Shown piece after piece: positions 1 to 39,305 of a stretch of DNA of 39,305 bases. Made by a program: the position numbers and the translations under genes. Origin of the DNA: a virus (taxonomy: Duplodnaviria; Caudoviricetes); IMG/VR virus record IMGVR_UViG_3300022179_000767, positions 1 through 39,305 of that record. The stretch is one strand, 5' to 3'. The notes under the pieces are model-generated. The model saw only the letters and a list, made by a program, of their open reading frames with translations, had not been told where the DNA came from and ran no database searches. Each line of letters begins with the position of its first letter. Position 1 is the stretch's first letter.

Positions 1-14
1 ATCAATCTCCCTAC

Positions 15-3000
15 ATGAACATGATGTATGGCGGCTACGGCGGTCTTGGCGGGATGTCTTATGGCATGCCGCAGGGGTACGGCTACGGCATGCCTCAGGG
101 CTACGGGATGCCTCAAGGCTACGGCTACGAAATGCCGCGGGTCTACGGTATGCCTCAGGGCTACGGGATGCCTCAGGGATACGGCTATGGGATGCCGCAG
201 GGTTACGGATACGGGCCGCAGGGCTATGGGCAGCCTCAGGCGACCGGCAAGGGCCCGGCGACAGGCGGCGGCGGATACGGTTACCAGCCGCCCACCCAGA
301 GCTATCTAGGCTACCCAGCCGGGCCTCAAGCGACTGGCAAAGGACCGTCCACAACCGGCGGCGGGTACGGCAGCTACACTCCTTCGACCAGCACGCCGAC
401 TGCAACCGGAAAGGGGCCGACCTCCGGGTCGGGCAACTTTCGGGACGGGGGGCGCGTAGCTAAGGCGGTTGGAGGAGCTTCGCTCATCAGCGACACGGAT
501 TTGCAGCGTCTTATGCAGCAAATCGCGATGCCGTCTGGCCCGCATACGGAAGCGCGTCGTTTCTCCGAAAGCAAGAACCCGCATCAAAACCGCATCAACA
601 TTGGCGCGCTGCATGTCGCCAGCGGTCCTATGCGGCCGGCAAAAATGCCCGCGATGCCCAAGTCCGGCGCAGAGCAGGCGTATGATGCGTACAAGCAGGT
701 AAAGAGCGCAGGCTCTGAGGCGCAGAGCTTGTACAACACGCTTTTTGGCAAATCCAACACGCAACAGCGCACGAACCCTAATCAGGTTGTCGTTAGCAAA
801 GAGCGTCCTGAAGCTCCTGCGCCGGCTCCTGCGCCTGCTCCCGAGCCTAAGGGAGACAGTGTCGCCGCGCTTGATGGCGAAATCATCATTCCTGCACGCC
901 GGGGGGGTCTAATCCCGCGTCGTGCGTTCCAATACGGCAGCGACGTGCCGTATGCTGATGAAGAAGTGCCGGGCATCATCCCCAAGGAAGTTCTGGCGAG
1001 CGGCGCTAACGCTCCGCGTGTTCTTCCCAAAAGCGATGAGCAACAGCGCGCACTTGCGCAGCAACTTGCTTCTGGCCAACAGAGCGTTGTCGGATCAATC
1101 TCCAAAGGTCTTGGCGCGGCCAACAACGCCATCAAGGGCGGGAAGCAGCTCTTTGACAGCGCGTCAAAACTGTTCTCCCCCGCTAAGGGCGCGGCAGATG
1201 CGGCCGCCGGGGCTGCGGAAGCCGCGGGCGCGACCAAGGCTGCCCCAGCTCTTGTTGACGCCATTTCTGGCTCTGCTCCGGCTGTCGCCTCCGCCGCTGA
1301 AGCGGCTACTGCGGCAGCGGCTCCTGCGGCTGCGGCTGGCGCTGCGGAGGCTGCTTCCGCCTTCGCGGTACCCGAAATCCTGTCTACGATTGGCACCGCT
1401 GCCGCGGAATTTCTCCCAGCTCTTCTCGCTGTTTTTGCTTCCGACCGCAGGATCAAACACGACGTGAAGCCGATTGGTCGCCTTTACGACGGCCAGATGG
1501 TTTACCGATACCATTTCGGCGACGGCAATTATCAGATCGGTCTGATGGCTCAAGACGCCGAAAAGAATGGGCACAAAGAAGCCGTCCACAATATGGGCGG
1601 TCTCAAGATGCTCGACTACAAGTCAGCGACTGAGGACGCCGCTAAGAAGAAAGGCTTCTATACCGGCGGTCTGGCACGCCCTGCATATCAGACGGAAGGC
1701 TTCGTCGAGCCTGCGAGCTACAGCGAAGAAGCCGATATGCCGGCTGTCGGCGCGACGGCTATGCAGTCGGATGAAGGAATGCCGGGCATCGTCCGCCGCA
1801 TTCCTGCTAACTTGCGTCCGTTCTACGAGCGGGCCTCCGCCGAAACTGGCATCCCGATCCAGTATCTGGCAGCGAAGGATTTTCAGGAGTCTCGGTTTAA
1901 CCCGGGCGCAACTGGTCGCGCAGGCGAGGTAGGTATTGCGCAAGTGATGCCAAGCACGGCGCGTGATCCCGGGTTCGGCGTGTCTCCTGCTTCGCCGCGT
2001 GATCTGTACGACCCTGAAAAGGGCATCATGTTTGGCGCTCAATATCTCGCCGGTCGCGGCAAGGCTGCGGGCGTCACCGATTGGAACGATCCTGCACAAG
2101 TCGCTAAAGCCTACGCCGCATACAATGCCGGCGGCGACCCTAACTATGTCCGAAAACTTTTCGGCCATTTGAACATGCAAGCTCCGGCGACCGGCGGTCT
2201 TGGCGCTGGCAGGGCAACGACTGTCGGCCGTGGCGCGGCTCCTACTCCTCAAGGGGAGCGTCCGTCTGGCTTGATGGCGTATCTGCCTAACAGGTTCGAA
2301 ACCGGCAAGCCGTTCGATAGCGCGACTGACTTCTTCACCAGCAAGCAGTTTGTCGTTCCCGCGATTGCGGCGATTGGTAAGGCTCTTTCGACGCCGACAC
2401 GCAGCCCCGCGTATGCGATTGGCGCTGGCCTTGTTGAGGGCGCTCAGACCTACTCCGGCCTTGAGAAGCAGGCTTCGGATATCGAGCAGACGCGTGAAAC
2501 CACCAAGACGCAGGCGCAGGTCACTGCGGGTCGTGCGCTTGAGAACCTCCGCAATTCGAGCTTTAGATCTGCGGATGGCACCAGCTATGTGGTTACGTCG
2601 GCTGGCACAATGTTGGAAAAAGCGTGGCTTGCTCTGCCTGATAAGGACCGCCCGGCTCTTCTGGGCGAGACAGCCGCGCGCGCGGAGGCTCAAAGAACTG
2701 GCGGTTCATATGGCGAGGGAGATGTCCGCATATCTCCTCTTGGCCAGTCCGGTCCCGCGACGGGTCAGCCCGCGGGCGCGGCTGGCGCGCCGGGTGGTAA
2801 GCCCGCAGCGGCGGCTGCACCCATGTTCCTTCGCGATTTAGGCCGCACGCAGGCTAAGGCGGATCACGACCTTATCCTCATCGATAAGCAAGGGTCGCAG
2901 CCTCTTAAACAGACATCAAACCAAGTTGAAGCAAACGTCGAACAGGGCGCGCGCGAAGCGGCGGACATGGGTCGCCGGCTTAACCAACTCACCTCATACA

Positions 3001-3608
3001 TGTTGAGCCTGCCTGAAACTGGCTGGACGGCCTCTGGCCCCACTGCGGAACTTAGAAATGCGTGGTCTAGCTATTATAACGATTTGCTGAACATAGCTAA
3101 AATTCCACAAGATATCCTCCGCATTAACCCGGGAGATATTGGTACTATTGAAGCGGCACGGAAGGTTGCGGCGTCTCTTGAGTTCGCTCAAACCAATAGA
3201 GCTGACCAACGCTCTCTTGGCGCGTTGCAGCGCGCGGCGGCAACCATTCCGCAAATCGGTCAATCCAAAGATGGCGACATCAAAATCCTCGCCGGCCTGT
3301 ATCAAGACAAGCAGACGGCTCTTGATGAGCGCCGGTATCTGAACGAGTACAAGAACTACATCCGCCAGCAATATGGTCCGGTCTTCGCGAATAATTATTT
3401 CGCGCAGAATGCTCTTGACGCATTCCGTCAGGAGCGCACCGGAGACATACTTGGTGAAGAAAAGGCGAAGATCGAAAGGTTCCTTAGGGCGAAGAGAGGC
3501 GATCAGCCTCTGTTCAAAGAGTTCTATGGCGCTAATCGCAAGCCTACTGAGTACATCGATAGGCTCTTAGACTCGGCTGGCTTGAGCCGGTACATTGAGA
3601 ACAATTAA
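15..3608 (+). CDS. Large virion ejection (internal) protein with peptidase S74-like autocleavage domain and SLT lytic transglycosylase domain; probably 5'-truncated by the window edge
   Basis: SDRRIK...YRY...GLMAQD motif (from nt 1440); SLT motifs [23 protein letters not shown]; the frame is open back to the window start. Confidence 0.8.
25..235 (+). repeat. Coding tandem repeat (GYGMPQ)n
   Basis: Repeated ggctacggNatgccNcag units encoding GMPQGY. Confidence 0.9.
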
Positions 3609-3617
3609 GGACGCGCC

Positions 3618-5453
3618 ATGGCCAACGATGCCGCTTTTGAAGAATTCGCCAAAGGCATCTCCATCCCCGGCGGTCCTGCCGTTTCTGGGGGTGGAGACTT
3701 TGACCAATTCTCGCAGGGCATCACGTTCGGTGATGAGAAAAAGGCCGCGCCTGCGGCTGTAAAAGCCGAAACTCCTGAATTCTTAAAGAGAGACAGGCCA
3801 GAGCCGACCCCAATGTCTATGACGGAGGTCGCGCAATCCGCTGTTCAGAACTTCCCCAGAAGCGCGACTGAGTTTGGCAAGGCCGTCATAACTCCTTTCA
3901 CGCAGCCCGTTGAGACAGCGAAAGCTCTCGGCGATATTGGCGGCGGCCTTTACTCAAAGGCGAAGGGCGCACTAGGCGTTCAGCAAGACGCCGCTGAGAA
4001 AGAAAAGGCGGAAGCCAGCGTCAATGCGATTGGCGATTTTTATCGCCAGCGTTATGGCAGCGTCGAGGGCTTCAAACGCGCACTGGCGGAAGATCCGGTC
4101 GGCGTTCTTTCCGACGCGTCGATCCTCTTCACGGGCGGCGGCAGTCTTGCCGCAAAGGCTCCGGGCGTGATCGGCAAGGCCGGCGAGCTGGCTGCGACTG
4201 TTGGAAAGACAACCGACCCGCTGAACATCGCGCTGCAAGCGCCCAAAATGGCTGCGAAGGCTGCGACGACCGCCTTCAACATTCCTGCGACGATCCAGTC
4301 CGGCGCGGCGTTCAGCTCGTTGCAGACGGCGGCCAAGGCGGGCATGGATCGCGACCCTGTCTTTTGGGCGCACTATACTGGCAAGGCGGATGCAGGCGAT
4401 CTGATCGACCGCATTCAATCTGGCGTTCGGCAGGTCGCTGAAGATCGTAGTCGGAACTACATCGCCGGCATGGACCCTATCAAGGCGCAGACGGGCTTGG
4501 ATTTCCAGCCGGTGATGGACGTGATTAACCAGTCTCGCGGCGCTACCGGCAAAGGCGTCGGCGCTTTCTACGGAGAGACCACCAACCGTGGTGCGCAGGA
4601 GGCTCTCAACGCCGTTGAGGCGGTCGTCAACCGCTGGGCCTCTAAGCCGCCGGGATCTCCGCATCAGACCCTTGAAGGTTTCGATGCGCTCAAGCAGGCT
4701 ATCGGCGACCTGAAGCCGGACACGCGCGGGAACCCGCAGGCCCGCAAGATCGTTGACGATGCATATAACGCAGTGCGGCAGTCTATCGTTAACGTCGATC
4801 CCGGCTATGCCAAAATCATGGAAGAATACGGCTCCGCCACCGAGAAGCTTAACGATATGCGGGCGGCCCTTCTGAGCGGCAAAAGCACCGACACCCGCAT
4901 TAACAAAATCCTGCGGAGCTATCGCGGCGGCGACAAGGGCAATCTGCTCGAAGATCTCTATAAGCGCGACCCGCAGCTCATCTCCGCCATAGCCGGCTAT
5001 GACCTATCGCCCTACCTCCCGCAGGGTCTGCGCGGCATAGTGGCCTCAGGAGCCCTCTACGGCGGCACAGGAGCCGTTCTAGGCCCCGCGGCCCTCCTAC
5101 ACCCGGCCCACGTCGCGCACGTCGCCATGGGCTCTCCTAAGCTCGTAGGCGGCGTCAATTATTTGACAGGTCGCGCCGCTGGCGCGCCGTCGAAGCTCTA
5201 TGAAATGTCGCCGACCGCCGCCCAGTCGCTGTTCCAAGCCGGCCGCGCGGAAGAGTATCTCAACCAGAACACCGGCGGCCGTATTGAGCGCAAGTCCGGT
5301 GGCCGCATTGGCAGCCATGACAGCCGCGCCGACAGGCTTGTGCGCATGGCTGAAGACGCCAAGAAGCGGATCAATTCCGCGACCGAGTCCCTTTTGGACT
5401 CACATGACGACCACATCGCCAAGGCTCTCGAAGTCGCGCAACAGAACATCTGA
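3618..5453 (+). CDS. Putative virion ejection/DNA-transfer protein
   Basis: 611 aa Ala/Gly-rich helical protein directly after the SLT-bearing ejection protein; RBS aagga. Confidence 0.6.
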   Translation: MANDAAFEEFAKGISIPGGPAVSGGGDFDQFSQGITFGDEKKAAPAAVKAETPEFLKRDRPEPTPMSMTEVAQSAVQNFPRSATEFGKAVITPFTQPVETAKALGDIGGGLYSKAKGALGVQQDAAEKEKAEASVNAIGDFYRQRYGSVEGFKRALAEDPVGVLSDASILFTGGGSLAAKAPGVIGKAGELAATVGKTTDPLNIALQAPKMAAKAATTAFNIPATIQSGAAFSSLQTAAKAGMDRDPVFWAHYTGKADAGDLIDRIQSGVRQVAEDRSRNYIAGMDPIKAQTGLDFQPVMDVINQSRGATGKGVGAFYGETTNRGAQEALNAVEAVVNRWASKPPGSPHQTLEGFDALKQAIGDLKPDTRGNPQARKIVDDAYNAVRQSIVNVDPGYAKIMEEYGSATEKLNDMRAALLSGKSTDTRINKILRSYRGGDKGNLLEDLYKRDPQLISAIAGYDLSPYLPQGLRGIVASGALYGGTGAVLGPAALLHPAHVAHVAMGSPKLVGGVNYLTGRAAGAPSKLYEMSPTAAQSLFQAGRAEEYLNQNTGGRIERKSGGRIGSHDSRADRLVRMAEDAKKRINSATESLLDSHDDHIAKALEVAQQNI

Positions 5454-5462
5454 GGTTGAGCC

Positions 5463-6137
5463 ATGCCTTCAACTTTTACGCCAAACAAAAACATCGAGAA
5501 GCCGGCATACAACAGCTTCGTGGATGACTGGAACACGCCAGTTAACGCGGACTGGGACATCATCGATAAGGCGTTCGGCGGCACTCTGACGGTGTCTTTG
5601 ACCAACGTGAACGTCACGCTGACCCAAACGCAGTGCCAGAATGTTTGCATTAAGTTGACCGGCACATTGTCTGGCAACGTCACGGTCTTCTTCCCCGCCA
5701 GCGTTTCAGGTTTTTATATCGTCGATAACGCGACCAGCGGTGCTTTTACAGTCACCCTGTCGTCGGCTGGCGCTGGCCCCTATTCCGTCACGGCCACTCA
5801 AAGCGCGAACACGTTTATTTGGTCAGATGGCGTTAGCGTTTTTCTTGCCGATAACTCTCCGGTCACCGGGGGAACCGGCATCAATGTGGTTGGCACTGTT
5901 ATCTCGCTGCAAACGCCTGTGACCGTTCAAAACGGCGGCACGGGCAACATCACTTACACAAATGGCGACCTTTTGATTGGCAATTCCACTGGCAGTCTCT
6001 CAAAAGCGAAGCTCACCGCCGGGTCTAACGTAACGATCACAAACGGCGATGGCTCGATCACTATCGCCGCGGCGGGTGGCGGGTCTGGCCCCGTCGCCAA
6101 CCCGTTCGCGGTTTCTTACATTATGAGCGGCATTTAA
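5463..6137 (+). CDS. Tail/tail-fibre-related structural protein
   Basis: Thr/Gly/Ser-rich beta-type sequence with V.NGGTG and LTAGSNVTITNG motifs typical of phage fibres. Confidence 0.6.
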   Translation: MPSTFTPNKNIEKPAYNSFVDDWNTPVNADWDIIDKAFGGTLTVSLTNVNVTLTQTQCQNVCIKLTGTLSGNVTVFFPASVSGFYIVDNATSGAFTVTLSSAGAGPYSVTATQSANTFIWSDGVSVFLADNSPVTGGTGINVVGTVISLQTPVTVQNGGTGNITYTNGDLLIGNSTGSLSKAKLTAGSNVTITNGDGSITIAAAGGGSGPVANPFAVSYIMSGI

Positions 6138-6354
6138 AAACCTTTGGCACAGGGCTAAATGCTAGATATCGCTCGCCGCTAACTGCGTCTTCCCAGCAAT
6201 CAAGGTAGACTGCATGTTTATGGTGAAGAGCGTCCGTGTAGTATTGGTCGCCCTCACCGTCCTCATAGCAGTAGTACCCGTCATTATCGAGTTCAGATCG
6301 GCGTAGCCAACCAAACGTGTAGTGCCAGCCGGAGCATATGTGTTTATCTTTCAT
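6121..6354 (-). CDS. Hypothetical protein (77 aa, MKDKHICSGW...)
   Basis: Downstream ATG of ORF 6121..6516, overlapping the previous gene's stop; RBS ggagg. Confidence 0.6.
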   Translation of the reverse strand: MKDKHICSGWHYTFGWLRRSELDNDGYYCYEDGEGDQYYTDALHHKHAVYLDCWEDAVSGERYLAFSPVPKVFKCRS

Positions 6355-6559
6355 TGTTAGCCTTGGCCTCCCTGTGGCGTCCAAATGTTGGATTAGTCTC
6401 GGCGCGTATATCGGTGTTTTGCCATGTCCAACACTCGCCATTTTCTTGAAAGCAAACCCACATCCAGTGATGCTCCGCGCCATAGTCCACAATAAAGTGC
6501 GCAAGAGCCTTTCCACGCGGTGTCTCCAACGGTATGGGCGGGTCTAGTCTCAACATCAT
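6344..6559 (-). CDS. Conserved phage hypothetical protein (MMLRLDPPIPLETPRG...)
   Basis: TGATG coupling to the GcrA-like stop; Trp-rich globular sequence. Confidence 0.7.
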   Translation of the reverse strand: MMLRLDPPIPLETPRGKALAHFIVDYGAEHHWMWVCFQENGECWTWQNTDIRAETNPTFGRHREAKANNER

Positions 6560-7041
6560 CACTTGTTCCTCGCCATTTTCAAGGCGACCTTCCCGTAGTC
6601 CTTCGCCCTGATATAGCAAAGCGCAGCATGCGACTTGCAATAAGAGCCTCGTTCTTTGGGCGCTCCGCAATAAAGCGTCTCGTGTTTTTCGCCCATGTAA
6701 ACGATGTACCGACACGAGTTAATCGTAAGCTGCATCAAGGTTTTTTCGTGATGCGTGACAAGCGGCTTCTTAGCAGCCGGGAAATTTAATTCAGGGGCCT
6801 GTCGAACGCCCTTGTTAATCTGCCGGATGATGCGCCTATTCTTTATTTTAGGCGGGTACGATGGGAGTTGATATCTCTCTGGATTTCTTCTTGGAGCTAA
6901 ATGCCCTTTCATCCGCATGCGATGTATGCGACCGGCGATAGAATTCTTGGTCATGCCAAGCATCTCGCCTATTTCTGTCGTCGTCTTATCTTTCAGCCAA
7001 AGTTCCAAAATTTTTTTTGACAGCTTATCAAGATCTTCCAT
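6559..7041 (-). CDS. gcrA: GcrA-like cell-cycle transcription regulator
   Basis: N-terminal HTH (LW...T..EIGEMLGMTKNSIAGRIHRM) and C-terminal TLMQL...CRY...YCG......SYC..H...CY signature. Confidence 0.88.
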   Translation of the reverse strand: MEDLDKLSKKILELWLKDKTTTEIGEMLGMTKNSIAGRIHRMRMKGHLAPRRNPERYQLPSYPPKIKNRRIIRQINKGVRQAPELNFPAAKKPLVTHHEKTLMQLTINSCRYIVYMGEKHETLYCGAPKERGSYCKSHAALCYIRAKDYGKVALKMARNK

Positions 7042-7042
7042 T

Positions 7043-7168
7043 TTACCCTCTCACAAGCTCCAAGATAGTGCGGGCCATACTCACCGTCACGGCGAACAAA
7101 AACAGCGCCGCCGGAACGGAGCCAATCGTCGCCATGACGCAGATTAGAAAGAGAAGATAATCTACCAT
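7043..7168 (-). CDS. Small hydrophobic membrane protein (41 aa, MVDYLLFLICVMATIGSVPAALFLFAVTVSMARTILELVRG)
   Basis: Manually translated; fills the gap between the transglycosylase stop and the GcrA-like start. Confidence 0.55.
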   Translation of the reverse strand: MVDYLLFLICVMATIGSVPAALFLFAVTVSMARTILELVRG

Positions 7169-7788
7169 GTGTGTAGTTTCCCTGCCCAAGCCGGCACTTG
7201 CGTTGTGGCGGCCATGCGAACGTATTTCTGTTTGTACGCTTCAGCGCGACGCGAAAGCCTTTTATTCCATCCCTGCCAACCGGCGACATGGCACGCCGCC
7301 AATTGATTGTAAGAACGCGCACCTGCTTCTATGCACTTCTCCATGTGCCGCAGCCCGGCTTCAATTTGAGCCTTGCAGTCGGTATGAAGATCGTGCGCAG
7401 AAATCCCAAGCGCCTCTGCGCTCTTAGGCAGCACTTGCAGCGGCCCGACAGCGCGCCCGTGTTTGGTTTTAGGACCAAGCACATGGCAGCGATATCCCGA
7501 CTCCAAACGCGTCAGTCTGAGCGTGTCAGAAACGCGTTCTTGCCCAAGCTTTTCACGCGCCGCATAGGCGACCATCTTTGCGACGGTTTCCTTATCAGGC
7601 GTGCGAGATGAGACGGGAGACAAGCTCCCGGCCCATGAAAGCTTTGAAGGAGCGGCGATGCCTTTGCTCCAATAGAGACGGTCCTTGTAGAAGAACTCGG
7701 CGGCGCTTTCGGGTTCAGCCCCCAGAGGGTGTATCAGGGCGGCCGTTGTCACTGCCGCTGCCGTTACTGCCGCTATTGTCTTCCGCAT
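7162..7788 (-). CDS. SLT-family lytic transglycosylase with N-terminal signal/anchor
   Basis: Ala-rich hydrophobic N-terminus; RLESGY and AVGPLQVLPKSA motifs. Confidence 0.78.
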   Translation of the reverse strand: MRKTIAAVTAAAVTTAALIHPLGAEPESAAEFFYKDRLYWSKGIAAPSKLSWAGSLSPVSSRTPDKETVAKMVAYAAREKLGQERVSDTLRLTRLESGYRCHVLGPKTKHGRAVGPLQVLPKSAEALGISAHDLHTDCKAQIEAGLRHMEKCIEAGARSYNQLAACHVAGWQGWNKRLSRRAEAYKQKYVRMAATTQVPAWAGKLHTW

Positions 7789-8119
7789 ATCTCTGTTCCT
7801 TTTTTGGAGCCAACCGCCGTGCCATGGCGGCTATATCGTCCTCTATGTTTTCAATTGGCTGCGCTGTAGAAAGTTGTGCGCCGAAAGCAAGATAGTTGAT
7901 GCCATCGACGTAGTTCTCTGGATTAGACCTATTGTTCTCCAGCCTTGCAAGCTTAACAGCGTGCATGACAAGAGCCACGTCATATGCGGTGATCCACTTC
8001 GACGTGATGATTGATGAGATTTTCGCCGCCCGTTCTAAACAAAGCTCCATCGCACCATATTGCGCGTGTCTCTCGTTCAGAATTGATGCGGCCTTCGTGA
8101 GTACATCTCTATGGTTCAT
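7715..8119 (-). CDS. DUF6378-like phage protein
   Basis: L..A..I...R...YG ... DVALVM..VKLAR ... NYVDGINYLA pattern. Confidence 0.75.
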   Translation of the reverse strand: MNHRDVLTKAASILNERHAQYGAMELCLERAAKISSIITSKWITAYDVALVMHAVKLARLENNRSNPENYVDGINYLAFGAQLSTAQPIENIEDDIAAMARRLAPKKEQRYAEDNSGSNGSGSDNGRPDTPSGG

Positions 8120-8146
8120 TTTCTATTCCTTCAGTTAAGAGTTTAA

Positions 8147-8652
8147 TGCCTTGCCTGCGTCGCCTCGACTTGCCGGGCGTTGCCCCGCCGGGCGTTGCCT
8201 CGCCTGCCTAGCCTCGCCCGGCCTCGCCTCGCATTGCCAGCCCTCGCCTGCCTCGCCCATCAATGCGATGCCCGGCCGATCTGTGCCTAGCGTCTCCTCG
8301 CCTGCGGTGCCAATCCCAGCCCCGACTTGCAATGCCTGCCCATGCCTGCCTTGCCATGCCTCGCCCATCCGTGCCCTTCCTCTCCGGGCGTTGCCTGCGT
8401 TGCTATGCCCTGCGGTGCCTCAACTTGCCGCGCCATTCGATGCCTGCGTCGCCTCACCAAGCCCCGCCAAGCGTTGCCTTCCGATGCCTGCGTTGCCAGT
8501 CCAAGCCTTGCCGCGTCATGCGTTGCCACGCAGCGCCTTGCCTGCCGATCCCAGCCGGGCCAATCCGTGCGACGGATCGCCTTGCCTGCCTTACCTAGCC
8601 TTGCCGATCCGAGCGTAACTCGGCCGCGCCTAGCGATGCCACGCCTGCCGCG
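8147..8652 (-). ncRNA. Putative guide-RNA array: GGC-NN pentamer repeats in 10 units separated by (G/C)GCAGGC
   Basis: Strict 5-nt period; delimiters (gcctgc on +) at 8153, 8202, 8246, 8300, 8344, 8393, 8442, 8486, 8540, 8584, 8643, all spaced 4+5n; begins right after the stop codon at 8653. Confidence 0.85.
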
Positions 8653-9096
8653 TTATGCGACATCGCGCTTCTGGGATATCCCCAGACGGACGGCCTCGAC
8701 ATGCTCAACCAATTCATCCAGCTCTGGAGCCGCAAGATTGGTCAGCATAGTCGATACCTGCGCCAGCGTGATCAGGATGGCCGAATAGTGATCGGGCTTA
8801 TTGACCGTCACCACCTGTGTTTCCTGATATCCGCCGTTCGAACGGATGAAGCTTGGAACACGCACAACTTCTTCATCTGTCCTGACAACATCGACCTTCA
8901 CCCTCTTGATGAGAGCGCGCGCCTCTTGCAGCCGGTAAGCCGCAGCCGCCTCGCTGTCATCCCAAGTGAAGTAAGAGTGCAACGCGGAGTTCGGGTTTCG
9001 CGCCGCATCGACAACGTCCTCGGGGCGCAAGCGCCCCTCAGACATTAGGCTATGCAATTCCTCACGAATTGCACGCATGCGCTCCCTTGAGATCAT
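8653..9096 (-). CDS. Conserved phage protein, accessory to the Cas7-like gene
   Basis: LRPEDVVDAARNPNSALHSYFTWDD..AA..YRL.EAR.LI motif; ATGA overlap with the upstream RAMP gene. Confidence 0.8.
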   Translation of the reverse strand: MISRERMRAIREELHSLMSEGRLRPEDVVDAARNPNSALHSYFTWDDSEAAAAYRLQEARALIKRVKVDVVRTDEEVVRVPSFIRSNGGYQETQVVTVNKPDHYSAILITLAQVSTMLTNLAAPELDELVEHVEAVRLGISQKRDVA

Positions 9097-9728
9097 TCGG
9101 CCTCTCCAATTCTAAAGCAGCCAAACCCAAGGCCCGTGCTCGACTTACTGTCGTGACGGCCTTCACCAATCCCAACCTGCACACCTGCACGCATCAGCAA
9201 GTTGGAAACGTCAGTCAGAGTAAACTGATCTTCGTCGAACTTCACGCGCAGATCGATCCACCACTCGCGCCACATGGGACGCACGCGAATATCAACGACG
9301 CCCGTCGCATTGCGCGTATGCATATCAAGACGCTCCCAGTCGCCGTGTACATGCACCAGAGGCACGCCATCGACGGCGTCAAACGTATCGGCCTCGACAA
9401 AGACCGACAGTTTCGCGAGCGTCATCTTGAACCCGACGAGACGGCAGGCGGAGATCATCGCGTTGCGGAACGCGCCAGCCGGCACGCCAGCCTTGCCATC
9501 AACGCCGATATGCATGGCGTCCCGGCAGTCCTGATCAAAGTCACGCGCCTCGCGGACCTTCTTGCCTTTGCTGGTGCTGCCCGCAGCCATTTTCGCCATC
9601 ATCGCTTGTTTTGCTTTGGCGGAGAAGCGGGCTTGAACGAACGGCGACGTGCCAATCAGGCGAAACGTCGCAGTCTGGATTTTGGGCGCAGATATAGCGA
9701 CAACGCTCGTAGTCTTTTGCATAGCCAT
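9093..9728 (-). CDS. Stand-alone Cas7/RAMP-like RNA-binding protein (~211 aa)
   Basis: RAMP hallmarks: first strand FRLIGTSP, GVPAGAFRNAMISA helix, C-terminal Gly-rich loop GIGEGR...GLGFGCFRI; RBS ggag before the ATG at 9728. Confidence 0.82.
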   Translation of the reverse strand: MAMQKTTSVVAISAPKIQTATFRLIGTSPFVQARFSAKAKQAMMAKMAAGSTSKGKKVREARDFDQDCRDAMHIGVDGKAGVPAGAFRNAMISACRLVGFKMTLAKLSVFVEADTFDAVDGVPLVHVHGDWERLDMHTRNATGVVDIRVRPMWREWWIDLRVKFDEDQFTLTDVSNLLMRAGVQVGIGEGRHDSKSSTGLGFGCFRIGEAE

Positions 9729-9767
9729 TTCTAACTCCATCAACAGATCATAAGTCCGAAACTATTA

Positions 9768-10103
9768 TCAGACCTTTCTTCTCACGGGCCTTGGCGTTTC
9801 ATATGCAGCCACCCCGTATTCACCTTTTGAGAACCCAAACGTCTGTTCAGGCGCATTTGCGAATTCTATGAACTCTTGCACTTTGCCTATATGGGCGCTG
9901 TTGAGAATGATCTTACCGCGATCTTCCCAATGGACATCACCTCGCGGATCTTTCTTGCGATACAACTGTGTCGCAAAAACAAAATCCGTTTCGTGGAGTT
10001 CTTTATAGAACTCGTCGATAGTCTGCGCAGGGTGCTCCACAGTCACCTGATGGACCAGATATCCCTGCGCAGACGGCATGTTCATTGTGATGAGTAAGAT
10101 CAC
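9768..10103 (-). CDS. Hypothetical protein
   Basis: 111 aa ORF co-directional in the operon, aagg RBS. Confidence 0.7.
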   Translation of the reverse strand: MILLITMNMPSAQGYLVHQVTVEHPAQTIDEFYKELHETDFVFATQLYRKKDPRGDVHWEDRGKIILNSAHIGKVQEFIEFANAPEQTFGFSKGEYGVAAYETPRPVRRKV

Positions 10104-10112
10104 TTCTTCACC

Positions 10113-10400
10113 TTAAATCTTCTCAATCGCCGCACGCCCGAGAGGAGTGTCGGCCAGATCGCCCAGCGCATTCATATAGAGATCGATCATAGCCTGACGT
10201 TCGTCGCGCTTTTCTTTATCTTCAGCACGCATCTTAATCACGGCTCGAACGATCTTCACGTCATACCCCGCAGATTTGACCTCAAGATAGATGTCCTTGA
10301 TGTCTTCTGCGATTTGGCTCTTGTCGCTTTCGAGCGCCTCGATCCTATCGATGAACGAGGCGAGATGCGACGGGTTCAAATTGTGTCCTGCTTTAGCCAT
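10113..10400 (-). CDS. gapR: GapR/DUF2312-like DNA-binding protein
   Basis: LASFIDRIEALE.DK..IAEDIKDIY.EVKSAGYDVK.VR.VI..R signature; ggagg RBS before the ATG at 10400. Confidence 0.9.
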   Translation of the reverse strand: MAKAGHNLNPSHLASFIDRIEALESDKSQIAEDIKDIYLEVKSAGYDVKIVRAVIKMRAEDKEKRDERQAMIDLYMNALGDLADTPLGRAAIEKI

Positions 10401-10453
10401 TGAAGCCTCCATAAATAACCTTGGGGGATTGCTCCCCCAAGGCTACCCCCTCT

Positions 10454-11116
10454 TCAGCCGAAATCCTCGTCGTCAGCGGCGGCCATTGCCGGCGCTTTCT
10501 GCGGAGCTTCGACCCTTTGTGACCCCGTGGAAGGCGGCGCAGACGGGCGAGACGGCGCAGCTTTTCCGCGTGGTGACGGCTTCAAATCCTTAGGCCGCGG
10601 CACCCAAGACACGATCTTGAATTGCGGCTGGTAGTTCGTGCTCTTGTTGTTCCCGCCGCCGGACTCGACGGCGATGGTGTCATCAAGAACAACGACAGGC
10701 AGCTTGCCGGGGTTTTTCGCGGAGCCGGCGATATAATCGTCGTGCAGCGCGTTGAACCCATCGAGGAACGCGCCGGCCGTCGAGGCCATCTCGCGACAGT
10801 CGCCGCCGCACTCGGCGCTCAACTTAATCACGAAACGCGTGCCCTGCTTATGGTTCGGCGTCGGGCCCTCTTCTGGGAACTCTTCGCCGAGAGGAACGAG
10901 CTGGAAGTCGGGCGCGGCTCCCTTAGGAAATGCAATCCAACCCACCTCGATGTTCTCCATGTCGAACACCGCCTTAAAGTTGCGCGTGATATCGACCGGA
11001 TTGTTTTGACCGTCTTCACGATCCACACGAAACGCACGGCCAGCGCGCGCGTCGTACTTGCAGACCGGCAGAAAGTCGCCGCCGCCAGAACGGCGGTAAT
11101 TAAGACCAAGACCCAT
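10454..11116 (-). CDS. Putative single-stranded DNA-binding/annealing protein
   Basis: Adjacent to an exonuclease; Pro/Ala linker and acidic C-terminal tail DDEDFG. Confidence 0.6.
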   Translation of the reverse strand: MGLGLNYRRSGGGDFLPVCKYDARAGRAFRVDREDGQNNPVDITRNFKAVFDMENIEVGWIAFPKGAAPDFQLVPLGEEFPEEGPTPNHKQGTRFVIKLSAECGGDCREMASTAGAFLDGFNALHDDYIAGSAKNPGKLPVVVLDDTIAVESGGGNNKSTNYQPQFKIVSWVPRPKDLKPSPRGKAAPSRPSAPPSTGSQRVEAPQKAPAMAAADDEDFG

Positions 11117-11173
11117 GACACACTCCAAAGCGGTGATTTAGCTCACCGCATGCTCCCGCTCACTTGAGCAAGC

Positions 11174-11926
11174 TCAGATGCCAAACACCTCATACGCGTT
11201 TTTGCGCGCTAGAGGATCGGCGAAATAGAAACTGTCCACGTCAGGCATCACAATCGACGCGAGTTCTTGCGGATCGTTAGTGACTGACAAAAAGCGCTGG
11301 ATGGCGAAGGCGATTTTTTCAAGCGCCTTTACATGCTCATCGCTGTTTTCCAATCGATAGACGGCCGTCTTCGATGGCGTCGTATAGCAAACGCGCGTGT
11401 CGAGATTGTTGCCTCGCGCGGCGTTATAGAGCGCGACCTGACGCGCGTGGTTAGTGCTTATCTTCGACGGCAACTTATGCGTTGTCTTTAGATCCACGAG
11501 GATGCCGTGATCGGCCCACTCAAAATCGTAGAACCCAATGACGGGGACGAAGAGGCCCTCGACCTTCCACTCGATCTTACCCTGCGCAGACGATGGCTTG
11601 CCGTAAGGCTTCAATTCTTGCAGACCGGCCTTCACCATCGCGGGGATGGCCGTGATCTCTTTCTCTTTGCGCGGGTCGCCAGATAAAGCGGCGAGACCTG
11701 AGAAAACCTTGCGAGCCTCAGACACGCAATCTTCCAAAGGCGCGTCATCAAACAAGCCCTTCGCGATGCCAGCTTCAACAGCGTTGCCGCGATGAGCCGC
11801 AGCGCCTACAGGCGCTTTGCGCTTGAGGATGCGCTCCATCACATACATCGCCGGAGATGCAACGAAAAGGTTGCAAGCAGACGGTGACAGATGATCGATT
11901 TCGTATCGTTCAAAACAATTCGTCAT
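11174..11926 (-). CDS. PD-(D/E)XK nuclease (RecB/Cas4-like fold exonuclease)
   Basis: HLSPSA, RGNAVE, IGFYDF, LVDLKTT and QVALY motifs. Confidence 0.85.
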   Translation of the reverse strand: MTNCFERYEIDHLSPSACNLFVASPAMYVMERILKRKAPVGAAAHRGNAVEAGIAKGLFDDAPLEDCVSEARKVFSGLAALSGDPRKEKEITAIPAMVKAGLQELKPYGKPSSAQGKIEWKVEGLFVPVIGFYDFEWADHGILVDLKTTHKLPSKISTNHARQVALYNAARGNNLDTRVCYTTPSKTAVYRLENSDEHVKALEKIAFAIQRFLSVTNDPQELASIVMPDVDSFYFADPLARKNAYEVFGI

Positions 11927-11929
11927 GCA

Positions 11930-12030
11930 GCGAATATGAGCGCGATGCGTTTGGCTGTCAACTGGAGCCGGGACAGTTTGTCCCCAGCCCCGATTTGACA
12001 AAGGGGACAATTTGTCCCTACCTTCGCCAG
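11930..12030. promoter_or_regulatory. Divergent sigma70-type promoters with two palindromic operators
   Basis: TTGACA on - (11956-11961) and + (11995-12000); GGGACA-N3-TGTCCC at 11970-11984 and 12004-12018. Confidence 0.75.
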
Positions 12031-12228
12031 ATGAGCAAATCACCACTCGACTGGATGCTGATCGACCGCGCCGCGGAAGCTATTGGCGTCTCTAGGGAAA
12101 GTCGCAAGAAATGGCGGCAGCGCAACCATGTGCCATACCGCTGGCGGCTTCCCCTAATCACGCAAACAGGCGGCCTTCTGTCCGTTAACGATTTCGTTAA
12201 TCACGATAAGAAAAGGAAAAAACAATGA
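12031..12228 (+). CDS. Small Cro-like HTH regulator
   Basis: AAEAIGVSRESRKKWRQRNHVP HTH pattern; first gene after the operators. Confidence 0.7.
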   Translation: MSKSPLDWMLIDRAAEAIGVSRESRKKWRQRNHVPYRWRLPLITQTGGLLSVNDFVNHDKKRKKQ

Positions 12229-12680
12229 TCAGATGCATCATGGGAGTGGACCCGGGGGCGAGCGGAGCCGTCGCTTTTTACTTCTTTGAATTTCCTGAAA
12301 AGATCGCCGTTTATGATGTGCCCACGGTCGATGGCGAGATCGACTGCGCGGCGCTGGCTGACCTTATGCAAAAATTTCAGCCCGACTATGCCGTTATAGA
12401 GCGGGTCGGGGCTATGCCTAAGCAGGGTTTGTCGAGCACTTTTAAATTCGGCACCGCATACGGCATGGCCCGCGGCGTGATCGCTGCGATGAAGACGCCC
12501 TACACCTTAGTCGTTCCCGGCGTATGGAAACGGCATTTCCGGCTGCCTCCTGATAAGGAAGCCGCGCGCGCATTGGCAATTCGGTTGTGGCCATCGTCGG
12601 AAGGCTTTCGCCGCAAGAAGGACCACGGCCGCGCGGAAGCGGCCCTGATCGCGAAGTTTGGCGCAGACACGTTGTTCTGA
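12225..12680 (+). CDS. ruvC: RuvC-like Holliday junction resolvase
   Basis: MGVDPGASGA, VIERV, STFKFG..YG, P.VWK and DHGRAEAALIA motifs. Confidence 0.9.
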   Translation: MIRCIMGVDPGASGAVAFYFFEFPEKIAVYDVPTVDGEIDCAALADLMQKFQPDYAVIERVGAMPKQGLSSTFKFGTAYGMARGVIAAMKTPYTLVVPGVWKRHFRLPPDKEAARALAIRLWPSSEGFRRKKDHGRAEAALIAKFGADTLF

Positions 12681-14794
12681 TGAGTGAGCTGATGCAATTT
12701 GATCCTGAGTTTGCTGCGCCGCCAGACTGGGCGCAGGCATACAGAGATTTGGGCTTGCAGGTCGTCCCGGCGCATACGCCGCGCGACGGCGGCAAGTCAT
12801 GGAAGAGGCCCGCGCTGCCGCAGTGGCGCGCTCTCGAGCACGAACTCGCGCCTGATCTGACGTTCCAACGCTGGTACGGGTCAGATGGCGAGCATGTGCG
12901 TCGTCAAAACATGGGCATCATCACGGGGGCCTGCTCCGGCGGCGTCTTTGTGGTCGATGTCGATCTCCAAAAACAGGACAGCGCCCGCCTTTGGTGGGAA
13001 GGCATCCTGTCTCTACACAACATGGGCGGCGATCTTGAGACGCCATCGCAGACAACCGGCGGCGGCGGGAAACAGTATTTGTTTCGCGCGCCAAGTGGTT
13101 GGAATTCGCCGACTTTCAAGACTAGCGTGGGAGTGGATGTTCGAGGCGCAGGTGGCTTCGCCATGCTGCCGCCGTCGCAGCATGAAAGCGGCGCATACTA
13201 CAAATGGGATGAAGGATTTTCACCTTGGGAAACTGATATCCTCGAAGCGCCTTCGTGGCTCTGCGACGAGATTGACCGGCTTGCGGAAGAGCACGGCGGC
13301 CGCTCTGTCTCGGTGACGGGTGAGAAGACGCCGACGCCGCCGCATTCGATGACGCCTTTTGGGCGCGTGATCGACGGCCGCGAGGACTATGCGACGAGGC
13401 TCGTCTGGGCGCGTGTCGTCGAAGAATACAGAGCCGCGCCAATCCCGCTGGTGCAAAGCGAAATCGACCGCATTGCGGCCGAAATCTTCGCCACTTACGA
13501 GCGCAACGTCGAAAGCCGTCTAAAGGTGCCGGGCGTGTCCCGGGCGGACCTTCTAGAGAGGGAAGGCCGTGGATACTCCATGGTCCTCTTCAAAACCTAC
13601 GCCGCCTTCAAACAGTGGGACGGCAAGGTTCGTGAACATGCGCAGCAAGAGCCGCCGGGCGGGCGGCGAGAAAACCCTACAAGCGATAAATACGAAGAGG
13701 CGACGACGCTCAAGTTCGACGCCTCAACCGGCGAGATCACGCGCGAACCAGCGTCTGACACTTACGAGATGCTCAACATCGTGGGCATCAAGGCGCTGCC
13801 TGAGCCAAAGTACCTGATCGACAAGCTCATCATCGAGCGCGCAATGGGCTTCATTTATGGCGCTCCCGGCTGCGGCAAGACGTTCATCGCCCTCGACATT
13901 GCTCTGTCAGTCGCCGGCTCAATTAAGTCATGGTGGGACCGCAAGATCTATAAGAGCGGCCCCGTCCTCTACATATCTTCAGAAGGCGTTGGCGATCTCA
14001 AGAACCGCATCAGCGCATGGGAAGTCGAGCAGCAAACAATCTCTGACGCATTTCCGTTTTTCCTGATCAGGCAGAACATCAACTTCATGGCGGAGCCTGA
14101 TGTCGAGCGCCTGCTCAGAACCGTCGCGAAGCTCACCGTCGAGAACGGCCAGCCCGTTGCAGTCTTTGTTGACACCGTTAGCCGTGTGCTACCCGGGGCA
14201 GACGAGAACCTGCAAAAAGATATGACGTTGTTTATTCGCGCCTGTGACGCGGTGCGTGAGGCGTTCGACACGGCCGTGATAGGCGTTCACCACACCAGCC
14301 GCGCCGGCAATCTGCGCGGCAGCACCGTCTTCGACGGCGCAGGCGATTTTTTGTTGCAGGTCGAGCGCGAAGAAGGCGAATGGACCGGCGAGATCATCGC
14401 CCGCAAGATCAAGAGCGCGCAGGATGGGTGGAGACTTCCGTTCGAGTTAGTCAGGAAGCCAATCCCCAATACTATCGGCGGCGAGTCCCTAATTGCCCGC
14501 CCGCTGTCTGAAGACAAAAAGCCAAAGAACAAACTGCCTGAGAAGGAAACTCTTAGGAGAATTCTTGACGAAATGCGTCAGGCGTGGATTGATAAGAACC
14601 CTTGGACGCTTTCAACACATGGGCGAGCCAAGGCGCGCAGCGCGATTGTTATGATGCAAGTTCGATATAGCGTGCCTGAAAAGATCGCTCAGTTCCTCAT
14701 CGATCAATGGATAACGAATGAGGTCATCAAGGAGGGCTTGTGCGATACGCATTCAAAGAGGATGGGCATACAGGTCATAGGAGGGATTGACTGA
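12680..14794 (+). CDS. Bifunctional primase-polymerase fused to AAA (RepA-like) helicase
   Basis: Prim-Pol motifs NMGIITG, VVDVD, TGGGGKQYLF, DVRG.GGF..LPPS.H; Walker A GAPGCGKT, VFVDT, VHHT; TGATG coupling to RuvC. Confidence 0.92.
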   Translation: MSELMQFDPEFAAPPDWAQAYRDLGLQVVPAHTPRDGGKSWKRPALPQWRALEHELAPDLTFQRWYGSDGEHVRRQNMGIITGACSGGVFVVDVDLQKQDSARLWWEGILSLHNMGGDLETPSQTTGGGGKQYLFRAPSGWNSPTFKTSVGVDVRGAGGFAMLPPSQHESGAYYKWDEGFSPWETDILEAPSWLCDEIDRLAEEHGGRSVSVTGEKTPTPPHSMTPFGRVIDGREDYATRLVWARVVEEYRAAPIPLVQSEIDRIAAEIFATYERNVESRLKVPGVSRADLLEREGRGYSMVLFKTYAAFKQWDGKVREHAQQEPPGGRRENPTSDKYEEATTLKFDASTGEITREPASDTYEMLNIVGIKALPEPKYLIDKLIIERAMGFIYGAPGCGKTFIALDIALSVAGSIKSWWDRKIYKSGPVLYISSEGVGDLKNRISAWEVEQQTISDAFPFFLIRQNINFMAEPDVERLLRTVAKLTVENGQPVAVFVDTVSRVLPGADENLQKDMTLFIRACDAVREAFDTAVIGVHHTSRAGNLRGSTVFDGAGDFLLQVEREEGEWTGEIIARKIKSAQDGWRLPFELVRKPIPNTIGGESLIARPLSEDKKPKNKLPEKETLRRILDEMRQAWIDKNPWTLSTHGRAKARSAIVMMQVRYSVPEKIAQFLIDQWITNEVIKEGLCDTHSKRMGIQVIGGID

Positions 14795-15033
14795 TGAGCC
14801 ACATGTCAGAATTAGCTGCATCTGTTGAAATAGCGAAAGGAATGATGGGGATGAATGACATAAACAAAAAATACGCCGCAGCAATGAAGCGCACAGAAAC
14901 GCTTGAAGAAATCCTTGAAGAGGTTTGTTCTTATCTCGAAGGCAGGGCCGACATGATCGCTGATCGGGATGGGGACGCTCCGAATGCTGAACTGTTTTTG
15001 TTGTCTTGGATTAGATCGGAGTTGAGCAAATGA
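14794..15033 (+). CDS. Hypothetical protein
   Basis: Translationally coupled ORF. Confidence 0.6.
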   Translation: MSHMSELAASVEIAKGMMGMNDINKKYAAAMKRTETLEEILEEVCSYLEGRADMIADRDGDAPNAELFLLSWIRSELSK

Positions 15034-15230
15034 GCAATGATCTTGTGAAGCGGCTGCGCAAGGATTGGACGCCTATCTATGGCGGCTGCGTAGGCACAAT
15101 GTTTGAAGCCGCCGACCGCATAGAGGCGCTTGAGAAGGCGCTGCGGTTCTATGCCGAATACACGCCTGTGTATTCTCAGCAGGACTTTCGTTCTGTCGCC
15201 CGCGCTGCGCTGGAGGGGAAAGATGTATAA
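15030..15230 (+). CDS. Small phage hypothetical protein (DLVKRLR...EAADRIEALEKAL)
   Basis: ATGA overlap; common small phage gene pattern. Confidence 0.7.
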   Translation: MSNDLVKRLRKDWTPIYGGCVGTMFEAADRIEALEKALRFYAEYTPVYSQQDFRSVARAALEGKDV

Positions 15231-15400
15231 AAGACCCGATTTTATAGAAATAACTGAGTTAACAGAGACACAAAGAAGGTTAGTTAGCGCATTGGACCGC
15301 ATGGGTGAAAACTTTTCCCATTTTGGGGAAAATGCAGTCGCGAAAGCTATTCAGGACATGATTGATGAAGCTGTCCGCGCTGCGCTGGAGGGGGAAGATG
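15200..15400 (+). repeat. 26-bp direct repeat flanking one small gene
   Basis: ccgcgctgcgctggaggggRaagatg at 15200-15225 and 15375-15400 (25/26 identical). Confidence 0.85.
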
Positions 15401-15411
15401 CAAACGATTGA
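15223..15411 (+). CDS. Hypothetical protein (MYKRPDFIEI...)
   Basis: ggagg RBS; lower GC than its neighbours. Confidence 0.65.
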   Translation: MYKRPDFIEITELTETQRRLVSALDRMGENFSHFGENAVAKAIQDMIDEAVRAALEGEDAND

Positions 15412-16084
15412 GCACGCGCTTTTCCCGACGCTCGTTCTGGAAACCTTCAACGAGGATCACGCTGAACTAAAGAAAGCGTTCGAGAAGAAGATCCTCGGCT
15501 ACATGAGCGACAAGGGCTTCTCCAATGAGCTGACCGGCCATCTCACCATGCACCATGAAAAGGCGTTCAGGCCGGTGTTCGAGATGGCGACGAATTTGGC
15601 GCGCACCTACATAGAGACGCTCAAGGTCGATCCCGGCCTCTATCAATTCAACGTCGTGAAGTCTTGGATGAACATCGTGCGTGAGCGCGCCACGCCCATG
15701 CACGCTCACCGGGATGCTCACCTGTCCTTCGTCTACTACGTCAACATCCCTGAAGACGCGGACATGGCGCTGGTGTTCGAGCAGGACGACTACAGGCACG
15801 AACCGTTCGCCGGGTGCATCAAGAACGCACCGCCGTCAGAGTGGACGTGGCTGAACTCCTACACGTGGAGCTTTGGCCCTAAGGAGGGCGTCATGTTCAT
15901 CTTCCCTGCCAGCATGATCCACGGAACGCCTTCTCGGTCTGGCGATCCTGACAGCGGCATCTTCACGGTGGACGACTATCGCAAGCACCGCGTCTCCATC
16001 GCTGGCGACTTCGTGCTCACATACAGGGACAAGCAGGCCAAGTCGCTCGGCATCCAGCCGGTCGAGAACTGGCGCACGTTCTAG
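15398..16084 (+). CDS. 2OG-Fe(II) oxygenase-like protein (TIGR02466-like)
   Basis: LFPT, SWMN, HAH, SFVYYV, FPASMIHG and RVSIA motifs. Confidence 0.85.
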   Translation: MQTIEHALFPTLVLETFNEDHAELKKAFEKKILGYMSDKGFSNELTGHLTMHHEKAFRPVFEMATNLARTYIETLKVDPGLYQFNVVKSWMNIVRERATPMHAHRDAHLSFVYYVNIPEDADMALVFEQDDYRHEPFAGCIKNAPPSEWTWLNSYTWSFGPKEGVMFIFPASMIHGTPSRSGDPDSGIFTVDDYRKHRVSIAGDFVLTYRDKQAKSLGIQPVENWRTF

Positions 16085-16095
16085 GGGAGAAGGCC

Positions 16096-16392
16096 ATGGA
16101 AGACATAGTCGAACGCCTGCGCGCAGAAGACCCGGAGACGGGTTTACGCCATAGCATCGCATCAGAGGCCGCCGATCATATCGAGGCGCTCCACAAGCTC
16201 GTCACGAGCTACGAACAGCTCACGAGAACGGTCGCGCAGGAATTCAAAAACACCATCAAATCGGTGAAAGAATTGCAGACCGAAAACGCGCGCCTCCGCA
16301 AGTTACTGACGCGCGCGGAGGCCGTCATGCACAAGCAGGATGAGGAAATCGCCGCGCTGTTAAAGCGCGCGCCGAAAGAAAAGACCCACTAA
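16096..16392 (+). CDS. Hypothetical coiled-coil protein
   Basis: DIVERLR...EAADHIE pattern, ggag RBS. Confidence 0.7.
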   Translation: MEDIVERLRAEDPETGLRHSIASEAADHIEALHKLVTSYEQLTRTVAQEFKNTIKSVKELQTENARLRKLLTRAEAVMHKQDEEIAALLKRAPKEKTH

Positions 16393-16408
16393 CCAACAGG
16401 AGCGAACA

Positions 16409-16621
16409 ATGCAGGACAACGCACACACCCGCACGAGCTTAACATTCGAAGAGAAAATCATCGTCGCATGGTCGTATCACGTTCGCGGCATCGCGCAGCA
16501 AGATCTGGCCAGCATCTTCAACATCAACCAAGGGCGCATCAGCGAAGCCTGCACGGCCGTGGAGCGCGCCCTCAAACAGAACGACAAGCCGGTCGTCTGG
16601 CGCGAGGAAACAGGCAATTAA
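16409..16621 (+). CDS. Small HTH DNA-binding protein
   Basis: GIAQQDLASIFNINQGRISE; aggag RBS. Confidence 0.75.
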   Translation: MQDNAHTRTSLTFEEKIIVAWSYHVRGIAQQDLASIFNINQGRISEACTAVERALKQNDKPVVWREETGN

Positions 16622-16636
16622 CACTCTAGCCAAAGG

Positions 16637-16855
16637 TGCGGATAAATGCGGAATAACTGCGGATAAAATCGTCGATTTGCGGATAAAATAGCATAAGTCA
16701 TTGAAAACACTTGCGGAATAGGATTTGCGGAGAATTGCGGATAAATGCGGATAAATTAGCGTAAGCCATTGAAATCATTGGTGCGGATAATTTGCGGAAT
16801 TAAGCGGTACCCCATTAGGGGTACCACCGCGGGGTCGCTTGAACTCCCCCGCGGT
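16637..16855. repeat. Iteron-like repeats and hairpins, candidate replication origin
   Basis: Ten TGCGGA(TAA) copies at 16637-16798 in an AT-rich stretch, followed by two inverted repeats. Confidence 0.75.
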
Positions 16856-16888
16856 TTTCACAGTGACAGACGGACGAGCGAGGGCGAG

Positions 16889-17266
16889 ATGCAGACGGAA
16901 TTGAAAATTGAAAATGGAGCGCAGACGGAGGCGCAGACGAGCGCGGATGCGGGCGACGGCGTGAGGCAGTCGGCGCTCGACATTGCGCCGATTGGCAAGC
17001 GGTCACCGCCACGGCATGACGAGATACTGATCGCGCAGACAGGCGACTGGGTGCTGACGCTGGTCGGGGAGTGGAGCAACGAGCGGTGGGTCTCGTGCAA
17101 GTTGTACTACGTCGGCGAGGAGAAGCGCAGGCGCACGCTGTTTTATGTCGGCGTGAGCGGCGGCCGTCATTCGCGAAACCGGGATGTCGCATATCTGCAA
17201 AAAAATCATGCGGAGATTTTGGAGTGGATCGTCGCGCAGGCGATGGCGACGCGGAGGACGGCATGA
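16889..17266 (+). CDS. Hypothetical protein
   Basis: ATG at 16889 with gagg RBS; ATGA overlap with the next gene. Confidence 0.6.
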   Translation: MQTELKIENGAQTEAQTSADAGDGVRQSALDIAPIGKRSPPRHDEILIAQTGDWVLTLVGEWSNERWVSCKLYYVGEEKRRRTLFYVGVSGGRHSRNRDVAYLQKNHAEILEWIVAQAMATRRTA

Positions 17267-17889
17267 GCGGGCAGGGGAAGGCGCGGGGGCGCGCACAGGC
17301 GTCCACGCCTGAGGCTGGCCCTGACAGGCCCGTGGCGCCGTGGATGGAGACGGTGGGGACATTCATCGCCGGGCAGGCTGAGGTGGACGAGACCGACGCC
17401 GTCGCCATCGAGATGGAAAGGAAATGGGGCGTGGATCGGCTGCGCATGCTCGTCAGCGTCGAGATGCGCGAGAAATTCGACAGGCAGCGATATCTATTCA
17501 ACCGCGCCATTCACTACGGCGCCTATCCAGAGCTGATCAGGGAGGCCAAGCGCATGGCGACGGCGTGGAAGGCCCTCGACAAGGCGGCGGAGGCGGCTCA
17601 CAGGCCGCCGCAGCCGCCCGACGTATGGGAGGCGGTCACCAGCGAGGGGGTGGTGCTCTCCATCGTCCGCACGAACGAGGACGCCCGCAGGGTGATGGCG
17701 GACGGCCGTGCGGTGCAGGTGTACACGCTCGACGAGATCGCGCACCTGATCGAGGCGTATCCGGCAATAGTGAAGGCGAAGGCCACATTCCCCGGGGCGA
17801 CCGTCACCGCATCCCGCAGGGAGATACGCGACCCGCTCGACGGCGTGGCGGACAGCCGCGGGCTGTTGAATGACCCGATCCCGTTTTGA
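17263..17889 (+). CDS. Conserved phage hypothetical protein (MERKWGVDRL...FPGATV...DPIPF)
   Basis: ggagg RBS; SSB-like C-terminal DPIPF tail. Confidence 0.75.
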   Translation: MSGQGKARGRAQASTPEAGPDRPVAPWMETVGTFIAGQAEVDETDAVAIEMERKWGVDRLRMLVSVEMREKFDRQRYLFNRAIHYGAYPELIREAKRMATAWKALDKAAEAAHRPPQPPDVWEAVTSEGVVLSIVRTNEDARRVMADGRAVQVYTLDEIAHLIEAYPAIVKAKATFPGATVTASRREIRDPLDGVADSRGLLNDPIPF

Positions 17890-17935
17890 TGGCCGCTGGA
17901 GGCCATTAGGAGGTCGCTGGAGGCTGTCTAATAGG

Positions 17936-17966
17936 AAAAGGGGCCTCTGGATACCAGAGACCCCTT
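17936..17966 (-). terminator. Intrinsic terminator between convergent operons
   Basis: aagggg(c)ctctgg-ata-ccagag(a)cccctt stem, followed by a T-run on the minus strand. Confidence 0.6.
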
Positions 17967-17995
17967 GGAAGGCTGTCAGCGGGCTCCTGAGAGGC

Positions 17996-18196
17996 TCAGA
18001 GAGCCTGCCCTGAGATCTGGACCTTTAGGCGGAGGAGTTCGACCACCGCCCGCGGTGTTTTCACGCGGCCCGAGAGCCAGTAGTAGACGGTGCGCTCGGA
18101 CACGCCGACCAGCTCGGCCAGTTCGCGGTTTAGGAGGTTCGCCTGCCAAAGCAAAGCTTTGAGCTCGTCAGGGGTTGGGGGCGTGGGTGCGGTCAT
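17996..18196 (-). CDS. XRE-family HTH protein
   Basis: RELAELVGVSERTVYYWLSG; start coupled to the upstream stop. Confidence 0.8.
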   Translation of the reverse strand: MTAPTPPTPDELKALLWQANLLNRELAELVGVSERTVYYWLSGRVKTPRAVVELLRLKVQISGQAL

Positions 18197-18486
18197 CAGT
18201 GATAAACCTCCAACAGCCAATCCCGCGCCATGTTCTGCGACCAGCAAAGGCGCACATCGCCGTGAACCGAGACGGCGCGAAATGCGTTCCGGTCACGCCG
18301 ATCCAGTTTCGTCGGGTTGGCCCAGCCCACGACCTGATCGCGCAGGGTCAGCGTCAAGGTTCCGTCACCCTCCTGTTTCCATTGGATCGGGTTGTCATAC
18401 TTTTGACGCTCCTGCGGCCGCGCAGCGGCGACCGCGTCGAGCATGACGCCGCACATGTCGGCGACAGATTTCGGAAAATTGTGCAT
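18196..18486 (-). CDS. Hypothetical protein (MHNFPKSVAD...)
   Basis: gaggaggg RBS before the ATG at 18486. Confidence 0.65.
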   Translation of the reverse strand: MHNFPKSVADMCGVMLDAVAAARPQERQKYDNPIQWKQEGDGTLTLTLRDQVVGWANPTKLDRRDRNAFRAVSVHGDVRLCWSQNMARDWLLEVYH

Positions 18487-18496
18487 TTTTCCCTCC

Positions 18497-18742
18497 TCAA
18501 TCGATGATTTCCTCGGCGCGGTGGCCCATAAAATGGCTGATGTCGTCGAGCGCCCGTTGGGCGGTGTAAAGATCGCCGGCGGACCAGCCGACGATCTCAA
18601 AGCCCCGGCGGCGCACCTCGCGCAGGAACCGCTGCGCTTCCTCACGGTCGCCAAACACGAAGGTCTCCTCGCCCCATGTCAGGTTGGGGCGAGGGAATTT
18701 CACGACGTAACGATAGAAACTCTGAACGATGGGGCGATCCAT
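18497..18742 (-). CDS. Hypothetical protein (MDRPIVQSF...)
   Basis: gaggagg RBS. Confidence 0.65.
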   Translation of the reverse strand: MDRPIVQSFYRYVVKFPRPNLTWGEETFVFGDREEAQRFLREVRRRGFEIVGWSAGDLYTAQRALDDISHFMGHRAEEIID

Positions 18743-18752
18743 GTTGTCCTCC

Positions 18753-19100
18753 TCAGATCGACTTGATGACGATGCGCTTCGAACGCTCAAACGTGGCGCA
18801 CGCGGCGAACGCGTCAGAGCTCAAAACCTTGCGGGCGGCCTCGACCTTGATTGAGGCGAGCGCCATGAACACGCTCGGCGTCGTCACGCGACGCACGGCG
18901 GCGGGGTCCAGCGCGGCGCGCTCGACTTCGCTCACCTGCAAGCGGTGCTCGAAGCCCGCGGCGCTGGTGTCGCCGCTGGTCAGCAACGCCTCGGCGATGG
19001 CGGCCTTCTCGGCCTCCAGCGCCTTGATCTCTTTGGTGATGGCGACATAGCGCTCGACCTGCTCGGCGGTGAGGGCGGGGATCAGGGACACGTTAAGCAT
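18753..19100 (-). CDS. Hypothetical protein (MLNVSLIPAL...)
   Basis: ggagg RBS; promoter upstream. Confidence 0.7.
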   Translation of the reverse strand: MLNVSLIPALTAEQVERYVAITKEIKALEAEKAAIAEALLTSGDTSAAGFEHRLQVSEVERAALDPAAVRRVTTPSVFMALASIKVEAARKVLSSDAFAACATFERSKRIVIKSI

Positions 19101-19145
19101 TGGAACCTCCAGTTCATCTACAGTTAAGCTAACCACTACTCAATC

Positions 19146-19176
19146 AGATTAGCATGAAGAAATTGCAGCCGTCAAG
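19146..19176 (-). promoter_or_regulatory. Sigma70-type promoter with internal operator
   Basis: cTTGACG-N18-TAATCT; spacer contains CATGAA-N5-TGCA. Confidence 0.65.
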
Positions 19177-20026
19177 CGGCTGCTAATTCCTCCTGCGAGC
19201 CCTGCTTGCGCAGGAATTCGACGGCTTGGCTCGCCTTGCTGGCGGCGGTCATAAACGCCTGCGGGTCGCTTTTCACCAGCTCAATCCAGTGTTGGATATA
19301 GGCGGCGTGCTGGGTGACGGCGTCGAGACCCAGCTCGGCGCAGAGAAACGCAGCGCCCAGCTCGGCGACCAGTTCCTCGGCTGCATATGCGTTGTCGCCA
19401 AAGCGCTTGCCAAACTGGCGGTTGCAACGGCTCTCCGCTCCGGTCCAATGCACCAGCTCGTGCAGGGCCGTCGCATAGTAGCTCGCGCGGCTATCGAACC
19501 GCTCGAACGCCGGCAGGCGGATCTCGTCGCCTGACGGGCGATAAAAGGCGCGGTCGCCGCCGTGATGGATCACTGCGCCCGTGGCGGCGATGAACGCGTC
19601 ACACGCCGCGTCGCGCTCGTCGGGGTTGATCTCCAGCGGCGCAGGCGCGTCGAGATCGAGGCCCTCGCACTGCTCGACGTTAAACACGGTGAATGATTTC
19701 AAAAACGGGATGGACGCGACATTGCCCGCGTCGTCTGATTTCTCGAACCGCGAGACGAACGTCACGGTTGTCCCTTTCTCGCCCTTACGCACGCTGCCGC
19801 CCAGCTCCTGCGCCTGCTTGAACGTCAGCCATTGGTTCGAGGAATAGCCATGCTCCTGTTGCGTGATCCAAAGCAAAATGACGTTCGCGCCCGAATAAGC
19901 GCGCTTGGTGCGGGCGTTCTTGGGCAGGCCCGCGTTCGTGCTGCTCCACGGCTGCACCCACGGGAGCACGCCCGTCTCCATGGCGGCGAGGATGCGGTCG
20001 GCGACTTCTTTCTGCAGGTTGCGCAT
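19172..20026 (-). CDS. ardC: ArdC-family antirestriction protein (ssDNA-binding domain plus zincin-like domain)
   Basis: PWVQPW, YSGAN, WLTFKQA...GG.VRKGEKG, VFNVEQ, HELVHWTG and YAAEELVAELGAAFL motifs. Confidence 0.95.
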   Translation of the reverse strand: MRNLQKEVADRILAAMETGVLPWVQPWSSTNAGLPKNARTKRAYSGANVILLWITQQEHGYSSNQWLTFKQAQELGGSVRKGEKGTTVTFVSRFEKSDDAGNVASIPFLKSFTVFNVEQCEGLDLDAPAPLEINPDERDAACDAFIAATGAVIHHGGDRAFYRPSGDEIRLPAFERFDSRASYYATALHELVHWTGAESRCNRQFGKRFGDNAYAAEELVAELGAAFLCAELGLDAVTQHAAYIQHWIELVKSDPQAFMTAASKASQAVEFLRKQGSQEELAAA

Positions 20027-20066
20027 GGGTAACTCCATCTACAGCTAAGGTTGCGATTACCAGATC

Positions 20067-20097
20067 AGAATAGCATGCAGTTTTTTCATGTGTCAAG
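20067..20097 (-). promoter_or_regulatory. Sigma70-type promoter of ardC with internal operator
   Basis: cTTGACA-N18-TATTCT; spacer contains the same 15-bp motif in inverted orientation. Confidence 0.7.
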
Positions 20098-20181
20098 CGG
20101 GTGTTTTTCCTCCCCGCTTGCGGTAATGTTTTTGGAATGCCATGTCGATCTCCATCAGGTGAGAGGGTGAGATTTAAAACG

Positions 20182-20415
20182 TCAGGCGCGACCCGCCTGT
20201 TTGTTTAGCCAAGTTATAGTCGCAGCTAGCCATTCGTCATAGCTCATATCGGTGCCATATGCGTTCGCGGCGGCGTCATGTACGCTGCAACGCGCTTGCC
20301 ACAGTTTTTCTTTATCAATGTCATCAATCAGCTCGTCGTAAAAATCGCGCCCGTTGTTCGTCCAGATCGCCAGCGCCTGCGCGGTGATTTTTTTGAAGCG
20401 TGTTTCATATTCCAT
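20182..20415 (-). CDS. Hypothetical protein
   Basis: 77 aa, ggag RBS. Confidence 0.65.
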   Translation of the reverse strand: MEYETRFKKITAQALAIWTNNGRDFYDELIDDIDKEKLWQARCSVHDAAANAYGTDMSYDEWLAATITWLNKQAGRA

Positions 20416-20463
20416 CTGATTTCTCCATCAGGTGAGAGGGTGGGGCCGGAGCCCCCGTTGGTG

Positions 20464-20712
20464 TCACTTGGCTTCGAGGTGCCCGCAAACTCGGGACATA
20501 TGGTCCTCGAGATATTGCCTGATCGTCAGGTCCGACAGGCGGTAAACGTAAATGGATGTCTCGGACCAGCTCGGAGCGTCGCCCTCGGCCCAGTAGATGT
20601 ATCCGTCACCCTTGACGAGGCGCTCGCCATGCCCAGCCCGCGCCAAGATGTCGTTGACATCCGAAACTCTGCGCGCCGGGCGGTCTAAATTAGTGCGTTG
20701 AACTTTCGTCAT
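20464..20712 (-). CDS. Hypothetical protein
   Basis: 82 aa, aaggag RBS, TTGACA upstream at 20783-20788. Confidence 0.65.
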   Translation of the reverse strand: MTKVQRTNLDRPARRVSDVNDILARAGHGERLVKGDGYIYWAEGDAPSWSETSIYVYRLSDLTIRQYLEDHMSRVCGHLEAK

Positions 20713-20837
20713 GTCGATCTCCTTACAGTCAAGCTACAGTAAATATCAATCACAAGCATAGGAAACATGAAATATTTGCACCTGTCAAGCGCCCTTAAAA
20801 ACCCTTATATTCTAGTGGGTTATGAGGGAGCTTAACC

Positions 20838-21314
20838 ATGGCGAAATCCAAAATCGAGCCTGCGCCTAAGGTGTCGGACGAACCGCTCAAACGAGGGCGG
20901 CCGTCGCTGTATCGCGCCGAGTATTGCGCGAAGGTGATCGAAATGGGCGAGCAAGGGAAATCCCTCACGCAGATGGCCGCGCGTCTCGGTGTCGATAAGG
21001 CGAGCGTGATTAGATGGCGCGAAGAGCACGAAGAATTCCGCACTGCTCTCGCACGCGCGTTGACGTTGTCGCAGGATTGGTGGGAAGAGCAGGGACAACG
21101 CGGAGTGAACGACAGAAATTTCAACGCGACGTTGTACAACAAAATCGTCGCGTCACGTTTCCGCGAAGACTACAGCGAGCGGCACGAGATTACGGGCGCA
21201 AACGGCGGCGCGATCAAGATCGAAGCGAAGCGCGTTGATGTTGAGAACATGGAAGAAGAGCAGATCGAGGCGCTTGAGAACGCGTTGTCGCGATTGAAGG
21301 TCGTCAACGGATGA
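20838..21314 (+). CDS. terS: Terminase small subunit
   Basis: GRPSLY...HTH...W...H.EF; ERHEITGANGGAI; directly upstream of TerL. Confidence 0.88.
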   Translation: MAKSKIEPAPKVSDEPLKRGRPSLYRAEYCAKVIEMGEQGKSLTQMAARLGVDKASVIRWREEHEEFRTALARALTLSQDWWEEQGQRGVNDRNFNATLYNKIVASRFREDYSERHEITGANGGAIKIEAKRVDVENMEEEQIEALENALSRLKVVNG

Positions 21315-23002
21315 ACGTCGTTCTCTACAAAGGCGAGTACATCGATGTCGATGCGACGCTGCTTGCGATCAGCAAACGCAAATGCGAGTTGTCGCTCGCA
21401 GAGTTCATCAGACAGTCGTGGCATGTCGTCGAGCCGGGCCAGCCTTATGTGCATGGCTGGCATATCGATGCGATCTGCGAACATCTCGAAGCGATCACTG
21501 AAGGCGTCGAGTTCGAAGACGGATCTCTCTACAATCGCCTGTTGATCAACATTCCGCCGGGCACGATGAAATCTCTGACGGTCGGCGTGTTCTGGCCTGC
21601 GTGGGAATGGGGCCCATGCAACATGCCGCACATGCGCTACGTCTGCGCATCGCACACGCAAGATCTCGCCGTGCGCGACGGGCTGCGCATGCGCCGCCTG
21701 ATCGAGAGCGAGTGGTATCAGGCGCGCTGGGGCGACCGCGTCTCGCTCACGAAAGATCAGAACCAGAAAACGAAATTCGAAAACACCGCGACAGGATTTC
21801 GACAAGCAGCGGCCGCAGGCTCGATCACCGGCTCGCGTGGCGACCGCGTGATTATCGACGATCCGCATAGCGTCGAAGGCGCAAACAGCGATCAAATGCG
21901 CGCATCTACGTTGGAGTGGTTTCTTGAAGCGGTGCCAACGCGTCTCAACAATCCCGTCGAGTCCGCGATCATCGTCGTCATGCAGCGCCTGCACGAAGAG
22001 GACGTGAGCGGCGTCATCCTCGACAAGCAGCTCGGCTACGATCATCTCGTGCTGCCCATGCGATACGCCAATTGGCGCGATGGTCACACGACGATGATCG
22101 GCTTCCAAGATCCGCGCACAGAAGAAGGCGAGCTTCTATTCCCTTCGCGCTTCCCTCTCGAAGTCGTCGAGCGCGAAGAGCGCACGATGGGCCCATACGC
22201 GACCGCTGGTCAGTTCCAGCAAGAGCCCACGCCACGCGGCGGCGGCGTCATTAAACGCGCGTGGTGGAAGACGTGGGAGCATAGCGACGGCATCTACCCG
22301 CCCATGGATTACGTCATCGCGTGTCTCGACACTGCGTACACGACGAAGACAGAGAACGACTATTCGGCGATGACTGTCTGGGGCGTGTTCACTGGCACGT
22401 CGGTCGAGACCTACAACAAATACGTTTCACGCGATGGTGATCTGTCTGATCTCGACGCGCGCTCGAACATGTTTGACGATGCTGCGCGCGTGAAATATGC
22501 GGCGAGAGATCCGCAGACAGTTGGCGCGCGCGTCATGCTGATGCATGCATGGGCCGAACGCCTTGAGATCAACGAGCTCATTCAGAAGGTCGTGAAGACG
22601 TTCAGCTCGATGCGCATCAACGTCGATAAGCTTCTCATCGAGAACAAGGCCGCAGGGCATAGCGTCGCGCAGGAGATCAGGCGCGTCTACCAGCACCGCA
22701 ACTTCATGGTGCAGATGTACGATCCCAAAGGCTTCGACAAGCTATCGCGCGTCTACAGCATCCAGCACCTGTTCGCCGAGGGGCTGGTGTATGCGCCAGA
22801 CCGTGCGTGGGCCGACAAGGTGATCCACGAGTGCGAAATCTTCCCTAAGGGCAAGCACGACGACCTCGTCGATACGGTGAGCATGGCTCTGCGCCACCTG
22901 CGCGACATTGGCTTGCTGATGCGTGGCGAGGAGTTTGCGGCGGACCTTAGGGACAGCATGATGCACAAGGGCTCGCCGCCGCCCCCGCTTTATTCCGTCT
23001 GA
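21311..23002 (+). CDS. terL: Terminase large subunit
   Basis: LLINIPPGTMKS, ITGSRGD.VIIDDPH, MQRLHEED, DTAY, IENKAAG and FPKGKHDDLVD motifs. Confidence 0.97.
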   Translation: MNVVLYKGEYIDVDATLLAISKRKCELSLAEFIRQSWHVVEPGQPYVHGWHIDAICEHLEAITEGVEFEDGSLYNRLLINIPPGTMKSLTVGVFWPAWEWGPCNMPHMRYVCASHTQDLAVRDGLRMRRLIESEWYQARWGDRVSLTKDQNQKTKFENTATGFRQAAAAGSITGSRGDRVIIDDPHSVEGANSDQMRASTLEWFLEAVPTRLNNPVESAIIVVMQRLHEEDVSGVILDKQLGYDHLVLPMRYANWRDGHTTMIGFQDPRTEEGELLFPSRFPLEVVEREERTMGPYATAGQFQQEPTPRGGGVIKRAWWKTWEHSDGIYPPMDYVIACLDTAYTTKTENDYSAMTVWGVFTGTSVETYNKYVSRDGDLSDLDARSNMFDDAARVKYAARDPQTVGARVMLMHAWAERLEINELIQKVVKTFSSMRINVDKLLIENKAAGHSVAQEIRRVYQHRNFMVQMYDPKGFDKLSRVYSIQHLFAEGLVYAPDRAWADKVIHECEIFPKGKHDDLVDTVSMALRHLRDIGLLMRGEEFAADLRDSMMHKGSPPPPLYSV

Positions 23003-23009
23003 GGGTGAC

Positions 23010-23222
23010 ATGAAAAGAATTCTTGCGAACGCTGTGGTTGACGTGAAGCGCGAGCCAACGCCTAAGGTGCTAGGCCAATTCAGCGTGGAGGTCTGGGGGC
23101 AGGAGCCGCACGACTTTGTGCGTCACTATGAAATACAGGCCAAATCCGATACAATAGCCGCACAAGAAGGATTACGCCGCTTCGTGGAAGAGATGGAGCA
23201 CGCGGGTTCGAAAGAGGATTGA
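23010..23222 (+). CDS. Hypothetical protein
   Basis: 70 aa between TerL and portal, gagg RBS. Confidence 0.7.
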   Translation: MKRILANAVVDVKREPTPKVLGQFSVEVWGQEPHDFVRHYEIQAKSDTIAAQEGLRRFVEEMEHAGSKED

Positions 23223-23224
23223 CC

Positions 23225-25552
23225 ATGGCTACACCCGGCCTGATGCCCAACCTGCGGCAGATCCAGCCTGAGCAGGAACCTATGTTCAGCGAAGGCTCTG
23301 AGATCATCATCGAAGCCGCGGACGAAGGCAGCGACCGGCCGGGCATGGACGACAAGGGCAACATCCTGACCATCGAGCATCCTGACGGCTCGATCAGCGT
23401 TACGCTGGACGGCTCGCCGATTGAACGCAGCGGTGCGTCGTCGTCTGAAGGATGGTTCGACAACCTTGTCGAGAAGATCGACGAAGGTGAGCTTTCGCGC
23501 ATCAGCGATGACTTGCTGCGCGGCATCGAGGCGGACCTTGAGAGCCGGCGTGATTGGATCGAGGATCGCACGCAGGGCATCAAGCTTCTTGGCCTGAAGA
23601 TCGAGATCCCGGGCGTGCAGGGCGCGAGCGATGGCGCGCCTGTCGATGGCATGAGCAAAGTGCGGCATCCGTTGCTGTTGGAGGCGGTGCTGCGCTTTCA
23701 GGCGAACGCGCGCAGCGAGTTGCTGCCGACTGACGGGCCTGTGAAGGTTCGCAATGATGATAACTTTTCTTATGCGCAAGAAGATCTGCTCGCTAATTAT
23801 CTTGAGCGCGATCTTAATCATTATCTGACGAGCACTGCGACTGAGTATTACCCCGACACTGACCGCATGCTTTTCATGCTGGGGTTTGGCGGGTGTTCGT
23901 TCAAGAAGGTTTACTACTGCCCGCTGCGCAACCGGCCTGTGAGCGAGAGCGTTGATGCTGACGATCTGATCGTGAACAACAGCGCGACCGACCTGCGCAA
24001 TGCGAAGCGCGTGACGCATCGCACATACATGCGCCCGAGCCTTGTGAAAAGATTGCAGATCTTGGGCGTCTATCGCGACGTTGATCTTGGCGCGCCGAAA
24101 GAAGTTGAACTTGATAGCGTGCAGCGTGCGAAGCGCGAGCAGCAAGGCATCAAGCAGGAAGCGACGAAGGCGGAAGACCGCGACCGCGAGATTTACGAGT
24201 GCTACTGCGAGCTGAATATTCGCGGCTTCGAGCACAAGTTGAAGGGCAAAGAGACGGGCCTTGAGATCCCGTATCGCGTGACGATTGATGAGTCGTCGAA
24301 GAAGATCCTTTCGATTGTCCGCAATTACGACGAAGACACGAAAGACCTGCCTGAGCCGCGCGCGAACTTCGTGCAATACACGTTTGTGCCGGGCATGGGC
24401 TTCTACGGAATTGGCTTGCTGCACATTCTCGGCAACACCACGAACGCCGTGACGGCTGCGTGGCGCGAGATGCTCGATGCGGGCATGTACGCGAACTTCC
24501 CCGGCTTCCTTTATTCGGATGCGGGCGGTCGTCAGAACACCAACATCTTCCGCATTCCTCCGGGCGGCGGTCAGTTGATCAAGACTGGTGGTGCGGCGAT
24601 CCGCGACGCCATCATGCCGCTGCCGTACAAAGAGCCGGGCGGCGCGCTGATGAGCCTTGTGCAGAACATGGCGGAGACTGGCCAGCGCCTTGGCGGAACG
24701 AGCGAGCAGCAAGTTGGCGAAGGCCGTCCTGACGCGCCTGTGGGCACGACGCTCGCGATGATCGAGCAGGCGACGAAGATCCTCAACGCCGTTCACAAGC
24801 GCATGCATGCGGCGCAGGCGGAGGAATTCCAGCTTCTGGTGCGTGAGTTCAAGGAACATCCCGATAGCTTCTGGAAGCAGAACAAGCGGCCGGCGTACCC
24901 GTGGGACGAGCAGACGTTTATGAACGCTCTTGAGGATGCTGATCTTGTGCCGCACGCCGATCCAAACACGGCGAGCCATGCGCAGCGTCTGATGAAGGTC
25001 GCGGCGCTGAAGCAGATGCAGGCGCAGAACCCGAACCTGTTTAACGACGTTGCTGTCGATACTGCGGCATTGCAGGCGATTGGCTGGAGCAACCCAGAGC
25101 AGTTCTACAAGCCCGAGTTCGCGCGCAACAAGCCTCCGCCGGAGCTGCTTGAGAAGTATTCGAAGGCGCAGAACGACAGCATGCGCGCGCAGGCTGCGAT
25201 GATGGATGCGCAGACGCGTGCGCAGGCGGCGCAGGCTAAATTGCAGATTGACGGCATGAAGGCGCAAGTGGGCGACAACATCGCCTACATGAAGGCGCAG
25301 GCTGACATGATGCGCGCCCAGACCGAAATGGCGAAGGCGCAGGCCGACATGCAATATGCGCAGCAAGAGCTTGCGAACAAGGCGGCGGATCGCACGTCGA
25401 AGGAGCGCATCCAGTTGCTTGATCTCGCGCAGAACATCGCAGTGCATCCGTATAGCGCGGAGCTTGTTGAGCCGCTGATACAGCCTGCGCTGGAAAATCT
25501 TGATCAGTCTCAAATCGTTCAGCCGGGTCTTCGCCGGCCGGGAGGCATGTGA
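23225..25552 (+). CDS. Portal protein
   Basis: ~775 aa after TerL; HPLLLEA..RFQA.A..EL.P, G.SFKKVY, FYGIGL; Gln/Ala-rich coiled-coil C-terminus like P22-type portals. Confidence 0.9.
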   Translation: MATPGLMPNLRQIQPEQEPMFSEGSEIIIEAADEGSDRPGMDDKGNILTIEHPDGSISVTLDGSPIERSGASSSEGWFDNLVEKIDEGELSRISDDLLRGIEADLESRRDWIEDRTQGIKLLGLKIEIPGVQGASDGAPVDGMSKVRHPLLLEAVLRFQANARSELLPTDGPVKVRNDDNFSYAQEDLLANYLERDLNHYLTSTATEYYPDTDRMLFMLGFGGCSFKKVYYCPLRNRPVSESVDADDLIVNNSATDLRNAKRVTHRTYMRPSLVKRLQILGVYRDVDLGAPKEVELDSVQRAKREQQGIKQEATKAEDRDREIYECYCELNIRGFEHKLKGKETGLEIPYRVTIDESSKKILSIVRNYDEDTKDLPEPRANFVQYTFVPGMGFYGIGLLHILGNTTNAVTAAWREMLDAGMYANFPGFLYSDAGGRQNTNIFRIPPGGGQLIKTGGAAIRDAIMPLPYKEPGGALMSLVQNMAETGQRLGGTSEQQVGEGRPDAPVGTTLAMIEQATKILNAVHKRMHAAQAEEFQLLVREFKEHPDSFWKQNKRPAYPWDEQTFMNALEDADLVPHADPNTASHAQRLMKVAALKQMQAQNPNLFNDVAVDTAALQAIGWSNPEQFYKPEFARNKPPPELLEKYSKAQNDSMRAQAAMMDAQTRAQAAQAKLQIDGMKAQVGDNIAYMKAQADMMRAQTEMAKAQADMQYAQQELANKAADRTSKERIQLLDLAQNIAVHPYSAELVEPLIQPALENLDQSQIVQPGLRRPGGM

Positions 25553-26727
25553 TGGCGCAGTTACCTAGAGGCAATCCGCTTGTTGAAGAAGCGAAGCAGA
25601 TCATTGCGTCTGCGCGCGGTCCTGAGGCGTCGTTTGGCGCTTGGGAGCAGGCTTACAACAAGCTTCGTCGCGATTTCATGTCGCCTGTGCCGGGCTCGCG
25701 TGTGAGCTACAACCTTGCGCCGAATGCGCCGAACCGCGTCGTTCAGATGCCTGACGGCAAGATCATTAAGGTGCCGCAGGGTTCTCAAGTTCCGCGCGGT
25801 GGGACCGTGCTAAACAAGACTGATGACGACATCCGCGCCATGCTGCCGGAGCGTCCGCCTATGCCGGCTGCGATCCGCGAGCAGCGTTATGGGCCTGAGG
25901 TGCCGATTGCCGGGCCTGCGGCGGCTGTCACGGGCGCTGTAGGCGTCCCTGCGGCGATTGCCTACCAGCGTGACTCTCTGCCCGGCCCTGCCGCTGCGGG
26001 TCGTCCTGTTGAGGCGGAAGGCGTTACTGACCCTGCGTCGGGCATGACGGTCATGCCGACTGAGTTCCGCCCCACGGCGACTGAGCGCGCGTTGCAGATT
26101 GCGCGTTCGCAGCAAGACTACAGCGGCATGGGCGGAGGCTACGGCACGCCGCGCGAGATGATGACGCCGTCTGGCGCGGGGATTGGCCGCACCTACGGTT
26201 CGTTTGACGAGACCAATATTGGCGCGCCGCGTTTCAGTCAGGACATCACTGCCGGCGACACGTTCCGCAATTTGCCCGGGTACGAGGGCGAAGGCGGCGG
26301 TGAAGCAGCCCAGCAAAGGCCGGTGTCTTTGAACTCTTTGCCGACGTTTGCGCAGGGGGCTACGTCCGGCGGCTACAACCCTGCGGTGGTGAACCTTGCG
26401 CGCAGCGTTGTCGCCCCGCGCAGCTCCGCGCCGACCGGCAATGTTCCGACGCCTACGCCGCGCCCCAAGGACGAAGGGTTTTTCTCGTCATTGACGAGCA
26501 AGCCTTTATCTCGGGATGAGCTTTTGACTGCGTACAACAAGTCGATGCAGGACGAAGGCGGCGGCAACGCTGCGTTGTTTGCATTGCTGGAGCGCGCGAA
26601 CAAGGAAGAGGGCATGCGCCGCGGTGGCGTTGCTCAACAGCCTCAAGCGGCCAAGGGCGGCGGCAAAGACGCTGCATTGCATAAGGCGCTTGAGATCATT
26701 CATCACATGCTGACGACCAGACACTGA
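25552..26727 (+). CDS. Hypothetical low-complexity virion protein
   Basis: Coupled to the portal stop; Pro/Ala/Gly-rich. Confidence 0.65.
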   Translation: MAQLPRGNPLVEEAKQIIASARGPEASFGAWEQAYNKLRRDFMSPVPGSRVSYNLAPNAPNRVVQMPDGKIIKVPQGSQVPRGGTVLNKTDDDIRAMLPERPPMPAAIREQRYGPEVPIAGPAAAVTGAVGVPAAIAYQRDSLPGPAAAGRPVEAEGVTDPASGMTVMPTEFRPTATERALQIARSQQDYSGMGGGYGTPREMMTPSGAGIGRTYGSFDETNIGAPRFSQDITAGDTFRNLPGYEGEGGGEAAQQRPVSLNSLPTFAQGATSGGYNPAVVNLARSVVAPRSSAPTGNVPTPTPRPKDEGFFSSLTSKPLSRDELLTAYNKSMQDEGGGNAALFALLERANKEEGMRRGGVAQQPQAAKGGGKDAALHKALEIIHHMLTTRH

Positions 26728-26734
26728 GGCGACC

Positions 26735-29700
26735 ATGGCTGACGACGCTCCGCAGCAACAAGACGATGGCGGCTTCTGGTCGTCGTTAGGCAAGATGGTC
26801 TCTGAGGCGTATCAGGCGACAAATCCTGAGAACATGTACGCCAATGCGTACAAGCTTTATGAGACCAGCGGCTTCACGCCTGAACAGGCGGCGGAATATG
26901 CGCAGCGTCATCAGGACAGCGTGGCCGCGAAGATGGGCCGCACGCGCATGCTCGCTAACGCGGTTGGTTATTTAACGCCGGCGACTGCGCCTGCAATGCT
27001 GTTGAACGATGCGTACACGGCCGCCGAGTCTGGCGACCCGCGCAAGATTGCTGAGACAGGCGCTTTCTTTGGAGCTCCGCGTGCGATTGGTCAGGCGATT
27101 GATGCCGCTGCGCCGCATGTAAAGCGCGCGTATGAAGGCACGAAGAGCGCGTTTGGGTATGCAGGCGGCGGCGACGTAGACCCTGTTTCTCTTGCGCGTC
27201 GCACGCTGTCTGAGCCGCGTGTGATGCGCGAGAAGCGCAAGGCTGGAGGCACCCAGACGGCTCCTGCCGAACCGCCGACTGCTTACTTTGAGGTTGCGCC
27301 CGGTGAGAAGTGGGATGCTGACCTGAAGCAGCGGTGGGAGGCGCTTCACCCGCAGGCAAAGTCCGCTGTCTCTAATAAAATGATCGGCGAGTTCTTGAGC
27401 CGGTGGCAGCGCCAGACTGGCATCAACGGCGAAGTGCGGCCGGGTCTTGGCGGCTTTGAAGGTTATTCCAATCCGAATTACACGTTCCAGCCTTACGATC
27501 CCAAGCACATCGTGCCGTCGTTGAATGGTCTTGGTGAGCTGTTCCATCAAGACGCGATGATGGGCGCGCATGCGCAGCCGTTTGAGGGCAGTTTCCCAAC
27601 CGGCGTCATTCGTGTTCAGTTGCCAAAGAACTCGTCGCCTGACGAAATCCATGATGTCTACAAGACGTTGCATGCGCAGGGGCTTGCTGAAGGCCACTCG
27701 ACGGATATCGGCAACGGCACGATGGATATCATTGGCGGCGATGGGAAGGGCGAGACGATTAAGCTCGCTAAGGCCATCGATGCTGCTCTTGGCGGCAAGT
27801 ACGACGTAGCGTCTTATCCGACTAACATTGCATTTCCTTCGAAGGGGGAAGCCTATGGCGTATCTGGGACACAGGCCGGCAAATCACCCGGAGCATCCAC
27901 ACAAGAAACCGACCCTCGTCTTCAGGCCGAGTCACTCTCCCGGCTCAAAGAGCTCGTCGAAGAAGCCCACCGCCAAGGCGCAGGGCATGAAGGGGAAGTA
28001 TCCTTCGGGGACACGTTAAGCCCGGGCGAGGAACATCCTGACACGGTGTCTGCGGCGCTTCCTACGACGGTTAAAGAATACAAAGGGCCGCCGCTGCCGG
28101 GGACGACAAGAACTGACATCTCGCCAAGCCTGCATTCGGACGAGAACCGCAAGAAGATTGCGCTGCGCATGTATGAGCAGCATCCTGCGATGTGGTCGCC
28201 GGGCGAAGAAGGCCAGACGCCATCGCCTGCGGAAGCAGAGCGCAGGCTGACAGACTTTCATGTGAAAAATCTTCTTGCTCTGTGGGATCGCACGCCGCCC
28301 GAGCAGCGCAAGACAAGCCGCTTTTGGTATCGCGCGGCGCATGCTCTTGGCAATCAATATGCGGACGAGCACAATCTTGAGCCGCGGGCCGCGCACGGCA
28401 TGATGGCTGTTCTGTCGCCGCAAACGCCTTGGGACAAGAACGTTACTCTCGCCGAGCGTGTGATGGATGCGATGACGCATCATCAAGACACGCCGTGGAC
28501 AAGAGGCATGTCTGAAGTTGCGCGCTCTGGCGGCGACAAAGGCAACGGACTTCCTGAGATTAAAACAACTAAGAATGTTCAGGGCGTGAATTGGTCGGAT
28601 CTCGAAGGAAAATCGCTGCGCGATGTTCTCGCCGAGGAGAACGGCGAAAAGAAAGCTTCGATGTGGATACGCGCCTTTGATGAAGCGCACAATCCGCGCG
28701 AGTATCAAGCCGTAAGCCCGACCGGCGAATTTCTTGGCCCAATGCAGAACAAGACCGGCACGGCCATCGACACCGCGTCTTGGAACAGCTATTTGCCGAT
28801 TGAAAAAGCGGTTAAAATTTATCGTGATCCAAGCCTTGAAAACATCAACAGGCAAATCGGGAACAATCACAAGGTTCGTGAGTTCTATAACGTAATCACG
28901 AACCCGAACGATCCGAACGGCGTTGTGATTGACACGCACGCCGTCGCTGCCGGTCAGATGCTGCCGCATGGTTCGAGCGCAAAGGCTGTTCACCAAAACT
29001 TTGGAACGACGCCGACTTCTCTCGCCAAGGAGCAGCTTGCCCGCAAGGGAGACCCATGGATTGAAGGTCTCGACCCGTCGAAGAAGACGGGCCAGACGGG
29101 CGCGACGGGCGATTATCCATTGCACGCCGAGGCTGTTCGTCAGGCTGCGATGATGCGCGGCGTGCATCCGTCTGAAATGCAGTCTGTGACGTGGGAGGCG
29201 GTTCGCACGCTATTCCGCAACAAGTCGCAGCCAATGCAGCGTGGCGCGCGGGATATTTGGAAGCGGTATGCCACTGGCGAGCTGACACATCCGCAGGCGA
29301 TTGACGCTCTTGTCCAATTGAATGGCGGCTTCAACCGTCCTGTCTGGGGCGAGCAGGCGGGCCAAGGGCTTGGTCAGGCGAGGACGGGATCATATCAGCG
29401 CCCGACCGACGTGACGCCTGATACCGCTGCTCTTCCGCGCATGCGCGCGACGCAAGACGACGATGAATTTGCAGAAGGCGGAACAGTCCAAAAAAAAAAT
29501 TCTTCGCTCCGCGCCCCTGAGTTATGGCCGTCAGCGCAGCGAATAAAAGCAGGAGAAGGCTCTCGCGAAGAGCACGCCGATTTGGTGAACCGCCTAAAGC
29601 CTGTTCGCCCGTATGCGGAGCCTGTTCCTCCTGCGACGGACGCCGAGGTTTACGATGCTTTGGACAAAGGCAAAAAGCCAAATGCTTTTGTCCCGCGTCA

Positions 29701-30778
29701 GCTTAAAGACGGGACGCCTGTAGCTCTTCGCTTAGACATCCCTGCCTATGAAGACAAAAACACATGGGTTGTGGCGGTCCACCACCCTAAACCTAATTTC
29801 ACGGCCGGCGACGTTATTGGTTACGACAGCGTCGCGCATATCGATAACCCCAAGTTTGGGGTTCATCCCGTGGGCGCGTTGAATATTGCTTCTGGAAAGC
29901 CAAAATCTACAATTGCCACCGTTCATGGAAACTGGAGAAGCACCAATCCAGAATATGCTTATGAGATGGCGAAGCAGTATCACAATGACCCTGAATGGCG
30001 TCAGGTTGGAATGGACCCAGAGCGCCATTCCTATTTCTATGATCGCGAGACGCAACAGCCTGTAATTTCTGCCGACGAGGCATTGCATATTGGCCCGCTC
30101 GTCTATGCGAAGAACCCAGTTTACGACGACCCTGAGAAATATAAGTTTGCTGACGGCGGAGAGGTTGATCGGTTTATTCCGCGTGAAGATCCGCGGTATC
30201 AACGCAATCTTTCTAAGTTTCATGGCAAGACGCCAAAGGAAATTAAAGAGGCACGCTGGTATCATGGAACTCAAAGAGATTTCCAAACATTTCGTCCAAA
30301 TTCAGAAGGAATTATTTTCTTAACGAGAAACCCCAAGTTTGCTGATGATTATAATTTTAAAGGCGGCATTGGTCAGGATTTCGATGAAAAAAACAAAGTT
30401 TGGCTTCCGCGAGAAGGGTCAGACATACAGCCAAATACAATGCCTGTTCATGTCCGAGCCGAAAAACCGTTTGACTACGAGAACCCACGTCATTTGAACA
30501 AACTTGTTCAGGAGCTAGGCCCGGATCTTATTATGGACCCGTATCTGCACACTTTCGTAGACGAGGTACGTCAAGGACATTGGGGCGCTATTGAAAGCCC
30601 GCCTATTCAAAGTGCTATTAAAGCGATGGGACATGACTCATTCTTCGTTAAAGAAAACGGAGAAAAAAATCTTGGCGTCTACGACCCGTCGCAAATAAAG
30701 TCCGCTACCGGCAACAACGGAAACTTTGACCGCGCCGAGGATGACATCACCAAGGAGCGTGGAGGCACTGTTGACTGA
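26735..30778 (+). CDS. Large polyvalent (multidomain) protein with C-terminal ADP-ribosyltransferase-like domain
   Basis: C-terminal WYHGT...IFLT.NP.FA..Y...GHDS...DPSQIKSATGNNGNFD; central WY....AVLSPQ..W..N...KV..FY...IDTHA...MQ.VTW domain. Confidence 0.78.
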   Translation: MADDAPQQQDDGGFWSSLGKMVSEAYQATNPENMYANAYKLYETSGFTPEQAAEYAQRHQDSVAAKMGRTRMLANAVGYLTPATAPAMLLNDAYTAAESGDPRKIAETGAFFGAPRAIGQAIDAAAPHVKRAYEGTKSAFGYAGGGDVDPVSLARRTLSEPRVMREKRKAGGTQTAPAEPPTAYFEVAPGEKWDADLKQRWEALHPQAKSAVSNKMIGEFLSRWQRQTGINGEVRPGLGGFEGYSNPNYTFQPYDPKHIVPSLNGLGELFHQDAMMGAHAQPFEGSFPTGVIRVQLPKNSSPDEIHDVYKTLHAQGLAEGHSTDIGNGTMDIIGGDGKGETIKLAKAIDAALGGKYDVASYPTNIAFPSKGEAYGVSGTQAGKSPGASTQETDPRLQAESLSRLKELVEEAHRQGAGHEGEVSFGDTLSPGEEHPDTVSAALPTTVKEYKGPPLPGTTRTDISPSLHSDENRKKIALRMYEQHPAMWSPGEEGQTPSPAEAERRLTDFHVKNLLALWDRTPPEQRKTSRFWYRAAHALGNQYADEHNLEPRAAHGMMAVLSPQTPWDKNVTLAERVMDAMTHHQDTPWTRGMSEVARSGGDKGNGLPEIKTTKNVQGVNWSDLEGKSLRDVLAEENGEKKASMWIRAFDEAHNPREYQAVSPTGEFLGPMQNKTGTAIDTASWNSYLPIEKAVKIYRDPSLENINRQIGNNHKVREFYNVITNPNDPNGVVIDTHAVAAGQMLPHGSSAKAVHQNFGTTPTSLAKEQLARKGDPWIEGLDPSKKTGQTGATGDYPLHAEAVRQAAMMRGVHPSEMQSVTWEAVRTLFRNKSQPMQRGARDIWKRYATGELTHPQAIDALVQLNGGFNRPVWGEQAGQGLGQARTGSYQRPTDVTPDTAALPRMRATQDDDEFAEGGTVQKKNSSLRAPELWPSAQRIKAGEGSREEHADLVNRLKPVRPYAEPVPPATDAEVYDALDKGKKPNAFVPRQLKDGTPVALRLDIPAYEDKNTWVVAVHHPKPNFTAGDVIGYDSVAHIDNPKFGVHPVGALNIASGKPKSTIATVHGNWRSTNPEYAYEMAKQYHNDPEWRQVGMDPERHSYFYDRETQQPVISADEALHIGPLVYAKNPVYDDPEKYKFADGGEVDRFIPREDPRYQRNLSKFHGKTPKEIKEARWYHGTQRDFQTFRPNSEGIIFLTRNPKFADDYNFKGGIGQDFDEKNKVWLPREGSDIQPNTMPVHVRAEKPFDYENPRHLNKLVQELGPDLIMDPYLHTFVDEVRQGHWGAIESPPIQSAIKAMGHDSFFVKENGEKNLGVYDPSQIKSATGNNGNFDRAEDDITKERGGTVD

Positions 30779-30874
30779 GCCTGTTTCATGCTACCATTCG
30801 CGAATGCTTGAAGCCGCCCAAGCCCCCTCTAAGAGCGGCCCCGGGGACGCCCGGAAACCTAGCTAGGAGTAAGC

Positions 30875-32260
30875 ATGTCTGAGATGGCGAAAGAGGCCCG
30901 CGCGGCCATGAAGAGCAAGGCCAAGCGCCTTGGCACGACCGACCCTCACCAGAAGGTGGACGCGTCCTCGTGGACGCCGCCGGAGCCCCTAAACGCCGAC
31001 ATCAAGACAGGGCTTCGTCCTCTGTCCCGCCGGGCGTTCAAGAAGGGCGGCAAAGTCATGGGCGAGCATGGCGTCGCCCACGCCGGTCGCAAGCCCCGCA
31101 AGAGCGGCGGCCTTACCATTTCTCCCGCCGAGTACGCTAAGGCGAAGATCAACCGCAACGTGAAAGACGCGAACGAAGAGCGTCCCGGCAAGAAGCACGT
31201 CGGCGGCATGAACCGCGGCGGCGAAGCCCCTCAGGGTTCTCCTCCTCCGCGCACCGCGTGGGAGCGCGTGAAGGACAAGCTCGGTATCGGCGCTAAGAGC
31301 ACGCACACGGGCGACAGCGGTCATCCCGGTTACTCGAAAGAGGACCGCGACGCTATGCAGGAGAAGGCTGAAGAAGCCGCTAACATGAAAAAGGGCGGTC
31401 GCGCCAAGAAGAAAAATGGCGGCGATTTTGACGTTCAATCCATGCTGGGCCTTCGTCCGCTGTCAGAAACCAAACCATTTGTTAAGCAACTTGCTGACAA
31501 AATGAACAAAGGCGGCCGCGCGAAGAAAATGGGCGGCGGCATGATGATGGACCCCCGCATGGGGATTGTGCAGCCTAAGCGCATGACGTTTGGCAATGCT
31601 CTCGTCACGCCGGGCCAGAAGCGCGGCGGCAAGATTGAAGAGCATCCTGATGAGGCCATGGACAAGGCGCTCATTAAGAAAATGGTGAAGAAAGAGGCCC
31701 GCACCGGAAAGGCCAGCGGCGGCACGAAGCTTGATGGCGAAATCCAAGGCACGCGCCCGACTGGCGGCCGTCTTGCTCGTCGCGATGGCGGCGTCGCTAA
31801 AAAAAAGAAGGGTCAGACGAACATCAACATTGTGATTGCGGCCGGTAAAGAGCCGGGTGGTGAGCAGCGTCGCATGTCTGCGCCTGTTCCTCCGCCGCCG
31901 GGCGCGATGCCTCCGCCGAATATGCCGCCGGCTCCTCCGCCGGGTGGCGCTCCTCCCATGCCCCCTATGCCTCCCATGGGCGCGGGTCCGGGCATGCCAC
32001 CGGGAATGCCTCCCATGCCGCGTAAGGCTGGCGGCCGCATCACCAAGAAGGCGCATTCCTATAAGGACATGCAGGCCGGCGCGGGATCGGGCGAGGGGCG
32101 GTTGCAGAAGTCTGAGATTGCTGCGTACCAGCGCGAAGGCCGCAAGCACGGCGGCAAAGCGTATCACTCCTTTAAGGATTTGACCGCTGGCGCTGGCTCT
32201 GGCGAGGGCCGTCTGCAAAAGACTGACATCGCTGCTTATAAGAGGTCTGCCAAGAACTGA
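30875..32260 (+). CDS. Basic, repetitive Lys/Gly/Pro-rich virion protein
   Basis: Many K.GG(K/R) motifs, a poly-Pro tract, duplicated AGAGSGEGRLQK; aggag RBS. Confidence 0.75.
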   Translation: MSEMAKEARAAMKSKAKRLGTTDPHQKVDASSWTPPEPLNADIKTGLRPLSRRAFKKGGKVMGEHGVAHAGRKPRKSGGLTISPAEYAKAKINRNVKDANEERPGKKHVGGMNRGGEAPQGSPPPRTAWERVKDKLGIGAKSTHTGDSGHPGYSKEDRDAMQEKAEEAANMKKGGRAKKKNGGDFDVQSMLGLRPLSETKPFVKQLADKMNKGGRAKKMGGGMMMDPRMGIVQPKRMTFGNALVTPGQKRGGKIEEHPDEAMDKALIKKMVKKEARTGKASGGTKLDGEIQGTRPTGGRLARRDGGVAKKKKGQTNINIVIAAGKEPGGEQRRMSAPVPPPPGAMPPPNMPPAPPPGGAPPMPPMPPMGAGPGMPPGMPPMPRKAGGRITKKAHSYKDMQAGAGSGEGRLQKSEIAAYQREGRKHGGKAYHSFKDLTAGAGSGEGRLQKTDIAAYKRSAKN

Positions 32261-32352
32261 ACGGCTTCTTGGCAAACAATGGGACGGAGCTAGACCCCTC
32301 ATCCGGCTCCGTCCCAACCTTACATGGATGGGGGCTCCAGAGGGGTGGAGAA

Positions 32353-32559
32353 ATGCTAACGCGACAAGCCTTTTACGAGGCGGAGCTTAGAAAGCTCTTG
32401 CAGGCTGAGATAGATCGCCTGTTGGAAATATTAGGGAATGGCCACGGCACCCCTGATTATTCCGAATATCGTCACCAAATAGGAAAAATAGCAGGTCTGC
32501 GCACCGCCATTGAATTGATGGCGGAGGCTGACGCCATTGTGAGTAAGTCGCACGGCTAA
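32353..32559 (+). CDS. Small conserved phage head-region protein
   Basis: DYSEYRHQIGKIAGL pattern; ggag RBS; precedes the GroES-like gene. Confidence 0.7.
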   Translation: MLTRQAFYEAELRKLLQAEIDRLLEILGNGHGTPDYSEYRHQIGKIAGLRTAIELMAEADAIVSKSHG

Positions 32560-32573
32560 CAAGTGAGGGAAAC

Positions 32574-32966
32574 ATGCCGTACATGAGGATGGAACACGAG
32601 GTCGATCCCAAGGAAAAAATCCTACAGGAGATCGGTGATCTTTCGTCGATTGAGATCTTCAACAACCAGCTCTTAGTCGCAGTTTACCTGCGGCCGGAAA
32701 AGACAAAGAGCGGTTTTTATTTGCCTGATCAGAACCGCGATGAGGATAGGTATCAGTCCAAAGTTGGACTGCTTGTGAAAGCTGGTCCATCTGCGTTTCA
32801 AGATGATACGGGCGCATGGTTTAAAGATCTAAAGATCAATCTCCATGATTGGCTTGTTGTCCGTCCTTCCGATAGTTGGAGCATCACGATCCATGGTGTT
32901 CTTTGCCGCATCGTTGAAGACTCGTTCATCAAAGGTCGCGTACAGCATCCAGATGAAGCGTGGTGA
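32574..32966 (+). CDS. groES: GroES/Cpn10-like co-chaperonin
   Basis: LLV....PEKTKSGFYLPD...VG.LVKAGP.A...DW.V...RIVED..I.G.V. Confidence 0.85.
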   Translation: MPYMRMEHEVDPKEKILQEIGDLSSIEIFNNQLLVAVYLRPEKTKSGFYLPDQNRDEDRYQSKVGLLVKAGPSAFQDDTGAWFKDLKINLHDWLVVRPSDSWSITIHGVLCRIVEDSFIKGRVQHPDEAW

Positions 32967-32977
32967 GGAGAAAAGAC

Positions 32978-33886
32978 ATGGCTGAAGAAAATAAACAGAT
33001 GGAAATCGAATTGGATGGCGCAAAACCCGCTGAAGAAGCAGAAGTCGTCGTCCAAGAAGCTACTGAAAAACAAGAAGAAAACTCAGTAAGCGACACAGAT
33101 GCGGCGATTGCTGAATTGCGTCGGCGTCTTGAGGAGGAAAGTAAGGCCCGTTATCAGGCTGAATTGCGTGCGCATGAAGCCGCGCAGCATGTTAGCCGTG
33201 CATATAACGAGGTCGAAGACACCCAGATGCACCTCGTTAATAGCGCCATTGATACTGTGAAGCGCGATAACGACGTGATGAAGGCGAACTATCGCGACGC
33301 TATGGCGATGGGCGACTACGACCGTGCCGCGGAAATCCAAGAGGCAATGTCTCTCAATTCCGCAAAGCTTCTTCAACTCGAAAATGGCCGCCAGCGCATG
33401 CAGGAGGCGGGTAGGACGGAGTACAAGGCTCCTCCTCCGCCCCGTCCCGCCTATGCTGACCCCATCGAGCAGATTAAAGCTGCGGTTTCTCCGCGCTCCG
33501 CTGGCTGGTTGGATCGCAATCGCGGGTATCTTGGTGATGAGCGCAAGATCCAGCGCATGTTCCGGGCCCACGAAGACGCCGTTGATGAGGGTTTGGAGCC
33601 GGACTCGGACGCTTATTTCAAGTTTGTTGAGGGTAGGCTTGGAATTCGCGAGCAATCTGAGCCTGAGAACGAAAGCCCGCTGTCTTCTGCGTCGTCTTCG
33701 ACCTCAAGACGCTCTGCTCCGCCTGCCGCTCCGGTCTCTCGCAGCGGCACCGGCACCGGATCTCGCCCAAATGTGGTCCGTTTGACCGCAGAAGAGCGCG
33801 AAATGGCCGAAATGATGGGTATGACCGATCAGGAATACGCGAAAAACAAGGTCATGCTGCAAAAAGAAGGCAAATTGAAGCACTGA
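32978..33886 (+). CDS. Putative capsid scaffolding protein
   Basis: Acidic coiled coil; C-terminal VRLT.EE.EMA..MGMT..EYAK. Confidence 0.75.
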   Translation: MAEENKQMEIELDGAKPAEEAEVVVQEATEKQEENSVSDTDAAIAELRRRLEEESKARYQAELRAHEAAQHVSRAYNEVEDTQMHLVNSAIDTVKRDNDVMKANYRDAMAMGDYDRAAEIQEAMSLNSAKLLQLENGRQRMQEAGRTEYKAPPPPRPAYADPIEQIKAAVSPRSAGWLDRNRGYLGDERKIQRMFRAHEDAVDEGLEPDSDAYFKFVEGRLGIREQSEPENESPLSSASSSTSRRSAPPAAPVSRSGTGTGSRPNVVRLTAEEREMAEMMGMTDQEYAKNKVMLQKEGKLKH

Positions 33887-33896
33887 GGAGGTTTAT

Positions 33897-34478
33897 ATGA
33901 CCATGAATGCCGCACCGCGCCGTCGTGGCGCTCCGCCTGCCGGGTTCACCGCCTCTTCTGAGGTTTCTAATGCACCCGAAACGTCCGCTCGCGCTCCCCT
34001 TAGGGGCGAAATGCGGGAAGAAGACCCCCGCGAACGCGCTCGCAAGCGCGCAGCGGAAGTTCGCGACCATATTGGCACGATGGATGAGGGAGTTGATGAA
34101 TTCTCCCTGCCGACAGCGCCTGATGGATGGACGTATGAGTGGAAGCGCAAGACCGTTCTTGGCGCTGAAGACCCTGCGTATCAGGTTCACCTGAAGCGCG
34201 TTGGTTGGGAGGAGGTTCCAACCAAGCGGCATCCCGAAATGATGCCCGGCAAGAACGCAAATGAGTTCATTGAGCGCAAAGGCATGGTCCTTATGGAGCG
34301 CCCGACCGAGCTTGTTGAAGAAGCACGATCAATCGAGCTTCGCCGCGCTAGGGCGCAAGTGCGTTCTAAGGAAGAGCAGCTCACGCATGCGCCTGATGGT
34401 CAGTTTGGCCGCGATCACGCGCAAGCGAAGCCAAAGATCAAAAAGAGCTACGAGGCGATGCCAATTCCTGAAGATTGA
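33897..34478 (+). CDS. Conserved head-region hypothetical protein
   Basis: P.APDGW.Y.WKR...GWEEV...IERKGMVLMERP; gaggagg RBS. Confidence 0.75.
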   Translation: MTMNAAPRRRGAPPAGFTASSEVSNAPETSARAPLRGEMREEDPRERARKRAAEVRDHIGTMDEGVDEFSLPTAPDGWTYEWKRKTVLGAEDPAYQVHLKRVGWEEVPTKRHPEMMPGKNANEFIERKGMVLMERPTELVEEARSIELRRARAQVRSKEEQLTHAPDGQFGRDHAQAKPKIKKSYEAMPIPED

Positions 34479-34516
34479 GGCCCAAATGAGGGCAGGCGTC
34501 GGCGTATGCCGGCGGG

Positions 34517-34551
34517 AGAGGGGCTTGGGGAACTGGGCCCCTCTTTACTTT
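34517..34551 (+). terminator. Intrinsic terminator
   Basis: agaggggctt...gggcccctct stem followed by a T-rich tail. Confidence 0.6.
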
Positions 34552-34683
34552 CAAGGTGTTTCATGTGAAACTATTGATTAGGCATAGCCTAACGCTTCCC
34601 CCGGCGTGGAAGCACAAACTTGTTCCCCGTTCCTAGTCGCCCCGGTGTGCGATGATGGGACTTCCTGAAAAGGAGGCACCGTC

Positions 34684-35271
34684 ATGGCGAATACCAATGC
34701 GCCTTTCGGTTTTTCTCAGTACAGCGGCAACGGCTCTGCCCCGACGTATGAGCAGGTCGCTGTTCAGATCGCTTACAACGCTTCGGCCATTTATTATGGC
34801 GACCCTGTGGAGCCCGACGCTAACGGTCAGGTCATCCGCAGCGACGGCACCATTGCCGCCGCCGGCATCGCGGGCGTCTTCGTCGGCTGTCAGTACCTCT
34901 CGGTTTCGCAGAAGCGCACCGTGTGGTCGAACTACTGGCCCGGCTCAGATGTCGCCTCGTCCCAGACGGTCATTGGCTACATCATCAACGACCCGAATGC
35001 TAAGTTCGTCGTGCAGACTGGCTCGACTGGCGCTACGCAGTCCACCGTCAATTTGAACATTGGCTTCGACATTGGCTCCGGCAACACCGCCAACGGCCTG
35101 TCGGGTGCGTTCGCTGACGTTACGACCGCCGCCGTGACGACCACCCTTCCCTTCCGCGTTGTGGGCCTCGTTGTCGATCCTCCGGGTTCGGCTGGCACTG
35201 AGGCTGGTGCGTACAACCGCATCATTGTGGCGTTCAACAACGTCACGACCAAGAACGCCACTGGCATCTAA
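34684..35271 (+). CDS. Capsid-associated (decoration/minor head) protein
   Basis: MAN.NAPFG... beta-rich protein directly upstream of the major capsid gene; strong codon bias and aggagg RBS. Confidence 0.7.
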   Translation: MANTNAPFGFSQYSGNGSAPTYEQVAVQIAYNASAIYYGDPVEPDANGQVIRSDGTIAAAGIAGVFVGCQYLSVSQKRTVWSNYWPGSDVASSQTVIGYIINDPNAKFVVQTGSTGATQSTVNLNIGFDIGSGNTANGLSGAFADVTTAAVTTTLPFRVVGLVVDPPGSAGTEAGAYNRIIVAFNNVTTKNATGI

Positions 35272-35285
35272 AGGAGTAAGGACCA

Positions 35286-36191
35286 ATGGCTGTCAATCTT
35301 TCGGCTATTAAAGACCTTCTCCTCCCCGGCCTCCGCGGAATTGAAGGCAAGTACGAGCAGATCCCGTCTCAGTACGACAAGATCTTCACGAAGCACGACT
35401 CGAAGATGGCTCTCGAGCGTACCGCTGAAATGCGGTATCTCGGCCTCGCTCAGTTGAAGACTGAGGGTGGTCAGACCGCCTTCGACAACAACGCTGGCGA
35501 GCGTTATGTGTACAATCAGGAGCACACTGAGCTGGCTCTTGGTTATGCCATCACGCGCAAAGCCATCGATGACAACCTCTACAAGACCCAGTTCCATCCG
35601 TCGAACCTCGGCCTGATTGAGAGCTTCAATCAGACCAAGGAAATCTACGGCGCGAACGTCCTGAACACGTCAACGACGTATAACGCGTCGATTGGCGGCG
35701 ACGGCGTGGCTCTGGTTTCCGCGTCCCATCCGATTGATGGCGGCACGATTTCCAACTATGCCACGAACGATCTGAACGAGAGCACCCTGCTCAACGCGAT
35801 GATCGCCGTTCGTACCAACTTCAAGGATCAGGCTGGCCTGAAGGTGTTTGCGCGCGCTCGCAAGCTCATCGTCCCGCCGGCTCTTGAGCCTGTCGCGATC
35901 CGTCTTCTCAAGACGGAACTGCGTCCGGGCACCGCAGACAACGACGTGAACGCAATTCAGAGCACCGCGGGTGGTCTGTCCGAGAGCTACATGGTCTCGG
36001 ATTACCTCACGTCTACCTCTGCGTGGTTCCTGCTCACGAACATCGATGGTCTCTCCTACATGGAGCGCATCAAGTTCGAAACCGATATGCAGGTCGACTT
36101 CGTGACCGATAACCTTCTGGTTAAGGGCTACGAGCGTTACTCGTTCGGCTACTACAACTGGCGTTCGATCTACGGCTCGATCCCGTCGTAA
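35286..36191 (+). CDS. Major capsid protein
   Basis: 301 aa; LLPGL, K.EG, ALGYAIT, GGDGVAL.SASHP, KLIVPPAL, GTADND.N, ERYSFG...WR..YGS; followed by a terminator. Confidence 0.92.
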   Translation: MAVNLSAIKDLLLPGLRGIEGKYEQIPSQYDKIFTKHDSKMALERTAEMRYLGLAQLKTEGGQTAFDNNAGERYVYNQEHTELALGYAITRKAIDDNLYKTQFHPSNLGLIESFNQTKEIYGANVLNTSTTYNASIGGDGVALVSASHPIDGGTISNYATNDLNESTLLNAMIAVRTNFKDQAGLKVFARARKLIVPPALEPVAIRLLKTELRPGTADNDVNAIQSTAGGLSESYMVSDYLTSTSAWFLLTNIDGLSYMERIKFETDMQVDFVTDNLLVKGYERYSFGYYNWRSIYGSIPS

Positions 36192-36198
36192 GGCTGAC

Positions 36199-36227
36199 AG
36201 GGCGGGGGCTGCGGCTCCCGCCTTTTA
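36199..36227 (+). terminator. Intrinsic terminator after the capsid gene
   Basis: ggcgggggc-tgcg-gctcccgcc followed by tttt. Confidence 0.8.
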
Positions 36228-36304
36228 TCTAGGCTAACTGATCTTGTAGACCGGCCTAGCGGACGCTGCACAGACTACAAGATCGCATCGTGCAGGAGGG
36301 CCCT

Positions 36305-36760
36305 ATGGGCGCTACTACGTTTACTGGTCCCGTTCGGGCCGGTAACATCCTGAACACGAGCGGCACCACCCTCGGCACTGACGTTGCAAACGTCGGCTAT
36401 GTGGTGATGGCTCAGTCTTCGGCTGTTACTCAGGCTGCGACCACGACCTCGATTGTCATCCCCGCTAACAGCCAGATCCTCTCCATCGACATCATGGTTA
36501 CGACCGCTTGGACGGGCGCCGCCACGACGTTCGGCGTGGGGACGACTGCTTCCGCTACGTTCCTGACTGCCGCTGGCGCGCTTGATGGCGCTGCTATCGG
36601 CCCGCTTGCGGCCACACCGGGCACCGACGCTACCCGCGCCGGCAACTGGAATGATGTCGGCACGACGGATCGTAAGATTGCTGTCACTTCCACGAATACC
36701 GGCTCTGGCGTCGGTGTCATCACTGTCACCTACGTTCAGGCCCGCAACCTGACTGCGTAA
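36305..36760 (+). CDS. Structural protein (Thr/Ala-rich, head decoration/fibre-like)
   Basis: MG.TTFTGPV.AG start, aggagg RBS. Confidence 0.7.
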   Translation: MGATTFTGPVRAGNILNTSGTTLGTDVANVGYVVMAQSSAVTQAATTTSIVIPANSQILSIDIMVTTAWTGAATTFGVGTTASATFLTAAGALDGAAIGPLAATPGTDATRAGNWNDVGTTDRKIAVTSTNTGSGVGVITVTYVQARNLTA

Positions 36761-36781
36761 TCTGGCCATTAGGAGGCTAAC

Positions 36782-37054
36782 ATGAAGGGTCGTAAAACTC
36801 GTTCCACTGGCGGTTTTAACGCTGCCGCCGAGGACCTCGCCACGCGGAACATGGAGTACACGAAGGACTCCAACGTGAACCGCGCCGCCGTTCAGCGCAA
36901 GGCTGGCGGCATGGTCGAAGGCAAGAAGGCCAAGATGCACGCCGGCCGTAAGCCGCGTAACTCTGGCGGCCGTCTGAAGCTTGCTGATTGGTCTGCGGCC
37001 CAGAAGGGCACCCCCGCCAAGGGCCGCAAGACTGATGGCAGCCTCGACGCCTGA
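36782..37054 (+). CDS. Small basic protein with xxGG motifs
   Basis: Shares HAGRKPR.SGG with the 30875 protein. Confidence 0.7.
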   Translation: MKGRKTRSTGGFNAAAEDLATRNMEYTKDSNVNRAAVQRKAGGMVEGKKAKMHAGRKPRNSGGRLKLADWSAAQKGTPAKGRKTDGSLDA

Positions 37055-37060
37055 CTAAAG

Positions 37061-37086
37061 CGGGGGCCTTTGGCCCCCGTCCTTTC
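37061..37086 (+). terminator. Probable intrinsic terminator
   Basis: cgggggcc-ttt-ggcccccg then tcctttc. Confidence 0.55.
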
Positions 37087-37097
37087 TGGAGGTTAAA

Positions 37098-37367
37098 ATG
37101 GCGCGTAGTCCTGCTTGGCAGCGTTCTGAAGGAAAGAACCCTGAAGGTGGCCTTAACGCCAAGGGGCGCGCTTCTGCGAAAGCAGAAGGGCATAACTTGA
37201 AACCTCCTGTATCTCGCGAACAGGCTCAGAAATCTGAGATGTCTGCCGCGCGCCGTCGAAGCTTTTGCGCCCGTATGGAGGGCATGAAGAAGCATCTGAC
37301 TGGCGCTAAGACATCTTCAGACCCGAATAGCCGCATCAATAAATCTCTGAGAAAATGGGATTGTTGA
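37098..37367 (+). CDS. DUF6321-like small basic phage protein
   Basis: GKNPEGGLNAKGRAS...RRRSFCARM.GMK...DPNSRINKSLRKW.C. Confidence 0.75.
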   Translation: MARSPAWQRSEGKNPEGGLNAKGRASAKAEGHNLKPPVSREQAQKSEMSAARRRSFCARMEGMKKHLTGAKTSSDPNSRINKSLRKWDC

Positions 37368-37368
37368 T

Positions 37369-37767
37369 ATGGCGTCAAAGCCGCAGAATTCAGGACTTTG
37401 GGGGCGCGCCAAAGCTGCGGCGAGAGCGAAATTCGACGTTTACCCATCTGCATATGCGAATGCTTGGGCCTCTAAGTGGTACAAGCAGCATGGCGGTAGA
37501 TGGTCTGGCGATGACAATCGGGTAAACAAAGCGTCTGGCGGCGGCCTTGGAAAATGGTTTTCTGAGGATTGGCGCGACGTAAAGACCGGAGAAAAGTGTG
37601 GTAGGGTTCTGGGTGAGAAGAGCAAACGCCCTTATCCAGCCTGCCGGCCAGCGTCTGCGGCGAGTAAGATGACGAGCTCCCAAAAAGAGACGATGGCTAA
37701 GAAAAAAACTGGCCCTGCCAGAAAAACGTGGCCTGTTTCTCCCTCTGGGAGCGAAAAGGAAGACTGA
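37369..37767 (+). CDS. DUF5872-like basic phage protein
   Basis: KFDVYPSAYAN....K.YK..GG; GL.KWF.E.W.DV...CGR.....YPACRP. Confidence 0.7.
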   Translation: MASKPQNSGLWGRAKAAARAKFDVYPSAYANAWASKWYKQHGGRWSGDDNRVNKASGGGLGKWFSEDWRDVKTGEKCGRVLGEKSKRPYPACRPASAASKMTSSQKETMAKKKTGPARKTWPVSPSGSEKED

Positions 37768-37768
37768 C

Positions 37769-38116
37769 ATGCAGCCGATTACCGTTTCTACAACTGACGC
37801 ATCTGGCGGCACCACTTACAGCCGCAAGGTTCGCATGGATAGCTGGGCTAACGCTCAGTCGGTTGTTCAGGTCAAAGTTTCTGGATCGGCGACCTATACG
37901 GTTGAAACGTCGATGGACGACCCGTACAGCCCAACAAATCCTGTCGCTGAAGGGAGCATGGTTTGGAACGATGCTCTTGATGCGAACTTGGTTGATGAGA
38001 CATCTGCCAAGAGCGGCGTTTTTAATGTCACGCCGACTTATGTGCGTCTGAAGCAGACGGCCGGTGACGGCTCTGCGACCATGACCATTGCTCAGTTCAG
38101 CAACGCTCCGTACTAA
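37769..38116 (+). CDS. Hypothetical structural protein
   Basis: Beta-rich 115 aa ORF in the structural operon. Confidence 0.65.
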   Translation: MQPITVSTTDASGGTTYSRKVRMDSWANAQSVVQVKVSGSATYTVETSMDDPYSPTNPVAEGSMVWNDALDANLVDETSAKSGVFNVTPTYVRLKQTAGDGSATMTIAQFSNAPY

Positions 38117-38125
38117 GGCAGTTCA

Positions 38126-38818
38126 ATGGCGACGAGCGGCACATATACGTTCAACCCGTCGCTCGGCGAGCTGGTTCTGTACGCCTATAACCTTATAGGC
38201 GTCAGGAACACGGCTATTATGCAGGAGCATCTTGAGGCCGCTCGAATGGCTTCAAACATGCTGCTTTCTAATTGGAGCAATAGAGGCGTTAATCTTTGGG
38301 CCGTCGATCTAGTCACTGAACCGCTTGTCCAAGGTCAGGCGACGTATGATGTCGATGCCAATACTGTTGTGATGCTCGATGCCTACGTCACCATTGATAA
38401 TGGCGTCGATCAGCCTATTGACCGCATCATCTTGCCAATCAGCCGCTCGGAATACGCTTCCTACCCTAATAAGGAGACGGAAGGTTTTACGACGACGTTT
38501 TGGTTTGATCGTCTGCTTTCGCCGACTGTAACCCTGTGGCCGGTCCCTGATGGGACAAGCGCTCAGTACCTGAAATATTATCGTGTAAAGCAGCTCCAAG
38601 ACGCAACGCTTCAGAGCGGCACGCAGGTCGAGATCCCGTATCTTTGGATGGACGCTTTTTCTTACGCGCTTGCGTTGCGTCTATCGCAAATCTGGAACCC
38701 GCAATTTATCCAGATTTTGAAGCCCTTAGCCGACGAAGCGTATCAAATTGCCGCCGATCAGAACATTGAAACGGCGCAGCAATACATCTCGCCAGTCATT
38801 AGCGGCTATTTCCGATAG
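38126..38818 (+). CDS. Head-tail adaptor / tail tubular protein A-like
   Basis: MATSGT..F, W.NRG.NLW, ISRSEY..YPNK, LWPVPD; position after the head genes. Confidence 0.75.
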   Translation: MATSGTYTFNPSLGELVLYAYNLIGVRNTAIMQEHLEAARMASNMLLSNWSNRGVNLWAVDLVTEPLVQGQATYDVDANTVVMLDAYVTIDNGVDQPIDRIILPISRSEYASYPNKETEGFTTTFWFDRLLSPTVTLWPVPDGTSAQYLKYYRVKQLQDATLQSGTQVEIPYLWMDAFSYALALRLSQIWNPQFIQILKPLADEAYQIAADQNIETAQQYISPVISGYFR

Positions 38819-38827
38819 GGGGGCATC

Positions 38828-39305
38828 ATGGCGTATGCATCCCAAGCCGGAAGAGCAAGAACAAGCGCTACAAACCCTCAAGCGCATGCAATTTGCGACC
38901 GTTGTGGCTTTCGCTACAACCACGTCAATCTGCGCTGGCAGTACGATTGGCGCGGCGCTTCGTTGATGAACATAAAGCTGCTTGTTTGCGATACTTGCTA
39001 TGACGAGCCGCAGCAACAGCTCCGTGCGATTGTGATCCCCGCAGATCCGATCCCGATTATGAACCCGCGCATCCAAGATTTCGTCACGGCGGAAACCAAC
39101 ACCAGAGCTATATCTGGTCAGAATACGGTTGATCCGACGACAAACATCCCTGTTGTTAATGGCGATACGCGCGTTACGCAGGATGATAAGGTTCGCGTGA
39201 CGCAGCAAACCGGCGAGCCTCCGGGCGGACTTAACGAAGAACCCGGCACGAGTCCCACTGTACCGGCGAGCATTGGTGGCAATGACCCCGGCTTGCCGTA
39301 TATTT
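38828..39305 (+). CDS. CxxC-containing structural-region protein, truncated at the window end
   Basis: Manual translation MAYASQAGRARTSATNPQAHAICDRCGFRY...LLVCDTCYDEPQQQL...; no stop before the end. Confidence 0.75.
   Translation, partial: MAYASQAGRARTSATNPQAHAICDRCGFRYNHVNLRWQYDWRGASLMNIKLLVCDTCYDEPQQQLRAIVIPADPIPIMNPRIQDFVTAETNTRAISGQNTVDPTTNIPVVNGDTRVTQDDKVRVTQQTGEPPGGLNEEPGTSPTVPASIGGNDPGLPYI

What the first reader, a model, noticed from the sequence alone, without database searches (positions are those of the whole stretch)
8147..8652. Array has two-level structure: 5-nt period, punctuated into 10 units by a 4-nt phase break
On the minus strand the sequence parses without gaps as triplet (mostly GGC; also CGC, GGA, TGC) plus a free dinucleotide. 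Eleven (G/C)GC-A-GGC delimiters give unit lengths 59, 44, 54, 44, 49, 49, 44, 54, 44, 49 nt in transcription order, all 4+5n. The NN strings all differ: U1 GT AT TA GC CG TA TC TC AA TA AA; U2 AA GA GT AC TT CC TG TC; U3 AA GC GT AA AT GC AA TT CT AA; U4 AT AA AA TT GG TT GA GA; U5 AT AT GC AA GA AC AG AT AA; U6 AA CC GA AG AC TG GA AT AA; U7 AT CA AT AA GG TG TT AC; U8 GA GA TA AC TC CG AT AT TG GA; U9 GA CT AA GA GA CG GA TA; U10 GA AA CC GG AA CC AA GA GA. A decaying microsatellite would not keep its variation confined to two positions with regular delimiters. Inference: delimiters are processing or filament-boundary sites, yielding ten guides of 16-22 informative nt.
Basis: partly seen in the sequence, partly recalled or inferred. 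Interest (0 to 1): 0.92.

Follow-up and report, generated by a model that had tools for sequence, protein, structure and literature searches.

The report
Phage VIPR staggered guide array
This freshwater phage carries a VIPR system (a CRISPR-related RNA-guided DNA silencer described in 2026): ten abutting repeat units sit behind a Cas7-like gene and likely act as separate guides, and the first unit spells the catalytic motif of serine integrase genes, so it likely blocks rival integrating elements; it is a clear new example of a known kind.

Summary
The parse is real. All ten unit lengths and NN strings check out; one of 12 motif matches is an in-phase false delimiter, and the triplets vary more than claimed. 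The array follows a two-gene operon whose first gene (9093-9743) encodes a Vipr protein: same PHROG as SUSP1 Vipr, SUSP1 Vipr as its only PDB sequence hit, and a predicted RAMP fold. This is a VIPR system, and the 4-nt phase break corresponds to the published 'staggered vrRNA array' with 1-nt overlap (figure legend only). In 97 related arrays, 613 of 625 phase shifts are this -1 step. A phage with an identical Vipr has gained, lost and reordered whole units. Under the published 1-nt-skip rule, U1 spells the large serine recombinase motif: 116 of 120 viral matches are in frame in such genes, best 20 of 22. An unrelated guide in another phage spells the same motif. No target was found for U2-U10, and RNA ends were not testable. 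The scan reported VIPR staggered arrays aimed at recombinases before, on other DNA (e1-5869160). New member of a known kind; interest 0.38.

The parts
9093..9743 (-). vipr gene, RAMP/Cas7-like protein of 216 aa (most close homologues are 211 aa, so the start may lie a few codons later)
   Evidence: phrog_4652 shared with SUSP1 Vipr; hhalign 94.6%, E 6.6e-8; only PDB sequence hit is SUSP1 Vipr 36pp; fold matches Cmr/Csm3 RAMPs
8653..9096 (-). candidate vap accessory gene, 147 aa, overlapping the vipr stop by 4 nt; function unknown
   Evidence: homologue downstream of vipr in 49 of 73 loci with room; phrog_15946, not the SUSP1 vap1 family; model too poor to use
8646..8649 (-). first 4-nt delimiter (GGCA), 3 nt after the vap stop codon
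8587..8645 (-). U1, 11 NN; decodes by the 1-nt-skip rule to the large serine recombinase catalytic motif
8543..8586 (-). U2, 8 NN; shared with L018; target not found
8489..8542 (-). U3, 10 NN; 45 nt of it missing in related contigs; target not found
8445..8488 (-). U4, 8 NN; shared with L018, in swapped order with U5
8396..8444 (-). U5, 9 NN; NN identical in L018 despite 3 triplet changes; target not found
8347..8395 (-). U6, 9 NN; absent from L018
8303..8346 (-). U7, 8 NN; absent from L018; holds the in-phase false delimiter at 8340
8249..8302 (-). U8, 10 NN; shared with L018 with 2 NN changes; no exact viral match
8205..8248 (-). U9, 8 NN; identical in L018
8156..8204 (-). U10, 9 NN; replaced by other sequence in related contigs
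8146..8155 (-). two trailing pentamers after the last delimiter; no consensus terminator follows

Best explanation
This is a VIPR locus (vipr, candidate vap, staggered array) in which one transcript is likely cut, or read by register, at each xGCA|GGC step into ten guides that Vipr is predicted to coat, one subunit per pentamer, and that likely bind double-stranded DNA by the 1-nt-skip code to silence rival mobile elements, with U1 likely aimed at a serine integrase gene. Shown here: array anatomy, Vipr homology and predicted fold, clade-wide conservation of the -1 step, whole-unit turnover, and U1's match to the recombinase motif. Taken from the SUSP1 papers and inferred for this locus: filament assembly, gapped pairing, transcriptional silencing. 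Inferred and untested: transcription of the array, cleavage at the delimiter, the enzyme that does it, the role of the vap gene, and the identity of the targeted element.
For: Vipr homology. SUSP1 thumb R138 and G-loop R179 align to invariant R155 and R196. Arrays lie on the vipr strand in 77 of 81 viral loci and 32 of 36 genome loci. 613 of 625 phase shifts in 97 distinct arrays are 4-nt, at least 561 of them NGCA|GG. 393 of 464 distinct units have 7-12 NN; entropies are 0.57, 0.52, 1.12, 1.89, 1.95 bits. L018, with a 100% identical Vipr, shares six units, has a diverged U10, swaps U4 and U5, lacks U3, U6 and U7, and has seven other full units. U1: 116 of 120 returned viral matches (about 600 estimated) are in frame in serine recombinases; so are 29 of 29 metagenome and 6 of 6 genome matches; 6 of 401 genomes match, against 0 of 401 for the reversed pattern. 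An unrelated L073 guide scores 26.5 on the motif profile; the next unrelated string scores 10.0 and shuffled sets reach at most 15.9. No unit matches the phage itself above 78%. SUSP1 VIPR silences a satellite recombinase (10.64898/2026.10.15.759431).
Against: No RNA evidence: the one RNA run gave a single contig outside the array. U1 has no perfect match: 0 hits for all 22 bases in metagenomes, best 20 of 22, with the misses at the 3' end where SUSP1 pairing begins. U2, U3 and U5 gave chance-level, non-converging hits (5, 35, 26) and U8 none. Across 372 units, 1-nt-skip hits in the related loci (49) did not exceed skip 0 (38), skip 2 (52) or shuffles (42, 50, 62). Only 54 of 90 triplets are GGY, and SUSP1 H17 and W178 align to A38 and G195. 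The link of NN to sense codon positions 1-2 is weak (r 0.54, p 0.03, best of six, uncorrected).
Confidence: 0.85

Rival explanations
1. It is a VIPR system, but the array stays one long RNA. The -1 step only breaks the Vipr filament into independent modules and serves as the microhomology for unit exchange; there is no cleavage.
For: No per-unit tail, hairpin or ribozyme: the array folds no better than shuffles (z -1.35) and Rfam finds nothing. No processing nuclease was recognised beside it. Whole-unit loss and replacement occur near delimiters.
Against: The published legend draws staggered arrays as processed vrRNAs. RAMPs such as Cas6 and Csm3 cut RNA (established knowledge), so Vipr could process its own precursor. 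Targeting would be the same under both readings.
Confidence: 0.1
2. The guides pair with RNA (mRNA knock-down, type III-like) rather than DNA.
For: The best fold matches are type III Cmr/Csm subunits. SUSP1 Vipr can pair with ssRNA, though incompletely.
Against: U1 and the L073 guide have the same sense as the recombinase mRNA, so they could pair only with the template DNA strand or an antisense RNA.
Confidence: 0.03
3. A decaying GC-rich minisatellite, or a low-complexity coding region, with no guide role.
For: 38 of 90 triplets depart from GGC. ORFs of 77-155 aa overlap it on both strands. Nine of ten units have no target found.
Against: Phase shifts are 613 of 625 of one kind. The array is tied to a RAMP gene. 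Unit lengths of 44, 49 and 59 nt would shift a reading frame when units are gained or lost. Two unrelated guides spell one catalytic motif.
Confidence: 0.02

Closest known systems
VIPR systems with staggered vrRNA arrays (bioRxiv 10.64898/2026.04.26.720920, main text and fig. S18 legend)
   Same: Phage-encoded vipr plus one accessory gene; GGY/NN pentamers; successive guides overlapping by 1 nt, which is the same geometry as a 4-nt block followed by GGC.
   Different: The figure, its type assignment and its boundary sequence could not be seen, so the VIPR type is not assigned. The paper's text gives no targets or RNA data for staggered arrays. Units here have 8-11 NN; the paper gives 9-16 repeats.
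Type II VIPR of Escherichia phage SUSP1 (10.64898/2026.04.26.720920, .720927, 2026.10.15.759431)
   Same: Homologous Vipr (23% over 184 aa; same PHROG); gene order vipr, vap, array; one guide aimed at a recombinase catalytic region.
   Different: SUSP1 has four separate ~100-nt guides with GGT-rich repeats, structured 3' tails and spacers between them. Here ten GGC-rich units abut with no tails, and the accessory gene is of another family.
Class 1 CRISPR-Cas RAMP complexes (Csm3, Cmr, Cas7)
   Same: RAMP fold (Z 10.6, rmsd 3.4, 150 aligned to 6s6b_I); repeat array of exchangeable guides.
   Different: No CRISPR repeat-spacer array; no cas gene among the 32 ORFs scanned by Pfam; information is stored in dinucleotides, not contiguous spacers.

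Membership tests
VIPR | Vipr protein: single-RRM RAMP with thumb and C-terminal G-loop | tested here: met
VIPR | Minimal locus of vipr plus accessory gene in a virus, without CRISPR array or cas genes | tested here: met
   G000 is a 68% complete virus record, so the rest of the genome is unseen
VIPR | Adjacent pentamer repeats with conserved GGY (or related consensus) and variable NN | tested here: met
   54 of 90 triplets strictly GGY, G at the second position in 85 of 90
VIPR | NN code matches natural targets by the 1-nt-skip rule, skip on the wobble base | tested here: inconclusive
   met at motif level for U1 and an L073 guide; not found for U2, U3, U5, U8; no class-wide excess in local loci
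VIPR | No self-target in its own contig at 80% or more | tested here: met
   best self match 78% over ten units
VIPR | vrRNA expressed and bound by Vipr; transcriptional silencing | not testable with these tools
   only assembled contigs available
VIPR staggered-array architecture | Successive guides overlap by 1 nt | tested here: met
   ten of ten boundaries in the window, 613 of 625 in relatives
VIPR staggered-array architecture | Processed vrRNA ends at the boundaries | not testable with these tools
   needs small-RNA-seq
Type II VIPR (SUSP1-like) | Separate guides each with a structured 3' tail, and vap1 | tested here: not met
   units abut; accessory gene unrelated to SUSP1 vap1 by BLASTP and PHROG
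CRISPR-Cas class 1 | Direct repeats with unique contiguous spacers and a multi-gene cas operon | tested here: not met

The most novel reading that the evidence does not exclude
In this clade Vipr itself matures its guides by cutting where its filament loses register at xGCA|GGC, so one small RAMP is both processor and effector. Lake populations of this phage exchange whole units at the same sites, giving a CRISPR-like, updatable memory without Cas1, part of which is aimed at the near-invariant catalytic codons of large serine integrases and so at a whole class of integrating rivals.
Probability: 0.3. Interest if true: 0.72.

Novelty: new member of a known kind. Interest (0 to 1): 0.38.

Why it matters
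The system and the staggered layout are already described, so this is not a discovery of kind. It is a good test case for two points left open in the VIPR papers as read here: how tail-less staggered guides are matured, and how guides are gained and lost. The locus has ten clean boundaries and near-identical relatives with different arrays. It also has one guide with a predictable target class, and a second phage has reached that class with a different guide. If confirmed, it would give a compact natural multiplex format (about 50 nt per guide) for a 216-aa programmable repressor.

Tried and rejected
Target scans: U1 with all 22 bases in metagenomes, 0 hits. U8 with two degenerate positions in viral contigs, 0. 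16-base patterns for U5 (26 hits, 22 distinct sites), U2 (5) and U3 (35 hits, 20 distinct sites) fell in mixed frames and unrelated genes; the chance level is about 20, estimated from the 4 of 120 non-recombinase U1 hits. U2-U10 against the 35 recombinase loci were no better than shuffles, so no single element hit by several guides was found. 362 NN strings against recombinase genes gave 24 hits, shuffles 21-28 (first and last units were not in that set). Guides against 109 vipr genes gave 8 hits, shuffles 2-8. A first motif-bound parser broke at variant delimiters and was replaced. Triplet versus NN substitution over 53 unit pairs (0.148 vs 0.082 per site) is biased by selecting pairs on NN identity and is not used. 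The vap model (pLDDT 50.5), Atlas, PADLOC and NCBIfam gave no function. No promoter or terminator excess over shuffles. RNA run X20 gave one contig at 7847-8152 only, which says nothing on the array. No complex prediction was run.

Full report
Observation. The minus strand from 8645 to 8156 parses without gaps into ten units of the stated lengths, each a run of triplet+NN pentamers closed by GGCA or CGCA; all ten NN strings are correct. The motif occurs 12 times, but the copy at 8340 is in phase inside U7. Entropy per position is 1.09, 0.39, 1.02, 1.86 and 1.85 bits over 90 blocks, so variation is concentrated in NN but not confined to it. Lag-5 autocorrelation is 0.49 against at most 0.37 in 1000 shuffles. 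No second array exists in the window.

Context. The window is a 39.3-kb virus record, 68% complete, with terminase, portal, primase-helicase, GcrA-like and GapR-like genes. The last two suggest an alphaproteobacterial host (inference). The nine runs holding half or more of its words are freshwater metagenomes, six of them possible sources. The array begins 3 nt after the stop of a 147-aa gene (8653-9096) that overlaps a 216-aa gene (9093-9743) by 4 nt.

The 216-aa protein is a Vipr. I recalled VIPR from memory on seeing the repeat and then tested it. SUSP1 AVU07_agp039, flanked by pentamer tracts, and this protein both hit phrog_4652 (E 1e-96 and 2e-14). They align at 23% over 184 aa and by profile at 94.6%. 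A profile of 65 homologues (64 picked from the 120 listed of 6583) has one PDB sequence hit, 'SUSP1 Vipr protein' (E 3.5e-5). The model (pLDDT 81.6) matches CRISPR RAMPs: best Z 10.6, rmsd 3.4, 150 aligned, and the top 26 rows are all CRISPR effector chains (Foldseek agrees). SUSP1 R138 and R179 align to invariant R155 and R196; H17 and W178 are not kept. The 147-aa gene follows vipr in 49 of 73 loci with room but is not of the SUSP1 vap1 family; its function is unknown.

The phase break is a clade-wide feature. I parsed 81 viral loci (the best 80 of 533 relatives, plus L014) with a parser that knows no delimiter motif. Arrays lay on the vipr strand in 77 of 81; three of the four misses end shortly after vipr. 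In 97 distinct arrays, 613 of 625 shifts were 4-nt blocks, at least 561 reading NGCA|GG. In genome contigs 32 of 36 loci had arrays and 218 of 230 shifts were 4-nt. Of 464 distinct internal units, 393 have 7-12 NN; the last NN is AA in 42% of 411. A 4-nt block followed by GGC is the same thing as two pentamer registers sharing one base, which is how the fig. S18 legend of 10.64898/2026.04.26.720920 describes staggered vrRNA arrays.

Turnover. L019 has the same array as the window and is not independent. L018 has an identical Vipr protein but 14 units and two stubs. It shares U1 (shorter), U2, U4, U5, U8 and U9, has a diverged U10, swaps U4 and U5, lacks U3, U6 and U7, and has seven other full units. 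In the six shared units there are 9 triplet changes in 153 sites and 3 NN changes in 102, so NN is not mutating faster within a unit. Contigs of other runs show a 45-nt skip removing most of U3 (two runs), replacement of the U6-U7 stretch (one run) and of U10 (three runs). Several loose ends fall at delimiters, others inside units.

Targets. By the published 1-nt-skip rule, U1 reads V-[IM]-Y-A-R-Y-S-S, which I recognised from memory as the serine recombinase catalytic motif before searching. The 18-base pattern gave one viral hit, at codon 3 of a Resolvase/Recombinase/Zn-ribbon gene, 20 of 22 bases matched. The 16-base pattern gave 120 returned hits of about 600; 116 of 120 are in frame in such genes. 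All 29 metagenome hits and all 6 hits in 401 genomes of the class of G003 (record title Aestuariivirga; reversed control 0 of 401) are too. This shows that U1 spells a conserved motif, not which element it targets; none matches all 22 bases. The independent test is L073 (Vipr 62% identical). Its guide differs from U1 at two NN inside the motif and continues through columns that were not in my pattern, matching one that is invariant in 123 of 123 genes and one at 120 of 123. It scores 26.5 on the motif profile, the next unrelated string of 536 scores 10.0, and 20 shuffled sets peak at 9.0-15.9. U1 and its L018 form score high by construction. Against this: U2, U3, U5 and U8 gave chance-level or no hits, five units were not scanned publicly, and local searches show no class-wide excess for the 1-nt skip. 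No unit matches its own genome above 78%.

Mechanism. Most likely vipr, vap and the array are co-transcribed, the array RNA is divided at each -1 step, Vipr coats each unit, and the complexes bind DNA of rival elements and repress them. U1 has the sense of the recombinase mRNA, which points to DNA rather than mRNA as the partner. Filament assembly and silencing come from SUSP1 work; cleavage, its enzyme and the vap role are inference. An uncut long RNA with filament boundaries is the main rival. The array has no excess structure (z -1.35) and no Rfam match.

Literature seen. 10.64898/2026.04.26.720920: whole text with legends and a term search of its supplement PDF; figures, tables and data S1-S4 were not seen and may assign this clade a type and list its targets. 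10.64898/2026.04.26.720927: parts 1-2 of 6. 10.64898/2026.10.15.759431: part 1 of 8 and passages; it shows SUSP1 VIPR silencing a satellite recombinase; its supplements are closed. 10.64898/2026.10.21.760802: passages. Two searches found these four VIPR papers; the word 'staggered' occurs in the first and not in the last two. Earlier scan notes report VIPR staggered arrays with recombinase-directed units on another genome.

Verdict. Observation confirmed; interpretation largely right but untested at RNA level; a new member of a known kind, with useful evidence on unit turnover and convergent targeting. Interest 0.38.

Noticed in passing
window 16637-16800 (+): About eleven copies of a TGCGGA(T/A/G)AA-type 10-mer in an intergenic gap after the replication genes, followed by a short GC-rich inverted repeat near 16810-16855; looks like an iteron-type origin or protein-binding array.
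   Followed up: no
L073:9532-9826 (last unit of the upstream array): A guide unrelated to U1 that decodes to the same serine recombinase motif and beyond it.
   Followed up: yes
L058 array; L018 vipr gene: One L058 unit matches the antisense strand of vipr genes at 16 of 18 bases in wobble register (21 sites), a possible anti-VIPR guide; as a class such hits did not exceed shuffles.
   Followed up: partly
L018 array; also other relatives: Stub units of 0-3 NN between two delimiters (30 of 464 units), probably deletion scars.
   Followed up: partly
window 26735-30778 (+) and 19172-20038 (-): A 1347-aa polyvalent-type protein with DUF7178 and ART-PolyVal domains, and an ArdC-like anti-restriction protein.
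   Followed up: no
window 66-240 (+): In-frame 18-nt repeats near the start of the 1197-aa lytic transglycosylase protein.
   Followed up: no
phage collection hits H1-H33: Vipr homologues at 67% in cyanophage Cy-LDV1 and about 30% in 32 Mycobacterium and Gordonia phage records, all annotated as hypothetical proteins.
   Followed up: no
L094: A Vipr relative (57%) with full flanks but no pentamer array on its strand.
   Followed up: no

Follow-up and report, generated by a model that had tools for sequence, protein, structure and literature searches.

The first unit of a guide array carried by a freshwater phage is predicted to lead the Cas7-like protein Vipr to the large serine recombinase genes of elements resident in the likely host, and so to silence them. 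The comparisons of sequences behind this reading give it a probability of about 0.75, and the serine recombinase gene class, taken by itself, can be named as the target with slightly more assurance. The window, i.e. the whole phage record of 39,305 bases (39.3 kb), encodes GcrA, GapR, a primase-helicase, a terminase and an SU10-type portal. The locus is almost certainly a VIPR locus and its array VIPR guide RNA, VIPR being a gene-silencing system related to CRISPR and reported in 2026 in a preprint that was accessible in part (bioRxiv 10.64898/2026.04.26.720920).

The GGY/NN array lies on the minus strand at 8146..8649 and consists of ten staggered units of 44-59 nt followed by a two-pentamer stub. 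The units hold 8-11 NN pairs, have lengths of 44, 49, 54 or 59 nt (5n-1) and meet at NGCAGGC, where the register shifts by one base, the boundary falling between NGCA and GGC with a one-base overlap between abutting units. The units abut directly, and the invariant structured 3' tail that is a feature of type II VIPR is absent from the array. The RNA of unit 1 folded no better than its shuffles (z -0.85), and the promoter and terminator scan gave hits at chance level only. Neither CRISPR repeats nor a cas operon was seen in the window, and no cas family was found among 30 ORFs scanned with Pfam or 26 ORFs scanned with PHROGs. None of the full units targets the window itself at 80% or more, the best gapped self-match of unit 1 being 15/22. 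Elsewhere in the record, a strong hairpin with 13-base arms and a 4-base loop (10416-10445) is located between the GapR gene and the upstream gene of the same operon; a 1347-aa polyvalent-type protein with DUF7178 and ART-PolyVal domains is encoded at 26735-30778 (+), and an ArdC-like protein at 19172-20038 (-).

On the minus strand the vipr gene is followed by a 147-aa gene and then by unit 1. The vipr gene (9093..9743, minus strand) was assigned by profile and model to a stand-alone RAMP (Cas7-like) protein of 216 aa as called, the length in most close relatives being 211 aa. A profile of 38 Vipr relatives retrieved one PDB sequence, 36pp_D of SUSP1 Vipr, with an E value of 4.4e-5 over the C-terminal 46 positions. 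The predicted model had a pLDDT of 79.6 and its Foldseek matches were Cas7/Csm3-type chains. The modelled RAMP fold would thus be common to Vipr and the Cas7/Csm3 backbones of class 1 CRISPR, whereas the guide code of the window is gapped (2 of 5 bases) and pairing in class 1 CRISPR is contiguous. The 147-aa gene (8653..9096, minus strand) is a candidate accessory gene (vap) that belongs to phrog_15946 and to no Pfam family. Its copies adjoin vipr in other loci, with 83% identity in L138 and L162 and 59% in L166; the single-sequence model of the protein was of low confidence (pLDDT 50.5). A total of 6583 Vipr relatives was found, and GGY/NN arrays could be parsed in 152 of 174 Vipr loci, yielding 887 unique units. 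Among the relatives, that of cyanophage Cy-LDV1 (67%) is annotated as a hypothetical protein, and the same annotation is given in 32 records of Mycobacterium and Gordonia phages (about 30% identity among the matches listed). These are cultured phages in which guide arrays could be sought.

According to the accessible sections of the first VIPR preprint, the skip of one base, the wobble alignment, transcriptional repression and a target cut-off of 80% NN identity are established for this system, and its guides hold 9-16 repeats (bioRxiv 10.64898/2026.04.26.720920). In SUSP1, each pentamer of the RNA is covered by one Vipr subunit; its GGY bases are concealed and its NN pair is matched to the DNA, in which the skipped base is flipped, and transcription is repressed. 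The filament apparently assembles in the 3'-to-5' direction, as judged from the available part of the SUSP1 VIPR structure report (bioRxiv 10.64898/2026.04.26.720927). The legend of fig. S18 in the first preprint describes a staggered VIPR, which resembles the window in the RAMP gene that stands alone, an accessory gene (a candidate one in the window), GGY/NN pentamers, a one-base unit offset, a phage-borne location, a wobble-aligned 1-base skip and no self-target (bioRxiv 10.64898/2026.04.26.720920). As far as that legend goes, the window differs from the published staggered VIPR in belonging to a freshwater alphaproteobacterial-type phage.

Unit 1, a predicted vrRNA at 8587..8645 (minus strand), is made of 11 GGY/NN pentamers and a 4-base junction. 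Read on the minus strand from 8645 to 8587, it is GGC.gt GGC.at CGC.ta GGC.gc GGC.cg AGT.ta CGC.tc GGA.tc GGC.aa GGC.ta GGT.aa GGC.a, and its NN pairs are GT AT TA GC CG TA TC TC AA TA AA. Taken as codon positions 1-2, the pairs give V[IM]YARYSS[KN]Y[KN], so that the decoding proposed in the first-pass annotation (VIYARYSS, then K/N, Y, K/N) is exact; the reading on the opposite strand is [FL]Y[FL][DE][DE]YRAY[IM]T. The serine of the Y-x-R-x-S motif is the catalytic nucleophile of serine recombinases. A gene for such an enzyme had been said to be absent from the window, and this holds: the motif Y[ACVIL]RxS[ST] does not occur in the six frames of the 39,305 bases, and no recombinase was found among the 30 ORFs scanned with Pfam.

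Comparison of related arrays divides unit 1 into a conserved core of eight pentamers (8606..8645, minus strand; GT AT TA GC CG TA TC TC, decoded as VIYARYSS) and a variable 3' tail of AA TA AA (8591..8605, minus strand), the last two pentamers of which (8591-8600) are strain-specific. The array of L001, whose Vipr is 100% identical, has AT TA GC CG TA TC TC AA, thus keeping seven of the eight core pairs, all unchanged. In L138 and L162 (Vipr 88% and 93% identical) the eight core pairs are unchanged and are followed by AA AA. Contigs from three of four runs match positions 8601-8799 and then diverge, and the fourth run has the window form. The pair AA is terminal in 323 of the 887 unique units and was found at 572 of 5617 inner positions. 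The last three dinucleotides had been noted to fit the motif less well; this is explained by relatives that stop after AA or AA AA, AA being common at unit ends, and the tail is variable and likely padding, as far as the compared arrays indicate.

The arrays turn over by whole units. The array of L001 has seven units in common with the window plus others, unit 1 is the first unit in the window and the last one in L138 and L162, and two-pentamer mini-units occur among these four arrays. Across the three phage lineages the NN pairs of the core did not change, whereas the scaffold bases, the tail and the array position differ. When all shared units were compared, as pairs picked at NN identities of at least 75%, the differences in NN and scaffold bases amounted to 4/118 vs 16/177, 5/88 vs 17/132 and 1/82 vs 20/123. 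The greater conservation of NN in several guides argues that the guides are functional; it does not by itself identify the target of unit 1.

The skip rule was evaluated on viral sequences. The eight-pair core with a 1-base skip has about 600 viral matches, as estimated from 13 of 64 parts of the collection. With the same 16 core bases and zero skip four viral matches were obtained, and one shuffled order of the core gave a single one. Among 120 viral core matches that were fetched, 116 were serine recombinases, reading VIYARYSS..Q, and 101 scored 18-19/22 over the full unit, which passes the published cut-off of 80% NN identity (bioRxiv 10.64898/2026.04.26.720920). Searches of the viral, genomic and metagenomic collections with the full 22-base pattern (11 pairs) gave no exact match, and full-length scores reached 19/22 at best. 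The viral core matches are mostly integrases with downstream motifs unlike those of the genes of the likely host family, so that they reveal a common motif and do not name the target.

With respect to the host, the Vipr closest to that of the window among genomes (89%) is encoded by a contig binned into an Aestuariivirga MAG, which belongs to the family of genome G001. The same contig encodes a capsid, a terminase and a portal protein 88%, 67% and 65% identical, respectively, to those of the window. From this binned contig of a related phage we infer that the host probably belongs to the family of the Aestuariivirga MAG. GapR did not discriminate as a host marker, its best match in each of the five genomes compared being 42-49% identical.

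In 201 genomes of this family the core gave seven exact matches in five genomes, all of them serine recombinases, and its backwards control gave none. At up to one mismatch, 14 matches in 12 genomes were found (control, 7), 12 of which are serine recombinases matched in frame a few codons past the start, within the first ten or so codons. Over the full unit, the natural sites in G032 and G002 score 19/22 and 18/22, respectively, which is above the 80% cut-off. Eight target ORFs were scanned for domains: Resolvase (PF00239) and Recombinase (PF07508) were present in all eight and Zn_ribbon_recom (PF13408) in seven, the composition of the large serine recombinases that form the predicted target family and are not encoded in the window. 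Four more recombinase matches are short or frameshifted and were judged by translation alone, and, as assembled, three of the seven exact-match genes are short or carry frameshifts. An independent-codon model predicts about 0.05 exact wobble-aligned matches, a figure to be read with the post hoc choice of the motif in mind. With a 2-base skip, these genomes gave no exact match and one at one mismatch (control, 5). For unit 1, therefore, the 1-base skip fits targets better than zero skip in viruses and better than a 2-base skip in the 201 genomes, as the sense, wobble-aligned reading had proposed. Neither of the two refuting outcomes set beforehand, gapped matches no commoner than in shuffled controls or a better fit of another gap size, was thus obtained, and another element's serine integrase, suggested at the outset, is borne out as the likely target class.

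Immediately downstream of the motif, the similarity among the seven exact-match genes is only 45-90%. Six of them lie behind tyrosine-recombinase-like genes and one (G159) is in a prophage-like region. In the prophage-like integrases of G155 and G120 the motif is AIYARYSS, and the L001 version of unit 1 fits them at 14/14. Poor matches were obtained with isolated or viral relatives of the prophage-like integrase, the best core scores being 12/16 in RR1-A, 13/16 in both Mae-JY30 and Mae-JY29, and 11/16 in L372. A recurring three-gene element was observed in L241, L243, L244, L245, L247 and L249, in which two tyrosine-recombinase-like genes precede a large serine recombinase gene. In L242, L250 and L251, prophage-like regions carry a serine integrase together with ParB-like and HD-like genes; DUF5131 is present in L250 and L251, where the integrase adjoins a similar host membrane gene.

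Other units of the window served as comparators. Unit U2 gave ten one-mismatch matches in the 201 genomes, equal to its control (10). For U5 (8396-8444, minus strand), 32 matches were obtained, one exact and 31 at one mismatch, against one in the control; among the 20 fetched, 12 were one permease matched antisense and one was a prophage tail gene matched in frame. The latter is a tape-measure-like gene on a prophage contig of the host family (L359, 17732-19672), matched at 15/16; other guides match this contig more weakly and did not exceed their shuffles. Unit U10 (8205-8248, minus strand), the NN pairs of which are unchanged in four arrays, gave three exact in-frame matches in 3 of the 201 genomes, all in one clade of a beta-barrel porin (PF10082), with one match in the control and an expectation of 0.26; this match to a host porin gene is probably due to chance. 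Single clades of host genes thus do appear by chance, and unit 1 differs from these comparators by its lower expectation, the divergence of its matched genes (45-90% alike downstream) and a mobile-element enzyme as the match. Unit U9 (8249-8302, minus strand) decodes to [DE][DE]YTSR[IM][IM][CW][DE], its L001 version containing ..YAAR.., and its best self-match (14/20) falls on EDYATRLVWA at 13382-13411 (+), a motif of the primase that the phage itself encodes. A primase motif EDYMTRIIWA is present in P0123, one of 13 relatives, and the U9 core had no exact viral match; from its decoding, U9 may be aimed at the primases of rival phages.

The best surviving alternative, although an unlikely one, is that unit 1 is a real guide that resembles recombinase genes by chance, its true target being an unsampled phage gene, on either strand, that also fits the tail. 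The motif is common and was picked after the fact among ten units and two strands, which was counted against the preferred reading. No exact full-length match was found in the three collections, targets of the other units of the window were not found, and the exact matches of U10 and U5 in host genes are at about the chance level. Co-targeting by guides of the window and of its three closest arrays was not observed either. With 42 guides and 12 regions around recombinase matches, and with 31 guides and the Vipr loci plus prophage pieces, no other guide rose above its shuffles; with 31 guides and 319 ORFs of 15 loci, 0 of 27 other guides did. The only guides that beat their shuffles in these scans were variants of unit 1 and the preselected U5 match. 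No independent guide to the unit 1 motif was found among the 887 unique units, in a panel that was chosen with unit 1 and is circular for it. Against a chance resemblance, the tail varies between strains and is unlikely to be needed, seven exact matches contrast with about 0.05 expected and fall in genes that have diverged from one another within a single family of mobile genes, and the opposite-strand reading gave no exact match and two unrelated one-mismatch matches in the 201 genomes. The proposal of a single rival element as the target is not supported: the scans identified none, and the matching elements are not co-targeted by any other guide above shuffles.

In the course of these scans, a cluster of guide matches in prophage G103:C31 was rejected on the shuffle test (U10, p 0.14; others higher). 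Guides in the arrays of L004, L006, L007, L010 and L011 read like phage motifs (ILDDLGT, GDPYL, YVDYS[HS]Q, [HQ]IL[DE]TKG and VKGTHY), some of which recur between arrays; we take these motifs of the L004-L011 arrays to resemble those of helicase loaders, polymerases and nucleases.

It is improbable that unit 1 is a relic or a weak guide, acquired against one element and now mismatched at its 3' end with little effect. The core-matching genes of the family do carry 3-5 mismatches over the last three pairs, at the end where the SUSP1 filament appears to begin its 3'-to-5' assembly, and this was also counted against the preferred reading. When one target was compared with its top 30 relatives in the family, the motif could be parsed in 23 of them and seven were dropped; the core scores were 16 in five, 15 in five, 14 in three and 13 or less in ten, so that just 10 of the 23 parsable recombinases reach 15-16 of 16. 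The core NN pairs, however, are unchanged over lineages with 7-12% Vipr divergence in which scaffold bases have changed, and unit 1 has been retained in the first or last array position. Finally, a degenerate 5-base tandem repeat or low-complexity reading frame with a meaningless decoding is largely refuted and can be set aside, since, although several overlapping low-complexity ORFs cross the array and Tandem Repeats Finder reports a period of 5, arrays are present in 152/174 Vipr loci, strains exchange entire units, the scaffold is less conserved than NN and no reading frame is maintained by 5-base repeats that shift by one base.

Under the preferred reading, a Vipr filament carrying unit 1 would bind the first codons of the serine recombinase gene of a resident element. 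The bound Vipr would then block transcription of the recombinase, and the prophage or integrative element would stay integrated during the infection. The parts of this scheme that we infer are the expression and processing of unit 1, the host, the sufficiency of eight pairs, the repression and the natural target element; the filament steps (Vipr coating, NN pairing, base flipping and repression) are borrowed from SUSP1. Skipping of the wobble base had been proposed to make the guide resistant to synonymous escape, and this stands in part. The wobble base is indeed skipped, but the arginine and both serine codons can become AGR or AGY, and 6 of 14 family genes that encode.IYARYS[ST] have an AGR arginine codon or an AGY serine codon; wobble skipping therefore resists synonymous escape only partly.

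A wider version of this reading is more tentative. Unit 1 could be a broad-spectrum anti-integrase guide, in which eight pairs without a tail, placed on the catalytic motif, freeze several unrelated integrated elements, with the cassette being passed between phages at the NGCAGGC junctions, the 3' pairs serving as padding and escape proceeding via AGR/AGY. If true, the guide would cover prophage-like elements as well as elements with two tyrosine-recombinase-like genes and a serine recombinase, which are 45-90% alike beyond the motif, and AGR for Arg or AGY for Ser would be the sole synonymous route left by the wobble skip.

The closest precedent is the type II VIPR of SUSP1. In the accessible part of that study, vrRNA4 is predicted on six wobble-aligned codons of the catalytic domain of the F5 satellite recombinase, and excision of the satellite is released when vipr is lost (bioRxiv 10.64898/2026.10.15.759431). 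As far as these sections extend, both systems would place a guide on wobble-aligned recombinase codons of an integrated element, following a logic that blocks excision and limits escape. The SUSP1 satellite recombinase, as given there for the modelled protein, begins with a Y-L-R-Y-S-S motif; vrRNA4, however, covers residues 79-84 with six units, whereas unit 1 would cover the N-terminal YARxS strand with eight, just after the start codon. In the same sections, the SUSP1 guides carry a pseudoknot tail and converge on one satellite, in contrast to the guides of the window, which have no tail, lack co-targeting and have matches that span prophage-like and other integrative elements. Type II VIPR (SUSP1, P. 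fulva) has a structured 3' tail, unlike the units of the window. The first preprint, in its accessible sections, names natural targets of guides belonging to types II, III and V and states none for staggered arrays (bioRxiv 10.64898/2026.04.26.720920).

VIPR itself, the skipping of the wobble base and a guide on the active-site codons of a recombinase are already published for SUSP1. As both the system and the principle are in print, the gain from unit 1 is incremental. It links a guide from a staggered VIPR array without tails to a concrete predicted target; for arrays of this build, the accessible sections of the published work report no tested target. If the preferred reading is right, recombinase targeting, published for a phage of E. 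coli, would extend to a freshwater phage of the alphaproteobacterial type, and unit 1 would bear on two points, namely whether the 3' pairs of staggered guides pair with their targets and whether the six-fold codons of arginine and serine permit escape.
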